From: Candidatus Obscuribacteraceae bacterium
GTDB taxonomy: Bacteria; Cyanobacteriota; Vampirovibrionia; Obscuribacterales; Obscuribacteraceae
Assembly: GCA_044226015.1 (NCBI GenBank)
Contig: JBGAHS010000004.1
Location: 544,001-608,000 of the forward strand
Direction: 5' to 3'
DNA length: 64,000 nt
Both the position numbers and the translations under genes were made by a program. A model generated the notes under the pieces. That model made no database searches. It saw only the letters and a program-made list of their open reading frames with translations, and was not told where the DNA came from. Of this stretch, positions 1 to 64,000 are shown in pieces (position 1 is the stretch's first letter; each line of letters starts with the position of its first letter).

Positions 1-116
1 CGCTTTTCTTTCCGCCTTTTAGCGAAAGAATAACTCTTTTAAAACTCAAATCAGGTACGGTGTTTTCCTGCTCTTGAGATGACATTTTGGGAATCCATTG
101 AACAAGCAAAAAAAGC

Positions 117-1670
117 TTACTTCAGGAATTCAATTAGAGCAAGTGCTTTCGCCTTCAGCGTTAGCTCGAGTTGGGGCGACGAGAGTTCCTTTAGTTCCGG
201 CTCACTCAATTCCGCCGCCTTTCGAAGCTCTTTCTGCTGTTCTCGAGTTGGAAAAGCGGGCTGTCCCATTTTCTTGAAAAGGCTAAGTGCAGAACCATTG
301 TCTTCATCAAGTACGTATATGCGTGCTTTCTTAAATTCTCCCATGGATTGGAGATTAACTGTAAGTTTCTTACTTTCGCCTTTTTCTTCTGGGGCTGAGT
401 AATTCCATGCTGCTGCTATCAACGCACCATCTTTGCTTTTGCTAATGATTGCATCTTCGCTTGGATTTGCTAGTTTTTCCTCTCCTAGTTTATGCAGAAG
501 TTTGAAGGCATTGAAAGCTGCTTTGGGTATGTTGCCGGCAGCTATAGCGCCAAAGCCACCGTAGAAGGGACTTTTAACGACTCCGCCTTCCTCAAATACA
601 TCAGAGAATGTCCAGAATGAGACCATGTCTGCAAGTCCATCAGCCTGGCGAATATAATTAGCTAACCATGGTCCCATAAATTCTGAATCAGTGACGTTTT
701 GTTCGTTGAAAAATGACGCGTTGAACTCACTCCATATTATGGCTGTGTCAGGTTTACTTGACGATTTTACTTCGTCATAAACCTTGCGCATGGCTCTTGC
801 CACCATATCTTTTCTCGGAATTTTTTCGTGTGTTTTGAAGACGTCTTCAGCGGAGTCATTTCCATACACATGTGTTGAAACGAAATCGAAAGGAACTTTT
901 TCTTTAGTACAGTGATCGATGAAGATTTTGCTCCAGGCAGCCTGGGCTGTTGAAGGTCCGCCAACGCGAAGGCGTGGGTTGACAGCTTTCAAAGTCCTGG
1001 CTGTTTCATCATAAAGCTTTAAGTATGACTCAAGCTTTGGTTCTCCAGCCCAGAATCCGATGTTTGGTTCATTCCATACTTCAAAATACCATTTGGAAAC
1101 TTCATCTATTCCGTAGCGAGCTATGAGATGCTCGGCTAGATTTTTCATCAAAGCGTTCCACTTTGAATAGTCTTTTGGAGGTGCAATATTTGGTTTGTAC
1201 CAGAAGCCGAATATCTCAGGCTTTGCTGCTAATTTTTCTGGCATAAAACTGAGTTCGACGAATGGTCGAACGCCAATGTCCAAAAGCCCATCATAGACCT
1301 GGTCGATGTAGGAAAAATTGTAGATCGGCCTACCGTCTTTATCCTCATCGTAGAGACCGAGCTCATCGTGTAGGATGCCGTGAAAGCGCACATATTCGAC
1401 TGGTAATTCAGCTTTCATTTTGCTCAAATCATTTCGATAGCTTTCGCGTAGGCTCAGCGCAGCTCTGCCTGAGCCGAACATGTGTTCCCACCAGTGTGGA
1501 AATGGTGATGCTTTTGCGTTAGCGTCGATGTTGATTACTATTTCATTACTAGTTTGTGCGGCTAAGGCATGATTGGAAAATGCCATACCCAACACAGTTA
1601 ATGCAATTGCCAAAGTGCTTTTGAATCGTTTTTGTCGTTGGCTTGTGTCGGCGTGGTAAATCTCAATCAT
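117..1670 (-). CDS. Glycoside hydrolase family 39 (beta-xylosidase-like), secreted
   Basis: GH39 motifs YVRFHG, RPFVELSFMP, WYFEVWNEPN (acid/base Glu) and WSEFN (nucleophile); signal-peptide-like N-terminus ending ALA-A. Confidence 0.9.
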   Translation of the reverse strand: MIEIYHADTSQRQKRFKSTLAIALTVLGMAFSNHALAAQTSNEIVINIDANAKASPFPHWWEHMFGSGRAALSLRESYRNDLSKMKAELPVEYVRFHGILHDELGLYDEDKDGRPIYNFSYIDQVYDGLLDIGVRPFVELSFMPEKLAAKPEIFGFWYKPNIAPPKDYSKWNALMKNLAEHLIARYGIDEVSKWYFEVWNEPNIGFWAGEPKLESYLKLYDETARTLKAVNPRLRVGGPSTAQAAWSKIFIDHCTKEKVPFDFVSTHVYGNDSAEDVFKTHEKIPRKDMVARAMRKVYDEVKSSSKPDTAIIWSEFNASFFNEQNVTDSEFMGPWLANYIRQADGLADMVSFWTFSDVFEEGGVVKSPFYGGFGAIAAGNIPKAAFNAFKLLHKLGEEKLANPSEDAIISKSKDGALIAAAWNYSAPEEKGESKKLTVNLQSMGEFKKARIYVLDEDNGSALSLFKKMGQPAFPTREQQKELRKAAELSEPELKELSSPQLELTLKAKALALIEFLK

Positions 1671-1782
1671 TTGCAAGCTCTTTCATCTGGTTTCAACAAG
1701 ACTTGCATTCTAGAGCATTTTTTACTGGCGCGGACCTTTTGAAGAGATAAGTTATCTCCTGATATGTGCCATTTAAAATTAG

Positions 1783-1819
1783 AACAGGAAGAGTGCAATC
1801 TAATTGCCCTCTTCCTGTT
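1783..1819. terminator. Hairpin/putative terminator downstream of the stress-protein gene
   Basis: Inverted repeat AACAGGAAGAG...CTCTTCCTGTT. Confidence 0.5.
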
Positions 1820-1911
1820 TAGTTCTGAATCGAATGGATTTTTACGCTGCTAATCAGGGGAATCAAACTGATTTGACAGTTGCGTAATTCGAATCAGCAA
1901 TTCGATTCTGA

Positions 1912-2433
1912 CTATTTCTTGACTTGTGTTTCGCCAGTTCTCTTGATGTCTTTGGCACCTTCTTGCTTGAAGATGTCTTCAGCGAGCTTGGCTTGCTCAC
2001 CGCTTTCTGTGTGAACGGAAAGAAGGATATTACCTTCGTTCAGCTTCGCTTCGTATTGCTTAGCTTCGTATTCTGGAATTCCCAGCCCGATGAGTCCGCC
2101 GGTTACTCCACCAACGGCTGCACCAGCTGCTGCGCCGCTCAGAGCAGCCATAATAGGACCAGCTGCTACGAGAGGTCCGACACCAGGAATAGCTAGAGCG
2201 CCAATACCTGCCAACCAACCAAGAGCACCGCCGACGATGGCACCGCCGGCAGCGCCAGTTGATGTACCTTCTGGAGCCTTGCTGTGCTTTTCGTGACCCA
2301 TATCGCGAACACCACTCTTATCTGGCATCAGCGCCGAGATGTCTGAATTAAGAAATCCAGCCATTCTCAAACGATCAACAATTCTGTCTGCTTGAACTGC
2401 TGTTGGAATTATGCATATAACTGCTTGTTTCAT
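1912..2433 (-). CDS. General stress protein-like membrane protein with glycine zipper
   Basis: GALAIPGVGPLVAAGP, LIGLGIPEYEAKQYE and GNILLSVH motifs typical of this family; next to a BON gene. Confidence 0.75.
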   Translation of the reverse strand: MKQAVICIIPTAVQADRIVDRLRMAGFLNSDISALMPDKSGVRDMGHEKHSKAPEGTSTGAAGGAIVGGALGWLAGIGALAIPGVGPLVAAGPIMAALSGAAAGAAVGGVTGGLIGLGIPEYEAKQYEAKLNEGNILLSVHTESGEQAKLAEDIFKQEGAKDIKRTGETQVKK

Positions 2434-2461
2434 CTTCCTTCTCCAATATTTGATGGTGTGA

Positions 2462-2845
2462 TTAAAAAGATGCTTTTACTTCTAGTTCATTCTTAAATGA
2501 ATACTTTCAACATGCAACTTTTGCAAGTACAGCAATTACGTCCTTTTAATGCTGGATGTCTACTGGTCCGCGAAGGAAAATTGTTCCGTTGTCCGTGATT
2601 ATTTTCACGTTCTGGGCATTAACGGACAAACCCTTCGTGTCCATTATTGATTTGCGAATGGCTGTGGTGACTTCAACATCGCCTTTTTCATTCGACTGAT
2701 CTTCAGCAGTTGCCTTGCTTTTGTTTCGATCACAAGCATTCTTTTTGCTGTTGTCAGCATCAACCTTTTGCGTTTTTTCGGCAAATGCGGAGTTGCCGCC
2801 GAATGCTATTAGCGAAATCAAAGCGAGCATTATTACTCGTTTCAT
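2462..2845 (-). pseudogene. BON-domain (OsmY-like) secreted protein interrupted by two in-frame stops
   Basis: Signal peptide, then TAEDQS..D..IRKSIM..LSVNAQNVKIIT..G.IFLRGPV; same frame continues past TAA (2546-2548) and TGA (2507-2509) to the BON-type end KNELEVK. Confidence 0.7.
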
Positions 2846-3185
2846 TTTGTGTCCTCTGTTGTTAAAACACTGATAGATTATGGTCTGCCGGGACGGCATT
2901 TATGCCAATGCCTGTCGGCTGGAATCCGACAGGCACCACGAGTGATGTCACTCGTATAGCATATTCGCCTGAGCTTCTTGTTTTAGGCAATGACCGCTTG
3001 CCGGGCGCTTCGGTGCCTCCCCGAAGTATTACACTCAGTTTAATCACATGAGGTGGTAGAGCCTCCAGGTTTCTGTAGTGTTAGGGACTCGGCACAAACC
3101 AATCAGTTCCCGAAAAGTCCATTGATAAAAAAGAGCATATTATTCGCGGACTATAGTTCGCTGCAAATCGCAAAAGATAAGATGT

Positions 3186-6100
3186 CTATTCGCTTACAGA
3201 CGCTTCAATAATCTCGTGAGAATGTCCATCTTCTGTGGATTTCGCTTTCGTTTGTTTGAAGACTTTGTTCTTGATTCCATTGAAAACCAGGTATAGCACT
3301 GGAACAATATAGAGACTAAGAACTGTGGACAGGATCATTCCACCCATCACAGTGGTGCCCAGTGATCTTCTGCTATTACAACCGGCACCTTCGGCGATGG
3401 TCAAAGGCAAAATACCAAAAATAAAAGCAAGAGAAGTCATCAAGATTGGTCGCAGCCGCGTAAGCGCAGCTTCGACCACAGCTCTGTTATGAGGTAGTCC
3501 TTTCTCATGTAATTGATTTGCAAACTCAACAATCAAGATAGAGTTCTTGCTGGCCAATCCAATTAGCATTACCAGCCCAATTTGGCAGAAGATGTCATTT
3601 TGAAGTCCTCGAAACATCTGGGCTGCAAGGGCGCCTAATACTGCAAGTGGCACTGCAAAAAGAATCACCAGCGGATCTATTAAGCTCTCGTACTGAGCTG
3701 CTAAAACCAGGAAAACAAATACAACGCCAAGGGCAAAAATAAGCAGGGCAAGATTACCTGACTGAATTTCTTCCAGCGAGATTCCCGTCCATTCATAACT
3801 CATGTCTCGGGGCAGAACTCGCTTAGCGATTGTCTCCATTTCTTTAATTGCTTGACCAGAACTGAAGCCGGGAACCGGCACACCATTCACTTCTATTGAT
3901 TTGAACAAATTGTAGTGTGAAATGGTGGCAGGCGAAGTTGTGTTAGTCAGTTTTACCAGATTAGAGAGTGGAACCATGCTTCCAGCTGAAGAACGGACAT
4001 AGAGCCGAGTGATGTCTTTCGGGTTGCTTCTGAACTGGGAATCGGCTTGAACGTATGTGCGATAGCTGCGGTCCAAATAGTCGAAATCATTTACATAGAG
4101 TGAGCCGATGAATACTTGAAGAGTGTTGAAAATGTCTTTGACATTGATGCCTATGGACTCTGCTTTGTCTCGATCAACGTCGATTAAGAGTTGCGGAGAG
4201 TTCATTCTGAAGGTGGTCTGAATACCTGTAAGCACTGGGCTCTGTCTTGCTGCTCCTATAAACTCATTAGACAGCGCTGCAAATTCTTCAAGAGGGGCGC
4301 GCTGTGTGTCTTCGAGTTCAAAGGCAAAGCCGCCGAAATTACCTAAGCCCTGAATTGGGGGAGGGCTGAATGGAATGCAGAACGCTTCATCTATTCCCAT
4401 CAATGGCGGGCGAAGGCGCGCAATGATGCCGTCGCATGTTTGTTCTTTTGTCTTTCGTTCATCCCAGGGTTTCAGCGTGCAAAATACAATTGCATTACTT
4501 GAATTGTTGCCTGCAAAGCTAAAACCTCCCACTGCGAAGATGCCGCTAATCTCTGGAATCTTAGCCGCTTCAGCTTCAACCTTTTCTACTACGTGATTGG
4601 TGTAATCTAGCGATACACCGTCAGGTCCCTGGACGATAATCATGAAGTAACCGACGTCTTCATCGGGCAAAAATCCGGTAGGAAGCTTTGTGTAAAGCCA
4701 TCCTGTAAGGGTCAATAGTCCGATGAAAAATAGCACAACCAGCGCTTTAAAGCGAAGCAGAAATTGCAGTGAAGCCGAAAAGAAGTTACGCACCTGGTCC
4801 AGGCACCAATTAAAAGCTCGGAAAAACCAATTAGGTCTTTCGCCATGTTTCAGCAGAAGTGCTGATAGTGCTGGTGTCAAAGTCAATGCATTGAAGGCAG
4901 AGATGCCTACTGAGATGGCTAGCGTGAGGGCGAACTGTCTGTACAACTGTCCGGTTGTGCCTGGGAAAAATGCGACAGGAACAAAGACTGCTGCAAGTAC
5001 AAGAGCTGTTGCAATAACTGCCCCGGTCACTTGCTTCATGCCTTCTCTTGCAGCTTCAAGAACAGGCATGTGTTTCTCTTCCATCAAGCGCGAAATATTC
5101 TCGATTACAACTATGGCGTCGTCCACAACCAGCCCCGTAGCCAGCGTAATACCGAAAAGGGTTAGCGTATTGATAGAGAAGCCGAGTACTTTCATGGCAG
5201 CAAAAGTACCTATCAATGAAACTGGAATGGTAATAAACGGAATAAAGGTTGTGCTGAAGCTCTGAAGGAAAAGGAATATCACTCCCATGACCAGCATAAT
5301 CGAGTCGCGAAGTGTATTGATTACCTCATGAATTGATTGATCCACAGCTCGGGTGGTGTCGAAGGCAACCTCGCATTTCATGCCGGGGGGAAGGTTGCGG
5401 CACAATCTTTCAAGTTCGGCTTTTGCGTCTCTGGCAACATCCAGCGCATTAGAACCGGGTAGCTGAAAAATTGCGATTCCAACGGCATTGAGACCTTTAT
5501 ACCTGAGGAAAGTTCCGTAGTTTTCTGCGCCCAGTTCAACTCTGCCGAGATCTCTAACTTTGATGACAGAGCCCTCAGGTCCTCTTTTCACGATGATGTT
5601 TGCGAATTCCTCAGGGGTGCGCAAGCGACCTGAAACTCTGGTGCTAATCTCAAAAGATTGACCTTCCGGATAAGGCGCTTTTCCGATTGCGCCGCTTGCT
5701 ACCTGTACGTTTTGATCAGCAAGAGCATTAATTACTTCGGTGGTGGTGATTTTTCTGTTATTCAGCTTTGTAGGGTCAAGCCAAATTCGCATAGAGTATT
5801 TTCGTTCACCAAATATGGTGATATCGCCGACCCCTTTTACACGCTTGAGTGCATCCTTGAAATAAAGATCCGCATAATTGCTCAGGAACAATGCATCATG
5901 CCTGTCCGATGAGAGGGCTGAGGCAAAAATTATACTTGTAGAAACTTTGTCTATAGTGACGCCAGTCTTTTTTACTTCGTCCGGCAGTCTGCCTTGAACA
6001 GAGTTAACTCTGTTCTGCACATCAACTGCTGCAGCGTCGATGTCACGCTCAAGGTCGAATGTGACATTGATTGTACTGGTTCCATCATTGCCGCTGGTTG

Positions 6101-6341
6101 AAGTAATGTACTTCATACCTTTAACGCCGTTGATTTGTTGTTCGAGAATGTTTGTTACGCTGGACTCAACAGCTGCGGCGCTCGCTCCGGTGTAGGCAGA
6201 AGTGACTTTCACTTGGGGCGGAACAATGGCCGGATATTGCGCTATGGGTAGGTTCGGAATTGATACCAGACCTGCAAGCACAATTATGATCGAACAAACT
6301 GATGCGAAGATTGGACGACTGATGAAAAAATTGACGAACAT
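3186..6341 (-). CDS. RND efflux permease, HAE1/AcrB family
   Basis: 1051 aa; FFISRPIFA start, GLVVDDAIVVIEN, LASKNSILIVEFA and RLRPILMTSLAF. Confidence 0.95.
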   Translation of the reverse strand: MFVNFFISRPIFASVCSIIIVLAGLVSIPNLPIAQYPAIVPPQVKVTSAYTGASAAAVESSVTNILEQQINGVKGMKYITSTSGNDGTSTINVTFDLERDIDAAAVDVQNRVNSVQGRLPDEVKKTGVTIDKVSTSIIFASALSSDRHDALFLSNYADLYFKDALKRVKGVGDITIFGERKYSMRIWLDPTKLNNRKITTTEVINALADQNVQVASGAIGKAPYPEGQSFEISTRVSGRLRTPEEFANIIVKRGPEGSVIKVRDLGRVELGAENYGTFLRYKGLNAVGIAIFQLPGSNALDVARDAKAELERLCRNLPPGMKCEVAFDTTRAVDQSIHEVINTLRDSIMLVMGVIFLFLQSFSTTFIPFITIPVSLIGTFAAMKVLGFSINTLTLFGITLATGLVVDDAIVVIENISRLMEEKHMPVLEAAREGMKQVTGAVIATALVLAAVFVPVAFFPGTTGQLYRQFALTLAISVGISAFNALTLTPALSALLLKHGERPNWFFRAFNWCLDQVRNFFSASLQFLLRFKALVVLFFIGLLTLTGWLYTKLPTGFLPDEDVGYFMIIVQGPDGVSLDYTNHVVEKVEAEAAKIPEISGIFAVGGFSFAGNNSSNAIVFCTLKPWDERKTKEQTCDGIIARLRPPLMGIDEAFCIPFSPPPIQGLGNFGGFAFELEDTQRAPLEEFAALSNEFIGAARQSPVLTGIQTTFRMNSPQLLIDVDRDKAESIGINVKDIFNTLQVFIGSLYVNDFDYLDRSYRTYVQADSQFRSNPKDITRLYVRSSAGSMVPLSNLVKLTNTTSPATISHYNLFKSIEVNGVPVPGFSSGQAIKEMETIAKRVLPRDMSYEWTGISLEEIQSGNLALLIFALGVVFVFLVLAAQYESLIDPLVILFAVPLAVLGALAAQMFRGLQNDIFCQIGLVMLIGLASKNSILIVEFANQLHEKGLPHNRAVVEAALTRLRPILMTSLAFIFGILPLTIAEGAGCNSRRSLGTTVMGGMILSTVLSLYIVPVLYLVFNGIKNKVFKQTKAKSTEDGHSHEIIEASVSE

Positions 6342-6344
6342 ATT

Positions 6345-7628
6345 TCACCTGCTTCGGGCAAATCGTTTTATCGATTCCACAAGTTTGCCGCCTGGTTTTG
6401 AATCGTGCTTTTCTAGAATAGGAGCACCATCTGCAAGTCTTTGGATTCCGGTTGTAATAACAACATCTCCAGCCTTCAAGCCGCTTTTCACTTGAAACGA
6501 GTCGCCCTCGATTCCATATGTTTCTATCTCCACCTGGTGCGCTGCTTTTTTTCCATCCTTTCCTGTTTCAGCCAGGAAAACAAAGTGCTTACCGGCTGTC
6601 TGAGAGACAGCAGCTGTCGGAACACAAATACCGGGCTTTTCATTCCAGACAACAACTGCTTTAACTGTCTGGTCTACTCGCAGCTGATCTTTGCTGTTCG
6701 GAAAAAGCGTTTTGACTAAAACCGTCTGGCTCGAAGAATCAACCGTTGGTGAAATAAAGATGACCTTGCTGTCACCAAAGTCAGAGCCGTTAGAAGATCT
6801 CAACGCAACGGACATTCCCTTCCTCATTTCACCTGCTTTCTCGGCAGGTACAGCAACATATATTTCCAGAGGCTGATTTTCAGTCAGGGTCGTGAGTGCT
6901 GTTGAGGTGAGAACATGGTCGCCTAACTTTACAGGAATATCACCTATTATTCCTTCAAATGGCGCAACAATTTCATAGTATCTAAGTTGTTCCTTTTGAG
7001 CTTGATAGCTAGATGTCGCTTGTTTGTAACTTCGTTCGTACTTTTGAATGGTAGTTTTTTGTCCTTCTATTTGCTGAAGGATCGCATCGCGATCGGCACA
7101 TGCTGCAGAATAGCTGTTTTTCCAGGAATCAAGTTCAGATTGTGCGACAGCGCCTTGACCGGCAAGACTTTGATATCGTTGATATTGTGCTTTTGTGAAA
7201 TCGACATTTGAAAGCTTGCTGCGCAATGAGCTTTCCAGTGATGCCAGAGTCGCCTTTGCAGTAGCGAGATCTGACTGAACCGTCTCCGCAGCTGCTTCAA
7301 ATGAATTGGTTTGTGCTGCTTGCTGACGGGAATCAATTTGCATTATCTTCTGGCCAGGCTTAACGAAGTCACCCGCACTTACAGAAATTTGAGTGATGTG
7401 TCCTTCGACGTGCGGCTGAAGAGTTACTGACTTACGTGACTTTACTGTGCCTATGTATTCAGATTGTTCCCGGTAGGGAGCGACTCGAACAGTCTCCATT
7501 TTTACTTCTGCAGGCGGAAAGCCCATCATGGCTGGTTTCTTTTCGCCTTCTGCGCAAGAAACGCAGGCGAGCGCAGCGAGAAAAATGCCAATGAAAGAAC
7601 GCAGCGCACTATATTTGGTGAGAGCCAT
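6345..7628 (-). CDS. RND efflux periplasmic adaptor (MFP); start probably ATG 7628
   Basis: Lipoyl-like halves (VSAGDFVKPGQ, IVAPFEGIIG), coiled hairpin, SGLKAGDVVITTG; directly upstream of the RND permease. Confidence 0.9.
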   Translation of the reverse strand: MALTKYSALRSFIGIFLAALACVSCAEGEKKPAMMGFPPAEVKMETVRVAPYREQSEYIGTVKSRKSVTLQPHVEGHITQISVSAGDFVKPGQKIMQIDSRQQAAQTNSFEAAAETVQSDLATAKATLASLESSLRSKLSNVDFTKAQYQRYQSLAGQGAVAQSELDSWKNSYSAACADRDAILQQIEGQKTTIQKYERSYKQATSSYQAQKEQLRYYEIVAPFEGIIGDIPVKLGDHVLTSTALTTLTENQPLEIYVAVPAEKAGEMRKGMSVALRSSNGSDFGDSKVIFISPTVDSSSQTVLVKTLFPNSKDQLRVDQTVKAVVVWNEKPGICVPTAAVSQTAGKHFVFLAETGKDGKKAAHQVEIETYGIEGDSFQVKSGLKAGDVVITTGIQRLADGAPILEKHDSKPGGKLVESIKRFARSR

Positions 7629-7675
7629 TAGAAAGACCTGTAGCGGCTGAAACGCGCAGCAGCTCTGGATTAACA

Positions 7676-7697
7676 AAACCGTACTAAAGTATGATTT
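7676..7697. promoter_or_regulatory. Putative TetR operator
   Basis: Imperfect palindrome AAACCGTACT-AA-AGTATGATTT between the divergent tetR and efflux genes. Confidence 0.45.
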
Positions 7698-7719
7698 CAT
7701 ACCATGTTATGATTGTCAA

Positions 7720-8334
7720 ATGGAAACCTATTCATTAGGAAGAAAAGATAGAAAACGTGAGCAACGGCGAAACAGTCTTGTAGCCTGTGCACGGAAGCTT
7801 TTTGTTGAGAAGGGATATGCCGGCACTACTATCGACGACATAGTTGATGCTGCTGACGTTGCAAAAGTCACGTTCTATTATTATTTCAAATCAAAAGAAG
7901 AAATAGCTCTGGAGATGAAGCGTCAGAGTCAGGAGGAAGCGCTGAAGTATGTGGAAAGAATGCGCTCTGCGGAGCAGTCTGCAAAAGAAATGATTGATAT
8001 TTTGATAAAGGACATTGTGCAATGGACCGAAGAGAACTGGCGTCTACTCGAGGTTTTCTGTGCTCAACGATTTAGCCCACTGGTTAAATTCGAAAACACA
8101 GAGGAATGCAAGCCCGAACCCCTCACGTTATGTGTTGATGTAATTATTCAGCGTGGTCAGGACGCTGGTGTATTTCGCTCAGACATCGATAGAATGCGCG
8201 TTTCGCACTTGATAGATTTAGCTATTTTGTGTGAGCAAAATTACTGGGTCAAATCGGGTAGAAAAACTGGTGAGTTGTCCCCACAACTTCATAAGTGCTT
8301 CGATTTTGCGCTCAATGGAATATTGATGCGTTAG
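7720..8334 (+). CDS. TetR/AcrR family transcriptional regulator
   Basis: LFVEKGYAGTTIDDIVDAADVAKVTFYYYFKSKEE HTH; divergent from the RND operon. Confidence 0.93.
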   Translation: METYSLGRKDRKREQRRNSLVACARKLFVEKGYAGTTIDDIVDAADVAKVTFYYYFKSKEEIALEMKRQSQEEALKYVERMRSAEQSAKEMIDILIKDIVQWTEENWRLLEVFCAQRFSPLVKFENTEECKPEPLTLCVDVIIQRGQDAGVFRSDIDRMRVSHLIDLAILCEQNYWVKSGRKTGELSPQLHKCFDFALNGILMR

Positions 8335-8336
8335 GA

Positions 8337-9905
8337 TTATTCTGTCTTTTTGCGTTCATACAAGCAACTAGCTTCATCTTCGCAACTCAATTTCCATGCC
8401 GGGTCATTCTTGAGGTTTCCTACCAGGACACTATTGTTCGGAAAAAGTACCCATTGGATTTTGTATTTGTCGAGCATTTCGCGCCAGTTGCTCTGTCCCG
8501 TTGCAATGTCGCCATAGTCGAGATAGAACTTTTGCCCGTAAAAGTCTACCCGGTCATCAATGAAAACGCGTAGCCCTGATTTGTACCTGATGTAACCGCC
8601 CCAGTTGTCGTATGTGAAACCACTGTTTTGGTCCAGCTTTTTTTCGACGACATAATCTAAGGCTTTTGTAGGTTTCGATTTTGCATCGAAATTTGATTTG
8701 ACTAATTCGATGCCGATAGCTTTTCCATTGTTGAAACAAGAAATTGCCAGAACAATTATTGTCACTATGGGTAGTGCGTGTCTGGTACAGGTTAGTTCCA
8801 TCGAGTCCATTGTTTCGCCCATCGATAGCCATTGCTGTTTAATTGGCTTGAGCCACGAGGCAAGTTCGGCATTCTCGAGCCTTGAGAGTAAGTTGATTTT
8901 GAAGCTTGCTAATAGTTCGCCAATGAAAGGAAGTGCCACGATGACAAACAGCGGCATATTTCGCTTGCTTGCAAGCGTAAGATGTCCGTATGCAAGAACT
9001 GTTAGAAGACGCGGCAAGGCAGGCTTCTTTTGAGTGCTAACCAGCCCGACGGCCAGAGCAAAAAAGAGAAGCTCTAATAAAACTGTTTGCAATTGTCCAT
9101 GAAAAATCGGCGAGGAGTACTCGTCCGTTTGCGAAATGACAGCGGTTTGTTGCAGGTATTCGAATATGTATTTGTACAGATCAAGACCGTAGGGATTGAT
9201 GAAGGAAGCGCCTATTATCAGAGCAAGTGAGGCCAGGTATATTTTGCAGCGAGAAAATGTTTGCGATCGTTGTTCAGATGCAGCGCTAGAAAATGCCACC
9301 ATAAGTTCTGAAACTAGATAGATTCCAACCAGAACGATGCCCATGATGAAAGCGGGATGTGAGTTCGCCCATACAATCATTGTGAGCGGAAGTGTTATGA
9401 GCAATCTCTTCGCGCTGATCTTCCCTTCAAAAAATTCTTGCAAAAATCTAGTGTAGATGTATACCGCAAAAAATGTGACCAAATGCGGACGCGCAAGCCA
9501 GTGAATTGCAGAAATGAGTGCGCCCATAATGCACAGAAACATAGCAATAAAAAAATGGCAACCACGCTTTCTGCAGTCATCATAGAGCATCAAGAATAGC
9601 CATGCGATCGCGCTGCAGCATGCAACTGAGACCAGCCGCAAGCCAGCCAGCTTGTCCATTGCCGCTATAACCGTATCAAACAGCCATTCATAAGCTACCC
9701 ATGCTTTGTCGGCAAAAGTGTAGGAAATAAGATCTGTGTGAGGCACTTGCAAGTGGTCGAGGATGTAGTGACCTGTGACAAGGTGCCATCCCGTTGATCC
9801 ATCACCGAAAATGAAGTTCGGAATAAAAACATAAATCATCTGCAAAAGCAGAACAAATATGATGTCTCCAACACTGGGCATCCAACTTGGGCGTGTTTGT
9901 TCCAT
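8337..9905 (-). CDS. Polytopic membrane protein, probable GT-C-fold glycosyltransferase; start probably ATG 9905
   Basis: Many TM segments, D..WHL..G loop after TM1, RPH, WAN.H, INPYG and soluble C-terminal FIDDRVDFYG; cotranscribed with a polyprenyl-phosphate GT2. Confidence 0.6.
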   Translation of the reverse strand: MEQTRPSWMPSVGDIIFVLLLQMIYVFIPNFIFGDGSTGWHLVTGHYILDHLQVPHTDLISYTFADKAWVAYEWLFDTVIAAMDKLAGLRLVSVACCSAIAWLFLMLYDDCRKRGCHFFIAMFLCIMGALISAIHWLARPHLVTFFAVYIYTRFLQEFFEGKISAKRLLITLPLTMIVWANSHPAFIMGIVLVGIYLVSELMVAFSSAASEQRSQTFSRCKIYLASLALIIGASFINPYGLDLYKYIFEYLQQTAVISQTDEYSSPIFHGQLQTVLLELLFFALAVGLVSTQKKPALPRLLTVLAYGHLTLASKRNMPLFVIVALPFIGELLASFKINLLSRLENAELASWLKPIKQQWLSMGETMDSMELTCTRHALPIVTIIVLAISCFNNGKAIGIELVKSNFDAKSKPTKALDYVVEKKLDQNSGFTYDNWGGYIRYKSGLRVFIDDRVDFYGQKFYLDYGDIATGQSNWREMLDKYKIQWVLFPNNSVLVGNLKNDPAWKLSCEDEASCLYERKKTE

Positions 9906-9915
9906 AAAGCACTCC

Positions 9916-10644
9916 CTATTTTTTTCTGTAAAGTCCAAACCAGGCTGATAAGGTTACCTTGAAGACTTCGAATAGCATTTTTGGAGAGTCGACCAGTACA
10001 TTGACTTTTGAGCCTTCCATGTTTGCCCAGTTGATTGCAACTTCCTCGATTTTGTATCCGCGCATTCGCGCAATGTAGAGTACTTCAACGTCGAAGCCAA
10101 ATCCATCTATTCGATTTACTGAGAAAATATCTTTTGCAGCTTGTTTGTTAAAGAGTTTAAAACCGCATTGCGTGTCATAGAACCCTGGCAAAACGAGACT
10201 TTGAACTATCGCATTGAAAGTGTTTCCAATAAACTTTCGATGCAAGAGAGCTTGCACCTGACGTTCCTTATCTGGTTTTGCTCTTGAACCAATAGCGACA
10301 TCAAAGCCTGAAGAAAGGGCTCTTTCTAGTCGCTCTACTTCTTCGATGGGTGAGCTTCCATCTGCGTCGTTGATTAAAAGAGCATCGCCAAGTGCTGCCA
10401 TCATACCGGCGCGTACCGCATACCCTTTGCCTTTGTTTGGCTGATATGAAACGAGGCGTACTTCCGGATGTGATTTAGAATATTCACTGACAAGATCGGC
10501 AGTATTATCATGGCTGCCGTCATCCACAATCACTATCTCAAAGCCGCGACCTCGTCCACTCAAAAATTGGTAGACTGATTCAAGAGTCTGAGGCAGACGT
10601 CGCTCTTCGTTGTAAGCAGGAATAATTACGCTTAGCTCGACCAT
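9916..10644 (-). CDS. GT2 polyprenyl/dolichyl-phosphate glycosyltransferase (ALG5/DPG-synthase-like)
   Basis: SVIIPAYNEE, VDDGSHD, NKGKGYAVRAG, DADG, DTQCGFKLF and GFGFDVE. Confidence 0.9.
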   Translation of the reverse strand: MVELSVIIPAYNEERRLPQTLESVYQFLSGRGRGFEIVIVDDGSHDNTADLVSEYSKSHPEVRLVSYQPNKGKGYAVRAGMMAALGDALLINDADGSSPIEEVERLERALSSGFDVAIGSRAKPDKERQVQALLHRKFIGNTFNAIVQSLVLPGFYDTQCGFKLFNKQAAKDIFSVNRIDGFGFDVEVLYIARMRGYKIEEVAINWANMEGSKVNVLVDSPKMLFEVFKVTLSAWFGLYRKK

Positions 10645-10897
10645 GGGACTTAGTATAGTCCATGTCAGCTAATGCCTCTTCATGCTTGCGAAGATGGAAA
10701 ATCACTTAGAGTTTTTCAATCCAAGCATCGATATATTTGTTGTATATCCACGGGCGTTCTTTAGCATAGGATTCTGCATTGATGCAGGCTGTCAGGATGA
10801 CACAACTATTCCAAATTTTCCAATTCGAAGCGAAGCAAATCTAAATGGAAATAATCTTGCTGATTGATGATGCAACGATGTCGAGTGCTAAGGTCTT

Positions 10898-11046
10898 TTC
10901 GGGTAGCAACTCCGGTACCGATTCGGTGTAGCAACTCGGTGTAGCAACTCAAGCGGTACCGATTCGGTGTAGCAACTCCGCTACCGATTCGGTGTAGCAA
11001 CTCAAGCGGTACCGTTTCTGTGTAGCAACTCAAGCGGTACCGATTC
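10898..11046. repeat. Non-coding tandem repeat, unit of about 13-28 bp (GGTGTAGCAACTC[AAG]CGGTACCGATTC)
   Basis: 6 copies of GTAGCAACTC and 5 of TACCG(A/T)TTC; no unique spacers. Confidence 0.9.
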
Positions 11047-11099
11047 GTCCATCAACTTAGAACGGGAAGAAGTTTGGATACTTCGATCAGGAGTTGAGA

Positions 11100-14054
11100 T
11101 TACTTTTCTTGGTTTTCTTTGGGCACTAGCGCATCGTACAGTGGGGCGTTGAATTCGCTGCGGTAAGGCTGTGGCATGCGACCACCAAAAAGATTCTTAC
11201 CTGCTGGGCTGGTCCAGAAGAAGTTCGCAGCTAGCTGTTTTGCTGTAGCTGAGTACATGCTGCCACCATTTGCTAGAACTCTATTTTCAATGAGACCGCC
11301 GGCTTTGCCGCCGAAGAATGAACCGAGAAGATTTCCCGGAACATCAGTTGCGACTTTATATGTGCTACCGAGCGCCCAGTCTCCTGCGCTCTGGTAATTT
11401 CCGGTCAATGCTTCAGATGGATATCTGTATGCAATCGAGCCAGCGGTAGCCGCGCTGAATGAAGCGAGGAATCTTGAACCGCCAGCTGCTATAGCAAACT
11501 TATCGGCAAGTCCAGCCGCGCGGAAGGCCGCAAATGTTTGACCTTCACCGATAACGATTCCGCGTTCAGCTTGTTGAGCAATTACGTTCTTGATAGCGGC
11601 TGTTCCTGCTCCTCTAGCGACAGCATAGGTCGTACCTGCTACGCCACCAGTCATGCCTGAAACACCGTCAAGTGCTGCGCTCACAAGTGTAACTTTGTCA
11701 CCAAATACATAGTGACGTATCGCACTGCCAGTAGCTGCGCCTGCAGCGAATCCTACTGCGCCACCACCTATGATGGCACCTGGACCTGACCATGAGAACA
11801 ACGCCGCAGCACCGACTCCGGCGAGAGCGCCTACTGTCCATGAAGCTAAAGATATGGCTACTTCTTTGAGCGCGCCTTTAGTCCATTTCCAGAGGCTTTC
11901 TCCCCATCCGAGTTCTCTGGTTGCTTCTTTGATGTCGCCCCATTGGGTTCTGCCATCGTGCCCTGGAACAGAATTCAACATCGAAATCATGTCGGCGCCA
12001 TATTTGTCTTTCTCTATTTCTGCAACAAGCGGATTCTTCTCACCTTTGTCGAAAGCAATATCGATATCGAGCATAGCGAGACGAGCCTGATTAACAGCTT
12101 GTTTTTGGAACTCCATCTGTTGAATCATTGAATATGCGCTCACGGCGTCAAACAATGCTGACTTGTCTTTCAATGAACCCGCTAACTTGTCGATAACAGC
12201 TTTGTTTGCCTGATCTGCAGGTTTCATGCATTCTACAAGACCTGCTACCAATTCCTTCTCGCGAGCTGTTTGTTGTTGCGGTGGTTTCATCACAGCTTGT
12301 AGCATTTCTATCTTTGCTGTATCGCGTTCAGCCGCTGGTTTCGACATTTCCTGGTTGATTTCTTTCTGCAGGTTCGATTTGACTGCTACTTCGTTTTCAT
12401 TGGCTCCATCTCGATTTATTCTCGCTGCTATTGTGGCAGCTTGTGCAGCCTTTTCGCGAGCAAGCTTGAAGTCCTTGACGATATCTTCGTCGTTCTTTTC
12501 TGTAGCTGCTTTCTGTTTTAGAGCATCATATTCTTGCATTGCTTTGTTAAACGCAAGCATGGATGCCTGGTTGCTATCAGAACCTTTGAGGGCTCTTTCC
12601 ATGAGTGCATCGAACTGTTCGCCCGATTGAGATGCAGCTGCTTTACCCGCTTCATCAAATCGAAGGTTGAGCAATATGTCACGAGCATATTTACGGTTAG
12701 ATTCGCTATCTTTGTTCTTGTCACCGTTTAACAGGAAGTCTGCGTAAGCGATGTCGACCTTCTGTTTTGCATATTTGAAGGAGTCTAGAATTTGAGCTTC
12801 ATTGATTAGTTTGAGTTGGCGCTCTTGCTGAATCTGGACTTCTAATTGTGTTGCAGTGCCTTTGCTCACACGCTCTTCCAGTGCCATTCTGTCTTTGTTT
12901 GCGTCTTCAATTTGTTTTTGAAGTTCTTGAACGTCTTTCTCGACATCAAATGGCTTGGCGGCAAGCATACGAGCCTTATCCATATCTTGGCGCGCGCCAT
13001 CAATGTCTCCAGCCTTCGTTTTCTGAGCTGCGCTTTCAACGAGGGTATATGGATTGTTTGGATTCGCGAGATATTTTTCGCGGATGTTATTGTCGAAAGA
13101 CGCATCTCTGGCTTGCGTAATCTGGCTTTCAAGACGATTCATAAGTTCTGATCTGCCTACTGGCGAATTTAGTTCGTTGGCGATTGCTTTTGCATCGTCA
13201 ATCATTTTCTTCGCCATGTTTGGAGAGCTAGCCATAGCCAATTCGGCTGCCGGGTTTTCTACACCCTTGAGAAAATCAGCATATCTTTGTCGAGTCACGA
13301 TCGGCGTTTCTTGCATGATACGCAGTTCGCGATATTGTCCTTCGAGATTAGATTGATTCTCAACTGATGTCTTTAGTGCGCTCAGTTTTTCAATTTGTGG
13401 TGGTGTCAGATTCTTGTTGTCTTGTATGTATCTCGAGATCAGAGTTGCATCCAGATAATCGCCAACAGCAGGGTTGATGCCCTGAGCAGCGAGGTCTTTC
13501 TTTAGAGTTTGGGTCTGGTTTGTGGCTGCTTCGAGCTCTTTCTTTGTGGACATTGTAGCGCCAATTACCGCATCGGGATTTTTCATTGCGGTATCAGCTA
13601 TGGTGACTGCCACCATATGACCTTCATTAATTTGTCCGATCAACTGCTCCATGACTTTGCTGACTTCGATTTGTCCGCCCTGACCATCAGGAATCTTTCC
13701 TTCCTTCATTTTGACGGAACCATCAGGCTGTTTTTCAAAGCATGTTTTCATCAGCGCATCTTCAAGCTGTGTCGTCTGTTGAAGTATCGCCTGGATTTCG
13801 TGAATTGGCTTAGTATCAATCTTTGGTGCAGGGTTGCTCTTATCAGTTTCGCTTGTGCGAACTACTTCTGTTTGCTTTGGCGTTTCTGGCTTCGTTTCCA
13901 GTTTCGGTAGCTCAAATTTTACCTCAGCTGGCTTGTTATCAGCTTTTGGGGCGCTCCCAAAGTCAATGCGATTGATCAGCGGACTTGCTTCCTGCTGCTC
14001 ATCTGTTTTGGTGTTTCTCTCAAACGGACTACGCTTTATATGCTCATCAGCCAT
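11100..14054 (-). CDS. Large hypothetical protein: helical TPR-like/coiled-coil body with a C-terminal Gly/Ala-rich hydrophobic domain
   Basis: 984 aa ORF, no signal peptide; VGALAGVGAAALFSWSGPGAIIGGGAVGFAAGAATG glycine-zipper segment. Confidence 0.8.
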   Translation of the reverse strand: MADEHIKRSPFERNTKTDEQQEASPLINRIDFGSAPKADNKPAEVKFELPKLETKPETPKQTEVVRTSETDKSNPAPKIDTKPIHEIQAILQQTTQLEDALMKTCFEKQPDGSVKMKEGKIPDGQGGQIEVSKVMEQLIGQINEGHMVAVTIADTAMKNPDAVIGATMSTKKELEAATNQTQTLKKDLAAQGINPAVGDYLDATLISRYIQDNKNLTPPQIEKLSALKTSVENQSNLEGQYRELRIMQETPIVTRQRYADFLKGVENPAAELAMASSPNMAKKMIDDAKAIANELNSPVGRSELMNRLESQITQARDASFDNNIREKYLANPNNPYTLVESAAQKTKAGDIDGARQDMDKARMLAAKPFDVEKDVQELQKQIEDANKDRMALEERVSKGTATQLEVQIQQERQLKLINEAQILDSFKYAKQKVDIAYADFLLNGDKNKDSESNRKYARDILLNLRFDEAGKAAASQSGEQFDALMERALKGSDSNQASMLAFNKAMQEYDALKQKAATEKNDEDIVKDFKLAREKAAQAATIAARINRDGANENEVAVKSNLQKEINQEMSKPAAERDTAKIEMLQAVMKPPQQQTAREKELVAGLVECMKPADQANKAVIDKLAGSLKDKSALFDAVSAYSMIQQMEFQKQAVNQARLAMLDIDIAFDKGEKNPLVAEIEKDKYGADMISMLNSVPGHDGRTQWGDIKEATRELGWGESLWKWTKGALKEVAISLASWTVGALAGVGAAALFSWSGPGAIIGGGAVGFAAGAATGSAIRHYVFGDKVTLVSAALDGVSGMTGGVAGTTYAVARGAGTAAIKNVIAQQAERGIVIGEGQTFAAFRAAGLADKFAIAAGGSRFLASFSAATAGSIAYRYPSEALTGNYQSAGDWALGSTYKVATDVPGNLLGSFFGGKAGGLIENRVLANGGSMYSATAKQLAANFFWTSPAGKNLFGGRMPQPYRSEFNAPLYDALVPKENQEK

Positions 14055-14175
14055 GAATGCTTACCTGCTCTGCCATAGACGTTATTCCCATTAGCGCCTT
14101 GTCTAAATCTACACAGGGCCGGGGTTTCCTGGACAATGAGACAGTTTAAATCGAGAAATTCCACGAAATTTCCAC

Positions 14176-14210
14176 AAAAAGACAAAACAGCCACCTTTCG
14201 ATGGCTGCTT
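14176..14210 (-). terminator. Rho-independent terminator of the 1715-aa gene
   Basis: On the minus strand CAGCCATC-GAAA-GGTGGCTG followed by TTTTGTCTTTTT. Confidence 0.75.
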
Positions 14211-14232
14211 CGATTCTCTATTACGAGACTAT

Positions 14233-17200
14233 TTACTGCTGTTGTTGTTGCTTTTTCATGTCTTCAGCAACTTGGGCAGCTTTTCCATTTACTTCTGCTA
14301 CTCGTTTGGAAGCAGCCTGGTACATAGTGTCGTAAATACTTGCCTCTCCGAAACGAGAGCTTGCATCCATTGTTGGGCGAGCAAACATCAGCGCTGCTGA
14401 GCCCATTGATGTGGTTGCATATGCTGCATCAACTCCTGGGAGTCGGGAGAACATATTGTTGACGCCCTTGCTGACTCCATTCTGCCAGCTTTGCGGCACC
14501 ATCATCTTTGCACCAATTGGAATCACGATCGAACTTACAAGACCGGTTTGGATACCAGCTTTGTTCATGTCAGTCAGGTAATCGTTGATGGTGCTGTACT
14601 TCTTGCCGTCTAGGTGCTCGCCGGTGTAGATTGCGGCACCCTTGTTCAGTGCCCCATAACCATAGCCAGCAGCGAACAAGCCCATGGTCTTAGCCGCGAA
14701 CTGTCTGGAGTTGTATTCCACCAGGTTCATGGCTCCGCTGCCCAGCAGTTGTGCTGTGCGCTCACCACCGAAGCCAGCGTACTGGAATCCTTGCCACAGT
14801 TTCCAGCCCTGACCGGTGGCCGGTGCGTAGCGGAAAGGTGTGTAGGTCAGAGGATTGAGACGGCTTGGTGCTGCTTCAGCAAGTGAAACAAGCCAGCCCT
14901 TCTTTGCTGTTTCTGCGCTGAGTGCAGTCAATTCCTTACCGAGTTGAGCTCCTGTGAGACCTTCTGGAACACCAGTTCCAAACTTGGACAGTGTTTCAGC
15001 AGACAATGGTCTGTTCATTGGGAGGTATTCAATTCCCTTAATCGCAGCGTAGGTTGTGCCTGTTGCTACGGTGTTACGGATATATCCTCTTGAAGCGAGC
15101 AGATCATGTCCTGATACTGCGTTGTTGGTGGCACCACCAACAACGAGTGCTGAGCCAGCGACAATAGGCACTTTGGCCCACAGCGGCATTGGAGCCTTTT
15201 CAAGGTAGTTTGTAAGGCCGTTCAATCCCATGTTGACCCCGTATCCGGTCAAGAATGAGCTGCCTACGCCGGCTACGTCGCCCAGGAGTCCGCGAATCTG
15301 ATTGTTGCCATCGTTGACGGTCTGGTCACGTTGAGCTTTAGCTTCCGCTGGATTGCTCAATTGTGCCCATGCAAGCTGTTGAATAAGTTTATCGCTTGCT
15401 TCCTTGCTTCCGCCGAAGAGTCCGCCTACAAGCGGCACTTCAGAGATGTAGTGGCCAGTTGTCTTCACGGCTAAGAGGTTGCCAGTCATCGAAGCTCCTG
15501 GAATGAAGGCATCGACCAATCCTGTTTGTGTCTTGGAGATTGTGTCTTTGGCCGATTCGCTGAAGGCGACTGCAGCTGCTTTTCCGTTTGCAGTCTCGAT
15601 TTGCTTGCCTTGTTCGGCTTGCTTGAGAGCACCGAGCACTTCTGGGCTTTGCGAGAATGTGCGTGGATCAACTGTCGCTATGCTTTCAACCAGTTCTTTT
15701 CCTTGTTTCTTAGCAGTTTCGTCACCGACTGCAAAACCATATTCACTCGCTTTGAGCGCGTGTTGCATTCTTATCCAGGCAACGCCTTCAGATTTTTGCT
15801 GAAGAATTGCCAGAGCATTCAAGGTGCCTCTGTCTGCATCGGTCAACACTCGTTGCATAGCCAACTGCAGTTGTTGTGTTTCTGGTGAAGCAGGCTTGCC
15901 GGTTTGACCAAGCAGAGCATCAAGCATCTCGTTTGGAGTCATTCCATTTGGATGATCCTTATCAGTTCTGCTCATCAAATCTTTTACGATTTTGGCATCC
16001 TTATCTTTTTCTGGTCCATCTGGTCCAGGCAACTTGGTGCGATCATTCTTGAAATTGTCCAGAGACATCATCAATTGGGACTTCATTGACTCAACATTTT
16101 CGTTGACTCTCTGCAGAGATTCAGCAACGGTCTTGCCCTGTCCACGTTGCATGATTTCTGCTTCGATGGATGCTTCTGCCTGTTTGAAGAGAGCGTCAGC
16201 TTGCTTCCACTGCTCTTTAGGATCTTTCGTTTTGTCCGCCATCAAATCCATGGCTTGCTTTGTCAGCTTAAGTTCTGGGAAGAGTTTGTCTTGCTCGTCT
16301 TGTAACTTAGACATCTGAGGAGTCTTGAGCTTGAGATCAGAAAGCAGTTTCTGTCCATCAGAGGTAGCTTGCAGTAATGCTGCTGCGTCTGGATTTTCCA
16401 TCGCCTTGGTTACGAGTGCTGCAGCCTTAGCTTTGTTAGCATCACCACCCTGAAGGGCGAGAGCTTGAGCTAACTGTAAGCGTGCTTCATCAACATGCTT
16501 GAAGTTATCGATACCCTGCATGGTATCAGCGTATGTTTTTGCGAACATACCCTCTGGCTTGCCAATCAGGTTCATTCGAGCATCGATAGCGCTGGCGAGT
16601 TTGGGATCAATAGCCTTTTGCTCTGCAATCTTCGCGTTGAGTGCAGCCGTGTAAGCTGCTTGCAATTTCGTTTGATCGCTGCCGGCGTCTTTCTGTGCCT
16701 GCTCCATGCTTGCAGCGAATTTCTTCTCCGCATCCATGTACTTCTTAGCATTGTCAGGGTTGAGTCCATTGACTGCAGCATTGAGGTCGGAGTTGACCTT
16801 AGCCCAGTTTTGAACGGCTGAAGACATCGCTGCCTGGAGATCTTCACGTGTAACCTTTTGCAGGTCTTCCGGTTTGAGATCTTCTAGCTTGGTTTTGCCA
16901 GTTTTTTGAAGAGCAACTATCAGAGCCATCTGATTAGCCAGCGTATCTTGTGCTTGCTGTTCGGAAGCTGCGATAAGTTCTTTTTTGATCGAAGCATTAG
17001 CTTCTAACGCTTTTTCCCAAACTGGAAGCAGCTTGTCGAAGTCTTCTGTCTTCATCGGCTTGCTGGCTTGTTCAGTTGCCTTTAGATATGACATGTACGC
17101 GTCATTAAGTACTGACGGTGACTGTGCCTGTTCTGCCGTCAACTCTCCATCAGCCGGTTTTGCAGCCGGATCTTTAGCAGGTTGTGTCTGGTCCTTAGGC

Positions 17201-19380
17201 AGCTGTGTCTGGTCCTTCGGAGGTTGCTGTGTCTGGTCCTTCGGAGGCTCTTGTGTCTGGTCCTTCGGAGGCTGTTGTGTCTGGTCCTTAGGAGGTTGAG
17301 CTTGGTCTTGCTGCGGATTCGGTGTTGTTTCCTTAGGTGCAGCTACTTTGGAAAGATCAACTCCGAGACCTTTTGCTACATCAGCCAGAGCAGGTACCAG
17401 AGATGCATCAGCTTTGGCTAATTCAGCTACCATGCGGCGAGCTTCGGCCACGCTCTTATCGTTCTCTAGCTTCTTAGCGTCTGGGCTGCTCTTGTCTGCG
17501 ACAGCACCGTATGCTTTGACGTTCTGGTCTTCAAGCAATTTGTTCAGGTAGACACCACGAGCGGTGACAGAGCTCATCATGATGCGCGACAATTCTCTGT
17601 TCATCGCATCAGCATTTGCTACTGTTCTGACAGCATCGGTGAGACCTGCTTTCTTGTCTCGCTCAGTTTCTTTTGCAATCAGTTCAGCTTCTGTGCCGAG
17701 ATAGTTGTTGTACTTAGTTTTGATTTCTGCCCATTTTGCTGGATCTGCAGTAAGCAAATCTTTCGCTGCCTTGTTCTCTGGCTTGTTGAGCCATGGATCG
17801 AGGTCTTGTGGTTTCTTGACGCCTTCCCACATTTTCTGGAGGGCATCAACCTGGTTTGGCTGCAACTTGTCTTTGAGTGAAGCCAGGTCATTGAAGGCAG
17901 CGTCATTTTTCTTTGAAAGTGCAGCGTACTCATCAAGCCATCTCTTAGCTTCAGGATTCTTTGCGATTAGTTGATCGTTGGAATCCATAACTTTGGCTAG
18001 GGAGACGCGATCTAATTTGTCTGCGCTTTCAATAACTGTGTTGTACAAACCGCGACTATTGTCATCGAGCGGCTTGCCCTTCATCGCGTTATCGAGTTGC
18101 GCTTGCATCATAGCCGGGTCGCTGCCATCGAACATAGCGGGAACTGGTGTTCCATCTGGTCCGAGGCGACGGATGCCTTTGGCATCAGTCAAAGGTTCGC
18201 CATCCATTCCGAGAATGGCTCCATCTTTGTTTTGGACTGGCTTAAGGATGCCATCTGCACGAACATATTGTTCTTGTTTTGTGGTGCCGTCAGTTTGTTT
18301 GACGTCGCGGCTCATCGTGAACGGTTTAGACGCGCTACCATCTGGATTTTGTTGGGTCCAGGTTGGAAGATGTTTGCCACGGAAATCGAGGTAATACTGA
18401 TTGTTCTCAACGCCAACTTTAGCAGTTGATCCAGGAACGTCTACTCTGCCATCGCCCATAGGAGGCTGTTGTTGATCGCCCTTAGGAGGCTGTTGTTGAT
18501 CGCCCTTAGGTGGTTGTTGCTGGTCACCCTTAGGTGGTTGTTGTTGATCGCCCTGAGGCGGTTGTTGCTGGTCGCCCTTAGGAGGCTGTTGTTGATCGCC
18601 CTTCGGTGGCTGTTGTTGATCGCCTGGCTTGCCTCCGCCGATAACAGCGTTCATAGCTGCTTCGTAGTGTCTCTGGAAGTTCGCATCGCCGCTCATTGCA
18701 GGGTCAAACTCTGCTGCTTTGTTAACCAGCGCCATGCCTGCTTTCGCGAAGTTGGCTCTGTTTTCACCCTGGAGGTCAGCGCTATGGAACATCAGAGCCA
18801 ATGCGTTGTTAGCGCGGGCATAACCTGATGAACGAAGTAGGTCTTTAATTTGATTTGTAGATTCAAGAGTTTCACGAAGTTTTTTCTGTCCTTCGGGTGT
18901 CTTGTCTTGAGACATCTGCTGCATGCCTTGCTCCATCTGAGCAAGCTGCTGGCGCAATTGAATGTTCTCTTTCGACGGAATTGGATTTCCGGTCGAGTCT
19001 CTGCGAGGATTGCCTTGCTCATCGCAGACAAAAAGGAATTTGTCAGCTGCCAATCGAGCACTGTTGTAGTGTTGTTGTGCCGATTCTAACGCTTTCTGGT
19101 AGGCTTCACTGCCGCCATCATTGCTGCCTTTCGGTCCGCCGCCTTTTGCGACGATGTCCGTGACACCAATCATGCCTTCTTTTGCAGCCTTCAACTCCGT
19201 GAAAACGGTTTGATAGGTCTGCCCAGCGTCTTTTGGTTTGTCGCCCTGATCACCAACCCGGGTCACTTCTTTAGGCTGGTAGACCTCAGCACGTAGCTGC
19301 TGGCCAGCATCTTCTGGTTTGACCTGCTCCTTCTCTGCCTTCTCAGGCGGTGGGGGCACAAATCCTTTTCCTTCTACCAT
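14233..19380 (-). CDS. Giant hypothetical protein: helical modules, Pro/Gln repeat linkers and a C-terminal Gly-rich hydrophobic domain
   Basis: 1715 aa ORF, no signal peptide; internal repeats; hydrophobic Gly-rich segments in the last ~450 aa. Confidence 0.85.
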   Translation of the reverse strand: MVEGKGFVPPPPEKAEKEQVKPEDAGQQLRAEVYQPKEVTRVGDQGDKPKDAGQTYQTVFTELKAAKEGMIGVTDIVAKGGGPKGSNDGGSEAYQKALESAQQHYNSARLAADKFLFVCDEQGNPRRDSTGNPIPSKENIQLRQQLAQMEQGMQQMSQDKTPEGQKKLRETLESTNQIKDLLRSSGYARANNALALMFHSADLQGENRANFAKAGMALVNKAAEFDPAMSGDANFQRHYEAAMNAVIGGGKPGDQQQPPKGDQQQPPKGDQQQPPQGDQQQPPKGDQQQPPKGDQQQPPKGDQQQPPMGDGRVDVPGSTAKVGVENNQYYLDFRGKHLPTWTQQNPDGSASKPFTMSRDVKQTDGTTKQEQYVRADGILKPVQNKDGAILGMDGEPLTDAKGIRRLGPDGTPVPAMFDGSDPAMMQAQLDNAMKGKPLDDNSRGLYNTVIESADKLDRVSLAKVMDSNDQLIAKNPEAKRWLDEYAALSKKNDAAFNDLASLKDKLQPNQVDALQKMWEGVKKPQDLDPWLNKPENKAAKDLLTADPAKWAEIKTKYNNYLGTEAELIAKETERDKKAGLTDAVRTVANADAMNRELSRIMMSSVTARGVYLNKLLEDQNVKAYGAVADKSSPDAKKLENDKSVAEARRMVAELAKADASLVPALADVAKGLGVDLSKVAAPKETTPNPQQDQAQPPKDQTQQPPKDQTQEPPKDQTQQPPKDQTQLPKDQTQPAKDPAAKPADGELTAEQAQSPSVLNDAYMSYLKATEQASKPMKTEDFDKLLPVWEKALEANASIKKELIAASEQQAQDTLANQMALIVALQKTGKTKLEDLKPEDLQKVTREDLQAAMSSAVQNWAKVNSDLNAAVNGLNPDNAKKYMDAEKKFAASMEQAQKDAGSDQTKLQAAYTAALNAKIAEQKAIDPKLASAIDARMNLIGKPEGMFAKTYADTMQGIDNFKHVDEARLQLAQALALQGGDANKAKAAALVTKAMENPDAAALLQATSDGQKLLSDLKLKTPQMSKLQDEQDKLFPELKLTKQAMDLMADKTKDPKEQWKQADALFKQAEASIEAEIMQRGQGKTVAESLQRVNENVESMKSQLMMSLDNFKNDRTKLPGPDGPEKDKDAKIVKDLMSRTDKDHPNGMTPNEMLDALLGQTGKPASPETQQLQLAMQRVLTDADRGTLNALAILQQKSEGVAWIRMQHALKASEYGFAVGDETAKKQGKELVESIATVDPRTFSQSPEVLGALKQAEQGKQIETANGKAAAVAFSESAKDTISKTQTGLVDAFIPGASMTGNLLAVKTTGHYISEVPLVGGLFGGSKEASDKLIQQLAWAQLSNPAEAKAQRDQTVNDGNNQIRGLLGDVAGVGSSFLTGYGVNMGLNGLTNYLEKAPMPLWAKVPIVAGSALVVGGATNNAVSGHDLLASRGYIRNTVATGTTYAAIKGIEYLPMNRPLSAETLSKFGTGVPEGLTGAQLGKELTALSAETAKKGWLVSLAEAAPSRLNPLTYTPFRYAPATGQGWKLWQGFQYAGFGGERTAQLLGSGAMNLVEYNSRQFAAKTMGLFAAGYGYGALNKGAAIYTGEHLDGKKYSTINDYLTDMNKAGIQTGLVSSIVIPIGAKMMVPQSWQNGVSKGVNNMFSRLPGVDAAYATTSMGSAALMFARPTMDASSRFGEASIYDTMYQAASKRVAEVNGKAAQVAEDMKKQQQQQ
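17183..17308 (-). repeat. Intragenic repeat encoding (PP)KDQTQx, 5 copies
   Basis: TGTGTCTGGTCCTT recurs at 17183, 17204, 17228, 17252 and 17276. Confidence 0.9.
18457..18624 (-). repeat. Intragenic 24-bp repeat encoding GDQQQPP(K/Q/M), 7 copies
   Basis: 7 x 24 nt with synonymous variation between units. Confidence 0.95.
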
Positions 19381-19864
19381 GTCTTATTACCCTTACGTAA
19401 ATTTAGGCCTTGCGGGAACTTCAGCTTAGCTTTTAATTATTTGCTTGTATGTGTGGAAAATACGTACGATCCACTGGCTCAGATGCAAATTTTATCTAGC
19501 AAGCAACCACAATTGGTGTTCCGTACGAATCTATACGGTGACAGTTGCAATTAGACACGCGCGTATTCCCTGAATGGGAATTACACGAGTGGTTTTGTGG
19601 TTTGATTTTTGTCCCCCAAGAACTGACGCCAACACAGAAAAAATTACCTGCATTTAGCTAAGACCCCGGGGAGGGTCTCAGAACTTAAATTGCCGGTCTG
19701 CTATTTGTACATTTATCACTTGCCCGATTTCGCCGATAATTAATCGTTTCCGGGTGCTGAATTAAAAGTTGGGCTGTGTTTTTTTGCTCTAACTCCAAGT
19801 TTTGCTCAATTATTAAATTTGCTTCCTTATATAAGGTATGGTCGGGAAAGCAAACGATGTCATC

Positions 19865-22258
19865 TCAGGCAAAATTGACCACAGTGACTCCATCGCCACC
19901 TTCATATGTCTCGCCAGGGCGCGATTTATTCTTATAGTTGCAATCTTTGAGAAAGTCTCGGACTGCTTGTTTCATTGCTCCAGTGCCATGCCCATGAATA
20001 ATCATCAGAGGAGAAAGATGTGCCAGGTAGGCTTCATCTACAAAACGTTCAAGAAGTGCCAGTCCCTGGTCGACTCTCTGCCCTCGCAGGTCGAGGGTGT
20101 TGCTATCGCTTCTGACAAAAACTGGATCTTCAGCTAGAGCTACGCGCTTTTTGTTTGGAACGGACTTTTGCAGTTGCACCTGTTTCTGAATCTTTGGAGC
20201 AGCAACAAAGTCGACATCGTTCATAGCGACTTTGACTTTAATGCGACCAACAAGGACCTGAACCTTGTCTCCCTGATGTTCGGGTAATGCGTCGAGCGTT
20301 CCAATTTGATTAAGCGAGCGAACGCGCACTGTGCTACCAACCTGAATTGTCGATTGCGCTTGCGCATATTCATTTTCGTCGAGCCAATTTAATTCTTTGC
20401 GAATGGAATCGAGTTCTTGCTTCGCTTGCTGCGCTCTTGCAAGCGAAGGTGATTTCTGCAAATTTGCGGTTAGCTCGTTTATCAATGTCTTTGCGGCTTT
20501 GTAGTCGTCTTGAAATTGATTGCTTGCCTGATAGCGTGAGCGCTTGTACTCCTCTTCCAGCGTCTTTGCTTTCTGTTCGAGAGCGGTCTCTTTTTGAAGA
20601 ATCTCTAGTCTCAGTTTTTGTAACTCATCTTCCTGTCTACTTATGGCTTGCAAGCGAGCTTCCAGCTCATCTACTTTATGTTCGAAATCTTCTTTGCTCG
20701 AGTCGAGAAGTTCTTTCGCTTCCTCCACCAAAGCCTCGTCGAGTCCGAGTCGCGCTGCAACCGCGATGGCTCGCGAGGCGCCCGCAACTCCGAGACGCAG
20801 TTTGTAAGAAGGAGCAAGTGATTTGTCATTGAACTCCATGCTTGCGTTTGAGTATGCCTGGTCTTCATGTGCGAGTGATTTCAAGTCGCCATAGTGAGTG
20901 CTACACAGAGTGAGCGCTCCCTGTCGTTTGAGTTGACCCAGAATTACGCGTGCGAGAATCGTGCCTTCTCGTGGGTCAGTTCCTGCACCAATTTCATCTA
21001 GCAAAACCAGAGTGCTGGAACTGGCTTGCCGTGTAATTTCGATGATATTGCTCATATGTGATGAGAACGTCGACAGGTTTTGTTCGAGCGATTGCTCATC
21101 CCCAATATCAGCAAAGACACCGCTGAAAATGGGCATTTGAGAGCCAAGTGAGCAAGGCAGCAAAAGCCCCGCGCGCAGCATCAATGCGAGCAGCCCAGCG
21201 GTTTTTAGATAAACTGTTTTACCGCCTGTGTTTGGACCGGTGATGATTAACGCTTTTAACTCGCCATCGAGAATGATATCGTTTGGTATCACTTTTTCCA
21301 TACTTGAATATTGCAAAACCAACAGCGGGTGCCGGGCTTGCTTCAATCGAAGTTCGCCGTTTTGCGATATTCGCGGCAACGTGCCCTCATACTTTCGGGC
21401 AAGGTTTGCCTTCGCGGAAATGAAATCGGAGTCTATCAACGCTTCAAACGATGACTGTATTGGTTCAAGTAATTTCGCTGCCTGGGCGCTGAGGTCCCAC
21501 AAGAGGCGATCAATCTCGTGTTCAATTTCCGCTTCATTGATTCGTATTTTGTTTGTCAGCTCGACGACAGAAAGAGGCTCAACGTAAATAGTGAGCCCTG
21601 TCGATGAGCTGTCGTGCACGATGCCATCAATTGCCTGGCGCATGTTTGCCAAAACTGGCAGCACATGTCTGCCGTTTCTCAACGTGTAAATTGGCTCTTG
21701 GAGGCACTTTGATTGTGTCGGCGAATTGATGATTTTTTGCAATTCGTCTTTGATTCTCGAACTCAAGCGCTGCACCTCTTTACGCAATTTGCGCAAGAGA
21801 GGGCTAGCATCGTCCCTGATACCGCCTGATTCATCCACTACAGCGTCAATTGCATTTTCGAGATCTTGAAAGACAAAGAGCCGTGAGGCAAGCAATTCAC
21901 GCAAGGTTGGATAGTCCTCGTCATCGAGATTGTTTACCACTATCTTCAACTTATGGCTCAGCTTCAATACCTGCTTCATTTCCATCAGCTCGTGCGCTCC
22001 AAGCGACGCACCCGTGCTAAGTCTGCGCAGCGATTCTCGAATATCGTGCAATCCTTCCTGGGAAAGAGAGATGCCATTAAAAAATGCACGCAGCCCTTCT
22101 TCGCTTTCGCGCAGAAGCCTTTCGATTTCTGCAGGATGGTCGAAGAGTTCCAACTGCAGCGCCACCTCGCGACTGCATGAGGAGGCGCACTCAGCCGCAA
22201 GGAATTGCTTGAGTCGCTCCCATTCTAATGATTTAAGTGTTCTAGCATTAACATCCAT
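19865..22258 (-). CDS. mutS2: Endonuclease MutS2
   Basis: ITGPNTGGKT Walker A, DIGDEQSLEQNLSTFSSHM, LLDEIGAGTDP, C-terminal Smr domain (LDLRG..IIHGHGTG). Confidence 0.95.
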   Translation of the reverse strand: MDVNARTLKSLEWERLKQFLAAECASSCSREVALQLELFDHPAEIERLLRESEEGLRAFFNGISLSQEGLHDIRESLRRLSTGASLGAHELMEMKQVLKLSHKLKIVVNNLDDEDYPTLRELLASRLFVFQDLENAIDAVVDESGGIRDDASPLLRKLRKEVQRLSSRIKDELQKIINSPTQSKCLQEPIYTLRNGRHVLPVLANMRQAIDGIVHDSSSTGLTIYVEPLSVVELTNKIRINEAEIEHEIDRLLWDLSAQAAKLLEPIQSSFEALIDSDFISAKANLARKYEGTLPRISQNGELRLKQARHPLLVLQYSSMEKVIPNDIILDGELKALIITGPNTGGKTVYLKTAGLLALMLRAGLLLPCSLGSQMPIFSGVFADIGDEQSLEQNLSTFSSHMSNIIEITRQASSSTLVLLDEIGAGTDPREGTILARVILGQLKRQGALTLCSTHYGDLKSLAHEDQAYSNASMEFNDKSLAPSYKLRLGVAGASRAIAVAARLGLDEALVEEAKELLDSSKEDFEHKVDELEARLQAISRQEDELQKLRLEILQKETALEQKAKTLEEEYKRSRYQASNQFQDDYKAAKTLINELTANLQKSPSLARAQQAKQELDSIRKELNWLDENEYAQAQSTIQVGSTVRVRSLNQIGTLDALPEHQGDKVQVLVGRIKVKVAMNDVDFVAAPKIQKQVQLQKSVPNKKRVALAEDPVFVRSDSNTLDLRGQRVDQGLALLERFVDEAYLAHLSPLMIIHGHGTGAMKQAVRDFLKDCNYKNKSRPGETYEGGDGVTVVNFA

Positions 22259-22426
22259 AAGTCTAAAATCCTATCGCATACAGCGGCAAGCTGTATCTAT
22301 GCTCGTAGTGAGAGTAACTAAATTGAAATTGACTATCATCGTTTCCTTTTTCGAGGTGTTAGGCTGAGTGCTATCTAAAGCGCGGCGATACTATAATTAC
22401 GGCGTGTCACATAGCGTGGGTAGCAC

Positions 22427-23029
22427 ATGGGCGTCAATATTTTTGCTTATGCTCCATCCTTAAACAATGCGGTGATTTCAAAGGTGCTGCAACGATTTGC
22501 AGACTTTGGCTTGGCTGTCGAACTTCATCCAGATATTGTGATTTCGGATGGACTTCAAACTGAGTACTGGGAACTCTGCTTCAAATTGCGGTTCTGCAAA
22601 GAAGGTCCGAAAGAAATAATCGGCAAAGATTTACTTACCTTTTTTGAGTTCTGTACTCATGATTTTGATTACGACGCAGCTCTGAGCGATCGAAACGATT
22701 GTTTGAGAGCGGCGAATCAGCCGAATCTTCTTCAGAAGCTTGCCGGAAAAACCTATGAGCCGATAACGGTTTTCGCTGATGGGCAAAATATCGATGCCAG
22801 GCTCAAACAATCTAAGCGTGCAGTTGAGATCGAGCTGCGAAGGCAAACTGAAGAGCTGCTTGGAGTTAGTTTTGCTTCCGTCGTGGCTGACCTCACTGAC
22901 GGTGTTTATCACAATGCGGATTCAGGAGAGTATTTGTTGGGAAAGGATGCTGTCGCTCGAATCCCCGAGCTAATAAGGAATACTCCTTCGGGACTTGATT
23001 GGGTCCTTTTCGAGGGGTGGCCGGACTAA
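22427..23029 (+). CDS. Hypothetical protein
   Basis: 200 aa ORF filling an intergenic gap; TATAAT at 22393-22398 upstream; no recognised family. Confidence 0.65.
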   Translation: MGVNIFAYAPSLNNAVISKVLQRFADFGLAVELHPDIVISDGLQTEYWELCFKLRFCKEGPKEIIGKDLLTFFEFCTHDFDYDAALSDRNDCLRAANQPNLLQKLAGKTYEPITVFADGQNIDARLKQSKRAVEIELRRQTEELLGVSFASVVADLTDGVYHNADSGEYLLGKDAVARIPELIRNTPSGLDWVLFEGWPD

Positions 23030-23339
23030 CCGTCATCTCATATCGTCGAATGATCTGTCATATCGGACAGCTTCGAGAGCCAGGCTGGCGAAATATGGAC
23101 GATGAATCTTCAGGTCAAAGCATTTAATGACCGTTCCAGATCCATGATGGGATCCGTCGCTTGATTCGGCGGTTCAGAAGCCGACAGGATGCAGGCGCTC
23201 CCAATCGAGCTTCCCTTTTAAATCCCAGCCTGAGCCATACGAGCCCTTTGAGCTTCCTACAAGATCCCAGCCCGAGCCTTTCGACCCAGCGGAGTTCGTT
23301 GAGCGAGCGCTCTACTTCAAATTAAGTTAAAAGCTTTGA

Positions 23340-23675
23340 CTAGCCAGCTGTACTGGAGTCTACTACCGTAGCTGCGACCGGAGCCTCGGTCGCTGCTGCC
23401 GCTGGAACTACTTTGGGTGCCACAACTGGTGTCGGTGTCGGTAGGCTGTCCATTCCCATAGAATCCATCAATTTTTTCAAACGCACTTTTTGAAGTTCAT
23501 AAATGCGGTTGTTGCGCTTGTGGACGATGCCAATGCGCTCTAGTTGCTTAACAGCGTCTAGATGCTCAGCAGGAACAGTGCTAACCTCAACGCTACCCCT
23601 TTCGATGAGCCATCCTATGGTCTGCGAAAGTGAGCCAAGTAATTTGCGTAGTGGTTGTTCGTAATAAGCTGTCAT
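23340..23675 (-). CDS. Small hypothetical protein, possibly winged-helix
   Basis: GGGAGG RBS; VKQLERIGIVHKRNNRIYEL is wHTH-like; Ala/Pro/Thr-rich tail. Confidence 0.6.
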   Translation of the reverse strand: MTAYYEQPLRKLLGSLSQTIGWLIERGSVEVSTVPAEHLDAVKQLERIGIVHKRNNRIYELQKVRLKKLMDSMGMDSLPTPTPVVAPKVVPAAAATEAPVAATVVDSSTAG

Positions 23676-23807
23676 ATGTGCACGTCCTCCCGGCTAGTAA
23701 ATTTTAACACCTTAAGGCCTCGTATTGCCTGCGAGCGAGGACGCCAAGACCCCGCGATGCCTATTTACGTTAGAAACATTAGTCACGTTAAATAATGTGG
23801 AGACAAA

Positions 23808-24317
23808 ATGATCAGAGCCTTTGAAGGAAATAGCCCCAATATTGCAAAGAGCGCCTATGTGGCTCCCAACGTTACGTTGATAGGAGATGTAAATATTGGA
23901 GATGACGCCAGTATTTGGTTTCAAAGCGTATTGCGAGCTGATATCAATTCGATAAGTATCGGGGCGAAGACGAATATCCAGGATGGCTGCATGCTGCACA
24001 TCACCAAAAAGCACCCTCTTGTTGTCGGCGAGAGGGTAACTGTCGGTCATGGTGCGATTTTACATGGCTGCACTATAGCAAGTGACTGCCTGATAGCCAT
24101 GGGCGCCATCATTCTTGATGGTGCCGTTGTCGAGGAACGCTGCATCATTGGTGCTGGAACTGTGGTTCCCCCTGGTATGACGATCAAGTCTGGAAGTCTT
24201 GCACTAGGGTCGCCGGCAAAAGTGATACGCGAACTCACGCGAGATGATCTTGAACGAATCGACCAGGGATGGCGTAACTACATTGATTACGCCAATAGAT
24301 TTGCGCTATTGGAGTAA
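23808..24317 (+). CDS. Gamma carbonic anhydrase family (YrdA/PaaY-like) protein
   Basis: Hexapeptide repeats; LRAD, TNIQDG..LH, VTVGHGAILHGC. Confidence 0.92.
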   Translation: MIRAFEGNSPNIAKSAYVAPNVTLIGDVNIGDDASIWFQSVLRADINSISIGAKTNIQDGCMLHITKKHPLVVGERVTVGHGAILHGCTIASDCLIAMGAIILDGAVVEERCIIGAGTVVPPGMTIKSGSLALGSPAKVIRELTRDDLERIDQGWRNYIDYANRFALLE

Positions 24318-24404
24318 GTTCAGAATTAAGCTTCGTTTCGTGGTTTTACCGGGTAAATTTTCGCCATTTGGGGCTATATTCGAAATAGCGCGACAGGACC
24401 TATC

Positions 24405-25373
24405 ATGGCAGATCTGGCTCGAGATAAAGTTGAACCCCAGGAAACAGTTGAGCGCACAGGTGCTCAAACTGATTGGAATAGCTCAGCAGCTGATACGGCT
24501 TGGCTGCGGTCTGCTTTGTCTCCGGCTCCGATTGTGGACTCAAAGCAAGCAGAGAACATTGATGTTCACACGAGAGCTACCAGAGCTTCGGATGCTTCGA
24601 TAGCTCTGCCCACCTTACACCTCAACGATGATAAGGTGAATGTAAGTGACAACTACAGTGTCAACTCTGACGTGGCGAAGACTTATTTGAACAACAGAAT
24701 GGCAGTAGTACGAATACTCACTGTTGACCCTAAGGTTGACGCCACATTCAGCTCGTCATCAGGGTCAGGCTCGATTATTCTTGCAAGCGGTTTGGTCGCA
24801 ACTGGCTACCATGTTGTGAAAAATGCTGCGGCATTGCACGTAAAAACTGATGATGGAAAGATTTACGAAGCGACGCTCGTTGATGCGGATGCGTCGAAAG
24901 ACCAGGCTGTACTTCAAATCAAGCCGGATAGTCCGTTTACTACTTTTCGTCCTGTGACTCTTGCCTCGGACAGCAAAGAAGCTGAGCAGCATCAGATGTT
25001 GGCGCTGGGATATCCGCGTCAGGTTCAGGATATGCATGTCTCAAATTTGAGTTTTAACGAGCGAACCTCCTTAGACCGGCTGAAAGTCACCGGTGGACTT
25101 CTTCCAGGAGAAGACCCTCGGCGAGGACTTATCAAAGCTGTCGGTCCCGTGTTCAAAGGTAATTCTGGCGGACCTGTTTTTGACAGTGTTACAGGAAAAC
25201 AGGTTGGCATAGTAAATATGAGTGCTACAAACGAGACATACATTACACCTATCGAAGACTTTCAAAAATTCTTGAGCCAGGTGCAATCCAAATACAAGTC
25301 GCCGGAGCAGAGTGGGCGAAAATCCTATACACCAACTACTTTCACCCTGCCCACTTGGGAGCTCAAAAAGTAG
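24405..25373 (+). CDS. Trypsin-like (S1) serine protease without signal peptide or PDZ domain
   Basis: GSGSII, ATGYHVV (His), DQAVL (Asp), GNSGGPV (Ser). Confidence 0.85.
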   Translation: MADLARDKVEPQETVERTGAQTDWNSSAADTAWLRSALSPAPIVDSKQAENIDVHTRATRASDASIALPTLHLNDDKVNVSDNYSVNSDVAKTYLNNRMAVVRILTVDPKVDATFSSSSGSGSIILASGLVATGYHVVKNAAALHVKTDDGKIYEATLVDADASKDQAVLQIKPDSPFTTFRPVTLASDSKEAEQHQMLALGYPRQVQDMHVSNLSFNERTSLDRLKVTGGLLPGEDPRRGLIKAVGPVFKGNSGGPVFDSVTGKQVGIVNMSATNETYITPIEDFQKFLSQVQSKYKSPEQSGRKSYTPTTFTLPTWELKK

Positions 25374-25427
25374 ACCTTGCCTTAGTCCAACATGATAAAG
25401 TAAGACCAGTGACCTTTTTTGCTGGCC

Positions 25428-26822
25428 ATGCTTAGTATCAAACGGACAGAACAACCTGCAGCTCTCGCTAGCCCGAAATTGATTTCTGGCTGGGGTCGTT
25501 ACCCTCTGATTTCTGCTCAGGTTTATAACCCTGATACCATGCGACTTCTTAATGCCTGCCTCACTGAGTGCAGCGAATTGGACATGCCTGTGATAGCTCG
25601 TGGTATGGGGCGAAGCTACGGTGACCCGGCAGTGGCTGCGGATGCGCGTGTAGTTCAGACTCTTGGACTGAATAGGATGCTTGAGTTTGACGAAAGTTCT
25701 GGACGCTTGCGATGCGAACCTGGTGTTAGCTTTGAGGACATCATCAATACGTTTTTGCCTCGTGGATGGTTTCCGCCGGTTACGCCGGGCACAAAATATG
25801 TCACCATGGGCGGTGCTCTGGCATCAGACATTCATGGAAAGAACCATCATAAAGATGGTTCTTTTGCAAACTTTGTAAACTCATTTCTCTTGGTGACAGC
25901 TGACAACACTACGCTGCGATGTTCTCGCGAAGAGAATTCTGACTTGTTTTGGGCCACAGCTGGTGGCATGGGGCTAACTGGATTTATCAAAGAAATCGAG
26001 CTGGATCTCAAATCGGTTGAAACACCGTACCTGCACGTCAAGAAAATTCGCTGTTCGAATTTGGATGAGACCTGTAGGTTAATTGAAGAAAGCGAAAAGG
26101 AATACGAATACAGTGTCTGCTGGATTGATTGTTTGGCTTCTGCTGCCAATTTGGGGCGCAGTATTCTCATTTTAGGTAGGCATGCATCAAAAAATGATTT
26201 GTCCGACGAATTGAAAAATGCTGAACTTGTGCCTGTCAAAAAAGGAATAACTGTACCCCTCGATATGCCTTCCTGGCTTCTAAATCGGTTTTCGATAGGA
26301 GCTTTCAACGAGGTCTACTACCATTTCTCATCAGCTTCAGCGAAGGAACATATCGAACATTACAATCCATTTTTTTATCCGCTGGATTTTTTGAGCGATT
26401 GGAACCGCATGTATGGCAAAGATGGTTTTATTCAATACCAATGTGTGTTTCCTCTTAAGCAGAGTCGTGTCGGACTAGAGGAGGTTTTGGACCTATCTGC
26501 AAGGCGTGGGCGCAGCTCGTTTCTTGCTGTGCTGAAGAAGTTCGGAAAAGGAAATCGTTTTCTTTCGTTTCCTACGCCTGGTTATACGCTGACCCTAGAC
26601 ATACCTGTAAAAGCAGGGCTGATTGAGTTCACGAAAGAGCTTGATGCAATCGTGCTGAAGTATGGCGGTCGCGTGTATCTTGCGAAAGATGCTTGCCTCG
26701 ACGCTGATGCGTTTCGCAAAATGTACCCTGAATTTCCTGCATGGCAGGAAATCAAAAGGTCTGTTGATCCTTCCAATCATTTTCGCTCATCGCTCTCGGA
26801 ACGATTGAAGCTTCAGGCTTGA
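25428..26822 (+). CDS. FAD-binding oxidoreductase, DprE1-like (decaprenylphosphoryl-ribose oxidase family)
   Basis: SGWG, RGMGRSYGD, PVTPGTKYVTMGGALASDIHGKNHH, WNRMYG..GFIQYQ, SFLAVLK and GGRVYLAKD. Confidence 0.85.
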   Translation: MLSIKRTEQPAALASPKLISGWGRYPLISAQVYNPDTMRLLNACLTECSELDMPVIARGMGRSYGDPAVAADARVVQTLGLNRMLEFDESSGRLRCEPGVSFEDIINTFLPRGWFPPVTPGTKYVTMGGALASDIHGKNHHKDGSFANFVNSFLLVTADNTTLRCSREENSDLFWATAGGMGLTGFIKEIELDLKSVETPYLHVKKIRCSNLDETCRLIEESEKEYEYSVCWIDCLASAANLGRSILILGRHASKNDLSDELKNAELVPVKKGITVPLDMPSWLLNRFSIGAFNEVYYHFSSASAKEHIEHYNPFFYPLDFLSDWNRMYGKDGFIQYQCVFPLKQSRVGLEEVLDLSARRGRSSFLAVLKKFGKGNRFLSFPTPGYTLTLDIPVKAGLIEFTKELDAIVLKYGGRVYLAKDACLDADAFRKMYPEFPAWQEIKRSVDPSNHFRSSLSERLKLQA

Positions 26823-26942
26823 ATCACTGGTTAGGGAGTTCGAAATTGATCCGTTCATCAAGGAAATGATGCCAAAATTATTTCCGTGAAAGTCAGGCGT
26901 CGGCTATACTCCCATAAACCTAAAGAGTAAAGTAGATCATTC

Positions 26943-28283
26943 ATGCTGAGCAAAATTGCAACCATTTTCAAGCCTGCTGCTTTCATAGAACCGATTCCAG
27001 CTGAGCAGATTCCTGCAGAGTACAAAAAATATCGTATTCAAGTTCTTGCTAGCATCTTTGTAGGTTACGCTTCTTACTATCTGGTTCGCTCAAACATCAA
27101 TGTAGCAAAACCCTACCTGATACACGACCTCGGTTTGAGCAAGACTGATGTCGGTATGCTCGCTTCTGCACTAACCATTGCCTATGGAATCAGCAAGTTC
27201 ATCATGGGCAATGTATCTGATCGTTCTAATCCCCGGTACTTTCTTGCGACTGGGCTGATTTTATCTGGCATGACTAATCTTGTCTTTGGTTTTTTGCCAA
27301 GCCTGACTTTGATGATCGTGTTCTGGTTTTTGAATGGCTGGTTTCAAGGCATGGGATGGCCGCCCTGTGGCAGAACAATGGTGCACTGGTTTTCTGATGG
27401 TGAGCGCGGCACAAAGATGGCAATTTGGAACGTTGCTCACAATGTTGGGGGCATGCTGGCACCACTTATTGCAAGTTATGCTATTGTCGTGCCACTACTG
27501 GGAGGCTCATGGAAAGCAGCCTTCTATGTTCCAGCGATTTTATCAATCATCACAGGTGTTCTGGTTGTTATTTTCATGAGGGACACGCCGCAATCGGTTG
27601 GTTTGCCACCCATTGAAGCTCACATGAACGACTACCCTGCCACCGCCCTTGATGACCCCGAGCGTGAACTTTCTGGGTCAGAAATCATGATGAAACACGT
27701 ATTCAACAACAAGTATCTCTGGTTGTTCTCTGCTGCCAATGTTCTTGTTTATATTGTTCGCTATGGTGTTGTGAATTGGGCTCCAACCTATCTAACTGAA
27801 GTGAAAGGTTACTCGATTACTCACTCTGCATGGCAGTCTTCGCTCTATGAGATGGCGGGAATTCCAGGCATGCTCTTCTCGGGCTGGGCCAGTGATAGAT
27901 TCTTTCATGGGCGCCGCTCGCCTGTAATGGTCTTCTTCATGTTACTGGTTACAGCTGCTGTTCTTCTCTATTGGTTTAACCCTGCAGGAAATCAGCTTGT
28001 TGATTCCATAGCTTTAATAGCCATTGGATTTTTGATTTATGGTCCAGTCATGCTCATCGGTATTGCTGCTGTGGATCTTGTGCCAAAGAAAGCGGCTGGA
28101 ACAGCCGCAGGCTTGACTGGCTTGTTTGGCTATCTGGGCGCTACAGCAGCTGAAATTGGCATTGGCTCAATCGTGCAGAATTATGGTTGGAACATGGGTT
28201 TCAGCGTCATCATTGGAGCTGCGCTCTTATCGATTGTTTTACTCTTGTTCACGTGGAATGTTCATGACCGCCGTAAGCACTGA
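26943..28283 (+). CDS. glpT: Organophosphate:Pi antiporter MFS (GlpT/PgtP family)
   Basis: YGISKF..SDRSNPR, NGWFQGMGWPPC, WNVAHNVGG, RDTPQSVGLPPIE, GFLIYGPVMLIG. Confidence 0.8.
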   Translation: MLSKIATIFKPAAFIEPIPAEQIPAEYKKYRIQVLASIFVGYASYYLVRSNINVAKPYLIHDLGLSKTDVGMLASALTIAYGISKFIMGNVSDRSNPRYFLATGLILSGMTNLVFGFLPSLTLMIVFWFLNGWFQGMGWPPCGRTMVHWFSDGERGTKMAIWNVAHNVGGMLAPLIASYAIVVPLLGGSWKAAFYVPAILSIITGVLVVIFMRDTPQSVGLPPIEAHMNDYPATALDDPERELSGSEIMMKHVFNNKYLWLFSAANVLVYIVRYGVVNWAPTYLTEVKGYSITHSAWQSSLYEMAGIPGMLFSGWASDRFFHGRRSPVMVFFMLLVTAAVLLYWFNPAGNQLVDSIALIAIGFLIYGPVMLIGIAAVDLVPKKAAGTAAGLTGLFGYLGATAAEIGIGSIVQNYGWNMGFSVIIGAALLSIVLLLFTWNVHDRRKH

Positions 28284-28298
28284 TTGTCAAAAACAAAG

Positions 28299-28324
28299 GA
28301 GCACTGCCAGTGGTGGCAATGCTC
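28299..28324. terminator. Hairpin between convergent genes
   Basis: GAGCACTGCCA-GTGG-TGGCAATGCTC. Confidence 0.55.
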
Positions 28325-28351
28325 TCGTTTGATTCTAGTTTGCTGTTCCTG

Positions 28352-29431
28352 TTAATCGTCGCGCTCTGAACGATCCTTGGGTTCAGCTGCGATGCGATCC
28401 GAAGGTACTGTGTCAGATGGCGAAGCTTGCGCCTGGATAAGAGGTGTCTTTTGTGTCGCGTGATTGTTCAACCAGCTAACAATTGTTTCCATGGTATCTG
28501 GCATGATGTGCGCAGTTTCAATCAGAATATGACCGCGCTCTTCAAACCAACGAACTTCCTGATCTTGGGTTTTCAGGTTTTTAAGCAAGAGTTGTACCGC
28601 ATCAGCGCGTACGCAGCGGTCATCTTTCGCTTGAAGCACAAGAACTGGCTGTTTCGAGCTGATTTTTGGAACGTACGCAAGTGTTCTGTTGATACAAGAG
28701 CGACTTGCATAGAGATCTTTAGCACACATTTTGCGGCGCAAGAGTGGGTCTTCGCTCAATTCGCGAACGATTTGAGGATCTTCACTTGCATACCGTTTCA
28801 CATAAGGCATCAAATTGAGCTGGCGCTTGTAATTGGCAACGATTAGAGGCAAATTTTTCATCGAATTCTTATCGAAGAAATTGTGTGCTCTAATTGCAGG
28901 CGCGGAAAGAACCAGTCCACTAGCAAGCTCAGGCTTCTGGCTGGCTATGCGAATTGCCATAGCAGCTCCCATGCTTTCGCCGACGATATATAAAGGAAGT
29001 CCATCATTAATGGATTTCAACTGTTCGGCGAGTCTGGTCAAGTCGGCTTGAGACTTGTCGTAATTTATTTTCTGTTTGCAGTCCTTGGACGAGCAGAATT
29101 CATGTGGATACTCTTTGGTCAGGCGACCGTATCCGCGCATGTCTGTTGCGTACACGAGGAAACCTTGCTCTGCCAGCGTTTTGCCCAGTTCATCATAGGT
29201 TTGTCCATGCATGACAAGCCCGTGGATCGCAAGAATCACACCTTTGGGCTTGCCTTGCGGCGCCCAGTGATAAATTGGCATGTTCAGCTGGTACTCAAGA
29301 TCTATATGATGTTGGCATTCCAACGCCTGATCTTCAGCAGCCAGAGCTGGCATTACACTCATTGTTGTTGTCAAAGTGGTCAATGCAAGAGCGCACCGCA
29401 ACGCCATGCGGCGGAACTCCGATATGGTCAT
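28352..29431 (-). CDS. Secreted alpha/beta hydrolase (lysophospholipase/monoacylglycerol lipase-like)
   Basis: ILAIHG, DMRGYG, GESMG nucleophile elbow, Asp (KDDRCV), His (RGH); signal peptide ending ALA-A. Confidence 0.8.
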   Translation of the reverse strand: MTISEFRRMALRCALALTTLTTTMSVMPALAAEDQALECQHHIDLEYQLNMPIYHWAPQGKPKGVILAIHGLVMHGQTYDELGKTLAEQGFLVYATDMRGYGRLTKEYPHEFCSSKDCKQKINYDKSQADLTRLAEQLKSINDGLPLYIVGESMGAAMAIRIASQKPELASGLVLSAPAIRAHNFFDKNSMKNLPLIVANYKRQLNLMPYVKRYASEDPQIVRELSEDPLLRRKMCAKDLYASRSCINRTLAYVPKISSKQPVLVLQAKDDRCVRADAVQLLLKNLKTQDQEVRWFEERGHILIETAHIMPDTMETIVSWLNNHATQKTPLIQAQASPSDTVPSDRIAAEPKDRSERDD

Positions 29432-29696
29432 AAGCTGGCCCCCTTTTGAGCTTATGCGGAGGGTGGTGACTTTGAGCCTGATGCGCTCAATCCATCCATA
29501 CTTGACTCTTACCAACCTAATGGTAGGTTCTAAACATCAATTCTTAAAATCGTCGAAGTCTTCTGCGGATAAAAATCGTACTTTTTTGTAGAGAGATTCT
29601 TCGTAAACGTTCATTCTGAGCGGGAAATAAGGGAGATACCGTGTAAACTATGGGGGATTTAGCGGGTGGGTTAAATTCCCGAGAAGAGAAACATAT

Positions 29697-32600
29697 ATGT
29701 CTAAGACTTCCGACATTAAGAAGATCATGGTTCTTGGCGCCGGCCCAATTACTATCGGTCAGGCTTGCGAGTTCGATTACTCCGGTACTCAAGCCTGTAA
29801 GGCCTTGAAGGATTTGGGCTATGAGGTCGTGTTGATTAACTCCAACCCGGCGACAATAATGACCGACCCTCAGGTCGCTGACAGGACTTATCTAGAGCCA
29901 GTGACTGCGGAGTTTGCTCGTGAAGTTATTATCAAAGAGCGTCCAGATGCCATATTGCCCACAATGGGCGGACAGACAGCACTCAATGTAGCTGTTGAAT
30001 TGGCGGAGAAAGGCATACTCGCTGAGCACAATGTCGAATTGATTGGAGCCAAGCTCGAAGCCATCAAGGTTGCCGAAGACAGAGATCTCTTTAAGCAATT
30101 GATGATAAGTATCGGGTTGAAAGTGCCAAAATCAGGAATTGCAAGAAAGCTTACTGATGTGCGTGAAATTGCTGAGGAAATCGGCTTTCCAATTATTATT
30201 CGTCCGGCGTTCACATTGGGTGGCACCGGTGGTGGTATCGCATATAACCAGGAAGAGTTGGAACCACTGGCCATGGAAGGTCTCAATGCTAGCCCTGTTC
30301 ACGAAATTCTGCTCGAGCAAAGCGTGCTTGGTTGGAAGGAAATCGAACTTGAAGTAATGCGAGACTGCAAAGACAATGTGGTCATCATTTGCTCTATCGA
30401 GAATTTTGACCCGATGGGTATTCACACTGGCGACTCCATTACGGTTGCTCCACTGCAAACTTTAACTGACCGCGAGTATCAGGCATTGCGTGATGCAGCC
30501 ATCAAGGTAATTAGAGCTGTGGGCGTAGATACCGGCGGCTCAAACATTCAGTTTGCCATCAGTCCTTATGATGGAGAAATTAGTGTAATTGAAATGAATC
30601 CGCGCGTATCGCGTTCATCAGCTCTAGCCAGCAAAGCAACGGGCTATCCGATTGCTAAAATCGCCGCAAAGCTCGCTGTTGGATTGACTCTCGATGAAAT
30701 TCCAAATGATATTACAAAGACCACTCCAGCATCATTTGAGCCTGTCATCGATTACGTCGTAACCAAGATTCCTCGGTTCAATTTTGAAAAATTCCGTGGT
30801 TCCGATAACACTTTGACCACACAGATGAAGTCTGTTGGGGAAGTAATGGCTATCGGTCGTTCGTTCCAAGAGTCTGTGCAGAAAGCTCTGCGCGGACTTG
30901 AATTGGGGCTCTATGGTTTTAACCCGGTAGTCTCTCGTCGCAAAGCGGACCATCAGGAATGGCGCCGCAGATTAGCGGTTCCGAGCAATCATCGCATCAC
31001 AGATATTTTTGGTGCCCTCGATGCTGGCGTATTGATTGAAGAGGTTCATGAACTCTCTCAGATTGACCCGTGGTTCCTCGATAATTTGCTTGAATTGTGG
31101 CAAGAAAGCAAAGCTCTGTCCTCTGCTGTGCACAGTTTGAAAGAACTTGATCTCCCATACTTGAAGCGTTTAAAGCGCATGGGCTTTAGCGATTTGCAAA
31201 TAAGCAAATTGATTTCACAGAGTAGTTCTGTTGTTAGCGAAGAAGATGTTTTTGAATACCGTAAGGCTCAAAATCTCTTCCCTGCATACAAGACGGTGGA
31301 TACATGCTCGGCCGAGTTCCAGGCTTACACTCCTTATATGTATTCCACTTATGAGGATGAGTCTGAGCTGCCACCACCTACAGGCAACAGGAAGATAATG
31401 ATTCTTGGCGGTGGTCCTAATCGCATTGGTCAGGGTATTGAGTTTGATTACTGTTGTGTTCAGGCAGCCATGGCAATTCGCTCGCTCTCTTGCGATGCAA
31501 TAATGGTCAATTCAAATCCTGAAACTGTATCTACCGATTACGATGTTTCAAACCGTCTCTATTTCGAACCGCTGACCCTTGAAGATGTCTCTAACATCGC
31601 AGAGTTTGAAAAGCCCGATGGAGTCATTGTGCAACTTGGTGGGCAGACCCCGCTCAAGTTAGCTCAGGGGCTCGAGGCTCGCGGCATCAAAGTTCTAGGA
31701 ACTTCGCCTGACTCAATCGACCTGGCAGAAGATCGAGCTCGCTTTGGCAAGGTGCTGGCAAAGCTTGGCTTGCGTCCACCTAAGGGAGGCACCGCAACCG
31801 AAATCAAAGAAGCAATTCAAATCGCTGATTCCATCGGCTATCCAGTTCTTGTGCGCCCAAGTTATGTTCTTGGTGGACGTGCTATGCGAATCATCTTCAA
31901 TCAAGAAGAATTGGAGCAATGGCTCGCTACAGGATTGCAGGTTCAGCCTGACCACCCTGTTTTGATTGATGAGTTTTTGGAAAACGCTGTAGAAGTGGAT
32001 GTTGATGCTGTCTGCGATGGCGAACAAACAGTCATTTGCGGCATTATGGAGCACATAGAGCAGGCCGGTATCCACTCGGGTGACAGTACCTGTGTTCTTC
32101 CGGCGCAGACGATTCCGCTGAGCATCATTGAGGAGATTCGAAATGCTACTCGTGCGCTTGCGGAGGAATTGAAAGTAATCGGGTTGATGAACATTCAGTT
32201 CGCTATAAAAGATGGATTGGTGTACATCCTCGAAGTGAACCCTCGCGCGAGCCGAACCGTTCCATTCGTATCGAAGGCGACAGGCGTACCCTGGGCTCAA
32301 GTTGCCACTAAGGTTATGCTTGGTGAAACTCTGGCTCAACAGAAAATTGGCGATCGGTTATTGCCACCGCATATTTCAGTGAAATCAGTGGTGATTCCGT
32401 TCAAAAAATTCCCGGGTTCTGAAATCTCTCTGGGACCAGAAATGCGTTCCACCGGTGAAGTTATGGGGATAGCGTCGCAATTTGGTCTTGCTTTTGCAAA
32501 GGCGCAGATTGCAGCTGGTCATGATTTGCCTACTAAGGGACGCGTTTTTCTTAGCGTTTCTGACGCTTACAAACGCGAAGTGGTGCCTGTGGCTCAGAGC

Positions 32601-32966
32601 CTCTATCAACTAGGGTTTGAAATTGTGGCCACTCGCGGAACTGCTTCGATTGTTCATGCTGCTGGAATTCCAGCGACCGTAGTAAACAAAGTTTCTGAAG
32701 GTCGTCCGAATCTGGTGGATAGAATCAAGAATAATCAGATCAATCTTGTAATAAACATTCCATCGGGGCGTTCGGCGCATCGTGATGATCAACTGATTCG
32801 CCGTGCTGCGATTAACTACAACGTACCAGTCGTAACCACTTTGTCTGGTGCTAAAGCAACTGCTGCTGCTATAGCTGCGCTCCAACAGGGAAATCTTGGA
32901 GTGCAGAGCCTGCAGGAATATCATCAGAAGATTGCGTATTGGGAAAGCACAAGCAAAGTTCGCTAG
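29697..32966 (+). CDS. carB: Carbamoyl-phosphate synthase large subunit
   Basis: [58 protein letters not shown]-like C-terminus. Confidence 0.98.
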
Positions 32967-33006
32967 CGCGCTTTCTGCATTTTGCAATTGCGAATCATAA
33001 AAAGGA

Positions 33007-33030
33007 GAAAAGGGGCTTTCGCCCCTTTTC
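33007..33030. terminator. Bidirectional terminator
   Basis: GAAAAGGGGC-TTTC-GCCCCTTTTC between convergent carB and the 33057 ORF. Confidence 0.8.
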
Positions 33031-33056
33031 CGATATCCAGCCCGTCAAACTTTTTC

Positions 33057-33566
33057 TTATTCGCCTGGACGCAATCTCCAGGGTAATGTTTCAAGCAATT
33101 TATCACGATGCTGTTCGTCAAGTTCGTCGAACAGTTTTCCGAATCGAGAGTATGTCGTCATCGTGTCACCGCCCATTCTTTCCTGAGCAGCCACGTCATT
33201 GCTGTCTTCAATTTTTTGCCACATATCATCGGCTTTCTTAGCGAAATCGCCCAATTTTTCTTGTAGCTTATCTTGATTTACAGCGCCGCAACGTTTCTCG
33301 TCTGAGAACCATTGCTCGACTTTTATGAAGTCTTCGCTAGCCATTCCGTTCTTGTATTCTTCTTTTGGCTTGTACACATCATTGTCATTGCTTTTGAACT
33401 TGAGTGGAAAAGAAAATGCTTCATCTAAAAAACGTGAGCTTGCTTCTGTTGAAGCAGCTTCCGGCGTGTTTGCAGCAGCTTCTTTGGGTGCAAATTGATG
33501 CTCTGCGAATGCTCTCTCTGTCATAAGTTTCTCTCCAGCCCTTTCATGCAAACCGGTTGTTTGCAT
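33057..33566 (-). CDS. Hypothetical protein
   Basis: About 170 aa, charged and helical, low-complexity N-terminus; no family recognised. Confidence 0.6.
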   Translation of the reverse strand: MQTTGLHERAGEKLMTERAFAEHQFAPKEAAANTPEAASTEASSRFLDEAFSFPLKFKSNDNDVYKPKEEYKNGMASEDFIKVEQWFSDEKRCGAVNQDKLQEKLGDFAKKADDMWQKIEDSNDVAAQERMGGDTMTTYSRFGKLFDELDEQHRDKLLETLPWRLRPGE

Positions 33567-33712
33567 GTTTTTGTTTTGCAATCGATTCCTTAAAGGAATC
33601 AGCCAATCACCTGATGCTAATATCCTAGTTATGAAACGCTGGCTTCGAAATGTTGCCAGCCACAGTGATTTCAGATAAGGCTCTGCATAATTCTTCAGTG
33701 GTTAAAAAATGA

Positions 33713-33903
33713 CATTGGCTCTAGATATGCTGTCGGCGGGCCGTTGTAGGCATAGAAGTTAGCCGTCTGCAAATGCTCACAGCTGGAAGCTAGCGAAGCA
33801 AGCAACTTAAGGTTCTGCTTTCTACGCTTGCCCGGTGAGCACCTGAAAATAGCTTTCGCCCGCAGCGGAACTGTTCACACGCTGAATCTGTCAGAAGCTG
33901 GTG
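33713..33903 (+). ncRNA. Candidate 6S RNA (ssrS-like)
   Basis: Hand folding gives a ~190-nt rod with nested pairings and a central bubble (33762-33773 opposite 33842-33849); intergenic. Confidence 0.55.
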
Positions 33904-33942
33904 CAAATGTTCAGCCTCTAACTATTCGTTTTTATCGAGTTA

Positions 33943-34350
33943 TTAGTAGTTGTTTGATGGCTCGTTATCGAGCGCGGGGTAATCATTGCTGTTCACCCAT
34001 CTTTCCAGACCTGGCGCACACAAGAGAGCTAAGCCAGCGCCAATCTTTTTGACGAACACTGCCGGTGCTGTCGAGCCTGCAGAGTACTTCCTTGAAGTAA
34101 TCATGAATGCACGTTGTAGTTTCTGTCCAATCTTCACTCGCACTTCATAGCACTTGCGCGGACTCATCATGCTGCTGATTACTGAGCAAGAGACTTGTTG
34201 ACCAAACTCAAGTGACCAATCTTCTTCATCTCCAGCAAAACCCTTCTTCGGCACGCCTCTGCCGGAGATTGAGCCATTGAAAGCTCGTCTTGTTGGGTCT
34301 GATGCTGTCATCATAGGAATATCCAGGTAAATCGCTTTGCCAGTTCGCAC
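33943..34350 (-). CDS. Hypothetical protein (start uncertain, possibly ATG 34314)
   Basis: 135 aa ORF in an otherwise empty gap; no recognised motif. Confidence 0.4.
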   Translation of the reverse strand: MRTGKAIYLDIPMMTASDPTRRAFNGSISGRGVPKKGFAGDEEDWSLEFGQQVSCSVISSMMSPRKCYEVRVKIGQKLQRAFMITSRKYSAGSTAPAVFVKKIGAGLALLCAPGLERWVNSNDYPALDNEPSNNY

Positions 34351-34618
34351 AGATGGAGTGCGTAATTATTCATATACCCACAAGTTTGAAATCCATGCAT
34401 CAGCGGATTGCATAATTTGTATGTTTGTGCTTTTGGTAGATTAATTCCACAGGATTTTTAGTGAATGACGACTAAGACATTAGTCTGCATCTCGTGTTGC
34501 TCTTGCTGACAGTGTTTCTGGCTTCAGGCTTGCTCAGCGAATTGGTAAGAAAGAATCAGGTGGAAGGAAACAGCATAGCTCAAATGACGGATGTGAGTCT
34601 GCTTGTAGGTAAAAAGAG

Positions 34619-36772
34619 TCATGAGCTGGTGCTGAAATCTTCAACCAGAATAGGTGTATCAGCTGCCTCTGTTCTGCGGAGTGCAGGCAGCAGTCCGTTC
34701 AATGCCGCCAGGATCACTGACCCATTGTTCAAAATGGTGGCATTTACTGGACCCACTATATTCGTGAGCGAGAGTATCAAGCCTAACCAATTTGGAATGC
34801 TCACTGCAAACATGTTCTGGCGCAAAAAAGACATGGACTTGCGCGAAAGCTCGATGGAAGCAGGCAAATGTTTGATATTGTCGTCGGAAAAAATAATGTC
34901 CGCTCTGTATTTTGCAATGTCAGTGCTGCTATTGAGAGCGATTGATAGGTCGGCCTGAGCCATAGCCAGTGCATCACTGACTTCATCTCCCACAACCGCG
35001 ACGCGCAGTCCGTTTACTTGTAAGCTGCGAACGAGATCTGCCTTTGCTTCAGGGGAAAGACCAGTGTAAAACTTGTCGGTTTCTATGGAATTTGAAAGCC
35101 GACGTACCTGATTACCTGAGTCGCCTGAAATGAGGATTGTTTCTTTGATACCTAACTGTTTAAGCTCTCTGAGAACGGCGGCGCCTTCTTCCTTTATCTG
35201 ATCGCGATAAGCGATCAATCCAACTAATTCTTTTTCGATAGCTATATAGGCTACCGAGTCTCCCCTGTCTTTTATTTCAGTTGCGGACTGCTCAGATGAC
35301 TCGATATCAATTTCCTGGTCTAGCATAAAGCGTTTGCTACCAACCAGAACGTTTCTTCCATCTACAAGTGCTTTGACTCCTAAGCCCGGATGAAATTCGG
35401 AATTGCGTCGTTCAGAAATCTGCAGTTGTCTCTTCTGTGCATACCGATAGATTGCTCGAGCTGCCGGATGATGGTAGCGGTATTCGACTGCTGCTGCTGC
35501 GCTGAGAATTTCGTCGGCGCTTGCATCTGTGAGTGGAAGAACCGAAGTAATCTCGGAGTCACCAACATTTATGACTCCAGATCTGGCAAAAATGACTATG
35601 TCCATTTCCGAAAGCTTTTCCAGTGCTGAGCCCGCCTTTATAAGAACGCCATTCCTGCCCGCGTTATACATATAGGAGAGAATGGATGTCGGCAGGGCGA
35701 TACGCACGCCTGTTACGAAATCAAAGCAGATGATGGTGAAGGCTTGCACCACATTTCTAGAAAGCAAGAACGAAAACGCTGACACCAACATAATGGGGTT
35801 GACTATTTTGTAGGCTTTCTTTAATGCATGTCGTTGATAGCTTGTACGATAGAGGGCTCGTATTCTTTCTCTTTCGAGGGCTCGGCTAAGCTGGCTCTTG
35901 GGCTTTGCAGAAATGCAGGTGAGGTAAAGTTTGCCGTCGATAATAATGGCACCTGCCGAAATTTCGTCGCCGGGACCGACCTGAATGGGAAGCTTGTTGA
36001 GAGATGATTTTGCTTTGACGATGGTGGCAGTGCCTTCTTCAATTCTGCAGCGCACTGGAATACGTTCACCGGTGTAGACAACGATGGAATCACCAATATT
36101 TAGTTTGGAAATAGAAACCCTTTCTCTGCGTTCGTTTTGCACCAGCCAGGCAGAGCCCTGTGATAATTTGAGCAGTTCATCCTGCATGCTTTCGCTTTTT
36201 TGAGCCGCAAAGTCTCTGATGTATTCACCTATTCCAATGAGGAAAACCATTACGCTGGCGGGCATATAGGCTGACTCAACTGTGAGCACTATCAGCGATG
36301 CCGCATCCATGAACTCGACTGCGGGTCTACCTTCTTCCAAGAATACGCGGAGCCCGCGCCCAAATATTGGCGCTGTTGCCAGAGCTAAAACTGTGCGCGT
36401 CAGGGCTGGAGGAAAGCCAAAAACTGCTGATGCCAGCGATAATGCTCCCAGTCCAAGTTGCACTATGGGTGGTGCCTCTAACTTTTCCACCCAGTTATTG
36501 AATCTGTTTTTTGCGGGCAGTTTTTTTGGTTGAATTGTCGCCTGAATAATTTCAGATTCGCTAATTCTTGCCAGTGTCTCTTCAGGAAAAAACAGCGATG
36601 AGTCGAATTCCAGCGTCAGAGACGCGCACGCAGGGTTGACGCCGACAGCTCTAACTCCAGCCAGAGTGAGGAAGAAGCTAACGACCTTCTCCTGGAAAAC
36701 CAAATCATGCTTCAATCGATACATTCGGACTCTTATTCGTCCGGGGATGCGATGAAGTATTTTGTGCTGCAT
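34619..36772 (-). CDS. P1B-type (FezB/P1B-6-like) ATPase homologue with degenerate catalytic motifs
   Basis: N-terminal HRIPGRIRVR (HMA2-like), GERIP, GVLIK.GSALE, HP motif and PEAK; but FARSG for FDKTG, no TGE, and GDEVSD for GDGxND. Confidence 0.85.
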   Translation of the reverse strand: MQHKILHRIPGRIRVRMYRLKHDLVFQEKVVSFFLTLAGVRAVGVNPACASLTLEFDSSLFFPEETLARISESEIIQATIQPKKLPAKNRFNNWVEKLEAPPIVQLGLGALSLASAVFGFPPALTRTVLALATAPIFGRGLRVFLEEGRPAVEFMDAASLIVLTVESAYMPASVMVFLIGIGEYIRDFAAQKSESMQDELLKLSQGSAWLVQNERRERVSISKLNIGDSIVVYTGERIPVRCRIEEGTATIVKAKSSLNKLPIQVGPGDEISAGAIIIDGKLYLTCISAKPKSQLSRALERERIRALYRTSYQRHALKKAYKIVNPIMLVSAFSFLLSRNVVQAFTIICFDFVTGVRIALPTSILSYMYNAGRNGVLIKAGSALEKLSEMDIVIFARSGVINVGDSEITSVLPLTDASADEILSAAAAVEYRYHHPAARAIYRYAQKRQLQISERRNSEFHPGLGVKALVDGRNVLVGSKRFMLDQEIDIESSEQSATEIKDRGDSVAYIAIEKELVGLIAYRDQIKEEGAAVLRELKQLGIKETILISGDSGNQVRRLSNSIETDKFYTGLSPEAKADLVRSLQVNGLRVAVVGDEVSDALAMAQADLSIALNSSTDIAKYRADIIFSDDNIKHLPASIELSRKSMSFLRQNMFAVSIPNWLGLILSLTNIVGPVNATILNNGSVILAALNGLLPALRRTEAADTPILVEDFSTSS

Positions 36773-36773
36773 T

Positions 36774-37076
36774 CTATTCTGCTGCTTGCTGCTTCTTGGA
36801 TTTCTTTTCAGGAGCTTCTTGTTTGTGACTTTCTTTCAAGTGCTCTTCCATTTCTTCGCGGCGCTCGGCTTGCACTTCTGCGATTAAATCGCTGCCCTGT
36901 TCTTTGACTTCCGCGACAAACTCTCTTGCAGAATCTGAAACGCTGAGACCGGCTTTGATAACACCTTTTGCAGCTTTTCTCACGACTTTGCGGCTAGGAC
37001 CAGAAAGCAGAACAATGGCTCCGAGACCGAATAAACCCCATCTGCTACCGATTACTTCCAGTATTTCTTCCAACAT
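36774..37076 (-). CDS. Small membrane protein, DUF5132-like, partner of the P1B ATPase
   Basis: Gly-rich TM (WGLFGLGAIVLL), then RKAAKGVIKAGL..VAEVKEQGSDLIAEVQAE; stop lies 1 nt before the ATPase ATG. Confidence 0.7.
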   Translation of the reverse strand: MLEEILEVIGSRWGLFGLGAIVLLSGPSRKVVRKAAKGVIKAGLSVSDSAREFVAEVKEQGSDLIAEVQAERREEMEEHLKESHKQEAPEKKSKKQQAAE

Positions 37077-37282
37077 TTCTTGATCCTCTCCAGCTGTTGA
37101 GGCAATTATACCGGACTAAGACTCAGCCAAGTCTGCATGTGTAGTAGCGTTGCGATGCGTTTCTTGACGACAACATAGGCTATAATGGCGCTCTCTTGTC
37201 GAACCCCCAGGTGAACTTGGGTTAATTCTTCGCACGAGATACTTACTGAGAATTCCGAAACTTATTGCAAACAGGAGAGTTT

Positions 37283-37960
37283 ATGAGTTTAGAGATTGCC
37301 AAATACATCGACCACACTCTTCTTAGCCCTGCTGCGACAACCAAGGATATTGAGAAGCTCTGCGGAGAAGCGAAAGATCATGGGTTCTTCGCCGTTTGTG
37401 TGAATCCGTATTTTGTTCGCCATGCTGTGAAATTGCTATCGTCCAGCAAAGTTGCCGTAGCAACGGTAGTGGGTTTCCCTCTGGGACAAAATTTGACAGA
37501 CATTAAGATTGCCGAAACTCAACGTGCGCTGTCAGAAGGTGCAGAAGAAATCGATATGGTGATCAACATTAGCGCCCTGAAAGACGGTAGTGTTGACTAT
37601 GTTCGCGAAGAAATCAGATCTATCGTAAAGGTTGCTCGCGACCATATCGTCAAGGTAATCATTGAATGCGACCTTCTCAGCGACGAGGAAAAAGTTGCAG
37701 CAACCAGAGCTGCCGCTGATGCTGGAGCAGGATTTGTCAAAACTTCGACAGGTTTTGTCAATGGCGGAAAAGGCGCTACGGTTGAGGATGTGCAGCTCAT
37801 GCGTAAGACTCTCGGCAGCGACAAAGTCGCCATCAAGGCAAGCGCTGGTATTAGAGATTATACAAAGGCGAAAGCCTTGATTGACGCTGGAGCTACTCGT
37901 TTAGGAACCTCCGCCGGAGTAGCAATTATTCAAGGAAGCACCGCAAACGCTGCCTATTAA
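37283..37960 (+). CDS. deoC: Deoxyribose-phosphate aldolase
   Basis: YIDHTLL, TVVGFPLG, EIDMVIN, VKVIIE, FVKTSTGF, IKASAGIR, GATRLGTS. Confidence 0.96.
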   Translation: MSLEIAKYIDHTLLSPAATTKDIEKLCGEAKDHGFFAVCVNPYFVRHAVKLLSSSKVAVATVVGFPLGQNLTDIKIAETQRALSEGAEEIDMVINISALKDGSVDYVREEIRSIVKVARDHIVKVIIECDLLSDEEKVAATRAAADAGAGFVKTSTGFVNGGKGATVEDVQLMRKTLGSDKVAIKASAGIRDYTKAKALIDAGATRLGTSAGVAIIQGSTANAAY

Positions 37961-38185
37961 GCTCTGACTGAATAGACTTATAATCGCCTGCAAAAGGCTG
38001 AAACTAAGTGGTGATGCTAGATATAGTGTCACCCTTTGTTTTTTGTGAAAGAAGGTATTCGTGCCTTTTCTCAAATGTGAGTCTTGCTTAATGAAGCCGT
38101 TTTCTGCGAGTGCATTCGTAGTTTCACGAGTGCCAACATAAACCCTCGTACCTAATATGATGATGGGTTGAATTTTGGTGGATAC

Positions 38186-40345
38186 ATGAGCGATCAAGCG
38201 CGGCTTACCAGTTCTGAGCTTTTAGCAGACTTCAGAAATCCATCGGGCAGCACCGATGTTCTTTTCCAAGCTGTCAGAGAGTTGCCTTCGGCTACGCAGG
38301 AGTTAGCGCAGGAAGCATGGGCGCATCCTGTTGATACTGCAATACACGCAGGAAAAACTGTCGCCATGGGCTTAGCTTTCGGTGGAGCGTTTGGCTACCT
38401 TATACCGGGGAGAGGTCCTGTAGCCGCAATATTAGGCACGGCTCTTACTGTGCCAGCTGTCGTAGGAGCCTACAACCGCGTAAACGGAGCCATGCTTGAC
38501 GCTCAGCGAAGCGATGCAGACATAAAGGGAATTGCCCACGGTCTTGCACGTGATACCGTAAGTAGTGGCACTGAATTTGCTCTGGGTATGGCTGGAGGTA
38601 TTGGTGGAGCGCACTTGGGTAAGCAAGTCGCCATGAGTGAAACTCTCGCCGGACGCATCGGTCAGCAATCACAAAGACTGGTTCTTTCTGCCGAAAATTA
38701 TTCGATGACTGGTTTGCGTAAGATGTTCAGCCCGGGTGAAAACCCTGCAAGTCTTGAGGTCTCTTTGCGTGATCCAAACGCTAAAGTTGAAGATCTTCAA
38801 TTTCAAAACTTGCCCTGGAGCAAACGGGCTTCGACACTGGTTAGTAATCGCATCGACCAATTCAATGCCAGTAACCCTGATTATCAAATGTATTATGGTT
38901 CTATGCATGGTCATTCGGTCTACTCTGACGGTATGGGAATGCCGGCCGAGATTTATCAACGCGCAAAAAATATTGGATTGGACTTCACAGCTATCACAGA
39001 CCACAGCCATACTAGCGCTCGGTCGGGAGTTCCACCTGGTGACCCGCGCTATCCCGGACAGCAGAAGACGCCCTCGGTCGCCGAAGATCCTGTTCACTAC
39101 ACTGAGACTATCAATGCTGCAAAGGCTGCCACTCAAGACGGCAAATTTGTCGCGATGTATGGTGTTGAGCTTGGAACAATCGGCAAGGTAGGTTCTCCAG
39201 GACCTTCCGGAGTTAATCATATAAATGTCCTTCAGACAGATACGTTTTTCCAGACCGTTAAGCCTAAAGGTCCGAGCAATGCACTTGCTGCACTTGAGCC
39301 ACCGCCCGTGGAGAAAATCAACGACGGCAACTATAAGATGCTCGTAGATGCGCTCGATAAGACTCGGGATGCAACCGGCGGCCGTCCAGTTGTTCAATTG
39401 AATCACCCGCGCTGGGCATCTGATGAAAACCCAAGTTTGCCAGATAAAGTGCGTGGACGAGACTACGGTCAAAAGTCCTTCTCTAGCACCAAAGAATGGG
39501 CAGATCGATTTGGAAAGTATGCCAGCCAAATGGAAATCATTAATGGTGATGCCTTGGGACAGAACGGGCTTATTGATGTTTCCCCAAGTCATTTGCACGG
39601 CACAGATTTTGCTGGCTATTTAGATAAGGGATTGAAGATAAGCCCAACATTCGGGCGCGATTTCCACTATGGTGACCCTGGTGGTACCAAAGCTGCAACC
39701 GGCATTCTATCGCAAAATCTTGACACCAAATCGGTGATGGATGCTTTGCGAGCGCGCCGTACCATCGCAACAACCAATAGAGAATTGCTAACTGGTCACA
39801 TGACTATCAATGATGTGCATCCGATGGGAAGTGTACTTGACCAGGCTGCTGTTCCTGATTTGAATATCAAAGTAACTGTTGGCGGAAAGGTCTCTCCTGA
39901 TGCTGAATACACTGCTTTGCTCTGGGGTGATAAGAACCTCGGCGACGGCAAGCTTGCTGAGGTGCTACAAACTAAGAAGGTAACAGGGGCAGAACTTTCT
40001 GCCGCTAAGAATCAAATTGTCTTCGACAAAGTTCAACCGACACTTGGAAGAAAGAGTGCATTCTATGTTGAACTGCAGAGATTGCCCGCTGAAGGAGACC
40101 CTGCCTCATTGCTTCCGCGCACTGCTTCTGGTGGCAGGCAAATTCCTGATTTCCTTGATTCGAGCCGACCGCCAGTCTTCTCTCATTCTGAAGCAGGTGG
40201 AGGACTAGCTGAGCCTTCCGGAAAGTTCTTGGGTGACAGATTGTGGACCGCTCCGGTATGGTCAGAGCCACTGGCGGGAGCAAATCATTCGTTGGCACTT
40301 AGAGCGCTTGTTGGTATCGGCAGCACGTTGATTTCCGGTCACTAA
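38186..40345 (+). CDS. PHP-family (CehA/McbA-like) metallohydrolase fused to an N-terminal Gly-rich hydrophobic domain
   Basis: GSMHGHSVYSDG, DFTAITDH, GVE, HIN, NHP and DFH metal ligands; hydrophobic Gly-rich helices at about aa 55-150; no signal peptide. Confidence 0.75.
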   Translation: MSDQARLTSSELLADFRNPSGSTDVLFQAVRELPSATQELAQEAWAHPVDTAIHAGKTVAMGLAFGGAFGYLIPGRGPVAAILGTALTVPAVVGAYNRVNGAMLDAQRSDADIKGIAHGLARDTVSSGTEFALGMAGGIGGAHLGKQVAMSETLAGRIGQQSQRLVLSAENYSMTGLRKMFSPGENPASLEVSLRDPNAKVEDLQFQNLPWSKRASTLVSNRIDQFNASNPDYQMYYGSMHGHSVYSDGMGMPAEIYQRAKNIGLDFTAITDHSHTSARSGVPPGDPRYPGQQKTPSVAEDPVHYTETINAAKAATQDGKFVAMYGVELGTIGKVGSPGPSGVNHINVLQTDTFFQTVKPKGPSNALAALEPPPVEKINDGNYKMLVDALDKTRDATGGRPVVQLNHPRWASDENPSLPDKVRGRDYGQKSFSSTKEWADRFGKYASQMEIINGDALGQNGLIDVSPSHLHGTDFAGYLDKGLKISPTFGRDFHYGDPGGTKAATGILSQNLDTKSVMDALRARRTIATTNRELLTGHMTINDVHPMGSVLDQAAVPDLNIKVTVGGKVSPDAEYTALLWGDKNLGDGKLAEVLQTKKVTGAELSAAKNQIVFDKVQPTLGRKSAFYVELQRLPAEGDPASLLPRTASGGRQIPDFLDSSRPPVFSHSEAGGGLAEPSGKFLGDRLWTAPVWSEPLAGANHSLALRALVGIGSTLISGH

Positions 40346-40384
40346 TGCAGCTGGAAATGGAATTCCCATTGATGAATGCTGTCG

Positions 40385-43078
40385 CTATTCAGTAAGCGAT
40401 TTTACAAGTGTTTTTGTTTTGCCTGAGCTCTTGAGGCTCTGCAGAAACTCGATGCAATTAGTGCTGAGCTCGAAATTGTATTCTGATTTTATTTCGAGAA
40501 ATGTTTGAAGTAGCTGAGGCAAGTCTCTGTGTGCTGTTGTTGGTTTGCTCTCAGGTGCTTGCTGCAAGACTGCATCTAGCAAACTAAATACAAGTCTTGC
40601 GTGGCGCTCTGATGCTTTTGCTATTTCAGCGTAATTACTTGCCCATCGACGAAGAATAAGAGAGCTTGAGTTGTGAAACAAGGTTCTAAGAATCGTTTTG
40701 AAGGTATCAAAGTCAGCTTTGCCATCTTCAATAATTTCAATTATTGCGTCTTTCGCTGCAATTGTAAGTTCATTATCGTTAGTGCCAAGTGCGAGGCAAA
40801 TCATCAATAGTCCCATTTCTGTGATTTGCCTTGATGGGTCGAAAAGCGTCCTGAAAAATTGTTTTGTTAGCTGATCATTCTTTTCGAAAAATGTCAGGCG
40901 ATCCCCTAACCATTGCACAGCCATAGCGTAATGCAATTCGGGAAAACGTGGCGCCATGATGCCGTGCATCGTTATTTGAAGTGGATTGGTGGCGACGCTG
41001 GCGAAAAGAAAGTTTGAAATAGATTGCTGCATTACGCCTGGCATTACTCTGTCCTCGTAAACAGCCAGAGGATGCGGAGTTAGCCGAATAACTTCATAAA
41101 TGTACGTGTGTGATTTCGCTGTTGTGATCTCCCAGCTGAAGCCAATAGTATGGAATGCTTCAATCTCTGCAAGTATCGAAATTGCCTTCTCGATTTCCGA
41201 CTGCGCTTTAGCTGAACAGCTCTTACTAATTTCACGAATCTGCTCAACTATAGTTTCTACTCTCTGTCCCTCATCAAAGGTACATCTCATCAGTGCCCTG
41301 CAGACGTCTTGTTTGTCGATAGAATCATCTTCTTTAGCCTCCGCGTACTGGGCGAGTCTGCGGAGAAAAGTGCTTTTATCGAGCCATCCGAATTCGTATT
41401 CCGGTGTGGACAAGACAGGCAAAGCCACGTTTCTTTTCAGTCTTCCTATAATTCTTTGAAGGCTCTGTTTCGCCGGAGCGTCAAAAGACTCTTTGTGGGT
41501 CCAGCTGCGTTCCGGGATATCAGCGAGGTTCTCGTACTCGCCCGTTACCCAGAATATTATTAGCTCGGTGAGGTATAGCAGCATCGCATTCTCGGTGCGT
41601 TTTGCGATTGATTTTGCTCTTTTCAGAATTGAAGAAGTTCGCGAACTGAAATCATTCATGCGCTCAAGTCCGAGCCTTGAAATACCGTCTATGAGAAGCT
41701 CGTAAACGCAAGGATCTTGTGGCGATTCCAAAAATCTGGCGATTTCAAAAACAAGATCGTCCAGTGTGCCTATGGGGCTGAGTTTCTTTCGCTCAATTAG
41801 GCTTGATTCGCGTGGGCTAGCTTGTGCCGATGTTTGATTTCTTGCCGCGCCGCTCTCTGTTGAGTGCTCAGTCTCTGTGTTCGGCGGTGTAAAATCGATG
41901 GTCTCGTCCTTGCTGTGTTCGTCGCGTAAGGGCTTCGGTATCTGGTTTCGCACACTCGGACAAATTGCCTGAGACTGCTGTTTGAACGCATCTATTAAAA
42001 GACGGTCGTTGAATTTAGCATGTGTATCAAGCAGTTGAAAAACCTTTGATTGCACCTCAGGAATGCCTGTGAAAATGGCTTCAGTGCTTTTTACACAGAT
42101 GTCTTGCTTGATTGAGGGCTCGCTTTTGCAGAGCAGCTCGAGAATCTTCAAAGCGTTTAAAGATGCTGATTTTGATTTTGCTGCCAATGCCGGACCTATG
42201 AACTCAGAGACGGAGTAGTACTTTACCTTGTTTGCTTTTGTCAGGTCTAAGATAGCCTTAATCGCAGATGATACTATGGGTGGTATTGGGCTGCTCAAGA
42301 GCGCCTTGTACTTGTCTAGAAGTTGCTCTCTCTCAGCCAATGTAGGTTTCATTGCTTCATGAAACCTCATGAACCATCCCAGCCGAAATTGGTTCCACTC
42401 TCTAGTCTGTGTTTGCAAGCTTAAATCTAATAATTTCTCTCGTGAAATGAACCCTTCGTTTGACAGCGTAACCAACACCGCTTCCCAGGTTTCATTGGCA
42501 TTTGTCAGATACTTGTCTGAGCCAGCAAGGCAGGTCTCCGCTGTTCCCTCGAATTCAAATAGCCACCATACATCTTCATCAAGAAATGTCTTGTCATTCT
42601 GTAATTGGGCTTTCAATCCATCTTGGTTTTTGTTTGTCCATGAGTAATGCTGTATAAGCGCAATTACGTATGCGTTCGTTTTTGGCTTTTTCGCCAATCC
42701 CTCGGCATCGACTCTTCTGATGGCGTCAAAGAGCCATGAATTATTTTCCAGTGCCAGATCAATAAAGGTTGGCAGCTTGTCTGTGGGGATAGCTCTTATA
42801 AAATCAAAGTCAAAGTGTTCTCTTGAAATGCTCATGGGAAGCAGTTTTAACTGCTTCAGTTCTGCTATCGTGTATACGTGGATCGCACCGACAATGGCTG
42901 AAGTCGTTTGCTCTTCAGTGCCTTGCATGCGGTTGTATTTTTTTAAACACGTTTTCGACAGCGCTGCAAGCTTTCGTAGCTCACTTGCAGGTGAGGAACT
43001 GAGTTCGGCTTGTAAGGTTTTATAATCGCCAGCTTCTATCAGCTGTTTGAATCTCTCGTCAGTTATGCAGGTTTGCAA
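40385..43078 (-). CDS. Large alpha-helical protein, DUF6493-like
   Basis: 897 aa; VLSTP...GWLD..ALMR motif, VWWLFEFEG, HEAT-like helices. Confidence 0.6.
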   Translation of the reverse strand: MQTCITDERFKQLIEAGDYKTLQAELSSSPASELRKLAALSKTCLKKYNRMQGTEEQTTSAIVGAIHVYTIAELKQLKLLPMSISREHFDFDFIRAIPTDKLPTFIDLALENNSWLFDAIRRVDAEGLAKKPKTNAYVIALIQHYSWTNKNQDGLKAQLQNDKTFLDEDVWWLFEFEGTAETCLAGSDKYLTNANETWEAVLVTLSNEGFISREKLLDLSLQTQTREWNQFRLGWFMRFHEAMKPTLAEREQLLDKYKALLSSPIPPIVSSAIKAILDLTKANKVKYYSVSEFIGPALAAKSKSASLNALKILELLCKSEPSIKQDICVKSTEAIFTGIPEVQSKVFQLLDTHAKFNDRLLIDAFKQQSQAICPSVRNQIPKPLRDEHSKDETIDFTPPNTETEHSTESGAARNQTSAQASPRESSLIERKKLSPIGTLDDLVFEIARFLESPQDPCVYELLIDGISRLGLERMNDFSSRTSSILKRAKSIAKRTENAMLLYLTELIIFWVTGEYENLADIPERSWTHKESFDAPAKQSLQRIIGRLKRNVALPVLSTPEYEFGWLDKSTFLRRLAQYAEAKEDDSIDKQDVCRALMRCTFDEGQRVETIVEQIREISKSCSAKAQSEIEKAISILAEIEAFHTIGFSWEITTAKSHTYIYEVIRLTPHPLAVYEDRVMPGVMQQSISNFLFASVATNPLQITMHGIMAPRFPELHYAMAVQWLGDRLTFFEKNDQLTKQFFRTLFDPSRQITEMGLLMICLALGTNDNELTIAAKDAIIEIIEDGKADFDTFKTILRTLFHNSSSLILRRWASNYAEIAKASERHARLVFSLLDAVLQQAPESKPTTAHRDLPQLLQTFLEIKSEYNFELSTNCIEFLQSLKSSGKTKTLVKSLTE

Positions 43079-43149
43079 AGAAGGTACCGCGAATCCTGGG
43101 GTTTCGTTTTTTTTATACCCAAATCAAAACTGAGTTTGAAACCTAATTC

Positions 43150-43683
43150 TTATGATGCGACACAATAAAGTTCTCTGATAATTGAATTGTCAGGAAAGCG
43201 CGGGTCAAGCACGACCGTTGCTTCTTCGAGCAATTGGTTGTCAGCCAGATGAACAAGCACATTTTTTTTGTACTCTCTTCCTTCAAACACATAACTGTAT
43301 TCGAGGCGTGTCGTTTGAGTGATAATTGGACCACCACTGTCTTTCACGCTTGTAATCGTGGCTTCAGCTTCTTCTCCATCGCTTAGCAGGTGTTCAATCC
43401 AGTAAATCTTCAATCCTAGAGCTACAAGCACGACGATTCCGAGCAAGAGCCCGACCATGTCTGTAACTAGGCACCCTGCAACCGAACCCAGAGCCATGAG
43501 CAGCGACCCCAGGAGTGTACCGAGGGCGGGAATGGCGATCGAAAGGCGTGCCAGTGGCTCGCTCTTAATGAGCTTCCACAAAGAAGTTTGATACATTCGT
43601 ACCTGCCGTAAAAATGCAATAGTAAGGTTTGCTGATGTGTCTATTGTTATAGAAATTTGTGGAAAATACGTGTCGAAAGTCAT
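43150..43683 (-). CDS. Membrane protein, DUF3592-like
   Basis: Two TM helices, then G.EAEATIT..LEYSYVFEGREY..VVLDPRFP. Confidence 0.55.
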   Translation of the reverse strand: MTFDTYFPQISITIDTSANLTIAFLRQVRMYQTSLWKLIKSEPLARLSIAIPALGTLLGSLLMALGSVAGCLVTDMVGLLLGIVVLVALGLKIYWIEHLLSDGEEAEATITSVKDSGGPIITQTTRLEYSYVFEGREYKKNVLVHLADNQLLEEATVVLDPRFPDNSIIRELYCVAS

Positions 43684-43768
43684 GGTCTTTTAAATAAAGT
43701 AGGGAACAATATGAGTTGAACTTGCTTGCTTTTGATCACGTTTGAATTGGCAGAGCGCGGAGATTCCA

Positions 43769-44134
43769 ATGAAGGTCTTGCTAATTGAGGAAGATGACGA
43801 CGTAAGAAGTGTCGCCATGCTAAGTCTCAAGTTGATTGGCGGGGTTCAAGTCGTCGAAGCTGATGGCAGAGAAAAAGGCATGCAGCTCGCCCTCAGCGAA
43901 AAGCCGGACGCTATATTGATGGACTTTTTGAATTTTGAAGCAGACGGTGTTCCTGCTATTTCTGAACTGAAGAGCAATCCTGAAACTGCTGATATTCCAG
44001 TCGTATTTTTAACTACTCGCTCTTTGAGTTCTGATGCAGACATCATGCTTAAGCTCGGAGCTAAAGGCATTCTACACAAACCTTTTGACCCCATGACTCT
44101 TGCTAGTGAAATTCGGGAAATTATAAGGCAATGA
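43769..44134 (+). CDS. Single-domain response regulator (CheY-like receiver)
   Basis: KVLLIEED, PDAILMD, TADIPVVFLT, GAKGILHKPF. Confidence 0.9.
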   Translation: MKVLLIEEDDDVRSVAMLSLKLIGGVQVVEADGREKGMQLALSEKPDAILMDFLNFEADGVPAISELKSNPETADIPVVFLTTRSLSSDADIMLKLGAKGILHKPFDPMTLASEIREIIRQ

Positions 44135-45279
44135 CTGAACCCGCAGAAACTCAAGCGTCAATGAAAATGCGCATTTTGAAAATCGCCGTATTAAACATCC
44201 TGGTTCCTGGCATTGGAAATATTTTTCTCGATTCACCCCGACCGCTCAATATTTTGGGATTTCTTTTGGGAATCTGGGCCACTGTGCATGGAATTGGTTT
44301 ATGGCTAACGGTTTCAGCGATAATGACTTTGAAGGCGTATATTGATGTCTGGTTAGAACCTCAGCGTGCCAGTCGATATATCGCAGACGCAGCCACACCA
44401 GAATTTGGCAAGCAATCAGAATTATCAACGCATCCCCATGCGGTATCAGATTCGGTGCAGAATTCCGCTGGCGGTGAATTTGGTTTTGATAGATTGGCTG
44501 GGGTTCAAGATTCAGACCATCTCTTGCGTGATCATTCAAAACAGCACGCTGGACTTGCTTCCAGTCCTGAGCAAAAGTCCGTGCATTTGCCCGAGCATGA
44601 ACCATCAGGGCATAGAGTAAGCGATCCGGCCGATGCGTATTTCGAGCAAAGCTTGCCGGTTGCACATGTTAGTCATCCCCACTGGCACCCACAGTCTCAT
44701 TTAGACTCCGACGCGGAGCACTTGTCTCATGGAACAGCGCAGCCACTGACTGAGCATATGGAGCCAAAAGGCTCTGTGCCAGGAGTTCACAAGTCAGGAA
44801 GTCCAAGTTTTGGAAATCACGACACGCAAGTTTCCCCGCATCTCTCTCATGGAGCGGCCCAGTCTCTTTCTGAGTTCACGCAGCATAACGAAAAGTCACA
44901 CCCTCACGAACATGTGGAACATCCGCATCTGGTCAACGCTAATAAGCCCATTGAGCCGCTCGAAAATCACACTGCTGAGCGTAATTCGAGTCTTTCTTCG
45001 GAGCAGGGAGAATTTGGGACCATTTACGACATTTATGATGATGCTTCTTCCACAGCTGACATTGCTTCGCCTGTTGAATCTGGAGGCAAGAATGAGCATG
45101 TTTCGTCAGCGTCTGAGAATAGTGCTCCTCATTTGCTAGCGGTGGATCAAATTGGTATGACTGGCATTCAGTCAGGTTTCAAGCATGTGGAACTCTGTCC
45201 AACTTGTCAGAAACCGCGAGAAGGACGACGCCCCAGTTGTCCGGCTTGCGGTACTCATTTTGATACAGATAATGACTAG
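44131..45279 (+). CDS. Membrane-anchored His-rich protein with a C-terminal zinc ribbon
   Basis: N-terminal TMs (LVPGIGNIF), about 30 His in a disordered linker, CPTC..CPAC; ATGA overlap with the receiver gene. Confidence 0.7.
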   Translation: MTEPAETQASMKMRILKIAVLNILVPGIGNIFLDSPRPLNILGFLLGIWATVHGIGLWLTVSAIMTLKAYIDVWLEPQRASRYIADAATPEFGKQSELSTHPHAVSDSVQNSAGGEFGFDRLAGVQDSDHLLRDHSKQHAGLASSPEQKSVHLPEHEPSGHRVSDPADAYFEQSLPVAHVSHPHWHPQSHLDSDAEHLSHGTAQPLTEHMEPKGSVPGVHKSGSPSFGNHDTQVSPHLSHGAAQSLSEFTQHNEKSHPHEHVEHPHLVNANKPIEPLENHTAERNSSLSSEQGEFGTIYDIYDDASSTADIASPVESGGKNEHVSSASENSAPHLLAVDQIGMTGIQSGFKHVELCPTCQKPREGRRPSCPACGTHFDTDND

Positions 45280-45381
45280 TAATTTCGCTATAATTTAGAT
45301 TAGTCGAGCAAGTACTGAGGAATAAAGTAAAGAAGCTTTCTGCTGGACTTTTTCCCCATGGTCAAGTCGGGACAATAAACG

Positions 45382-47052
45382 ATGGCATTTTCGTCCGAGA
45401 TCGAGCAACATTTGAGCAAATCTGAGCAAAGTGTCAGCACTTCGCATTTTGCTCAAGCAGAAAGAGAACTTAAGAAGGCAATAAATCTGTACTCGGCAGA
45501 GGCGGACGGGGACATATTCAGCAGCGATTTTGCCCGGCTCTTGCTAAAGCTTGCGGCTGTTTATTCGCTCTGGCCGCGAACGGCTAAAGCTGAGACGGCT
45601 TACTTCAAAGTAATTGAAACCCTGGAACAGGCTCCTGACCCTGACTACGAACTACTCTGTCTCTCATTAAATGGGCTGGCTGAGCTATACATTTCTGTCA
45701 ATAAGCTCGCCCAATCGGTGCCCTTGTTGGACAAAGCTCATGTGATTTCGCAGGAATGGCTTGAGCGACAAGATGAGACTTCAGTGCAAATCATGCGCAA
45801 CTTTGCACATGTTTCGTACAAGCTCAATAAGCTGTCACAGGCAAAAACTATTGGCGAAAAATTATTGCAGGCACAAGAAACCGCATATGGTGCGAGGCAT
45901 CCTATGTTGGTTGAAACTCATGAACTTCTCGGTGATGTGAAACGAGCGCAGCGTCAGTTCGCGTCTTCAGAGAACCACTTTAAACGTGCCCTTTCCATTG
46001 ATGAAACCTCCAGTGGTGCCCAAAGTGAGTCTCTAGCAAGATTGATGCGTAAATACGCCGGCTTGCATTGCGATAAGCAAGACCATACTCTTGCAAAACC
46101 GCTACTGAAGAAAGCCCTGGCAATCAGAAAAGCTCTGCGAAAACCTCAAGACGAGGAATATGCAAACGCTTATTTGCAACTCGCTGAAGTCTATTATGTG
46201 GAATGCAATTACGGACCGGCAGAATTGTATTACAAGAAGGCTGTGGCAATTCGAAAGAAGCTTATTGGTGCGCATACGCTAGAGTATGCAGATTCTCTTT
46301 GCGGCATTGGTAAGCTCTACGCCGCAATGAAGCGTTTTAGAGAAGCAGAGAACAATTTGAATAATGCCTTGCAGATTCAAATTGATTTGCTTGGTCCTTA
46401 TAACAAAGAAGTGGCAGCAACTTTGAACAAGCTAGCCGGCGTCTATATGTCACAAGGTAGGTTCAACGAAGCGAATCTGATGAAAGACCAAGCACTCGCA
46501 TGTCAGGTTCAGCATATGCAACTGACTGTCGATGACTTTGATCCCTTTGATCGCGCCGTGCTCTATCACAGCCAGGGCGCTTATAAAGAAGCAGAGGAAT
46601 TCTATTACAAGGCTTTAGCGAAAGTTGAGCGAAACCTTGGTACCGACCATTTTCATCTTGGCGAAATCTTGACAAAAATGGCAGAGCTCCATCGCTCATT
46701 AAATCGCATGGATAAAGCAGAACTGCTACTTTTGCAAGCCTTAAAAATATTCGAGCGCATGCAACATCGAGCGGTTCTCAGCACTTATGCTGTTTTGGCG
46801 GACCTCTATGTTTCGCAAGAGCGCTATGAAGAAGCTGAAAAGTTGTACTTAGCCGCACTAGCACTTCTTGATGATGCCATTGGCGTCAGGCAGAGCGATC
46901 AACTTTCAATAATGGGTGGTTATGAAAAGCTGCTGATCATTTCAGGACGAAAGACTGAAGCTGACAAATATCGAGCAAAGCTACGAAGCATAGTGAAGAA
47001 GTCCAAGAACTTTCAATCAATCATTCAAAAGACCGTCCGACCCGAGGTCTAG
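45382..47052 (+). CDS. Tetratricopeptide repeat protein (kinesin-light-chain-type TPR)
   Basis: About 42-aa repeats such as LNKLAGVYMSQGRFNEA and AELYYKKAVAIRKKLIG. Confidence 0.9.
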   Translation: MAFSSEIEQHLSKSEQSVSTSHFAQAERELKKAINLYSAEADGDIFSSDFARLLLKLAAVYSLWPRTAKAETAYFKVIETLEQAPDPDYELLCLSLNGLAELYISVNKLAQSVPLLDKAHVISQEWLERQDETSVQIMRNFAHVSYKLNKLSQAKTIGEKLLQAQETAYGARHPMLVETHELLGDVKRAQRQFASSENHFKRALSIDETSSGAQSESLARLMRKYAGLHCDKQDHTLAKPLLKKALAIRKALRKPQDEEYANAYLQLAEVYYVECNYGPAELYYKKAVAIRKKLIGAHTLEYADSLCGIGKLYAAMKRFREAENNLNNALQIQIDLLGPYNKEVAATLNKLAGVYMSQGRFNEANLMKDQALACQVQHMQLTVDDFDPFDRAVLYHSQGAYKEAEEFYYKALAKVERNLGTDHFHLGEILTKMAELHRSLNRMDKAELLLLQALKIFERMQHRAVLSTYAVLADLYVSQERYEEAEKLYLAALALLDDAIGVRQSDQLSIMGGYEKLLIISGRKTEADKYRAKLRSIVKKSKNFQSIIQKTVRPEV

Positions 47053-48001
47053 CGCTGAGCCGCGTACTTGATGCTGTCATGCTATTCAAGTTGTAAACAA
47101 CGTCTTCGACGCTTATTGAATTCATGCAGCGATTCTCTACCTGACAGTGCAAATTTGTCCAGTAGTCGTAGATCTTTTTAGCATCATCTTCTTTGTAGAA
47201 AACAGAGCCATTTGGTGTGAAGGCAAATTCTTTTGCAGTGCATTCACGTGAGCATGCATTGGCAATGAGGTATTTTGCGTTTGGTATTTTTCGTGCAAAG
47301 AAACTATTTTGTCGCATCATTCCAATTGTTGGAGTTCCCTGGTGCGCTGCTAAATGCATCAAGCCAGTATCCACAGCAATGACTGCATCAGCAGAGCTTA
47401 CAATGTCGAGCGCATCTGAAAGTAGTGGCGTTGCAATCCATGGAATGCCGAGCTTGAATAGTTCTTTTAGCTGACTGTCAAAGTGTGGTTCACCCACCAT
47501 CAAGACTTCTTTCTTGAGGGCGCCAAGTTCCTCATACAAAGAGATCCAGTTATCCGTTTTCCACCGCTTTATTGGTCCTGCTGTTCCAGGAATAAGAACG
47601 ATTTTTCCTTCAGCTTCCTTTTTGCGAACAAATTGAAGAGGGCGGAGCGAACTCTGACCATCACTGATGCCGAAATCCGCACAGATCTTTCGAATCATGT
47701 CATCAATTTTTAAGCCCGGGTATTTCTCTTCAAATTCAGGTGAGCCCCAGACGAAGTCACGCTGTAGAGGGTGATCGCGCAGGTTTATAATTTCGCACTG
47801 ATTCTCTTGGTTTAGCCTGAGAAACTCTTCTTCCAAAATAATTGAGTGCAGCCCTGGTATTCGCTCCGCAAGACCATACTGAGCCTTAGAACGTAAAACG
47901 AGGCATACTTCTTTGCCTTCCTTAATCATTGCTTGCAGGGGAGGAAGCGAGACGACCAGGTCGCCTAAAAGTCTAGCAATTGGAGCGTAATAGACGGTCA
48001 T
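47021..48001 (-). CDS. Glycosyltransferase family 9 (heptosyltransferase-like)
   Basis: LGDLVVSLP, LIPG...KRW, VIAVDTGLMHLAA..GTPTI, CMNSISVEDV. Confidence 0.85.
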   Translation of the reverse strand: MTVYYAPIARLLGDLVVSLPPLQAMIKEGKEVCLVLRSKAQYGLAERIPGLHSIILEEEFLRLNQENQCEIINLRDHPLQRDFVWGSPEFEEKYPGLKIDDMIRKICADFGISDGQSSLRPLQFVRKKEAEGKIVLIPGTAGPIKRWKTDNWISLYEELGALKKEVLMVGEPHFDSQLKELFKLGIPWIATPLLSDALDIVSSADAVIAVDTGLMHLAAHQGTPTIGMMRQNSFFARKIPNAKYLIANACSRECTAKEFAFTPNGSVFYKEDDAKKIYDYWTNLHCQVENRCMNSISVEDVVYNLNSMTASSTRLSARPRVGRSFE

Positions 48002-48189
48002 TGAGGTTTCCTGATAGGGGCTTATTCTAGCCCAGATTTGGCGCTGCTGAAGGTTCGCATCTTTAATTTGCCTAACTAGCCAGGGTTTGCTTTTTCATGT
48101 GGTTTTCAAATTTGCCTTCTAATCTTTTAGCACAAAGGCAACGCGGAAGGGTGAACGGCTTGTTCACAAAGCAATTTGGAGAGAGACTC

Positions 48190-48606
48190 ATGAAAAAGCG
48201 CGTAATATCATTGATGATTGCAAGTGCCAGTTTCTTTGTCACTGTTGGAGCAGCCAACGCAGCTGGTACCACTGCTTTACTAGAAGCGCAGCAATTGGAA
48301 TCGCAAGAGAAGTATGCGATGGCGGCGGCGGCCTACATGGCGATTATGGATGGCGTTGATTTTGTGCCTGGACAGAAACCCCTGAAGCTATCCAAAACTG
48401 AGAAAATCATTCTCGGGAAGTGTGCCGTAAGCTGTTTAGAGCAAGGGCTAGAGCGCTACAGCAGCGAAGGGATGCAGTCGCTAAGTGATTGCCCAGAATT
48501 GCCTCTGCTCTGGTCAATCACACGGACACTTTCTGTACTTGAACCTCAAAACAGCAGATGGACCAGTCTGAATGCTCAGGTAGCTGACTTGCTAGCTAGA
48601 AAATAG
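48190..48606 (+). CDS. Secreted hypothetical protein
   Basis: MKKR signal peptide ending ANA-A; GGAGA RBS. Confidence 0.65.
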   Translation: MKKRVISLMIASASFFVTVGAANAAGTTALLEAQQLESQEKYAMAAAAYMAIMDGVDFVPGQKPLKLSKTEKIILGKCAVSCLEQGLERYSSEGMQSLSDCPELPLLWSITRTLSVLEPQNSRWTSLNAQVADLLARK

Positions 48607-48629
48607 GGTGTAAGAAACAGCAGCTATTG

Positions 48630-50036
48630 CTATGTTCCTGCCAGCGGACAACCCCTTGCTTTCATAATTTTCTGTAACTCAAGCAGGCAAGTATAAGTCG
48701 GCAAAATCCACAAGAGCTCATCTCCTTCGCACTTAGCTAAAGCAAGGTCAATTGCTCTATCGATAGATGGCTCGACACTTATCGCTTCCTGTGGAACACC
48801 GGCGTATTTGAGTCTCAACGCCATATCATAACAACGTAATCCACTCACCACAAACGGTCCTTCATTAGCAGCGAGTTGCTCAAAATCTGCGTCCCAGAGC
48901 CAGGACACGTCTCTTCCATCGGCATAGTTATCGTTTATCGCAATGAGGTATTTCCCGGATGGATCTGCAGCTGCGGCCTGCACCGCCTGTGATGCTCCTG
49001 CCGGGTTTTTGATTAACTGGATTAGAGCCTCATGCTTGCCTATTTTTATTTTTTCCGAACGTCCAAATAAGGTCGAATAGTGACATAGTCCGGTTCTAAT
49101 TTGCTCGATCGAAATTCCTATTTTGAAAGCCAGTGCTGCAGCCGCCAGGGCGTTGTAGACATTGAACATGCCTGGTAGAGGCAACTCTATCAAAACGGAT
49201 GCATCTTTGTAGCTGAGCTTGAACTGCGAGCCTGTTGCTCCCACTTTCACTTGCTCTGCGTAGACCTGCGGCTCTGGACGTTCATTGCCGCAGTCAGGAC
49301 AGCGGTAATGACCCAGCTGTCCATAAACACGCAGCGCATAGGTATATTCTTGACCGCATTTTGCGCAGTAGGACAGTTCTGTGGTGTTTGCTTCACTTAG
49401 ATTGTTGGCTGCTTCAACACCACATTGGGGCGAGGTCTCGAGGCTTTTAATCCCGTAGAACAGCCTTTCGCATTCTGGAACCATTTGAGCGACATTGGGG
49501 TCATCTGCATTTAGAACTGCAGATGACATATTTTGCAAAATGCCTTTCGAAATCAATCGAGCTGTGGTGTCCAATTCGCCGAATCTATCAAGCTGGTCGC
49601 GGAAGAGGTTTGTTACCAGCACGTGCTGTATTGGCATTTCCTTTGCCACCAGAGGTAGTGCTGCCTCGTCGATTTCAAACAGGCAATAATCGGTATCTAA
49701 TTTCCCCGACCAGGAAGCTGCATCCACAACGCATGCCGTTATTCCTGCCAGAAGATTCGCTCCCTGTCTATTGTGCACCAGTTTCAAACCTGAGCTGCCC
49801 AGAATAGATGCCACCAAACCTGATGTCGTACTTTTTCCATTGGTGCCACTGACAGCCAGGGCACCTCTGCGGGCTTGGGTGGCAAGATTTGAAAGTACGG
49901 AGCTGGAGAACTTTCGCGAAACCTTGCCGGGAAGGTTTGAAGCCAGCCCCAAATTCATCGCGCGAATTGCTTGTGCAGAAAGCTTTCCTGCAATTACAGC
50001 CATATTGTGACTCACGGGCAATCCCTTCTTAGTCAT
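48630..50036 (-). CDS. murT: MurT (lipid II isoglutaminyl synthase subunit; Mur ligase plus DUF1727)
   Basis: SGTNGKSTT, GANL, EIDEA, NLFRDQLDRFGE, CxxC..CxxC zinc finger, LIKNPAG, NDNYADGRDVSWLWD, LPTYT. Confidence 0.9.
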   Translation of the reverse strand: MTKKGLPVSHNMAVIAGKLSAQAIRAMNLGLASNLPGKVSRKFSSSVLSNLATQARRGALAVSGTNGKSTTSGLVASILGSSGLKLVHNRQGANLLAGITACVVDAASWSGKLDTDYCLFEIDEAALPLVAKEMPIQHVLVTNLFRDQLDRFGELDTTARLISKGILQNMSSAVLNADDPNVAQMVPECERLFYGIKSLETSPQCGVEAANNLSEANTTELSYCAKCGQEYTYALRVYGQLGHYRCPDCGNERPEPQVYAEQVKVGATGSQFKLSYKDASVLIELPLPGMFNVYNALAAAALAFKIGISIEQIRTGLCHYSTLFGRSEKIKIGKHEALIQLIKNPAGASQAVQAAAADPSGKYLIAINDNYADGRDVSWLWDADFEQLAANEGPFVVSGLRCYDMALRLKYAGVPQEAISVEPSIDRAIDLALAKCEGDELLWILPTYTCLLELQKIMKARGCPLAGT

Positions 50037-50931
50037 TCAGGAAAATGTCATTTACTTTCGGGTTTACAAAAGCAATAAGGTCGTCGTCTGCAGCTTTCAA
50101 GGTCAGTTCATCACCTAGTGGGAATGGATATTCGATATGCTGCCCATCTATATACAGCGCGCCGGTCCTCATTTGCGAAATAATACGAATTGTTTGCGTT
50201 CGTGACAAGATGCCTTTTGTAAATGCAAAATGCTGACCCGGTCGTGTCCATGCTTCGCGCACGACGAATTGCCACTTGTGGTCAGTGATGTTGAGAATTT
50301 GCCCGCCTGCGGATTTGATGGCACCTGTAGAACCAGCTGGAGGTCCAACCCAGAGTCCGGAAGAGCGTTGCTCTTCCTCTTGCTCGTCGATCTTGATGAT
50401 ATATCGGCTCGTGCCCGCGGGGTTGCTGTGAGAGATCAGAACCTCATTCAAAACTCGTTCTTTCAGAACCTTGCCGTTCACTGTCAACTCAAGTCTTAGC
50501 AGCTTTTCTGGGCTGCGGGTTCCTGACAGAACTTCGTCCAGGTGTTTTGCAAAACTATCTTTGTTGGCAATGCAGAAATGACCAAAGCTTGAGCCTGGCG
50601 CAGAGTTGACACCGATTATCGGTGTCTGTTTTAGCGAATGTGAAGCATCAAGAAAAGTGCCGTCGCCACCAACGGTGATGAGCAGGTCGCAGTTTCGAGA
50701 CTTCTCGTCAAGTTCTGCTCTGTGACAGGAATCATATTTGATTCCACGAGTCTCTAGTTCTTTTGTGATCGTTTCAAGTGTGTCTACGTGCTGATCATGC
50801 GCAGACTTTACTTTCGCAACCGATGCATGACCTTCTTCAAGAAGCTTCAAAAAACGGGGCTCTTTGAATTCTTGAGCTTGCAATTGTAATGTAGTTTTCT
50901 TGAAGACAATGAGAACCTTGCTCAGCTTCAC
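50029..50931 (-). CDS. nadK: NAD(H) kinase
   Basis: VGGDGTFL, GVNS, LNE, RSSG...AGST...SAGG. Confidence 0.85.
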   Translation of the reverse strand: MKLSKVLIVFKKTTLQLQAQEFKEPRFLKLLEEGHASVAKVKSAHDQHVDTLETITKELETRGIKYDSCHRAELDEKSRNCDLLITVGGDGTFLDASHSLKQTPIIGVNSAPGSSFGHFCIANKDSFAKHLDEVLSGTRSPEKLLRLELTVNGKVLKERVLNEVLISHSNPAGTSRYIIKIDEQEEEQRSSGLWVGPPAGSTGAIKSAGGQILNITDHKWQFVVREAWTRPGQHFAFTKGILSRTQTIRIISQMRTGALYIDGQHIEYPFPLGDELTLKAADDDLIAFVNPKVNDIFLND

Positions 50932-51080
50932 TTGGACCGCCTCCAGCCAGATTACCGCTTTGCAAACGATGACTAAGGGTATCAGATTGCCAGAATGCTT
51001 TCCAGTGGAGCAGTGAAGACTGGTATACTGGTTTGTTCACAGTAATTTACCCCAAACCAGTTCGGTCGAAGGGAGGAACA

Positions 51081-53717
51081 ATGTCACTTTCCGGAGCGGA
51101 AATCCGCCAGCGATTCATTTCTTATTTCAAGGACCAGCGCGACCACTTGCATCTGCCAAGCGCGAGTTTGATCCCTGACAATCCAACATTGCTGCTGACA
51201 TCAGCGGGAATGGTGCCTTTCGTCCCTTATTTTCTCGGACAGGCACCGCCTCCTAAGACAAGAATCGTTACGTGTCAAAAATCTGCCAGAGCCGGTGGAA
51301 AAGACTCTGATATCGAAAATATCGGACGTACCGCTCGACACCACAGTTTCTTCGAAATGCTGGGTAACTTCAGCTTTGGTGACTATTTCAAGAAAGAAAT
51401 AATTCCCTGGTCTTTTGAGTTTTCAACAAAAGAGTTGGGGCTTGATGCTGAGCGCATCACTGTGACAATTTTTGAAGGCGACAATACCGTTCCCGCTGAT
51501 GAAGAAGCGTTTTTGATCTGGCGTGACAAAGTTGGAATTCCTGAGGCGCGTATCAAACGTATGTCTCGGAAAGACAATTTTTGGGGACCTCCTGGACCTA
51601 CAGGTCCTTGTGGACCGTGCTCAGAGTTGTATTACGACCGCGGACCAGATGTTAAAGATCTTGCTGCTGCAGAAGCAAATGATGACAGGTTCCTTGAGTT
51701 CTGGAATCTCGTCTTCATGGAATTGTTCAAAGACGAAAATGCGCTATACACTCCCTTAGCCGCTAAAAACGTTGACACTGGCGCTGGGCTAGACCGCATC
51801 GCGATGCTTTTGCAAAAGACAAACAATACTTTCGAAACAGATTTGCTTTTCCCCATTCTACAAGAAGTAAGCAAACTATCTGGTGTCAAATATGGTACCA
51901 GCCCAGAGTCTGATGTTTATTTGAAGATCGTAACTGACCACGCACGTGCTGTTAGTTTCCTGGTCACCGATGGAGTCAGAACTAGCAACATAGGAAGAGG
52001 TTATGTTCTTCGATTTATCATCAGAAGAGCGGCTCGCTTCGGGCGCTTGCTCGGGCTTGAGAAGCCCTTTATCTACAAGCTTCTGGACAAAGTAATTGAG
52101 ATTTATGGTGGGCACTATCCTGAGCTCAAGCAGCAAGCTGAACTAACACAAGATGCCATTCGCAAAGAGGAAGATCGTTTTGCTCTTACCATTGATCGCG
52201 GCATGGGTTATCTCAATGAGATTCTTGAGCGTCCTGAAAAAGAGATTCCGGGTGATGATGCTTTCAAGTTGTACGCCACCTTCGGATTTCCTCTCGAGCT
52301 CAGCACAGAAATCGCGCTAGAAAAAGGCAAAACTATTGACACTGAAGGCTTCGCCAGAGCCAGAGAAGAGCATGAAAAAGTTTCATCAGTAAACAAATTC
52401 AATGTGATTCTCACTGGAGAAGAAGCGTTAGGTGAGATTCTGAAGAAGCACGGCGCTACGTCCTTTACTGGTCATGAGAAACTGGAAGATGACGCAACCG
52501 TCCTTGCTCTTGTAGGCAAGGGCAAATTGATTCAGCATGCAGAAGAGGGGCAAGAACTCGAAGTTGTACTCGACCACACTCCTTTCTACGCAGAGTCGGG
52601 TGGTCAGCTCGGAGACCACGGGCTGCTTTCTAATAATGATTCGAGAATGGAAGTTCTCGACACTAAGAAGCACGAAGGGCTGGTAGTGCATCGCGTAAAA
52701 TTCCTGTCTGGTGCTCTTGAGCCAGGCGAGACTTTGCATGCCAGTGTGGATAAGGACCGTCGTGAAGCCACAGTGCTTCACCACAGCACTGCACACTTGT
52801 TCCATGCTGCTGCCAGAAAGCTGTTGGGCAAGCAGGTTCAACAAGCTGGTTCGCAAGTCGGACCTGAATCTATGCGCTTCGACTTTAGTTTCGAAAGGCA
52901 GCTGAAGCCTGCAGAACTTGCAGCTGTAGAGGAATTGATGAATGAGTGGGTTCGCATGAACCTGCCCGTCCAATGCAAGGAAATGTCGCTTGCTGACGCA
53001 AAGCAAACTGGTGCAATCGCCATGTTCGGTGAAAAATACGGTGACGTTGTACGAGTCATTTCGATGGGCGATGTCAGTCTGGAGTTCTGCGGTGGAACTC
53101 ACGTTTCAAACACGGGGCAGATTGGTCCTATCAAAATAGTTTCTGAAGGAAGCATTGCCTCTGGTGTTAGACGTATTGAGGCATTTTCCGGACCGCGTGC
53201 CTGGCATTACATTACTGATCAAATGAATATTCTCAGTAGTGCAGCCAGCCGCTTGAAGATAAAGCCAGAGGATTTGCTGTCGCAGATTGAGCGTTTGCAA
53301 GATCAAGTTAAAGCGAAGGAAAAAGCAGCGCAAGAACTCGAGCAAAAGCTGGCTTTTGCACAGGCCCCAACACTGTTGGAGCGAGCCGAAGCTCTAGGCG
53401 ACACTCGCCTGGTACTGGGCACATTAAAAGATGTCAGCGCAGATGCTTTAAAGAGTCTGGCAGACCATCTGCGCAAGCAGGGAAATGATCTTGTGGTCGT
53501 GCTCGGTTCTGTTCAGGGTCCGGACAAGGTCGCGCTGTCTGCTGGTGTCTCAGATGCTCTCACCAAGAAGGGTGTCAATGCAGGCAAATTGATAAAAGAC
53601 GTTGCTATCGCATGTGGTGGCAGTGGTGGTGGTAAGCCTGAACTTGCACAAGCAGGTGGAAAAGATCCCTCCAAGCTCGATGCGGCGCTCGCATCTGTGC
53701 GCTCTCAAATAAAATGA
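51081..53717 (+). CDS. alaS: Alanine--tRNA ligase
   Basis: AGMVPF, HHSFFEMLGNFSFGDYFK, GPCGPCSE, HHSTAHL editing motif, EFCGGTH, GGGKPELAQAGG. Confidence 0.98.
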   Translation: MSLSGAEIRQRFISYFKDQRDHLHLPSASLIPDNPTLLLTSAGMVPFVPYFLGQAPPPKTRIVTCQKSARAGGKDSDIENIGRTARHHSFFEMLGNFSFGDYFKKEIIPWSFEFSTKELGLDAERITVTIFEGDNTVPADEEAFLIWRDKVGIPEARIKRMSRKDNFWGPPGPTGPCGPCSELYYDRGPDVKDLAAAEANDDRFLEFWNLVFMELFKDENALYTPLAAKNVDTGAGLDRIAMLLQKTNNTFETDLLFPILQEVSKLSGVKYGTSPESDVYLKIVTDHARAVSFLVTDGVRTSNIGRGYVLRFIIRRAARFGRLLGLEKPFIYKLLDKVIEIYGGHYPELKQQAELTQDAIRKEEDRFALTIDRGMGYLNEILERPEKEIPGDDAFKLYATFGFPLELSTEIALEKGKTIDTEGFARAREEHEKVSSVNKFNVILTGEEALGEILKKHGATSFTGHEKLEDDATVLALVGKGKLIQHAEEGQELEVVLDHTPFYAESGGQLGDHGLLSNNDSRMEVLDTKKHEGLVVHRVKFLSGALEPGETLHASVDKDRREATVLHHSTAHLFHAAARKLLGKQVQQAGSQVGPESMRFDFSFERQLKPAELAAVEELMNEWVRMNLPVQCKEMSLADAKQTGAIAMFGEKYGDVVRVISMGDVSLEFCGGTHVSNTGQIGPIKIVSEGSIASGVRRIEAFSGPRAWHYITDQMNILSSAASRLKIKPEDLLSQIERLQDQVKAKEKAAQELEQKLAFAQAPTLLERAEALGDTRLVLGTLKDVSADALKSLADHLRKQGNDLVVVLGSVQGPDKVALSAGVSDALTKKGVNAGKLIKDVAIACGGSGGGKPELAQAGGKDPSKLDAALASVRSQIK

Positions 53718-53758
53718 GCTAAACACCCAAGCGCGGATTTAGCTGATGTGAAAAAATG

Positions 53759-53796
53759 ATAGTCGTTCTCTGCGTAAGAGAGCGACTATTTGTTTG
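53759..53796 (+). terminator. Terminator after alaS
   Basis: ATAGTCGTTCTCT-GCGTA-AGAGAGCGACTAT followed by TTGTTT. Confidence 0.7.
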
Positions 53797-53900
53797 CAGC
53801 CGTTAGCTTAGATGAGAAAGCACAAATATTGTCCTCTTCATTTCCTAATTTCGAAAAATGTAGCGTAGGGCCTGAGGACGTGCCGATAGAGGGGGGAAAC

Positions 53901-54866
53901 TTGCGAGTTCAAATTACTAACACAAAATCCGGAATCAGCTTCCTGAGTTCGAGTCTGAGTCCGCGTTCAATTCCAAAGCTATTGTTAGGGCTTGCTTTCA
54001 TCTACAACTTGGCGACAGCGGCTTTCGCTGAAGTGCCTGCCGTGCGCATAGCTGTAGTGCCAGGCGGGGGCAGCGGGATGGAACAGGAGGTCGTTGATAG
54101 AATCTCGGCCGATCTCCAAACAAATTCAAAGGCGAAGGTCAGTACTGTAAACCCTGACTGGTTTGTACAGTGCAACATTTTTGACCGCACGGATACTCCA
54201 GGTGCGAGTGTTCGCGTAAATGGCACCGTGGTTATCAAAACGCCTGATGGTCATATTCTGAATACAGTTTCCATGCAAACGAACAAACAGGACTTTTCCC
54301 TTTCTCCGGGTATGCCGGTTAACAAAGCCCTGGCTAATAAAGGTGTTGCCGAGGTAATCAACGGATTGGTTGATCGTGTCAGGCAGCCGCTTGCTGAAGC
54401 TATAGATATTGAGATTGACACACGCGAAAAATTGGTAACTGCGCAAACGCTTGCTGACGAGGACAAGTTTCAAGAAGCAATTCAAAAGCTTACGACCGTA
54501 ACTCAAGACAGCCCGCATTTTTCCGGTGCAAGAAAGCTGCTCGAGATTTTTCAGATGGAACAAGACGCATTAGAACTCGTCAATCAGGCGAAGGCGCTTG
54601 CTGCTAAAGGACAATACTCACAGGCGATAACAGCACTTAAAGGAGTTGACTCTAAATCGAGAAGGCATTCACTTGCCCTCGCCTTGATTTCCAAATACAA
54701 GGCGGCCACGCTTCGTCGTGCACCGGCTCGCCCGGCTGCAGTAAAGAAAAGCTCGGGCACTGCCGAGCTTGATGCTCAACTGAAAGCGCTTGAAGCCCAG
54801 AAGAAGGCGCTCGATGCTCAGAAGCGCGCAGTGGAAGCTCAAGAACATGCAATCCAGAAAAAATAA
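53901..54866 (+). CDS. Secreted hypothetical protein with TPR-like and coiled-coil C-terminus
   Basis: Signal-like segment ending AFA-E, RIAVVP domain, two TPR-like units; start uncertain. Confidence 0.6.
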   Translation: MRVQITNTKSGISFLSSSLSPRSIPKLLLGLAFIYNLATAAFAEVPAVRIAVVPGGGSGMEQEVVDRISADLQTNSKAKVSTVNPDWFVQCNIFDRTDTPGASVRVNGTVVIKTPDGHILNTVSMQTNKQDFSLSPGMPVNKALANKGVAEVINGLVDRVRQPLAEAIDIEIDTREKLVTAQTLADEDKFQEAIQKLTTVTQDSPHFSGARKLLEIFQMEQDALELVNQAKALAAKGQYSQAITALKGVDSKSRRHSLALALISKYKAATLRRAPARPAAVKKSSGTAELDAQLKALEAQKKALDAQKRAVEAQEHAIQKK

Positions 54867-55087
54867 GGAGATGAAGGCTCTGTGCTAGAGCTTTAAATGA
54901 ATTAATCGTGCTTTTGAATGCTGCAAATGCCTTATCTGTGGGCTTTGCTTGCGAAGCACGGAGAATAAGCAAAAAAATCTCAGGAGCATTTTGCAACTTA
55001 GATCTACCATTAGGCGGTCAGTTGCGGCTCTTGGACTATACGACAGATATGAGATCGCAATACTGAAAACAAAGAGGGAGATGAACG

Positions 55088-56125
55088 ATGAGAATGCGCC
55101 AGATAGGCTCTCTGTGTATGACACTGTCCCTGGTGGCAATGTCGCAATGCCAGACACCCGCGCATGCAGATGCAAAAAGACGCATCGCTGTTTTGCCATT
55201 TGAGTATGGCTCTGTCAGCCAATATGTCGGAACCTATGACGTAGGCAAAGGCGTTACCGAGCTTATGATCAACAAGTTGGTGAGCGACGGCACTTATAGG
55301 GTAGTCGACCGCCAGATGCTCGACCAGATTTTGAAAGAGCAAAACCTTTCTGTCAGTGATCGTGCTGACCCTCAGACAGCAATTAAAATCGGTAAGATTC
55401 TCGCTTGCGATGCCATGGTTGTTGGAACTGTCACAAATTTCGGTTTTGAATCTAAGTCAGTCAGTGTTGGCGCTGTCCCGAGTATCGCCAGCAGTTATAT
55501 TCCGTTTGGTGGCGGTCTTGGTGCCTTGAGTGGACTCGGAAGCAAGAAGAGCAAAGTGAAAGTTTCAATCAGTGCGAGAATCATTGACACTGCAACCGGC
55601 GAAATTCTAGGAGTTGCTGAAGGTCAGGGTATGTCAAGCCGCGGTGGCACCTCGCTCGGCGTAGTTGATGTATCAAGTACAGATTTCGCATCCAGTATCG
55701 CAGGTGAAGCTACGTATCAGGCTGTGAATCAGCTTGCTACCACCATAAACACCTTGTCCACAAAAATTCCAGATAACCAATCAATCGCTAATAAAGATGT
55801 TCAAGGCAAGATTGCTGATGTAAGCGGCAACACCGTCATCGTCAATGTTGGCAAAATCAACGGTCTTTCTGCTGGCGATAGCTTGCAGGTAGAGCGTGTG
55901 ACAAAAACCATCAAGGATCCAGTTAGTGGTGCAGTACTCAAAGAAGTTACTGGAACTATCGCAGTAATCAAACTTTCCTCAGTTGAATCAAACAATTCAA
56001 CCGGTGAAATCGTTAAATCGACAGGCAACGTTTCTGTCGGAGACAACGTAAAGAAAGTGACCACAGATGTGTCAGCAATCGTGTTGACTCCGCTGGGTTC
56101 TGCTAGCGCTACAAAGAAGCAATAA
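55088..56125 (+). CDS. CsgG/HfaB family protein with FlgT-C-like C-terminal domain
   Basis: RIAVLPF, YRVVDR..LDQILKEQ, KIGKIL..D..VVGTVT, ARIIDTATGEIL; VIVNVG..GL..GD..IKDPVSG. Confidence 0.85.
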   Translation: MRMRQIGSLCMTLSLVAMSQCQTPAHADAKRRIAVLPFEYGSVSQYVGTYDVGKGVTELMINKLVSDGTYRVVDRQMLDQILKEQNLSVSDRADPQTAIKIGKILACDAMVVGTVTNFGFESKSVSVGAVPSIASSYIPFGGGLGALSGLGSKKSKVKVSISARIIDTATGEILGVAEGQGMSSRGGTSLGVVDVSSTDFASSIAGEATYQAVNQLATTINTLSTKIPDNQSIANKDVQGKIADVSGNTVIVNVGKINGLSAGDSLQVERVTKTIKDPVSGAVLKEVTGTIAVIKLSSVESNNSTGEIVKSTGNVSVGDNVKKVTTDVSAIVLTPLGSASATKKQ

Positions 56126-56146
56126 GAAGAGAGCGTTAACGAAATA

Positions 56147-56608
56147 ATGATTCGAAAAGAAGTGAAAAAAATTGCTACGGCGATGGTCCTTATAACGGCT
56201 GTCGCCGCTTCTTTTTCTATGGTTGAAGCGAAAACCAAGATTGATTGGGATAAGAAGCTAGCCAAAGGATATCGTGATCTGGAAATTGGTGAATATGATC
56301 GCGCCTTGCAGTTTTTTACTGACGAGGTCGATCACCACCCAGATGCTGGCGCTGCCCGCACAGGCTTGGGCATGGCCCTCAAAAGAAAGGGCAAGTCGGG
56401 TGAAGCCATCGCTGCGATAAGACGAGCGACAGAAGTAGAACCGGATTATGCAGAAGCGCACTATGAGCTAGGCGCATTGCTTGAATCCAACAAAGATTAC
56501 GCAGAAGCTTGCAAGTGTTTTGAAAGATATTTGCAGCTTGCTCCTATATCAAGCAAGAAAGCATCTGTGGAAGACAGAATTCGCAACTGCAAACAAAACA
56601 TGCCATAG
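56147..56608 (+). CDS. Secreted TPR protein
   Basis: Signal peptide; EPDYAEAHYELG, FERYLQLAP. Confidence 0.85.
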   Translation: MIRKEVKKIATAMVLITAVAASFSMVEAKTKIDWDKKLAKGYRDLEIGEYDRALQFFTDEVDHHPDAGAARTGLGMALKRKGKSGEAIAAIRRATEVEPDYAEAHYELGALLESNKDYAEACKCFERYLQLAPISSKKASVEDRIRNCKQNMP

Positions 56609-56655
56609 CGAATTCTTAGACCGCTCGGAAACCGTACGACTAAGTGAGGATCAAA

Positions 56656-57639
56656 ATGGATCAGCCGAAACAGCCAAAACAACAGGCATTCTTCGAAGGC
56701 AAATTCGTTCCTTTAGAAGATGCGAAGATAAGCATTATGACCTCCGGGTTCCTCTACGGAACTGCTGTTTTCGAAGGGCTTCGCGCATATTGGAATGAGC
56801 GCGAAGAAGAAATCTACATCTTCCGTCTGCGTGAACACTACGAGCGAATGATGGATAGCATCAAGATCATGCACATGTCATTGAAGTACAGTGTTGATGA
56901 GTTGTGCAAAATAACAGTTGAACTCGCTCGGCGTAACGCTCCTACCGGGGACACTTACATTCGTCCAACGGTGTACAAGTCTGCTTGCAGAATTGGTCCA
57001 AGTTTGGAAAATTCGCCGACGGAATTTTGCATGTTCACAATTCCATTTGGCGATTATTTTCATGGCGCAGAGGGCTTGAATGTACAAATTTCCAGCTGGC
57101 GCCGTGTGGAAGACAATGCCATTCCTGCAAGAGCTAAGATCGTTGGCTCATATGCCAACACAGCCTTAGCTAAGACTGACGCGTTAACTGCAGGCTTCGA
57201 TGAGTGTATTGTTCTGTCAGAGAACGGCCACGTCTCTGAGGGCAGCGCTATGAACGTGTTCATGATTAAACGTGGAAAGCTCATAACCACACCAATTACA
57301 GAGAACATTCTAGAAGGCATTACACGTCACACAGTTATTGAAATGGCTGAGCAAGAACTCGGACTAAAAACAGAATGTCGTCAAATCGACAGAAGCGAAC
57401 TTTATACAGCTGATGAAATGTTCTTCTGTGGAACGGGCGCGCAAATTGCGCCAATCGCTACAATCGACAAGCGCATTGTCGGAGCTGGTGGAGTTGGTCC
57501 TATTTCCGACAAAATTCGTACTCTTTATACGCAAATTTGTCGTGGTGAAGTTCCGAAATACCATAAATGGCTTACGCCTGTTTATAAGAAAAACGAGACA
57601 AATTTTGCTCAGGGTAAAACCTCAAATTCTTTGAGATAA
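56656..57639 (+). CDS. ilvE: Branched-chain amino acid aminotransferase
   Basis: YGTAVFEGLRAY, YIRP, AKIVGSY, VSEGSAMN, ILEGITR, DEMFFCGTGAQI. Confidence 0.95.
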   Translation: MDQPKQPKQQAFFEGKFVPLEDAKISIMTSGFLYGTAVFEGLRAYWNEREEEIYIFRLREHYERMMDSIKIMHMSLKYSVDELCKITVELARRNAPTGDTYIRPTVYKSACRIGPSLENSPTEFCMFTIPFGDYFHGAEGLNVQISSWRRVEDNAIPARAKIVGSYANTALAKTDALTAGFDECIVLSENGHVSEGSAMNVFMIKRGKLITTPITENILEGITRHTVIEMAEQELGLKTECRQIDRSELYTADEMFFCGTGAQIAPIATIDKRIVGAGGVGPISDKIRTLYTQICRGEVPKYHKWLTPVYKKNETNFAQGKTSNSLR

Positions 57640-57716
57640 GTCTGGCTATTTTTTGTTCTAAATTGGAATAAAGATCAGTAGAAGGAAACAGAAACTGGTT
57701 AAGAGCAACTAAATGA

Positions 57717-57749
57717 GTTAGCCCCGGCCATGTGCTGGGGCTAACTTTT
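57717..57749 (+). terminator. Terminator after ilvE
   Basis: GTTAGCCCCGGC-CATGT-GCTGGGGCTAAC followed by TTTT. Confidence 0.75.
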
Positions 57750-57759
57750 ACAAGGGAAT

Positions 57760-58479
57760 ATGAGCAAAATACATTCGGCAATTTTATGTCTTCTTGTCTG
57801 CGCGCAAGCTTCTATGGCACAGGCGGATGTTAACTCTCAAGAACAGTGGCTTCGGTATTCGAATTGGGAGCATCGCAGCTCGCGTCCCCGCCCTAGCCAG
57901 GATAAGGCTAAGTCAGGCGCGGCTTCGGCAGCTGTGAAGGCTGAAACTGGCAAAAGCAAAGATGTGCTGACGCCGCTGCCCGAAAATCCTGGGTTTGAAA
58001 CCGTCCAGGGTGGGCAATTTACGATTCCCGGATGGGCTCTAAATTCGTCTGCGGAGCCTGCTGATGCTGGTCACATTGATGTTTATCCGGGTCAAGCGGT
58101 ATTTCCTGGTTCGTTCGGAACCCTTGGCTATGGAGGAGTTTCTGCGGGTGGGTCTGCTTTTGCTGGCTCATCCAGTCCATTTGCTTATGGAATGTCTTCC
58201 AGTCGAATACCCTTTGTGGGGGGGCTTTTAGGAGGTATGCTCGCTGGGTCCAGCGGGACCTACCGACCATGGTCACGACAGAGCCCGCTGGGAGCTGGCA
58301 TAATGCAAATTCAAACCAGGCCCAGTCCGGCTTCTGGGAATTATTACCAGCCAAGTTCGGCAGACTCCTCTGCGTCTGGAAACTATTACTCCAGCGGAAC
58401 TCCCTGGCAAATTCCTATCAGTGGTCCTGTGAGCAGCCCCAAAGACTATTGGGGACCCATGGGAAGTCCGTTCAAGTAG
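57760..58479 (+). CDS. Secreted Gly/Ser-rich low-complexity protein
   Basis: Signal peptide; G/S/aromatic-rich region; ASGNYY occurs twice. Confidence 0.6.
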   Translation: MSKIHSAILCLLVCAQASMAQADVNSQEQWLRYSNWEHRSSRPRPSQDKAKSGAASAAVKAETGKSKDVLTPLPENPGFETVQGGQFTIPGWALNSSAEPADAGHIDVYPGQAVFPGSFGTLGYGGVSAGGSAFAGSSSPFAYGMSSSRIPFVGGLLGGMLAGSSGTYRPWSRQSPLGAGIMQIQTRPSPASGNYYQPSSADSSASGNYYSSGTPWQIPISGPVSSPKDYWGPMGSPFK

Positions 58480-58517
58480 AAGCGCTATTTATTATCAATG
58501 CAGTTCTTAACGCTGTC

Positions 58518-58546
58518 TTGGAAGATGTCTTGCCGAAATGTATAAT
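58518..58546 (+). promoter_or_regulatory. Sigma70-type promoter upstream of rel
   Basis: TTGGAA-N17-TATAAT. Confidence 0.5.
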
Positions 58547-58650
58547 CTTCATTAAACTACGGAAACGCCGATTTTTTTACCCTTCAGGGGGCAAACTCGC
58601 ATTTGCAATGTAGGCATCGCGTTTCAGTCGGCATAATTGGCTGGAAGACC

Positions 58651-61185
58651 ATGACAGACGCGGAGCGGCCGAATACACCAAAGAGAAAAAGATCGGAGCA
58701 GAACCCTGCGCCGACTCAGCAAAGCCGCGAAGATTCCGAAGCATTTAATAAAACCGATAGCATTCCACCTATCGTGCCCGCCGCCGATTCTCATCCCAAA
58801 GACGCTAACAGCGAGCTTCATCCGCCGGAAACGGCTGGAAAGCCTGTCGAAATCGAAATCCAGAAGACAGGTCAGGCTGTGGCGGTTAGCAAATCTGACA
58901 GCAAAGCAGAGCCAGAGACTGTCAAACCAGTAAATCCAAATTACACAATGGAGGCCATCGGCAAGCCTCTTTTAGAAGTTTTGGAAAAGTACGAACGAAG
59001 TCCTGAAGACATCGACAAAATCCGCAAAGCATACGAATTTGCATTTAAGAGCCACAACGGGCAGGTGCGAAAATCTGACGAGCCCTACATCATCCATCCT
59101 GTGTCTGTGGCGATCGCGCTGTCTCATCTCAACGCAGATGTCGATACTATTTGTTCTGGACTTCTTCACGACGTAATTGAAGATTGTGATGTGAAGGGTG
59201 CTGAAATTGAAGGGCGCTTCGGTTCAGATGTTCGCAAAATTGTTGAAGGCGTCACCAAGCTTGGAAAATTCAGTTTCAGTTCTAAGGAAGAGCGTCAAGC
59301 CGAAAACTTTCGCAAGCTCTTAGTTGCCATTGCCGAAGATGTCAGAGTTGTGCTCGTAAAGCTTGCAGACAGGCTGCACAACATGCAGACGCTCGATTAT
59401 ATGAAAGCTACCAAGCAAGCTGAAATCGCGCAAGAGACGATCGAAATTTATGCTCCACTTGCAAATCGCTTTGGTTTGGGTCGCTTTAAGTGGGAGCTTG
59501 AAGATCTCAGCTTGAAGTATCTCTACCCGGAGGAGTATCAGAGCCTTGAAGCACTAGTTGCAGATAGCAGGCAAGAGCGCGAGGCTTACGTAAATGACGT
59601 TGTCGATCGCTTGAAGAAAGAGCTCACTGCAAGAAATATTCAAGCTGAAGTTAGTGGAAGACCCAAGCATTTGTTTGGCATCTGGAAGAAGATGAAGAAA
59701 CAAAGCAAGGCTTTTGAAGAGCTTTATGATGTGCTTGCGATTCGAGTAATCATTGAAAGCGAAGAAGACAAAAACTATTGTGAGTTGAGTTCAGACCCTG
59801 ATACTCAAAAGTGTTATGAAGTAATTGGTGTAGTTCATTCGCTTTTCCGTCCAATTCCAGGGCGATTCAAAGACTATATCGCCATGCCTAAGCCAAACAG
59901 TTATCAGTCTTTGCACACTGCGGTAATGGGGCTGAGCGGCCGTCCTGTCGAGATACAGATCAGAACTCGCAGAATGCATTTTGTCGCCGAGTATGGGATC
60001 GCGGCCCATTGGCGTTACAAGGAATCTGGTTCTGTGGTGGCAGATTCGCAAGTCGATAAAAAACTTGCGTGGTTGAGGCAATTGGTCGAGTGGCAGCAGG
60101 ACCTTAAAGACGCTCAAGAGTATATGGACACAGTGAAGATGGACCTCTTCACTGATGAGGTCTTCGTCTTCAGTCCTCGCGGCGATGTTTTTGATCTTCC
60201 AAAAGGATCCACTCCTATAGATTTTGCTTACCGCGTTCATACTGAGGTAGGAAATCACGTCACTGGTGCTCGCATAAATGACCGCATGGTGCCTCTTGCT
60301 ACGCCAATGCGTAATGGTGACATTGTCGAAATCATAACAAGTAAGAGTGCGCACCCTCGAATGGATTGGCTAAACATTGCCATCACCCATAGTGCCAAGA
60401 GCAGAATCAGGCAGTGGTTCAAGAAGCATCATCGTGATGAGCACATTCAGCAAGGCCGGCAAATGCTGGAATCTGAATTGGGCAAATCTGCGCTTGATGA
60501 ATTATTGCGTTCTGAAAAATTCAAAGACATTGGAAAACGGTTGAATGTAAGTGAGCCTGAAGACTTCCTGGCAGCGCTCGGTTATGGTGACCTGTCGTTA
60601 TCGCAGGTACTCAATCGAGTTCGTGAGCAAGAGCAAGTTGACAAAGCGACGAAGAAAGATCCTAACGCTATTCCGTCCTACGATACGCCGAAGCCATCTA
60701 AGAGTAACGTATCCAGTTTAAGTGGTCTGATGCACCATCTGGCGAAGTGCTGCAATCCGGTTCCGGGTGAAATGATTGGTGGCGCAGTTGGTGCCGGCAG
60801 CGGCATAACGGTTCATCGCAACGATTGTGCAAATCTCTTGCGTGTGGATGAAGGTCGCCGCATGGAGCTGAGCTGGGGCGCTTCAGAAGCAGGTAGCTAC
60901 CCAACCTATTTGCTCGTCGAGTGTATCGATCGCGTGGGCATTGCAAAGGATATCATCGGTAAAGTTTCCGATAACAAAATCAATCTTAGCGATTTGAGAG
61001 TGGAAACTCATCCGCAGAAAAAAACTGCTACTATTCATCTGATTTTGGACGTCAAAGATATTCAGCAGCTTGAGGACATTTCCAAAAAGATTGAAGCAAT
61101 TTCTGATGTACTAAGGGTACAAAGGCAAAGGCATGGGCAGAGTAAGCCGCCCAGCAACAGGAGAACGAAGAAGAAGGCTGATTGA
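58651..61185 (+). CDS. rel: Bifunctional (p)ppGpp synthetase/hydrolase (Rel/SpoT)
   Basis: H.GQ.RKS.EPYIIHP, LLHDVIED, RFKDYIA.PK.NSYQSLHT, TGS domain (TPIDFAY), ZFD (AKCCNP) and ACT domain. Confidence 0.95.
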   Translation: MTDAERPNTPKRKRSEQNPAPTQQSREDSEAFNKTDSIPPIVPAADSHPKDANSELHPPETAGKPVEIEIQKTGQAVAVSKSDSKAEPETVKPVNPNYTMEAIGKPLLEVLEKYERSPEDIDKIRKAYEFAFKSHNGQVRKSDEPYIIHPVSVAIALSHLNADVDTICSGLLHDVIEDCDVKGAEIEGRFGSDVRKIVEGVTKLGKFSFSSKEERQAENFRKLLVAIAEDVRVVLVKLADRLHNMQTLDYMKATKQAEIAQETIEIYAPLANRFGLGRFKWELEDLSLKYLYPEEYQSLEALVADSRQEREAYVNDVVDRLKKELTARNIQAEVSGRPKHLFGIWKKMKKQSKAFEELYDVLAIRVIIESEEDKNYCELSSDPDTQKCYEVIGVVHSLFRPIPGRFKDYIAMPKPNSYQSLHTAVMGLSGRPVEIQIRTRRMHFVAEYGIAAHWRYKESGSVVADSQVDKKLAWLRQLVEWQQDLKDAQEYMDTVKMDLFTDEVFVFSPRGDVFDLPKGSTPIDFAYRVHTEVGNHVTGARINDRMVPLATPMRNGDIVEIITSKSAHPRMDWLNIAITHSAKSRIRQWFKKHHRDEHIQQGRQMLESELGKSALDELLRSEKFKDIGKRLNVSEPEDFLAALGYGDLSLSQVLNRVREQEQVDKATKKDPNAIPSYDTPKPSKSNVSSLSGLMHHLAKCCNPVPGEMIGGAVGAGSGITVHRNDCANLLRVDEGRRMELSWGASEAGSYPTYLLVECIDRVGIAKDIIGKVSDNKINLSDLRVETHPQKKTATIHLILDVKDIQQLEDISKKIEAISDVLRVQRQRHGQSKPPSNRRTKKKAD

Positions 61186-61772
61186 TGAAATTAGTAATCG
61201 GTACAAAAAATCCCGGCAAGCTCAGAGAGTTTCAAGACCTGGCAGCCGCAGAAAATTGGCTTCAACTCGAGATGGTTGGCAACAATTTTGAAGCCGTGGA
61301 AACTGGAAAGACATTTTTTGAAAACGCCAAAATAAAGGCCATAAAGGCTGCTCAAATGACAGGAAAGCAATCTCTTGCAGATGATTCCGGACTTGTCATT
61401 GAAGCACTCAATGGAAAGCCCGGAATCATGTCTGCGCGTTATTGTGAAGGCAGCGATGCTGATCGCCGCGCCAAGATATTGAAAGAAATGGAAAAAGTAC
61501 CAGAAGAACAAAGGCATGCTGCATTCTTCTGTGCAATGGTAATTGCCAATCCCGAGGGACAGGTTGTCTTCAACACCATTCGTTGTTGGGAAGGTGTCAT
61601 AGGCTTTGAAGAGCGCGGAGACAACGGTTTTGGATACGATCCCATCTTCTACCTGCCAAAGCGCAAGGTGAGCGCTGCAGAGCTTTCTTCCGAAGAGAAG
61701 AACAAGCTTTCACATCGCGCTAAAGCCTGGATAGAAGTTGTTAAATATCTTGAGCAACACAAAGAAAGCTAG
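61185..61772 (+). CDS. rdgB: dITP/XTP pyrophosphatase (RdgB/HAM1)
   Basis: TKNPGKLRE, ENAKIKA, ADDSGL, PGIMSAR, GFGYDPIF, KNKLSHR. Confidence 0.95.
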   Translation: MKLVIGTKNPGKLREFQDLAAAENWLQLEMVGNNFEAVETGKTFFENAKIKAIKAAQMTGKQSLADDSGLVIEALNGKPGIMSARYCEGSDADRRAKILKEMEKVPEEQRHAAFFCAMVIANPEGQVVFNTIRCWEGVIGFEERGDNGFGYDPIFYLPKRKVSAAELSSEEKNKLSHRAKAWIEVVKYLEQHKES

Positions 61773-61784
61773 AGCAGTAGTAAC

Positions 61785-62108
61785 CTATGAGACTATGCTC
61801 GGAGCCGTAGTTGGCGATACGGCTGGAGCTGCAGCGCCTCCATTTAATTCACCGTAGCACAATTCTGGGCAGTTAGATTCAGCCATCTTGATCAACTTCG
61901 ATGCTGAGATTTCCAGTGCTACTGCCAGTCGGCTCAGTGTTTTCAATGTAGGGTTTCGCGCGCCTCGTTCGATATCGCTAATATACGTTCTGTGCAAGCC
62001 GGCTCTGTTAGCTAACTCCTCTTGTGATATTCCTAATTGTCCTCTTCTCTTGTGGACAGCATCACATACTGCAGCCAAGAAAGGATCCGGTTTCCCCTTT
62101 TGCTTCAC
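61785..62108 (-). CDS. XRE-family HTH regulator
   Basis: ISQEELANRAGLHRTYISDIERGARNPTL. Confidence 0.9.
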   Translation of the reverse strand: MKQKGKPDPFLAAVCDAVHKRRGQLGISQEELANRAGLHRTYISDIERGARNPTLKTLSRLAVALEISASKLIKMAESNCPELCYGELNGGAAAPAVSPTTAPSIVS

Positions 62109-62366
62109 TTAGAACTCCCGTTTCGTCCAGCTTGATCCCGAACTAATAACCATAAATAACCATCTTTGATTTTGGCGAAAATACACACCAATAGTCAACA
62201 GGCTATGAGTGACTCGCTGGCGTAAACTCTGTGGGGACAGCTCTTTGCGACTCGTAGTCAATTTACATACATTTGCATTTTTGACTTTAAAGTGAAAATT
62301 GCCGTTCCGCACTTCTCAGTTGAGCCCCAGTACAAGAGGCTTTTAGCCATCAGCAAAAGAGATGCT

Positions 62367-64000
62367 TTATTTAGTCTCTTTCTTTTTAGTGCTATCTTCC
62401 TTGGCTTTTGTCTTCGAAGAATTCGTCTTGGAGACTGTTTTCGATGTCTTACTGTCGCTGGCAGCAGCGGATTTGTTAGTTGGAGCTTTTACTTCGCTCT
62501 TATTTTTTCCAGCAATTTTGTCATCGAGCGCCTGAATTGCTTGCATCAAATTGAGTGCTTCTGCATAGTTCAAAGACTCATCCGAAATGCGGAAAGCCGC
62601 TTCGTTAGCTTCAATTCGACCCATTTCTTCCTTGGCTTCTTTGTAAGTATTCGGACTGAGTCCTTTTGCTTTCGCTTCCTCTAGCTTTTTGGAAAGCGCT
62701 GCTTGCAAGGCATCAATGTCTGGCAGAGGGCTCTTTAACTTAGCTGCAGCCTCTTCGATTTGCTTATTGAGCCTGTGCATATCGACTGCAACCACCAGGT
62801 ATTCTTGATAGCTAATGCCCCCGGTTGCCCGTTTGTCAGAAACAGACGCGCCCAATTTGTCTAGCTTCTTTTTGAGTTCCTGGGAGGTATCGGCGGAAAG
62901 GCGTCCCGTCGCTAGCAGGTTGCCGAGTTTTTGCTCCAGGTCAGAATGTGCGCGGTCCACAATTGGAAGTGTAATTGGCATTACTCGAACATTTCTTTCG
63001 ACGTTGGCTTCGAGTCTCTGATAAGCGTACTCTAGAGCAAGTCGTTCACCATAGCTGAGCCCCCCATCATTTGACCGCAGAAGGGCGAAAGCTGCGCTTA
63101 TAGTGTCATACATACCGCGCAAATTTTCTGCTTCTACAGGTGAAAGTACGCCGTCTGAGAAGCCCTGTCGAATTTTCTTTTCAACATTTCCTTGTAGTGA
63201 AACAATGTCACTGGTCATAACTTGTTTGTCGCGTATTTCGCGATCAAGTTGCTGCCACGTTTTTTCCAGTGAAATTATAAGTTCAAGAGCCTTATCTCCG
63301 GTAAGCCCAATACTACTGCTGCGATATTCTTTCTCAGACTTTGTATTCTCGGCCAATTTTTGAAGATAGAGGTCAGCGCTGGCATTGTTAAGTCTGCCGG
63401 ATGATAAGCCTTCATTCACAAGGCTTTCTATTTGATCTCTGCGCTTTTCTATACCTGGATAAAACGCCGCGTGTCCGTGTATTTCCTCTTCGATGTCGTT
63501 GGAGAGGCGCTCTAACTCAAATGCGATTGCAAATTTCTCGCGGGTGTTTAGTTCGTTATCGCTGGCTGCATATTTTTCCTTGACACTGTTGAGTTCGCCG
63601 AGAGACAAAATGGCTGATCTCAAATCTCCTGCGCTCAAAAGTCCAAGTGCAGCTGATTCACCTATACGGTTATCGATTGCTGAACGGAGATTATCAATAT
63701 TCGGAAGTTCCAGATCTCTATCTTTGGTTTGTTTGTCTAGTACTCCACCTAAAGATTGCAATTCCTGTGCTACCAGAATAGCCTGACCTACTGTCATTCC
63801 TCCAGATTGCTTTGTAAACTCGTCATGCTTCTTGTTCAGCAGGCTGAGTTGTTTTAAGAAGTCTCTCGATTGCTCAGGCGTGAGTCTCTTTGCCTGGAGC
63901 GCTTTTTTGTTTCGATCTGAAAGATGCGTGATACCAATTACAATACCAGACCAGAGCGTGCTCGGTGAATGTAGTTGTCGATCAATTCTGCCTTCAAGTC
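62367..64000 (-). CDS. Helical-repeat hypothetical protein (5' end beyond the window)
   Basis: Frame is open from the window edge through 63797; roughly 75-80-aa repeats (G..sGrLs..ea..l.....fr.sdggL.y.E.l.l); Lys-rich tail. Confidence 0.75.
   Translation of the reverse strand, partial: LEGRIDRQLHSPSTLWSGIVIGITHLSDRNKKALQAKRLTPEQSRDFLKQLSLLNKKHDEFTKQSGGMTVGQAILVAQELQSLGGVLDKQTKDRDLELPNIDNLRSAIDNRIGESAALGLLSAGDLRSAILSLGELNSVKEKYAASDNELNTREKFAIAFELERLSNDIEEEIHGHAAFYPGIEKRRDQIESLVNEGLSSGRLNNASADLYLQKLAENTKSEKEYRSSSIGLTGDKALELIISLEKTWQQLDREIRDKQVMTSDIVSLQGNVEKKIRQGFSDGVLSPVEAENLRGMYDTISAAFALLRSNDGGLSYGERLALEYAYQRLEANVERNVRVMPITLPIVDRAHSDLEQKLGNLLATGRLSADTSQELKKKLDKLGASVSDKRATGGISYQEYLVVAVDMHRLNKQIEEAAAKLKSPLPDIDALQAALSKKLEEAKAKGLSPNTYKEAKEEMGRIEANEAAFRISDESLNYAEALNLMQAIQALDDKIAGKNKSEVKAPTNKSAAASDSKTSKTVSKTNSSKTKAKEDSTKKKETK

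What the first reader, a model, noticed from the sequence alone, without database searches (positions are those of the whole stretch)
34619..37076. Ferrosome-like gene pair with a catalytically dead P1B ATPase
Seen: an uninterrupted 717-codon ORF with P1B ATPase architecture. The invariant phosphorylation motif DKTGT reads ARSGV (codons GCC-AGA-TCT at 35587-35579). The actuator TGES motif is absent (IVKAKSSLNKLP), GERIPVDG reads GERIPVRC, and GDGxND reads GDEVSD. The N-terminal HRIPGRIRVR domain, the HP motif, and the TM motifs DFVTGVR and NNGS are kept. A small Gly-rich DUF5132-like membrane gene ends 1 nt upstream. Known: P-type ATPases need that Asp to cycle, and P1B-6 ATPases with an R-rich N-terminal motif plus small GxxxG membrane partners (FezB and partners) build ferrosome iron-storage organelles. 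Inference: several independent catalytic motifs lost in an intact ORF points to a retained pseudo-enzyme. It could be a scaffold for organelle membrane formation, a passive metal channel, a sensor, or a regulatory partner of an active paralogue.
Basis: partly seen in the sequence, partly recalled or inferred. Interest (0 to 1): 0.8.

Follow-up and report, generated by a model that had tools for sequence, protein, structure and literature searches.

The report
Conserved dead twin of ion pump
A bacterial ion-pump gene was duplicated long ago, and one copy lost the residues needed to run the pumping cycle but has been kept intact by selection in many species, so it likely serves as a non-pumping partner of its working twin rather than as a ferrosome gene.

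Summary
The 717-aa P1B-type ORF has Ala at the phosphorylated Asp, no TGE and GDEVSD for GDGxND, and lies 1 nt after a DUF5132 gene. It is not decay. The dead state is one old clade, found in 19 of 107 genomes of the order (Obscuribacterales by a relative's label), under purifying selection (strain pN/pS 0.14). It is sister to an intact DF[S/C/T/A]TG/NNG pump, found in 18 of those 19 genomes; this genome's pump sits in a DUF5132–HMA_2–pump operon. It is not FezB: it lacks D[Y/F]SCA and HNxxT and falls outside that clade. The membrane ion site, the R-rich HMA_2 (CoBaHMA) domain and, in this genus, the ATP-pocket residues are kept, and new invariant residues were gained. The subfamily made dead copies again in Desulfobacca and cyanobacteria, there beside intact pumps. 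Best reading (0.5, binding untested): a non-cycling regulatory or scaffolding subunit of a PacL/FezA-like membrane platform with its active twin. The closest printed precedent is the degenerate N-half of CtpH/CtpI. The scan earlier noted dead P-type ATPases of other subfamilies on other DNA (e1-932210, e1-7783399).

The parts
34619..36772 (-). Pseudo-P1B ATPase, 717 aa, DxxTG/NNG subfamily, predicted full P1B fold
   Evidence: AlphaFold2 pLDDT 76.7, pTM 0.65; Foldseek top hits P1B pumps
36530..36760 (-). N-terminal R-rich HMA_2 (CoBaHMA-type) domain, residues 5-81; H7, G11, R12, R14 kept in dead and active copies
   Evidence: Pfam PF19991 E 2.6e-5, below cut-off; HMA_2 = CoBaHMA per bioRxiv 2024.07.07.602159
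35996..36004 (-). Site of the actuator TGE motif (257-259), replaced by SLN
   Evidence: T/G/E invariant in active, lost in dead
35843..35875 (-). New basic A-M3 linker (ERERIRALYRT); R305 and R309 conserved in dead copies where active ones have A and E
35708..35722 (-). TM4 DFVTG, putative ion site; D351 kept in 29 of 29 dead and 28 of 28 active
35573..35587 (-). Phosphorylation site DKTGT replaced by ARSGV (396-400)
35465..35485 (-). N-domain nucleotide-pocket motif E430...H435-P436, kept in this genus' clade (E 18/18, H 18/18, P 17/18), eroded in the second dead subclade
   Evidence: role of these residues from established P1B knowledge (recalled)
34973..34990 (-). GDGxND replaced by GDEVSD; G597 is D/E in 18 of 18 clade A and D in 10 of 11 clade B (1 gap)
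34718..34729 (-). TM6 NNGS, kept; differs from FezB HNxxT
36774..37076 (-). DUF5132 membrane protein, 100 aa: hydrophobic N-terminus with GxxxG (10-14) and GxxG (14-17), then an AE-repeat helix (A55-E56, E59, D63, A66-E67, A70-E71); PacL/FezA-like
   Evidence: directly upstream in 7 of 7 same-genus dead loci
37084..37110 (-). TATAAT box (37110-37105) and GGAGAGGA ribosome-binding-like site (37091-37084) of the two-gene unit
   Evidence: sequence; a TATAAT hexamer lies upstream in 7 of 7 same-genus loci; no full -35/-10 match by the scanner

Best explanation
This is a conserved pseudo-ATPase, born by an old duplication of an R-rich DxxTG/NNG P1B pump, that has lost the residues for phosphorylation and dephosphorylation and likely acts as a non-cycling regulatory or scaffolding subunit in the same membrane platform as its active twin. 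Shown here: loss of the catalytic motifs, one origin, purifying selection, co-occurrence with an intact paralogue, and retention of the HMA_2 domain, the TM4/TM6 site and (in this genus) the nucleotide pocket. Inferred from PacL-Ctp biology: the basic HMA_2 domain docks on the acidic AE helix of DUF5132 proteins, which self-associate through their membrane helices and so gather the dead and active pumps and the HMA_2 membrane protein in one patch. Inferred from anatomy: without D396 the protein rests in an E1-like state that can bind the ion and possibly ATP/ADP but not turn over, so it would set the assembly, stability or activity of the patch according to ion or nucleotide level. The Asp/Thr/Asn-only site points to a hard divalent ion (Ca, Mn or Fe(II)) rather than Cu or Zn; this is inference.
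For: One clade, SH support 1.0 with catalytic columns masked, sister to the order's active copies (1.0). Dead copy in 19 of 107 genomes; an active paralogue in 18 of those 19; dead in 18 of 35 genomes with an active copy versus 1 of 72 without one found. Selection: 14 synonymous vs 6 non-synonymous strain differences, pN/pS 0.14, p 3e-5; pN 0.13-0.35 against saturated pS 0.71-0.82 in 21 of 21 pairs. 26 positions are conserved in dead copies but differ in active ones. This genome holds only three HMA_2 proteins (active pump, its operon partner, dead pump) and two DUF5132 genes. In 11 of 11 clade-B genomes the active pump has a DUF5132 neighbour that could act in trans. Independent dead copies sit in clusters with DUF5132/HMA_2 genes and an intact pump: Desulfobacca-type loci 2 of 2; cyanobacterial degenerate copies directly after an intact pump in 6 of 8 loci. 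Five P1B+P2 fusion proteins all show an eroded P1B half. PacL AE repeats bind the pumps' N-terminal domains across operons and co-cluster different pumps (PMC13043812, passages).
Against: No interaction was tested. In this order the dead gene was never within the fetched flanks of an active pump (0 of 16), and no shared operator was found. 17 of 36 genomes with the subfamily have only active copies, so the dead one is dispensable. Only 7 of 19 dead loci have their own DUF5132 (two clade-B loci had short flanks, three were read to 1.5 kb only). G389 (66% complete) has a dead copy and no active one found. Co-occurrence partly reflects shared descent, and the genomes are kin. Only 15 of 29 active-conserved M3-M4 positions and 15 of 23 M5-M6 positions are kept, so the membrane part is not uniformly spared. 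The E1-like model has no control.
Confidence: 0.5

Rival explanations
1. Stand-alone passive carrier or ion buffer: the membrane domain flips or leaks without ATP and moves the ion downhill, opposite to the pump.
For: TM4 D/T/G/P, TM5 N661 and TM6 NNG kept in nearly all dead copies; own promoter-like box and separate locus; 12 of 19 dead loci lack a DUF5132 neighbour.
Against: The whole A, N and P headpiece is retained at full length with many conserved residues (22 of 26 N-domain positions in clade A), which a simple channel would not need; almost never found without the active pump.
Confidence: 0.15
2. Scaffold for an intracellular mineral-storage compartment (ferrosome-like or amorphous-CaCO3-like), built with DUF5132 and HMA_2 proteins: the first reader's idea with a different pump subfamily.
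For: The active operon has the fezABC-type make-up; DUF5132 and HMA_2 genes flank and are co-expressed with calcyanin in Microcystis (bioRxiv 2024.07.07.602159); cyanobacterial loci of the subfamily neighbour Ca exchangers, MntP, Nramp or FeoAB.
Against: FezB motifs absent and no FezB-type pump among this genome's hits; no iron or calcium genes next to the dead loci whose neighbours were read (output partly cut); no further HMA_2 protein in the genome. Overlaps with the best explanation if the platform is an organelle.
Confidence: 0.15
3. Ion/nucleotide sensor that signals to an unrelated partner through the new basic linker, independent of the active pump.
For: Dead-specific invariant residues (R305, R309, R623, D597) and retained binding sites.
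Against: No conserved signalling gene near the dead loci read; tight co-occurrence with the active pump.
Confidence: 0.12
4. Rewired enzyme: the acidic residue gained at 597, next to D596 and D600, replaces D396 as nucleophile or supports ATP hydrolysis without a phosphoenzyme.
For: G597 is D/E in all dead copies with a residue there; K577, D596, D600 kept in 18 of 18 clade A.
Against: TGE is lost with no conserved replacement; TGD, K577, D596 and HP are eroded in clade B, which shares the same origin.
Confidence: 0.06
5. Decaying pseudogene or assembly artefact.
For: Evolves about 1.6 times faster than the active twin (root-to-tip 1.34/1.31 vs 0.85).
Against: Open frame in 18 of 19 genomes at full length (the other is cut by a contig end), pN/pS 0.14, same codons in independent contigs.
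Confidence: 0.02

Closest known systems
FezB / P1B-6 ATPases and fezABC ferrosome clusters (bioRxiv 10.1101/2020.01.10.902569; part 1 of 5 and passages read)
   Same: R-rich N-terminal domain, small GxxxG membrane partner; the active paralogue's operon also has an HMA-domain membrane protein like FezC.
   Different: TM motifs DFxTG/NNG instead of D[Y/F]SCA/HNxxT; separate branch; FezB keeps its catalytic motifs; no organelle evidence.
PacL-Ctp effluxosomes of mycobacteria (PMC9374683, PMC13043812, PMC13460109; passages read)
   Same: Small single-helix protein with GxxG and AE repeats encoded just upstream of a P1B-6-like pump; several such pairs per genome.
   Different: Partner is DUF5132, not DUF1490 (13 of 32 relatives weakly match DUF6110, 2 of 32 DUF1490); pump has no Cys site; no dead member mentioned in the passages read.
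CtpH / CtpI (FUPA24) double-length P-type ATPases (PMC13460109, PMC3573892, PMC10654040; passages read)
   Same: A degenerate P-type module kept beside an active one; uncharacterised.
   Different: There it is fused to a P2 pump; here it is a free full-length gene and the inferred partner is a P1B twin. CtpH/I sequences were not compared here.
CoBaHMA (Pfam HMA_2) and DUF5132 proteins near calcyanin in cyanobacteria (bioRxiv 10.1101/2024.07.07.602159, PMC8890360; passages read)
   Same: Same two domain families, found together.
   Different: No pump or pseudo-pump in the passages read; the CoBaHMA paper itself (10.1002/prot.26668) was not held.

Membership tests
P1B-type ATPase (fold/family) | TIGR01525 above cut-off; A, N, P and membrane domains | tested here: met
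   358.6 vs 346.25 bits; model and Foldseek
Active P-type ATPase | DKTG phosphorylation Asp | tested here: not met
   A396; 0 of 29 dead-clade sequences have D
Active P-type ATPase | Actuator TGE | tested here: not met
Active P-type ATPase | TGD and GDGxND | tested here: not met
   SGD and GDEVSD; K577, D596, D600 kept
Active P-type ATPase | ATP hydrolysis and phosphoenzyme | not testable with these tools
   needs biochemistry
FezB / P1B-6 | TM4 D[Y/F]SCA | tested here: not met
   DFVTG
FezB / P1B-6 | TM6 HNxxT | tested here: not met
   NNGSV
FezB / P1B-6 | Placement in the DYSCA/HN clade | tested here: not met
   Nested among DxxTG/NNG pumps; DYSCA/HN clades outside (same interim topology). 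Clades identified by motif; no named FezB sequence in the tree
FezB / P1B-6 | N-terminal R-rich motif (not specific) | tested here: met
   GRIRVR; PF19991
fez cluster | GxxxG small membrane protein next to the pump | tested here: met
   G10xxxG14 in the window's DUF5132; adjacent in 7 of 19 dead loci only
FezH | Second R-rich P1B with distinct TM sites inside a fez cluster | not testable with these tools
   Motif not given in the text read; bioRxiv supplements closed; no fezB in this genome's hits
fez cluster | Forms iron-phosphate granules | not testable with these tools
   needs microscopy
PacL (DUF1490) | Pfam DUF1490 | tested here: not met
   DUF5132 32 of 32; DUF1490 2 of 32 at E 0.036
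PacL (DUF1490) | One membrane helix with GxxG plus AE repeats | tested here: met
   G14xxG17 in 7 of 7 dead-pump partners; AE residues invariant
PacL (DUF1490) | Binds the pump's N-terminal domain and clusters | not testable with these tools

The most novel reading that the evidence does not exclude
Pseudo-P-type ATPases are a real, repeatedly evolved class of subunit: R-rich P1B pumps work as mixed membrane platforms or heteromers in which a dead twin reads ion and nucleotide levels and gates its active twin, possibly while organising an undescribed Ca/Mn/Fe storage compartment in non-photosynthetic cyanobacteria; the CtpH/CtpI fusions would be the covalent form of the same arrangement.
Probability: 0.25. 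Interest if true: 0.85.

Novelty: new variant of a known kind. Interest (0 to 1): 0.62.

Why it matters
P-type ATPases are defined by their phosphorylated Asp, and the reviews read here describe no free-standing dead member. This is a full-length one, kept across an order of bacteria beside a matched active twin with the same ion site, and it arose several times in one subfamily. It gives a clean two-operon system for asking what a pump does when it cannot pump, how ferrosome- and effluxosome-type platforms are assembled and tuned, and what the degenerate halves of CtpH/CtpI-like proteins are for. It also flags an unstudied DxxTG/NNG pump subfamily, and warns that these dead genes are annotated as working metal exporters.

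Tried and rejected
Ferrosome/FezB membership: rejected on motifs and tree. Recent decay or assembly error: rejected. Pairwise dN/dS between species: dS saturated in 17 of 21 pairs; the 4 measurable gave 0.14-0.19. Shared operator upstream of dead and active units: none found among 7 + 20 + 8 regions. Promoter scanner: no full match upstream. Expression: no RNA holder listed. A control structure of the active twin was not accepted, so the better fit of the model to E1-state entries (TM 0.56-0.59) than to E2P/E2.Pi entries (0.42-0.49) is not used as evidence of state. treekit did not finish; IQ-TREE timed out before support values. The word-indexed homologue search found orthologues but missed most of the subfamily. 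Phylum search with P0210 scored only 3 candidates per genome and returned 14 intact pumps, no P0210 orthologue. ESM Atlas: generic P1B clusters only. Fusion proteins of 1600-1700 aa were checked as possible dead+active P1B tandems: they are P1B+P2 fusions (3 of 5 scanned). A crude glycine-zipper scan gave no calcyanin-sized hit (weak test). Papers not held: 10.1007/s00775-014-1129-2, 10.1038/s41586-022-04741-x, 10.1002/prot.26668; PMC11672702 gave no passages in the held part.

Full report
Observation. The minus strand carries a 100-aa gene (36774-37076) and, 1 nt later, a 717-aa ORF (34619-36772). The long ORF passes the heavy-metal P-type ATPase model TIGR01525, has a weak N-terminal HMA_2 match, and is predicted to fold as a complete P1B pump (pLDDT 76.7). 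Against the genome's own paralogue, DKTGT is ARSGV, TGE is SLN, TGD is SGD and GDGIND is GDEVSD. Of four runs laid, two hold the stretch in one contig (either may be the source), a third holds a strain about 1% different with the motif codons unchanged, and the fourth covers little. The small protein is DUF5132.

An active twin. The genome encodes a 750-aa paralogue at C1:635805-637943 (38% identity) with all catalytic motifs and a TM4/TM6 signature of the same type (DFSTG, NNGS). It follows a second DUF5132 gene and a 225-aa HMA_2 protein. These three proteins are the only HMA_2 matches in the genome, and only two DUF5132-like genes were found. A same-genus orthologue is labelled Candidatus Obscuribacterales by NCBI; some family members carry conflicting cyanobacterial labels.

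Distribution. Among 107 genomes of the order, 36 hold the subfamily at E<=1e-120. Reading the motifs, 19 have a dead copy and 35 an active one; 18 of the 19 have both. The exception, G389, is 66% complete and no active copy was found in it. Seventeen have active copies only. With catalytic columns masked, all dead copies of the order form one clade (SH 1.0), sister to the order's active copies (1.0), in trees of 77 and 217 sequences (fragments under 520 aa and near-duplicates left out of the second). An IQ-TREE run on 45 sequences gave the same interim topology but timed out before support values. The dead clade splits into A (this genus plus G389's copy) and B (other genera). In this genus the DUF5132 gene lies directly upstream in 7 of 7, with a TATAAT hexamer before it and deoC divergent. 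The other 12 dead loci show no DUF5132 neighbour, though several flanks were short.

Selection. Between seven same-genus genomes pN is 0.13-0.35 while pS is 0.71-0.82; the four unsaturated pairs give dN/dS 0.14-0.19. The strain contigs give 14 synonymous and 6 non-synonymous differences, pN/pS 0.14, p 3e-5. The dead copies evolve about 1.6 times faster than the active ones. This is relaxed but clearly purifying selection.

What was lost, kept and gained (18 clade A, 11 clade B, 28 active sequences). Lost: D396, K397 (mostly R), TGE, G597, N599. Kept: H7/G11/R12/R14 of the HMA_2 domain; TM4 D351 (all 57), T354, G355, P361; TM5 N661; TM6 NNG. Clade A keeps 22 of 26 active-conserved N-domain positions, including E430, H435, P436 and the glycines that form the nucleotide pocket in P1B pumps (roles recalled), and K577, D596, D600; clade B has eroded HP, TGD, K577 and D596. 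Only 8 of 18 positions around the phosphorylation site and 19 of 41 in the actuator region survive in clade A. Gained: 26 positions conserved in dead copies but different in active ones, notably an acidic residue at 597 and arginines at 305, 309 and 623. Neither half-reaction of the P-type cycle can therefore run by the known chemistry, while ion-binding and docking surfaces persist.

Not FezB. The ferrosome preprint (part 1 of 5 and passages) defines FezB/P1B-6 by D[Y/F]SCA and HNxxT and says the R-rich motif is shared with related pumps. The DYSCA/HN sequences branch outside the DxxTG/NNG group. FezH could not be tested, since its motif is in supplements that are closed. The partner resembles PacL and FezA in build: hydrophobic N-terminus with GxxG in 7 of 7 dead-pump partners and invariant AE residues, with weak DUF6110 matches in 13 of 32 relatives. 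In mycobacteria, PacL AE repeats bind the pumps' N-terminal domains across operons and gather different pumps in shared clusters (PMC13043812 and PMC9374683, passages). HMA_2 is the CoBaHMA domain, and DUF5132 and HMA_2 genes flank calcyanin in Microcystis (bioRxiv 2024.07.07.602159, passages). Cyanobacterial loci of this subfamily neighbour Ca exchangers, MntP, Nramp or FeoAB (picked by eye from 9 loci), so the ion is open.

Repeated origin. Of 149 representatives examined, 8 lack the Asp: 4 of this order's clade and 4 elsewhere (P0175 Desulfobacca, P0237 Nitrospira, P0159, P0210) on at least two other branches. Both Desulfobacca-type loci place the dead gene after two DUF5132 and two HMA_2 genes and before an HMA_2-bearing P2 pump with DKTGT. 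In oxygenic cyanobacteria, 8 of 30 loci read hold a degenerating copy: five with DRTGT/TED, three with the N domain deleted, two of those without the Asp; six lie directly after another pump gene. Five representatives are P1B+P2 fusions whose P1B half has an altered TGE (4) or GDG (1). A review notes that the N-terminal halves of CtpH/CtpI resemble a degenerate P-type ATPase (PMC13460109, passage).

Mechanism. The most economical reading is a non-cycling subunit of a DUF5132-organised membrane platform, docked by its basic HMA_2 domain, holding ion and perhaps nucleotide, and tuning or stabilising the active twin (0.5). Against it: the genes are unlinked in this order, share no visible operator, the dead copy is dispensable in 17 genomes, and co-occurrence is partly descent. 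Rivals: passive carrier (0.15), organelle scaffold (0.15), independent sensor (0.12), rewired catalysis through D597 (0.06), decay (0.02).

Novelty. Nine literature searches listed no paper on a free-standing dead P1B pump or on this subfamily; DUF5132 occurs in one held paper. Three relevant papers were not held and may mention such proteins. Earlier notes of this scan describe dead P-type ATPases of other subfamilies in other genomes (unchecked), and none matched this sequence. Verdict: real, conserved and apparently undescribed; a new variant within known platform biology; interest 0.62.

Noticed in passing
window 33057-33581 (-): 174-aa protein with no Pfam match ending in LPWRLRPGE; similar proteins lie near the dead pump in G006 (L052), G007 (L056) and G005 (L054). 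Possibly a lineage-specific syntenic gene.
   Followed up: partly
P0181, P0189, P0196, P0219, P0228: 1608-1706-aa fusions of an R-rich P1B half (DKTGT kept, TGE or GDG altered) with a P2-type pump; possibly less-degenerate relatives of CtpH/CtpI.
   Followed up: partly
L076:2450-9618, L077:4880-12099: Desulfobacca-type cluster: PadR divergent, two DUF5132, two or three HMA_2 proteins, a dead P1B and an HMA_2-bearing P2 pump; in L077 near a methane/ammonia monooxygenase-like gene (by eye).
   Followed up: partly
L129, L130, L137, L131-L135, L079:16357-18000, L085:10062-11588: Cyanobacterial P1B copies in stages of degeneration, including in-frame loss of the whole N domain, inside multi-pump DUF5132 clusters.
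   Followed up: partly
L039, L042, L045, L047, L022: A second active subclade (DFCTG) in this order standing without DUF5132/HMA_2 neighbours in these loci.
   Followed up: no
L121 (G377), L028 (G008): Active-type pump genes split into pieces; broken genes or assembly errors.
   Followed up: no
G000 C7:662190-662678 (-): 163-aa ORF with about 18 consecutive GxxxG-spaced repeats.
   Followed up: no
window 37265-37960 (+), 29697-32966 (+): deoC divergent from the unit and a carB-like gene downstream; deoC is near the dead unit in all 7 same-genus loci.
   Followed up: partly
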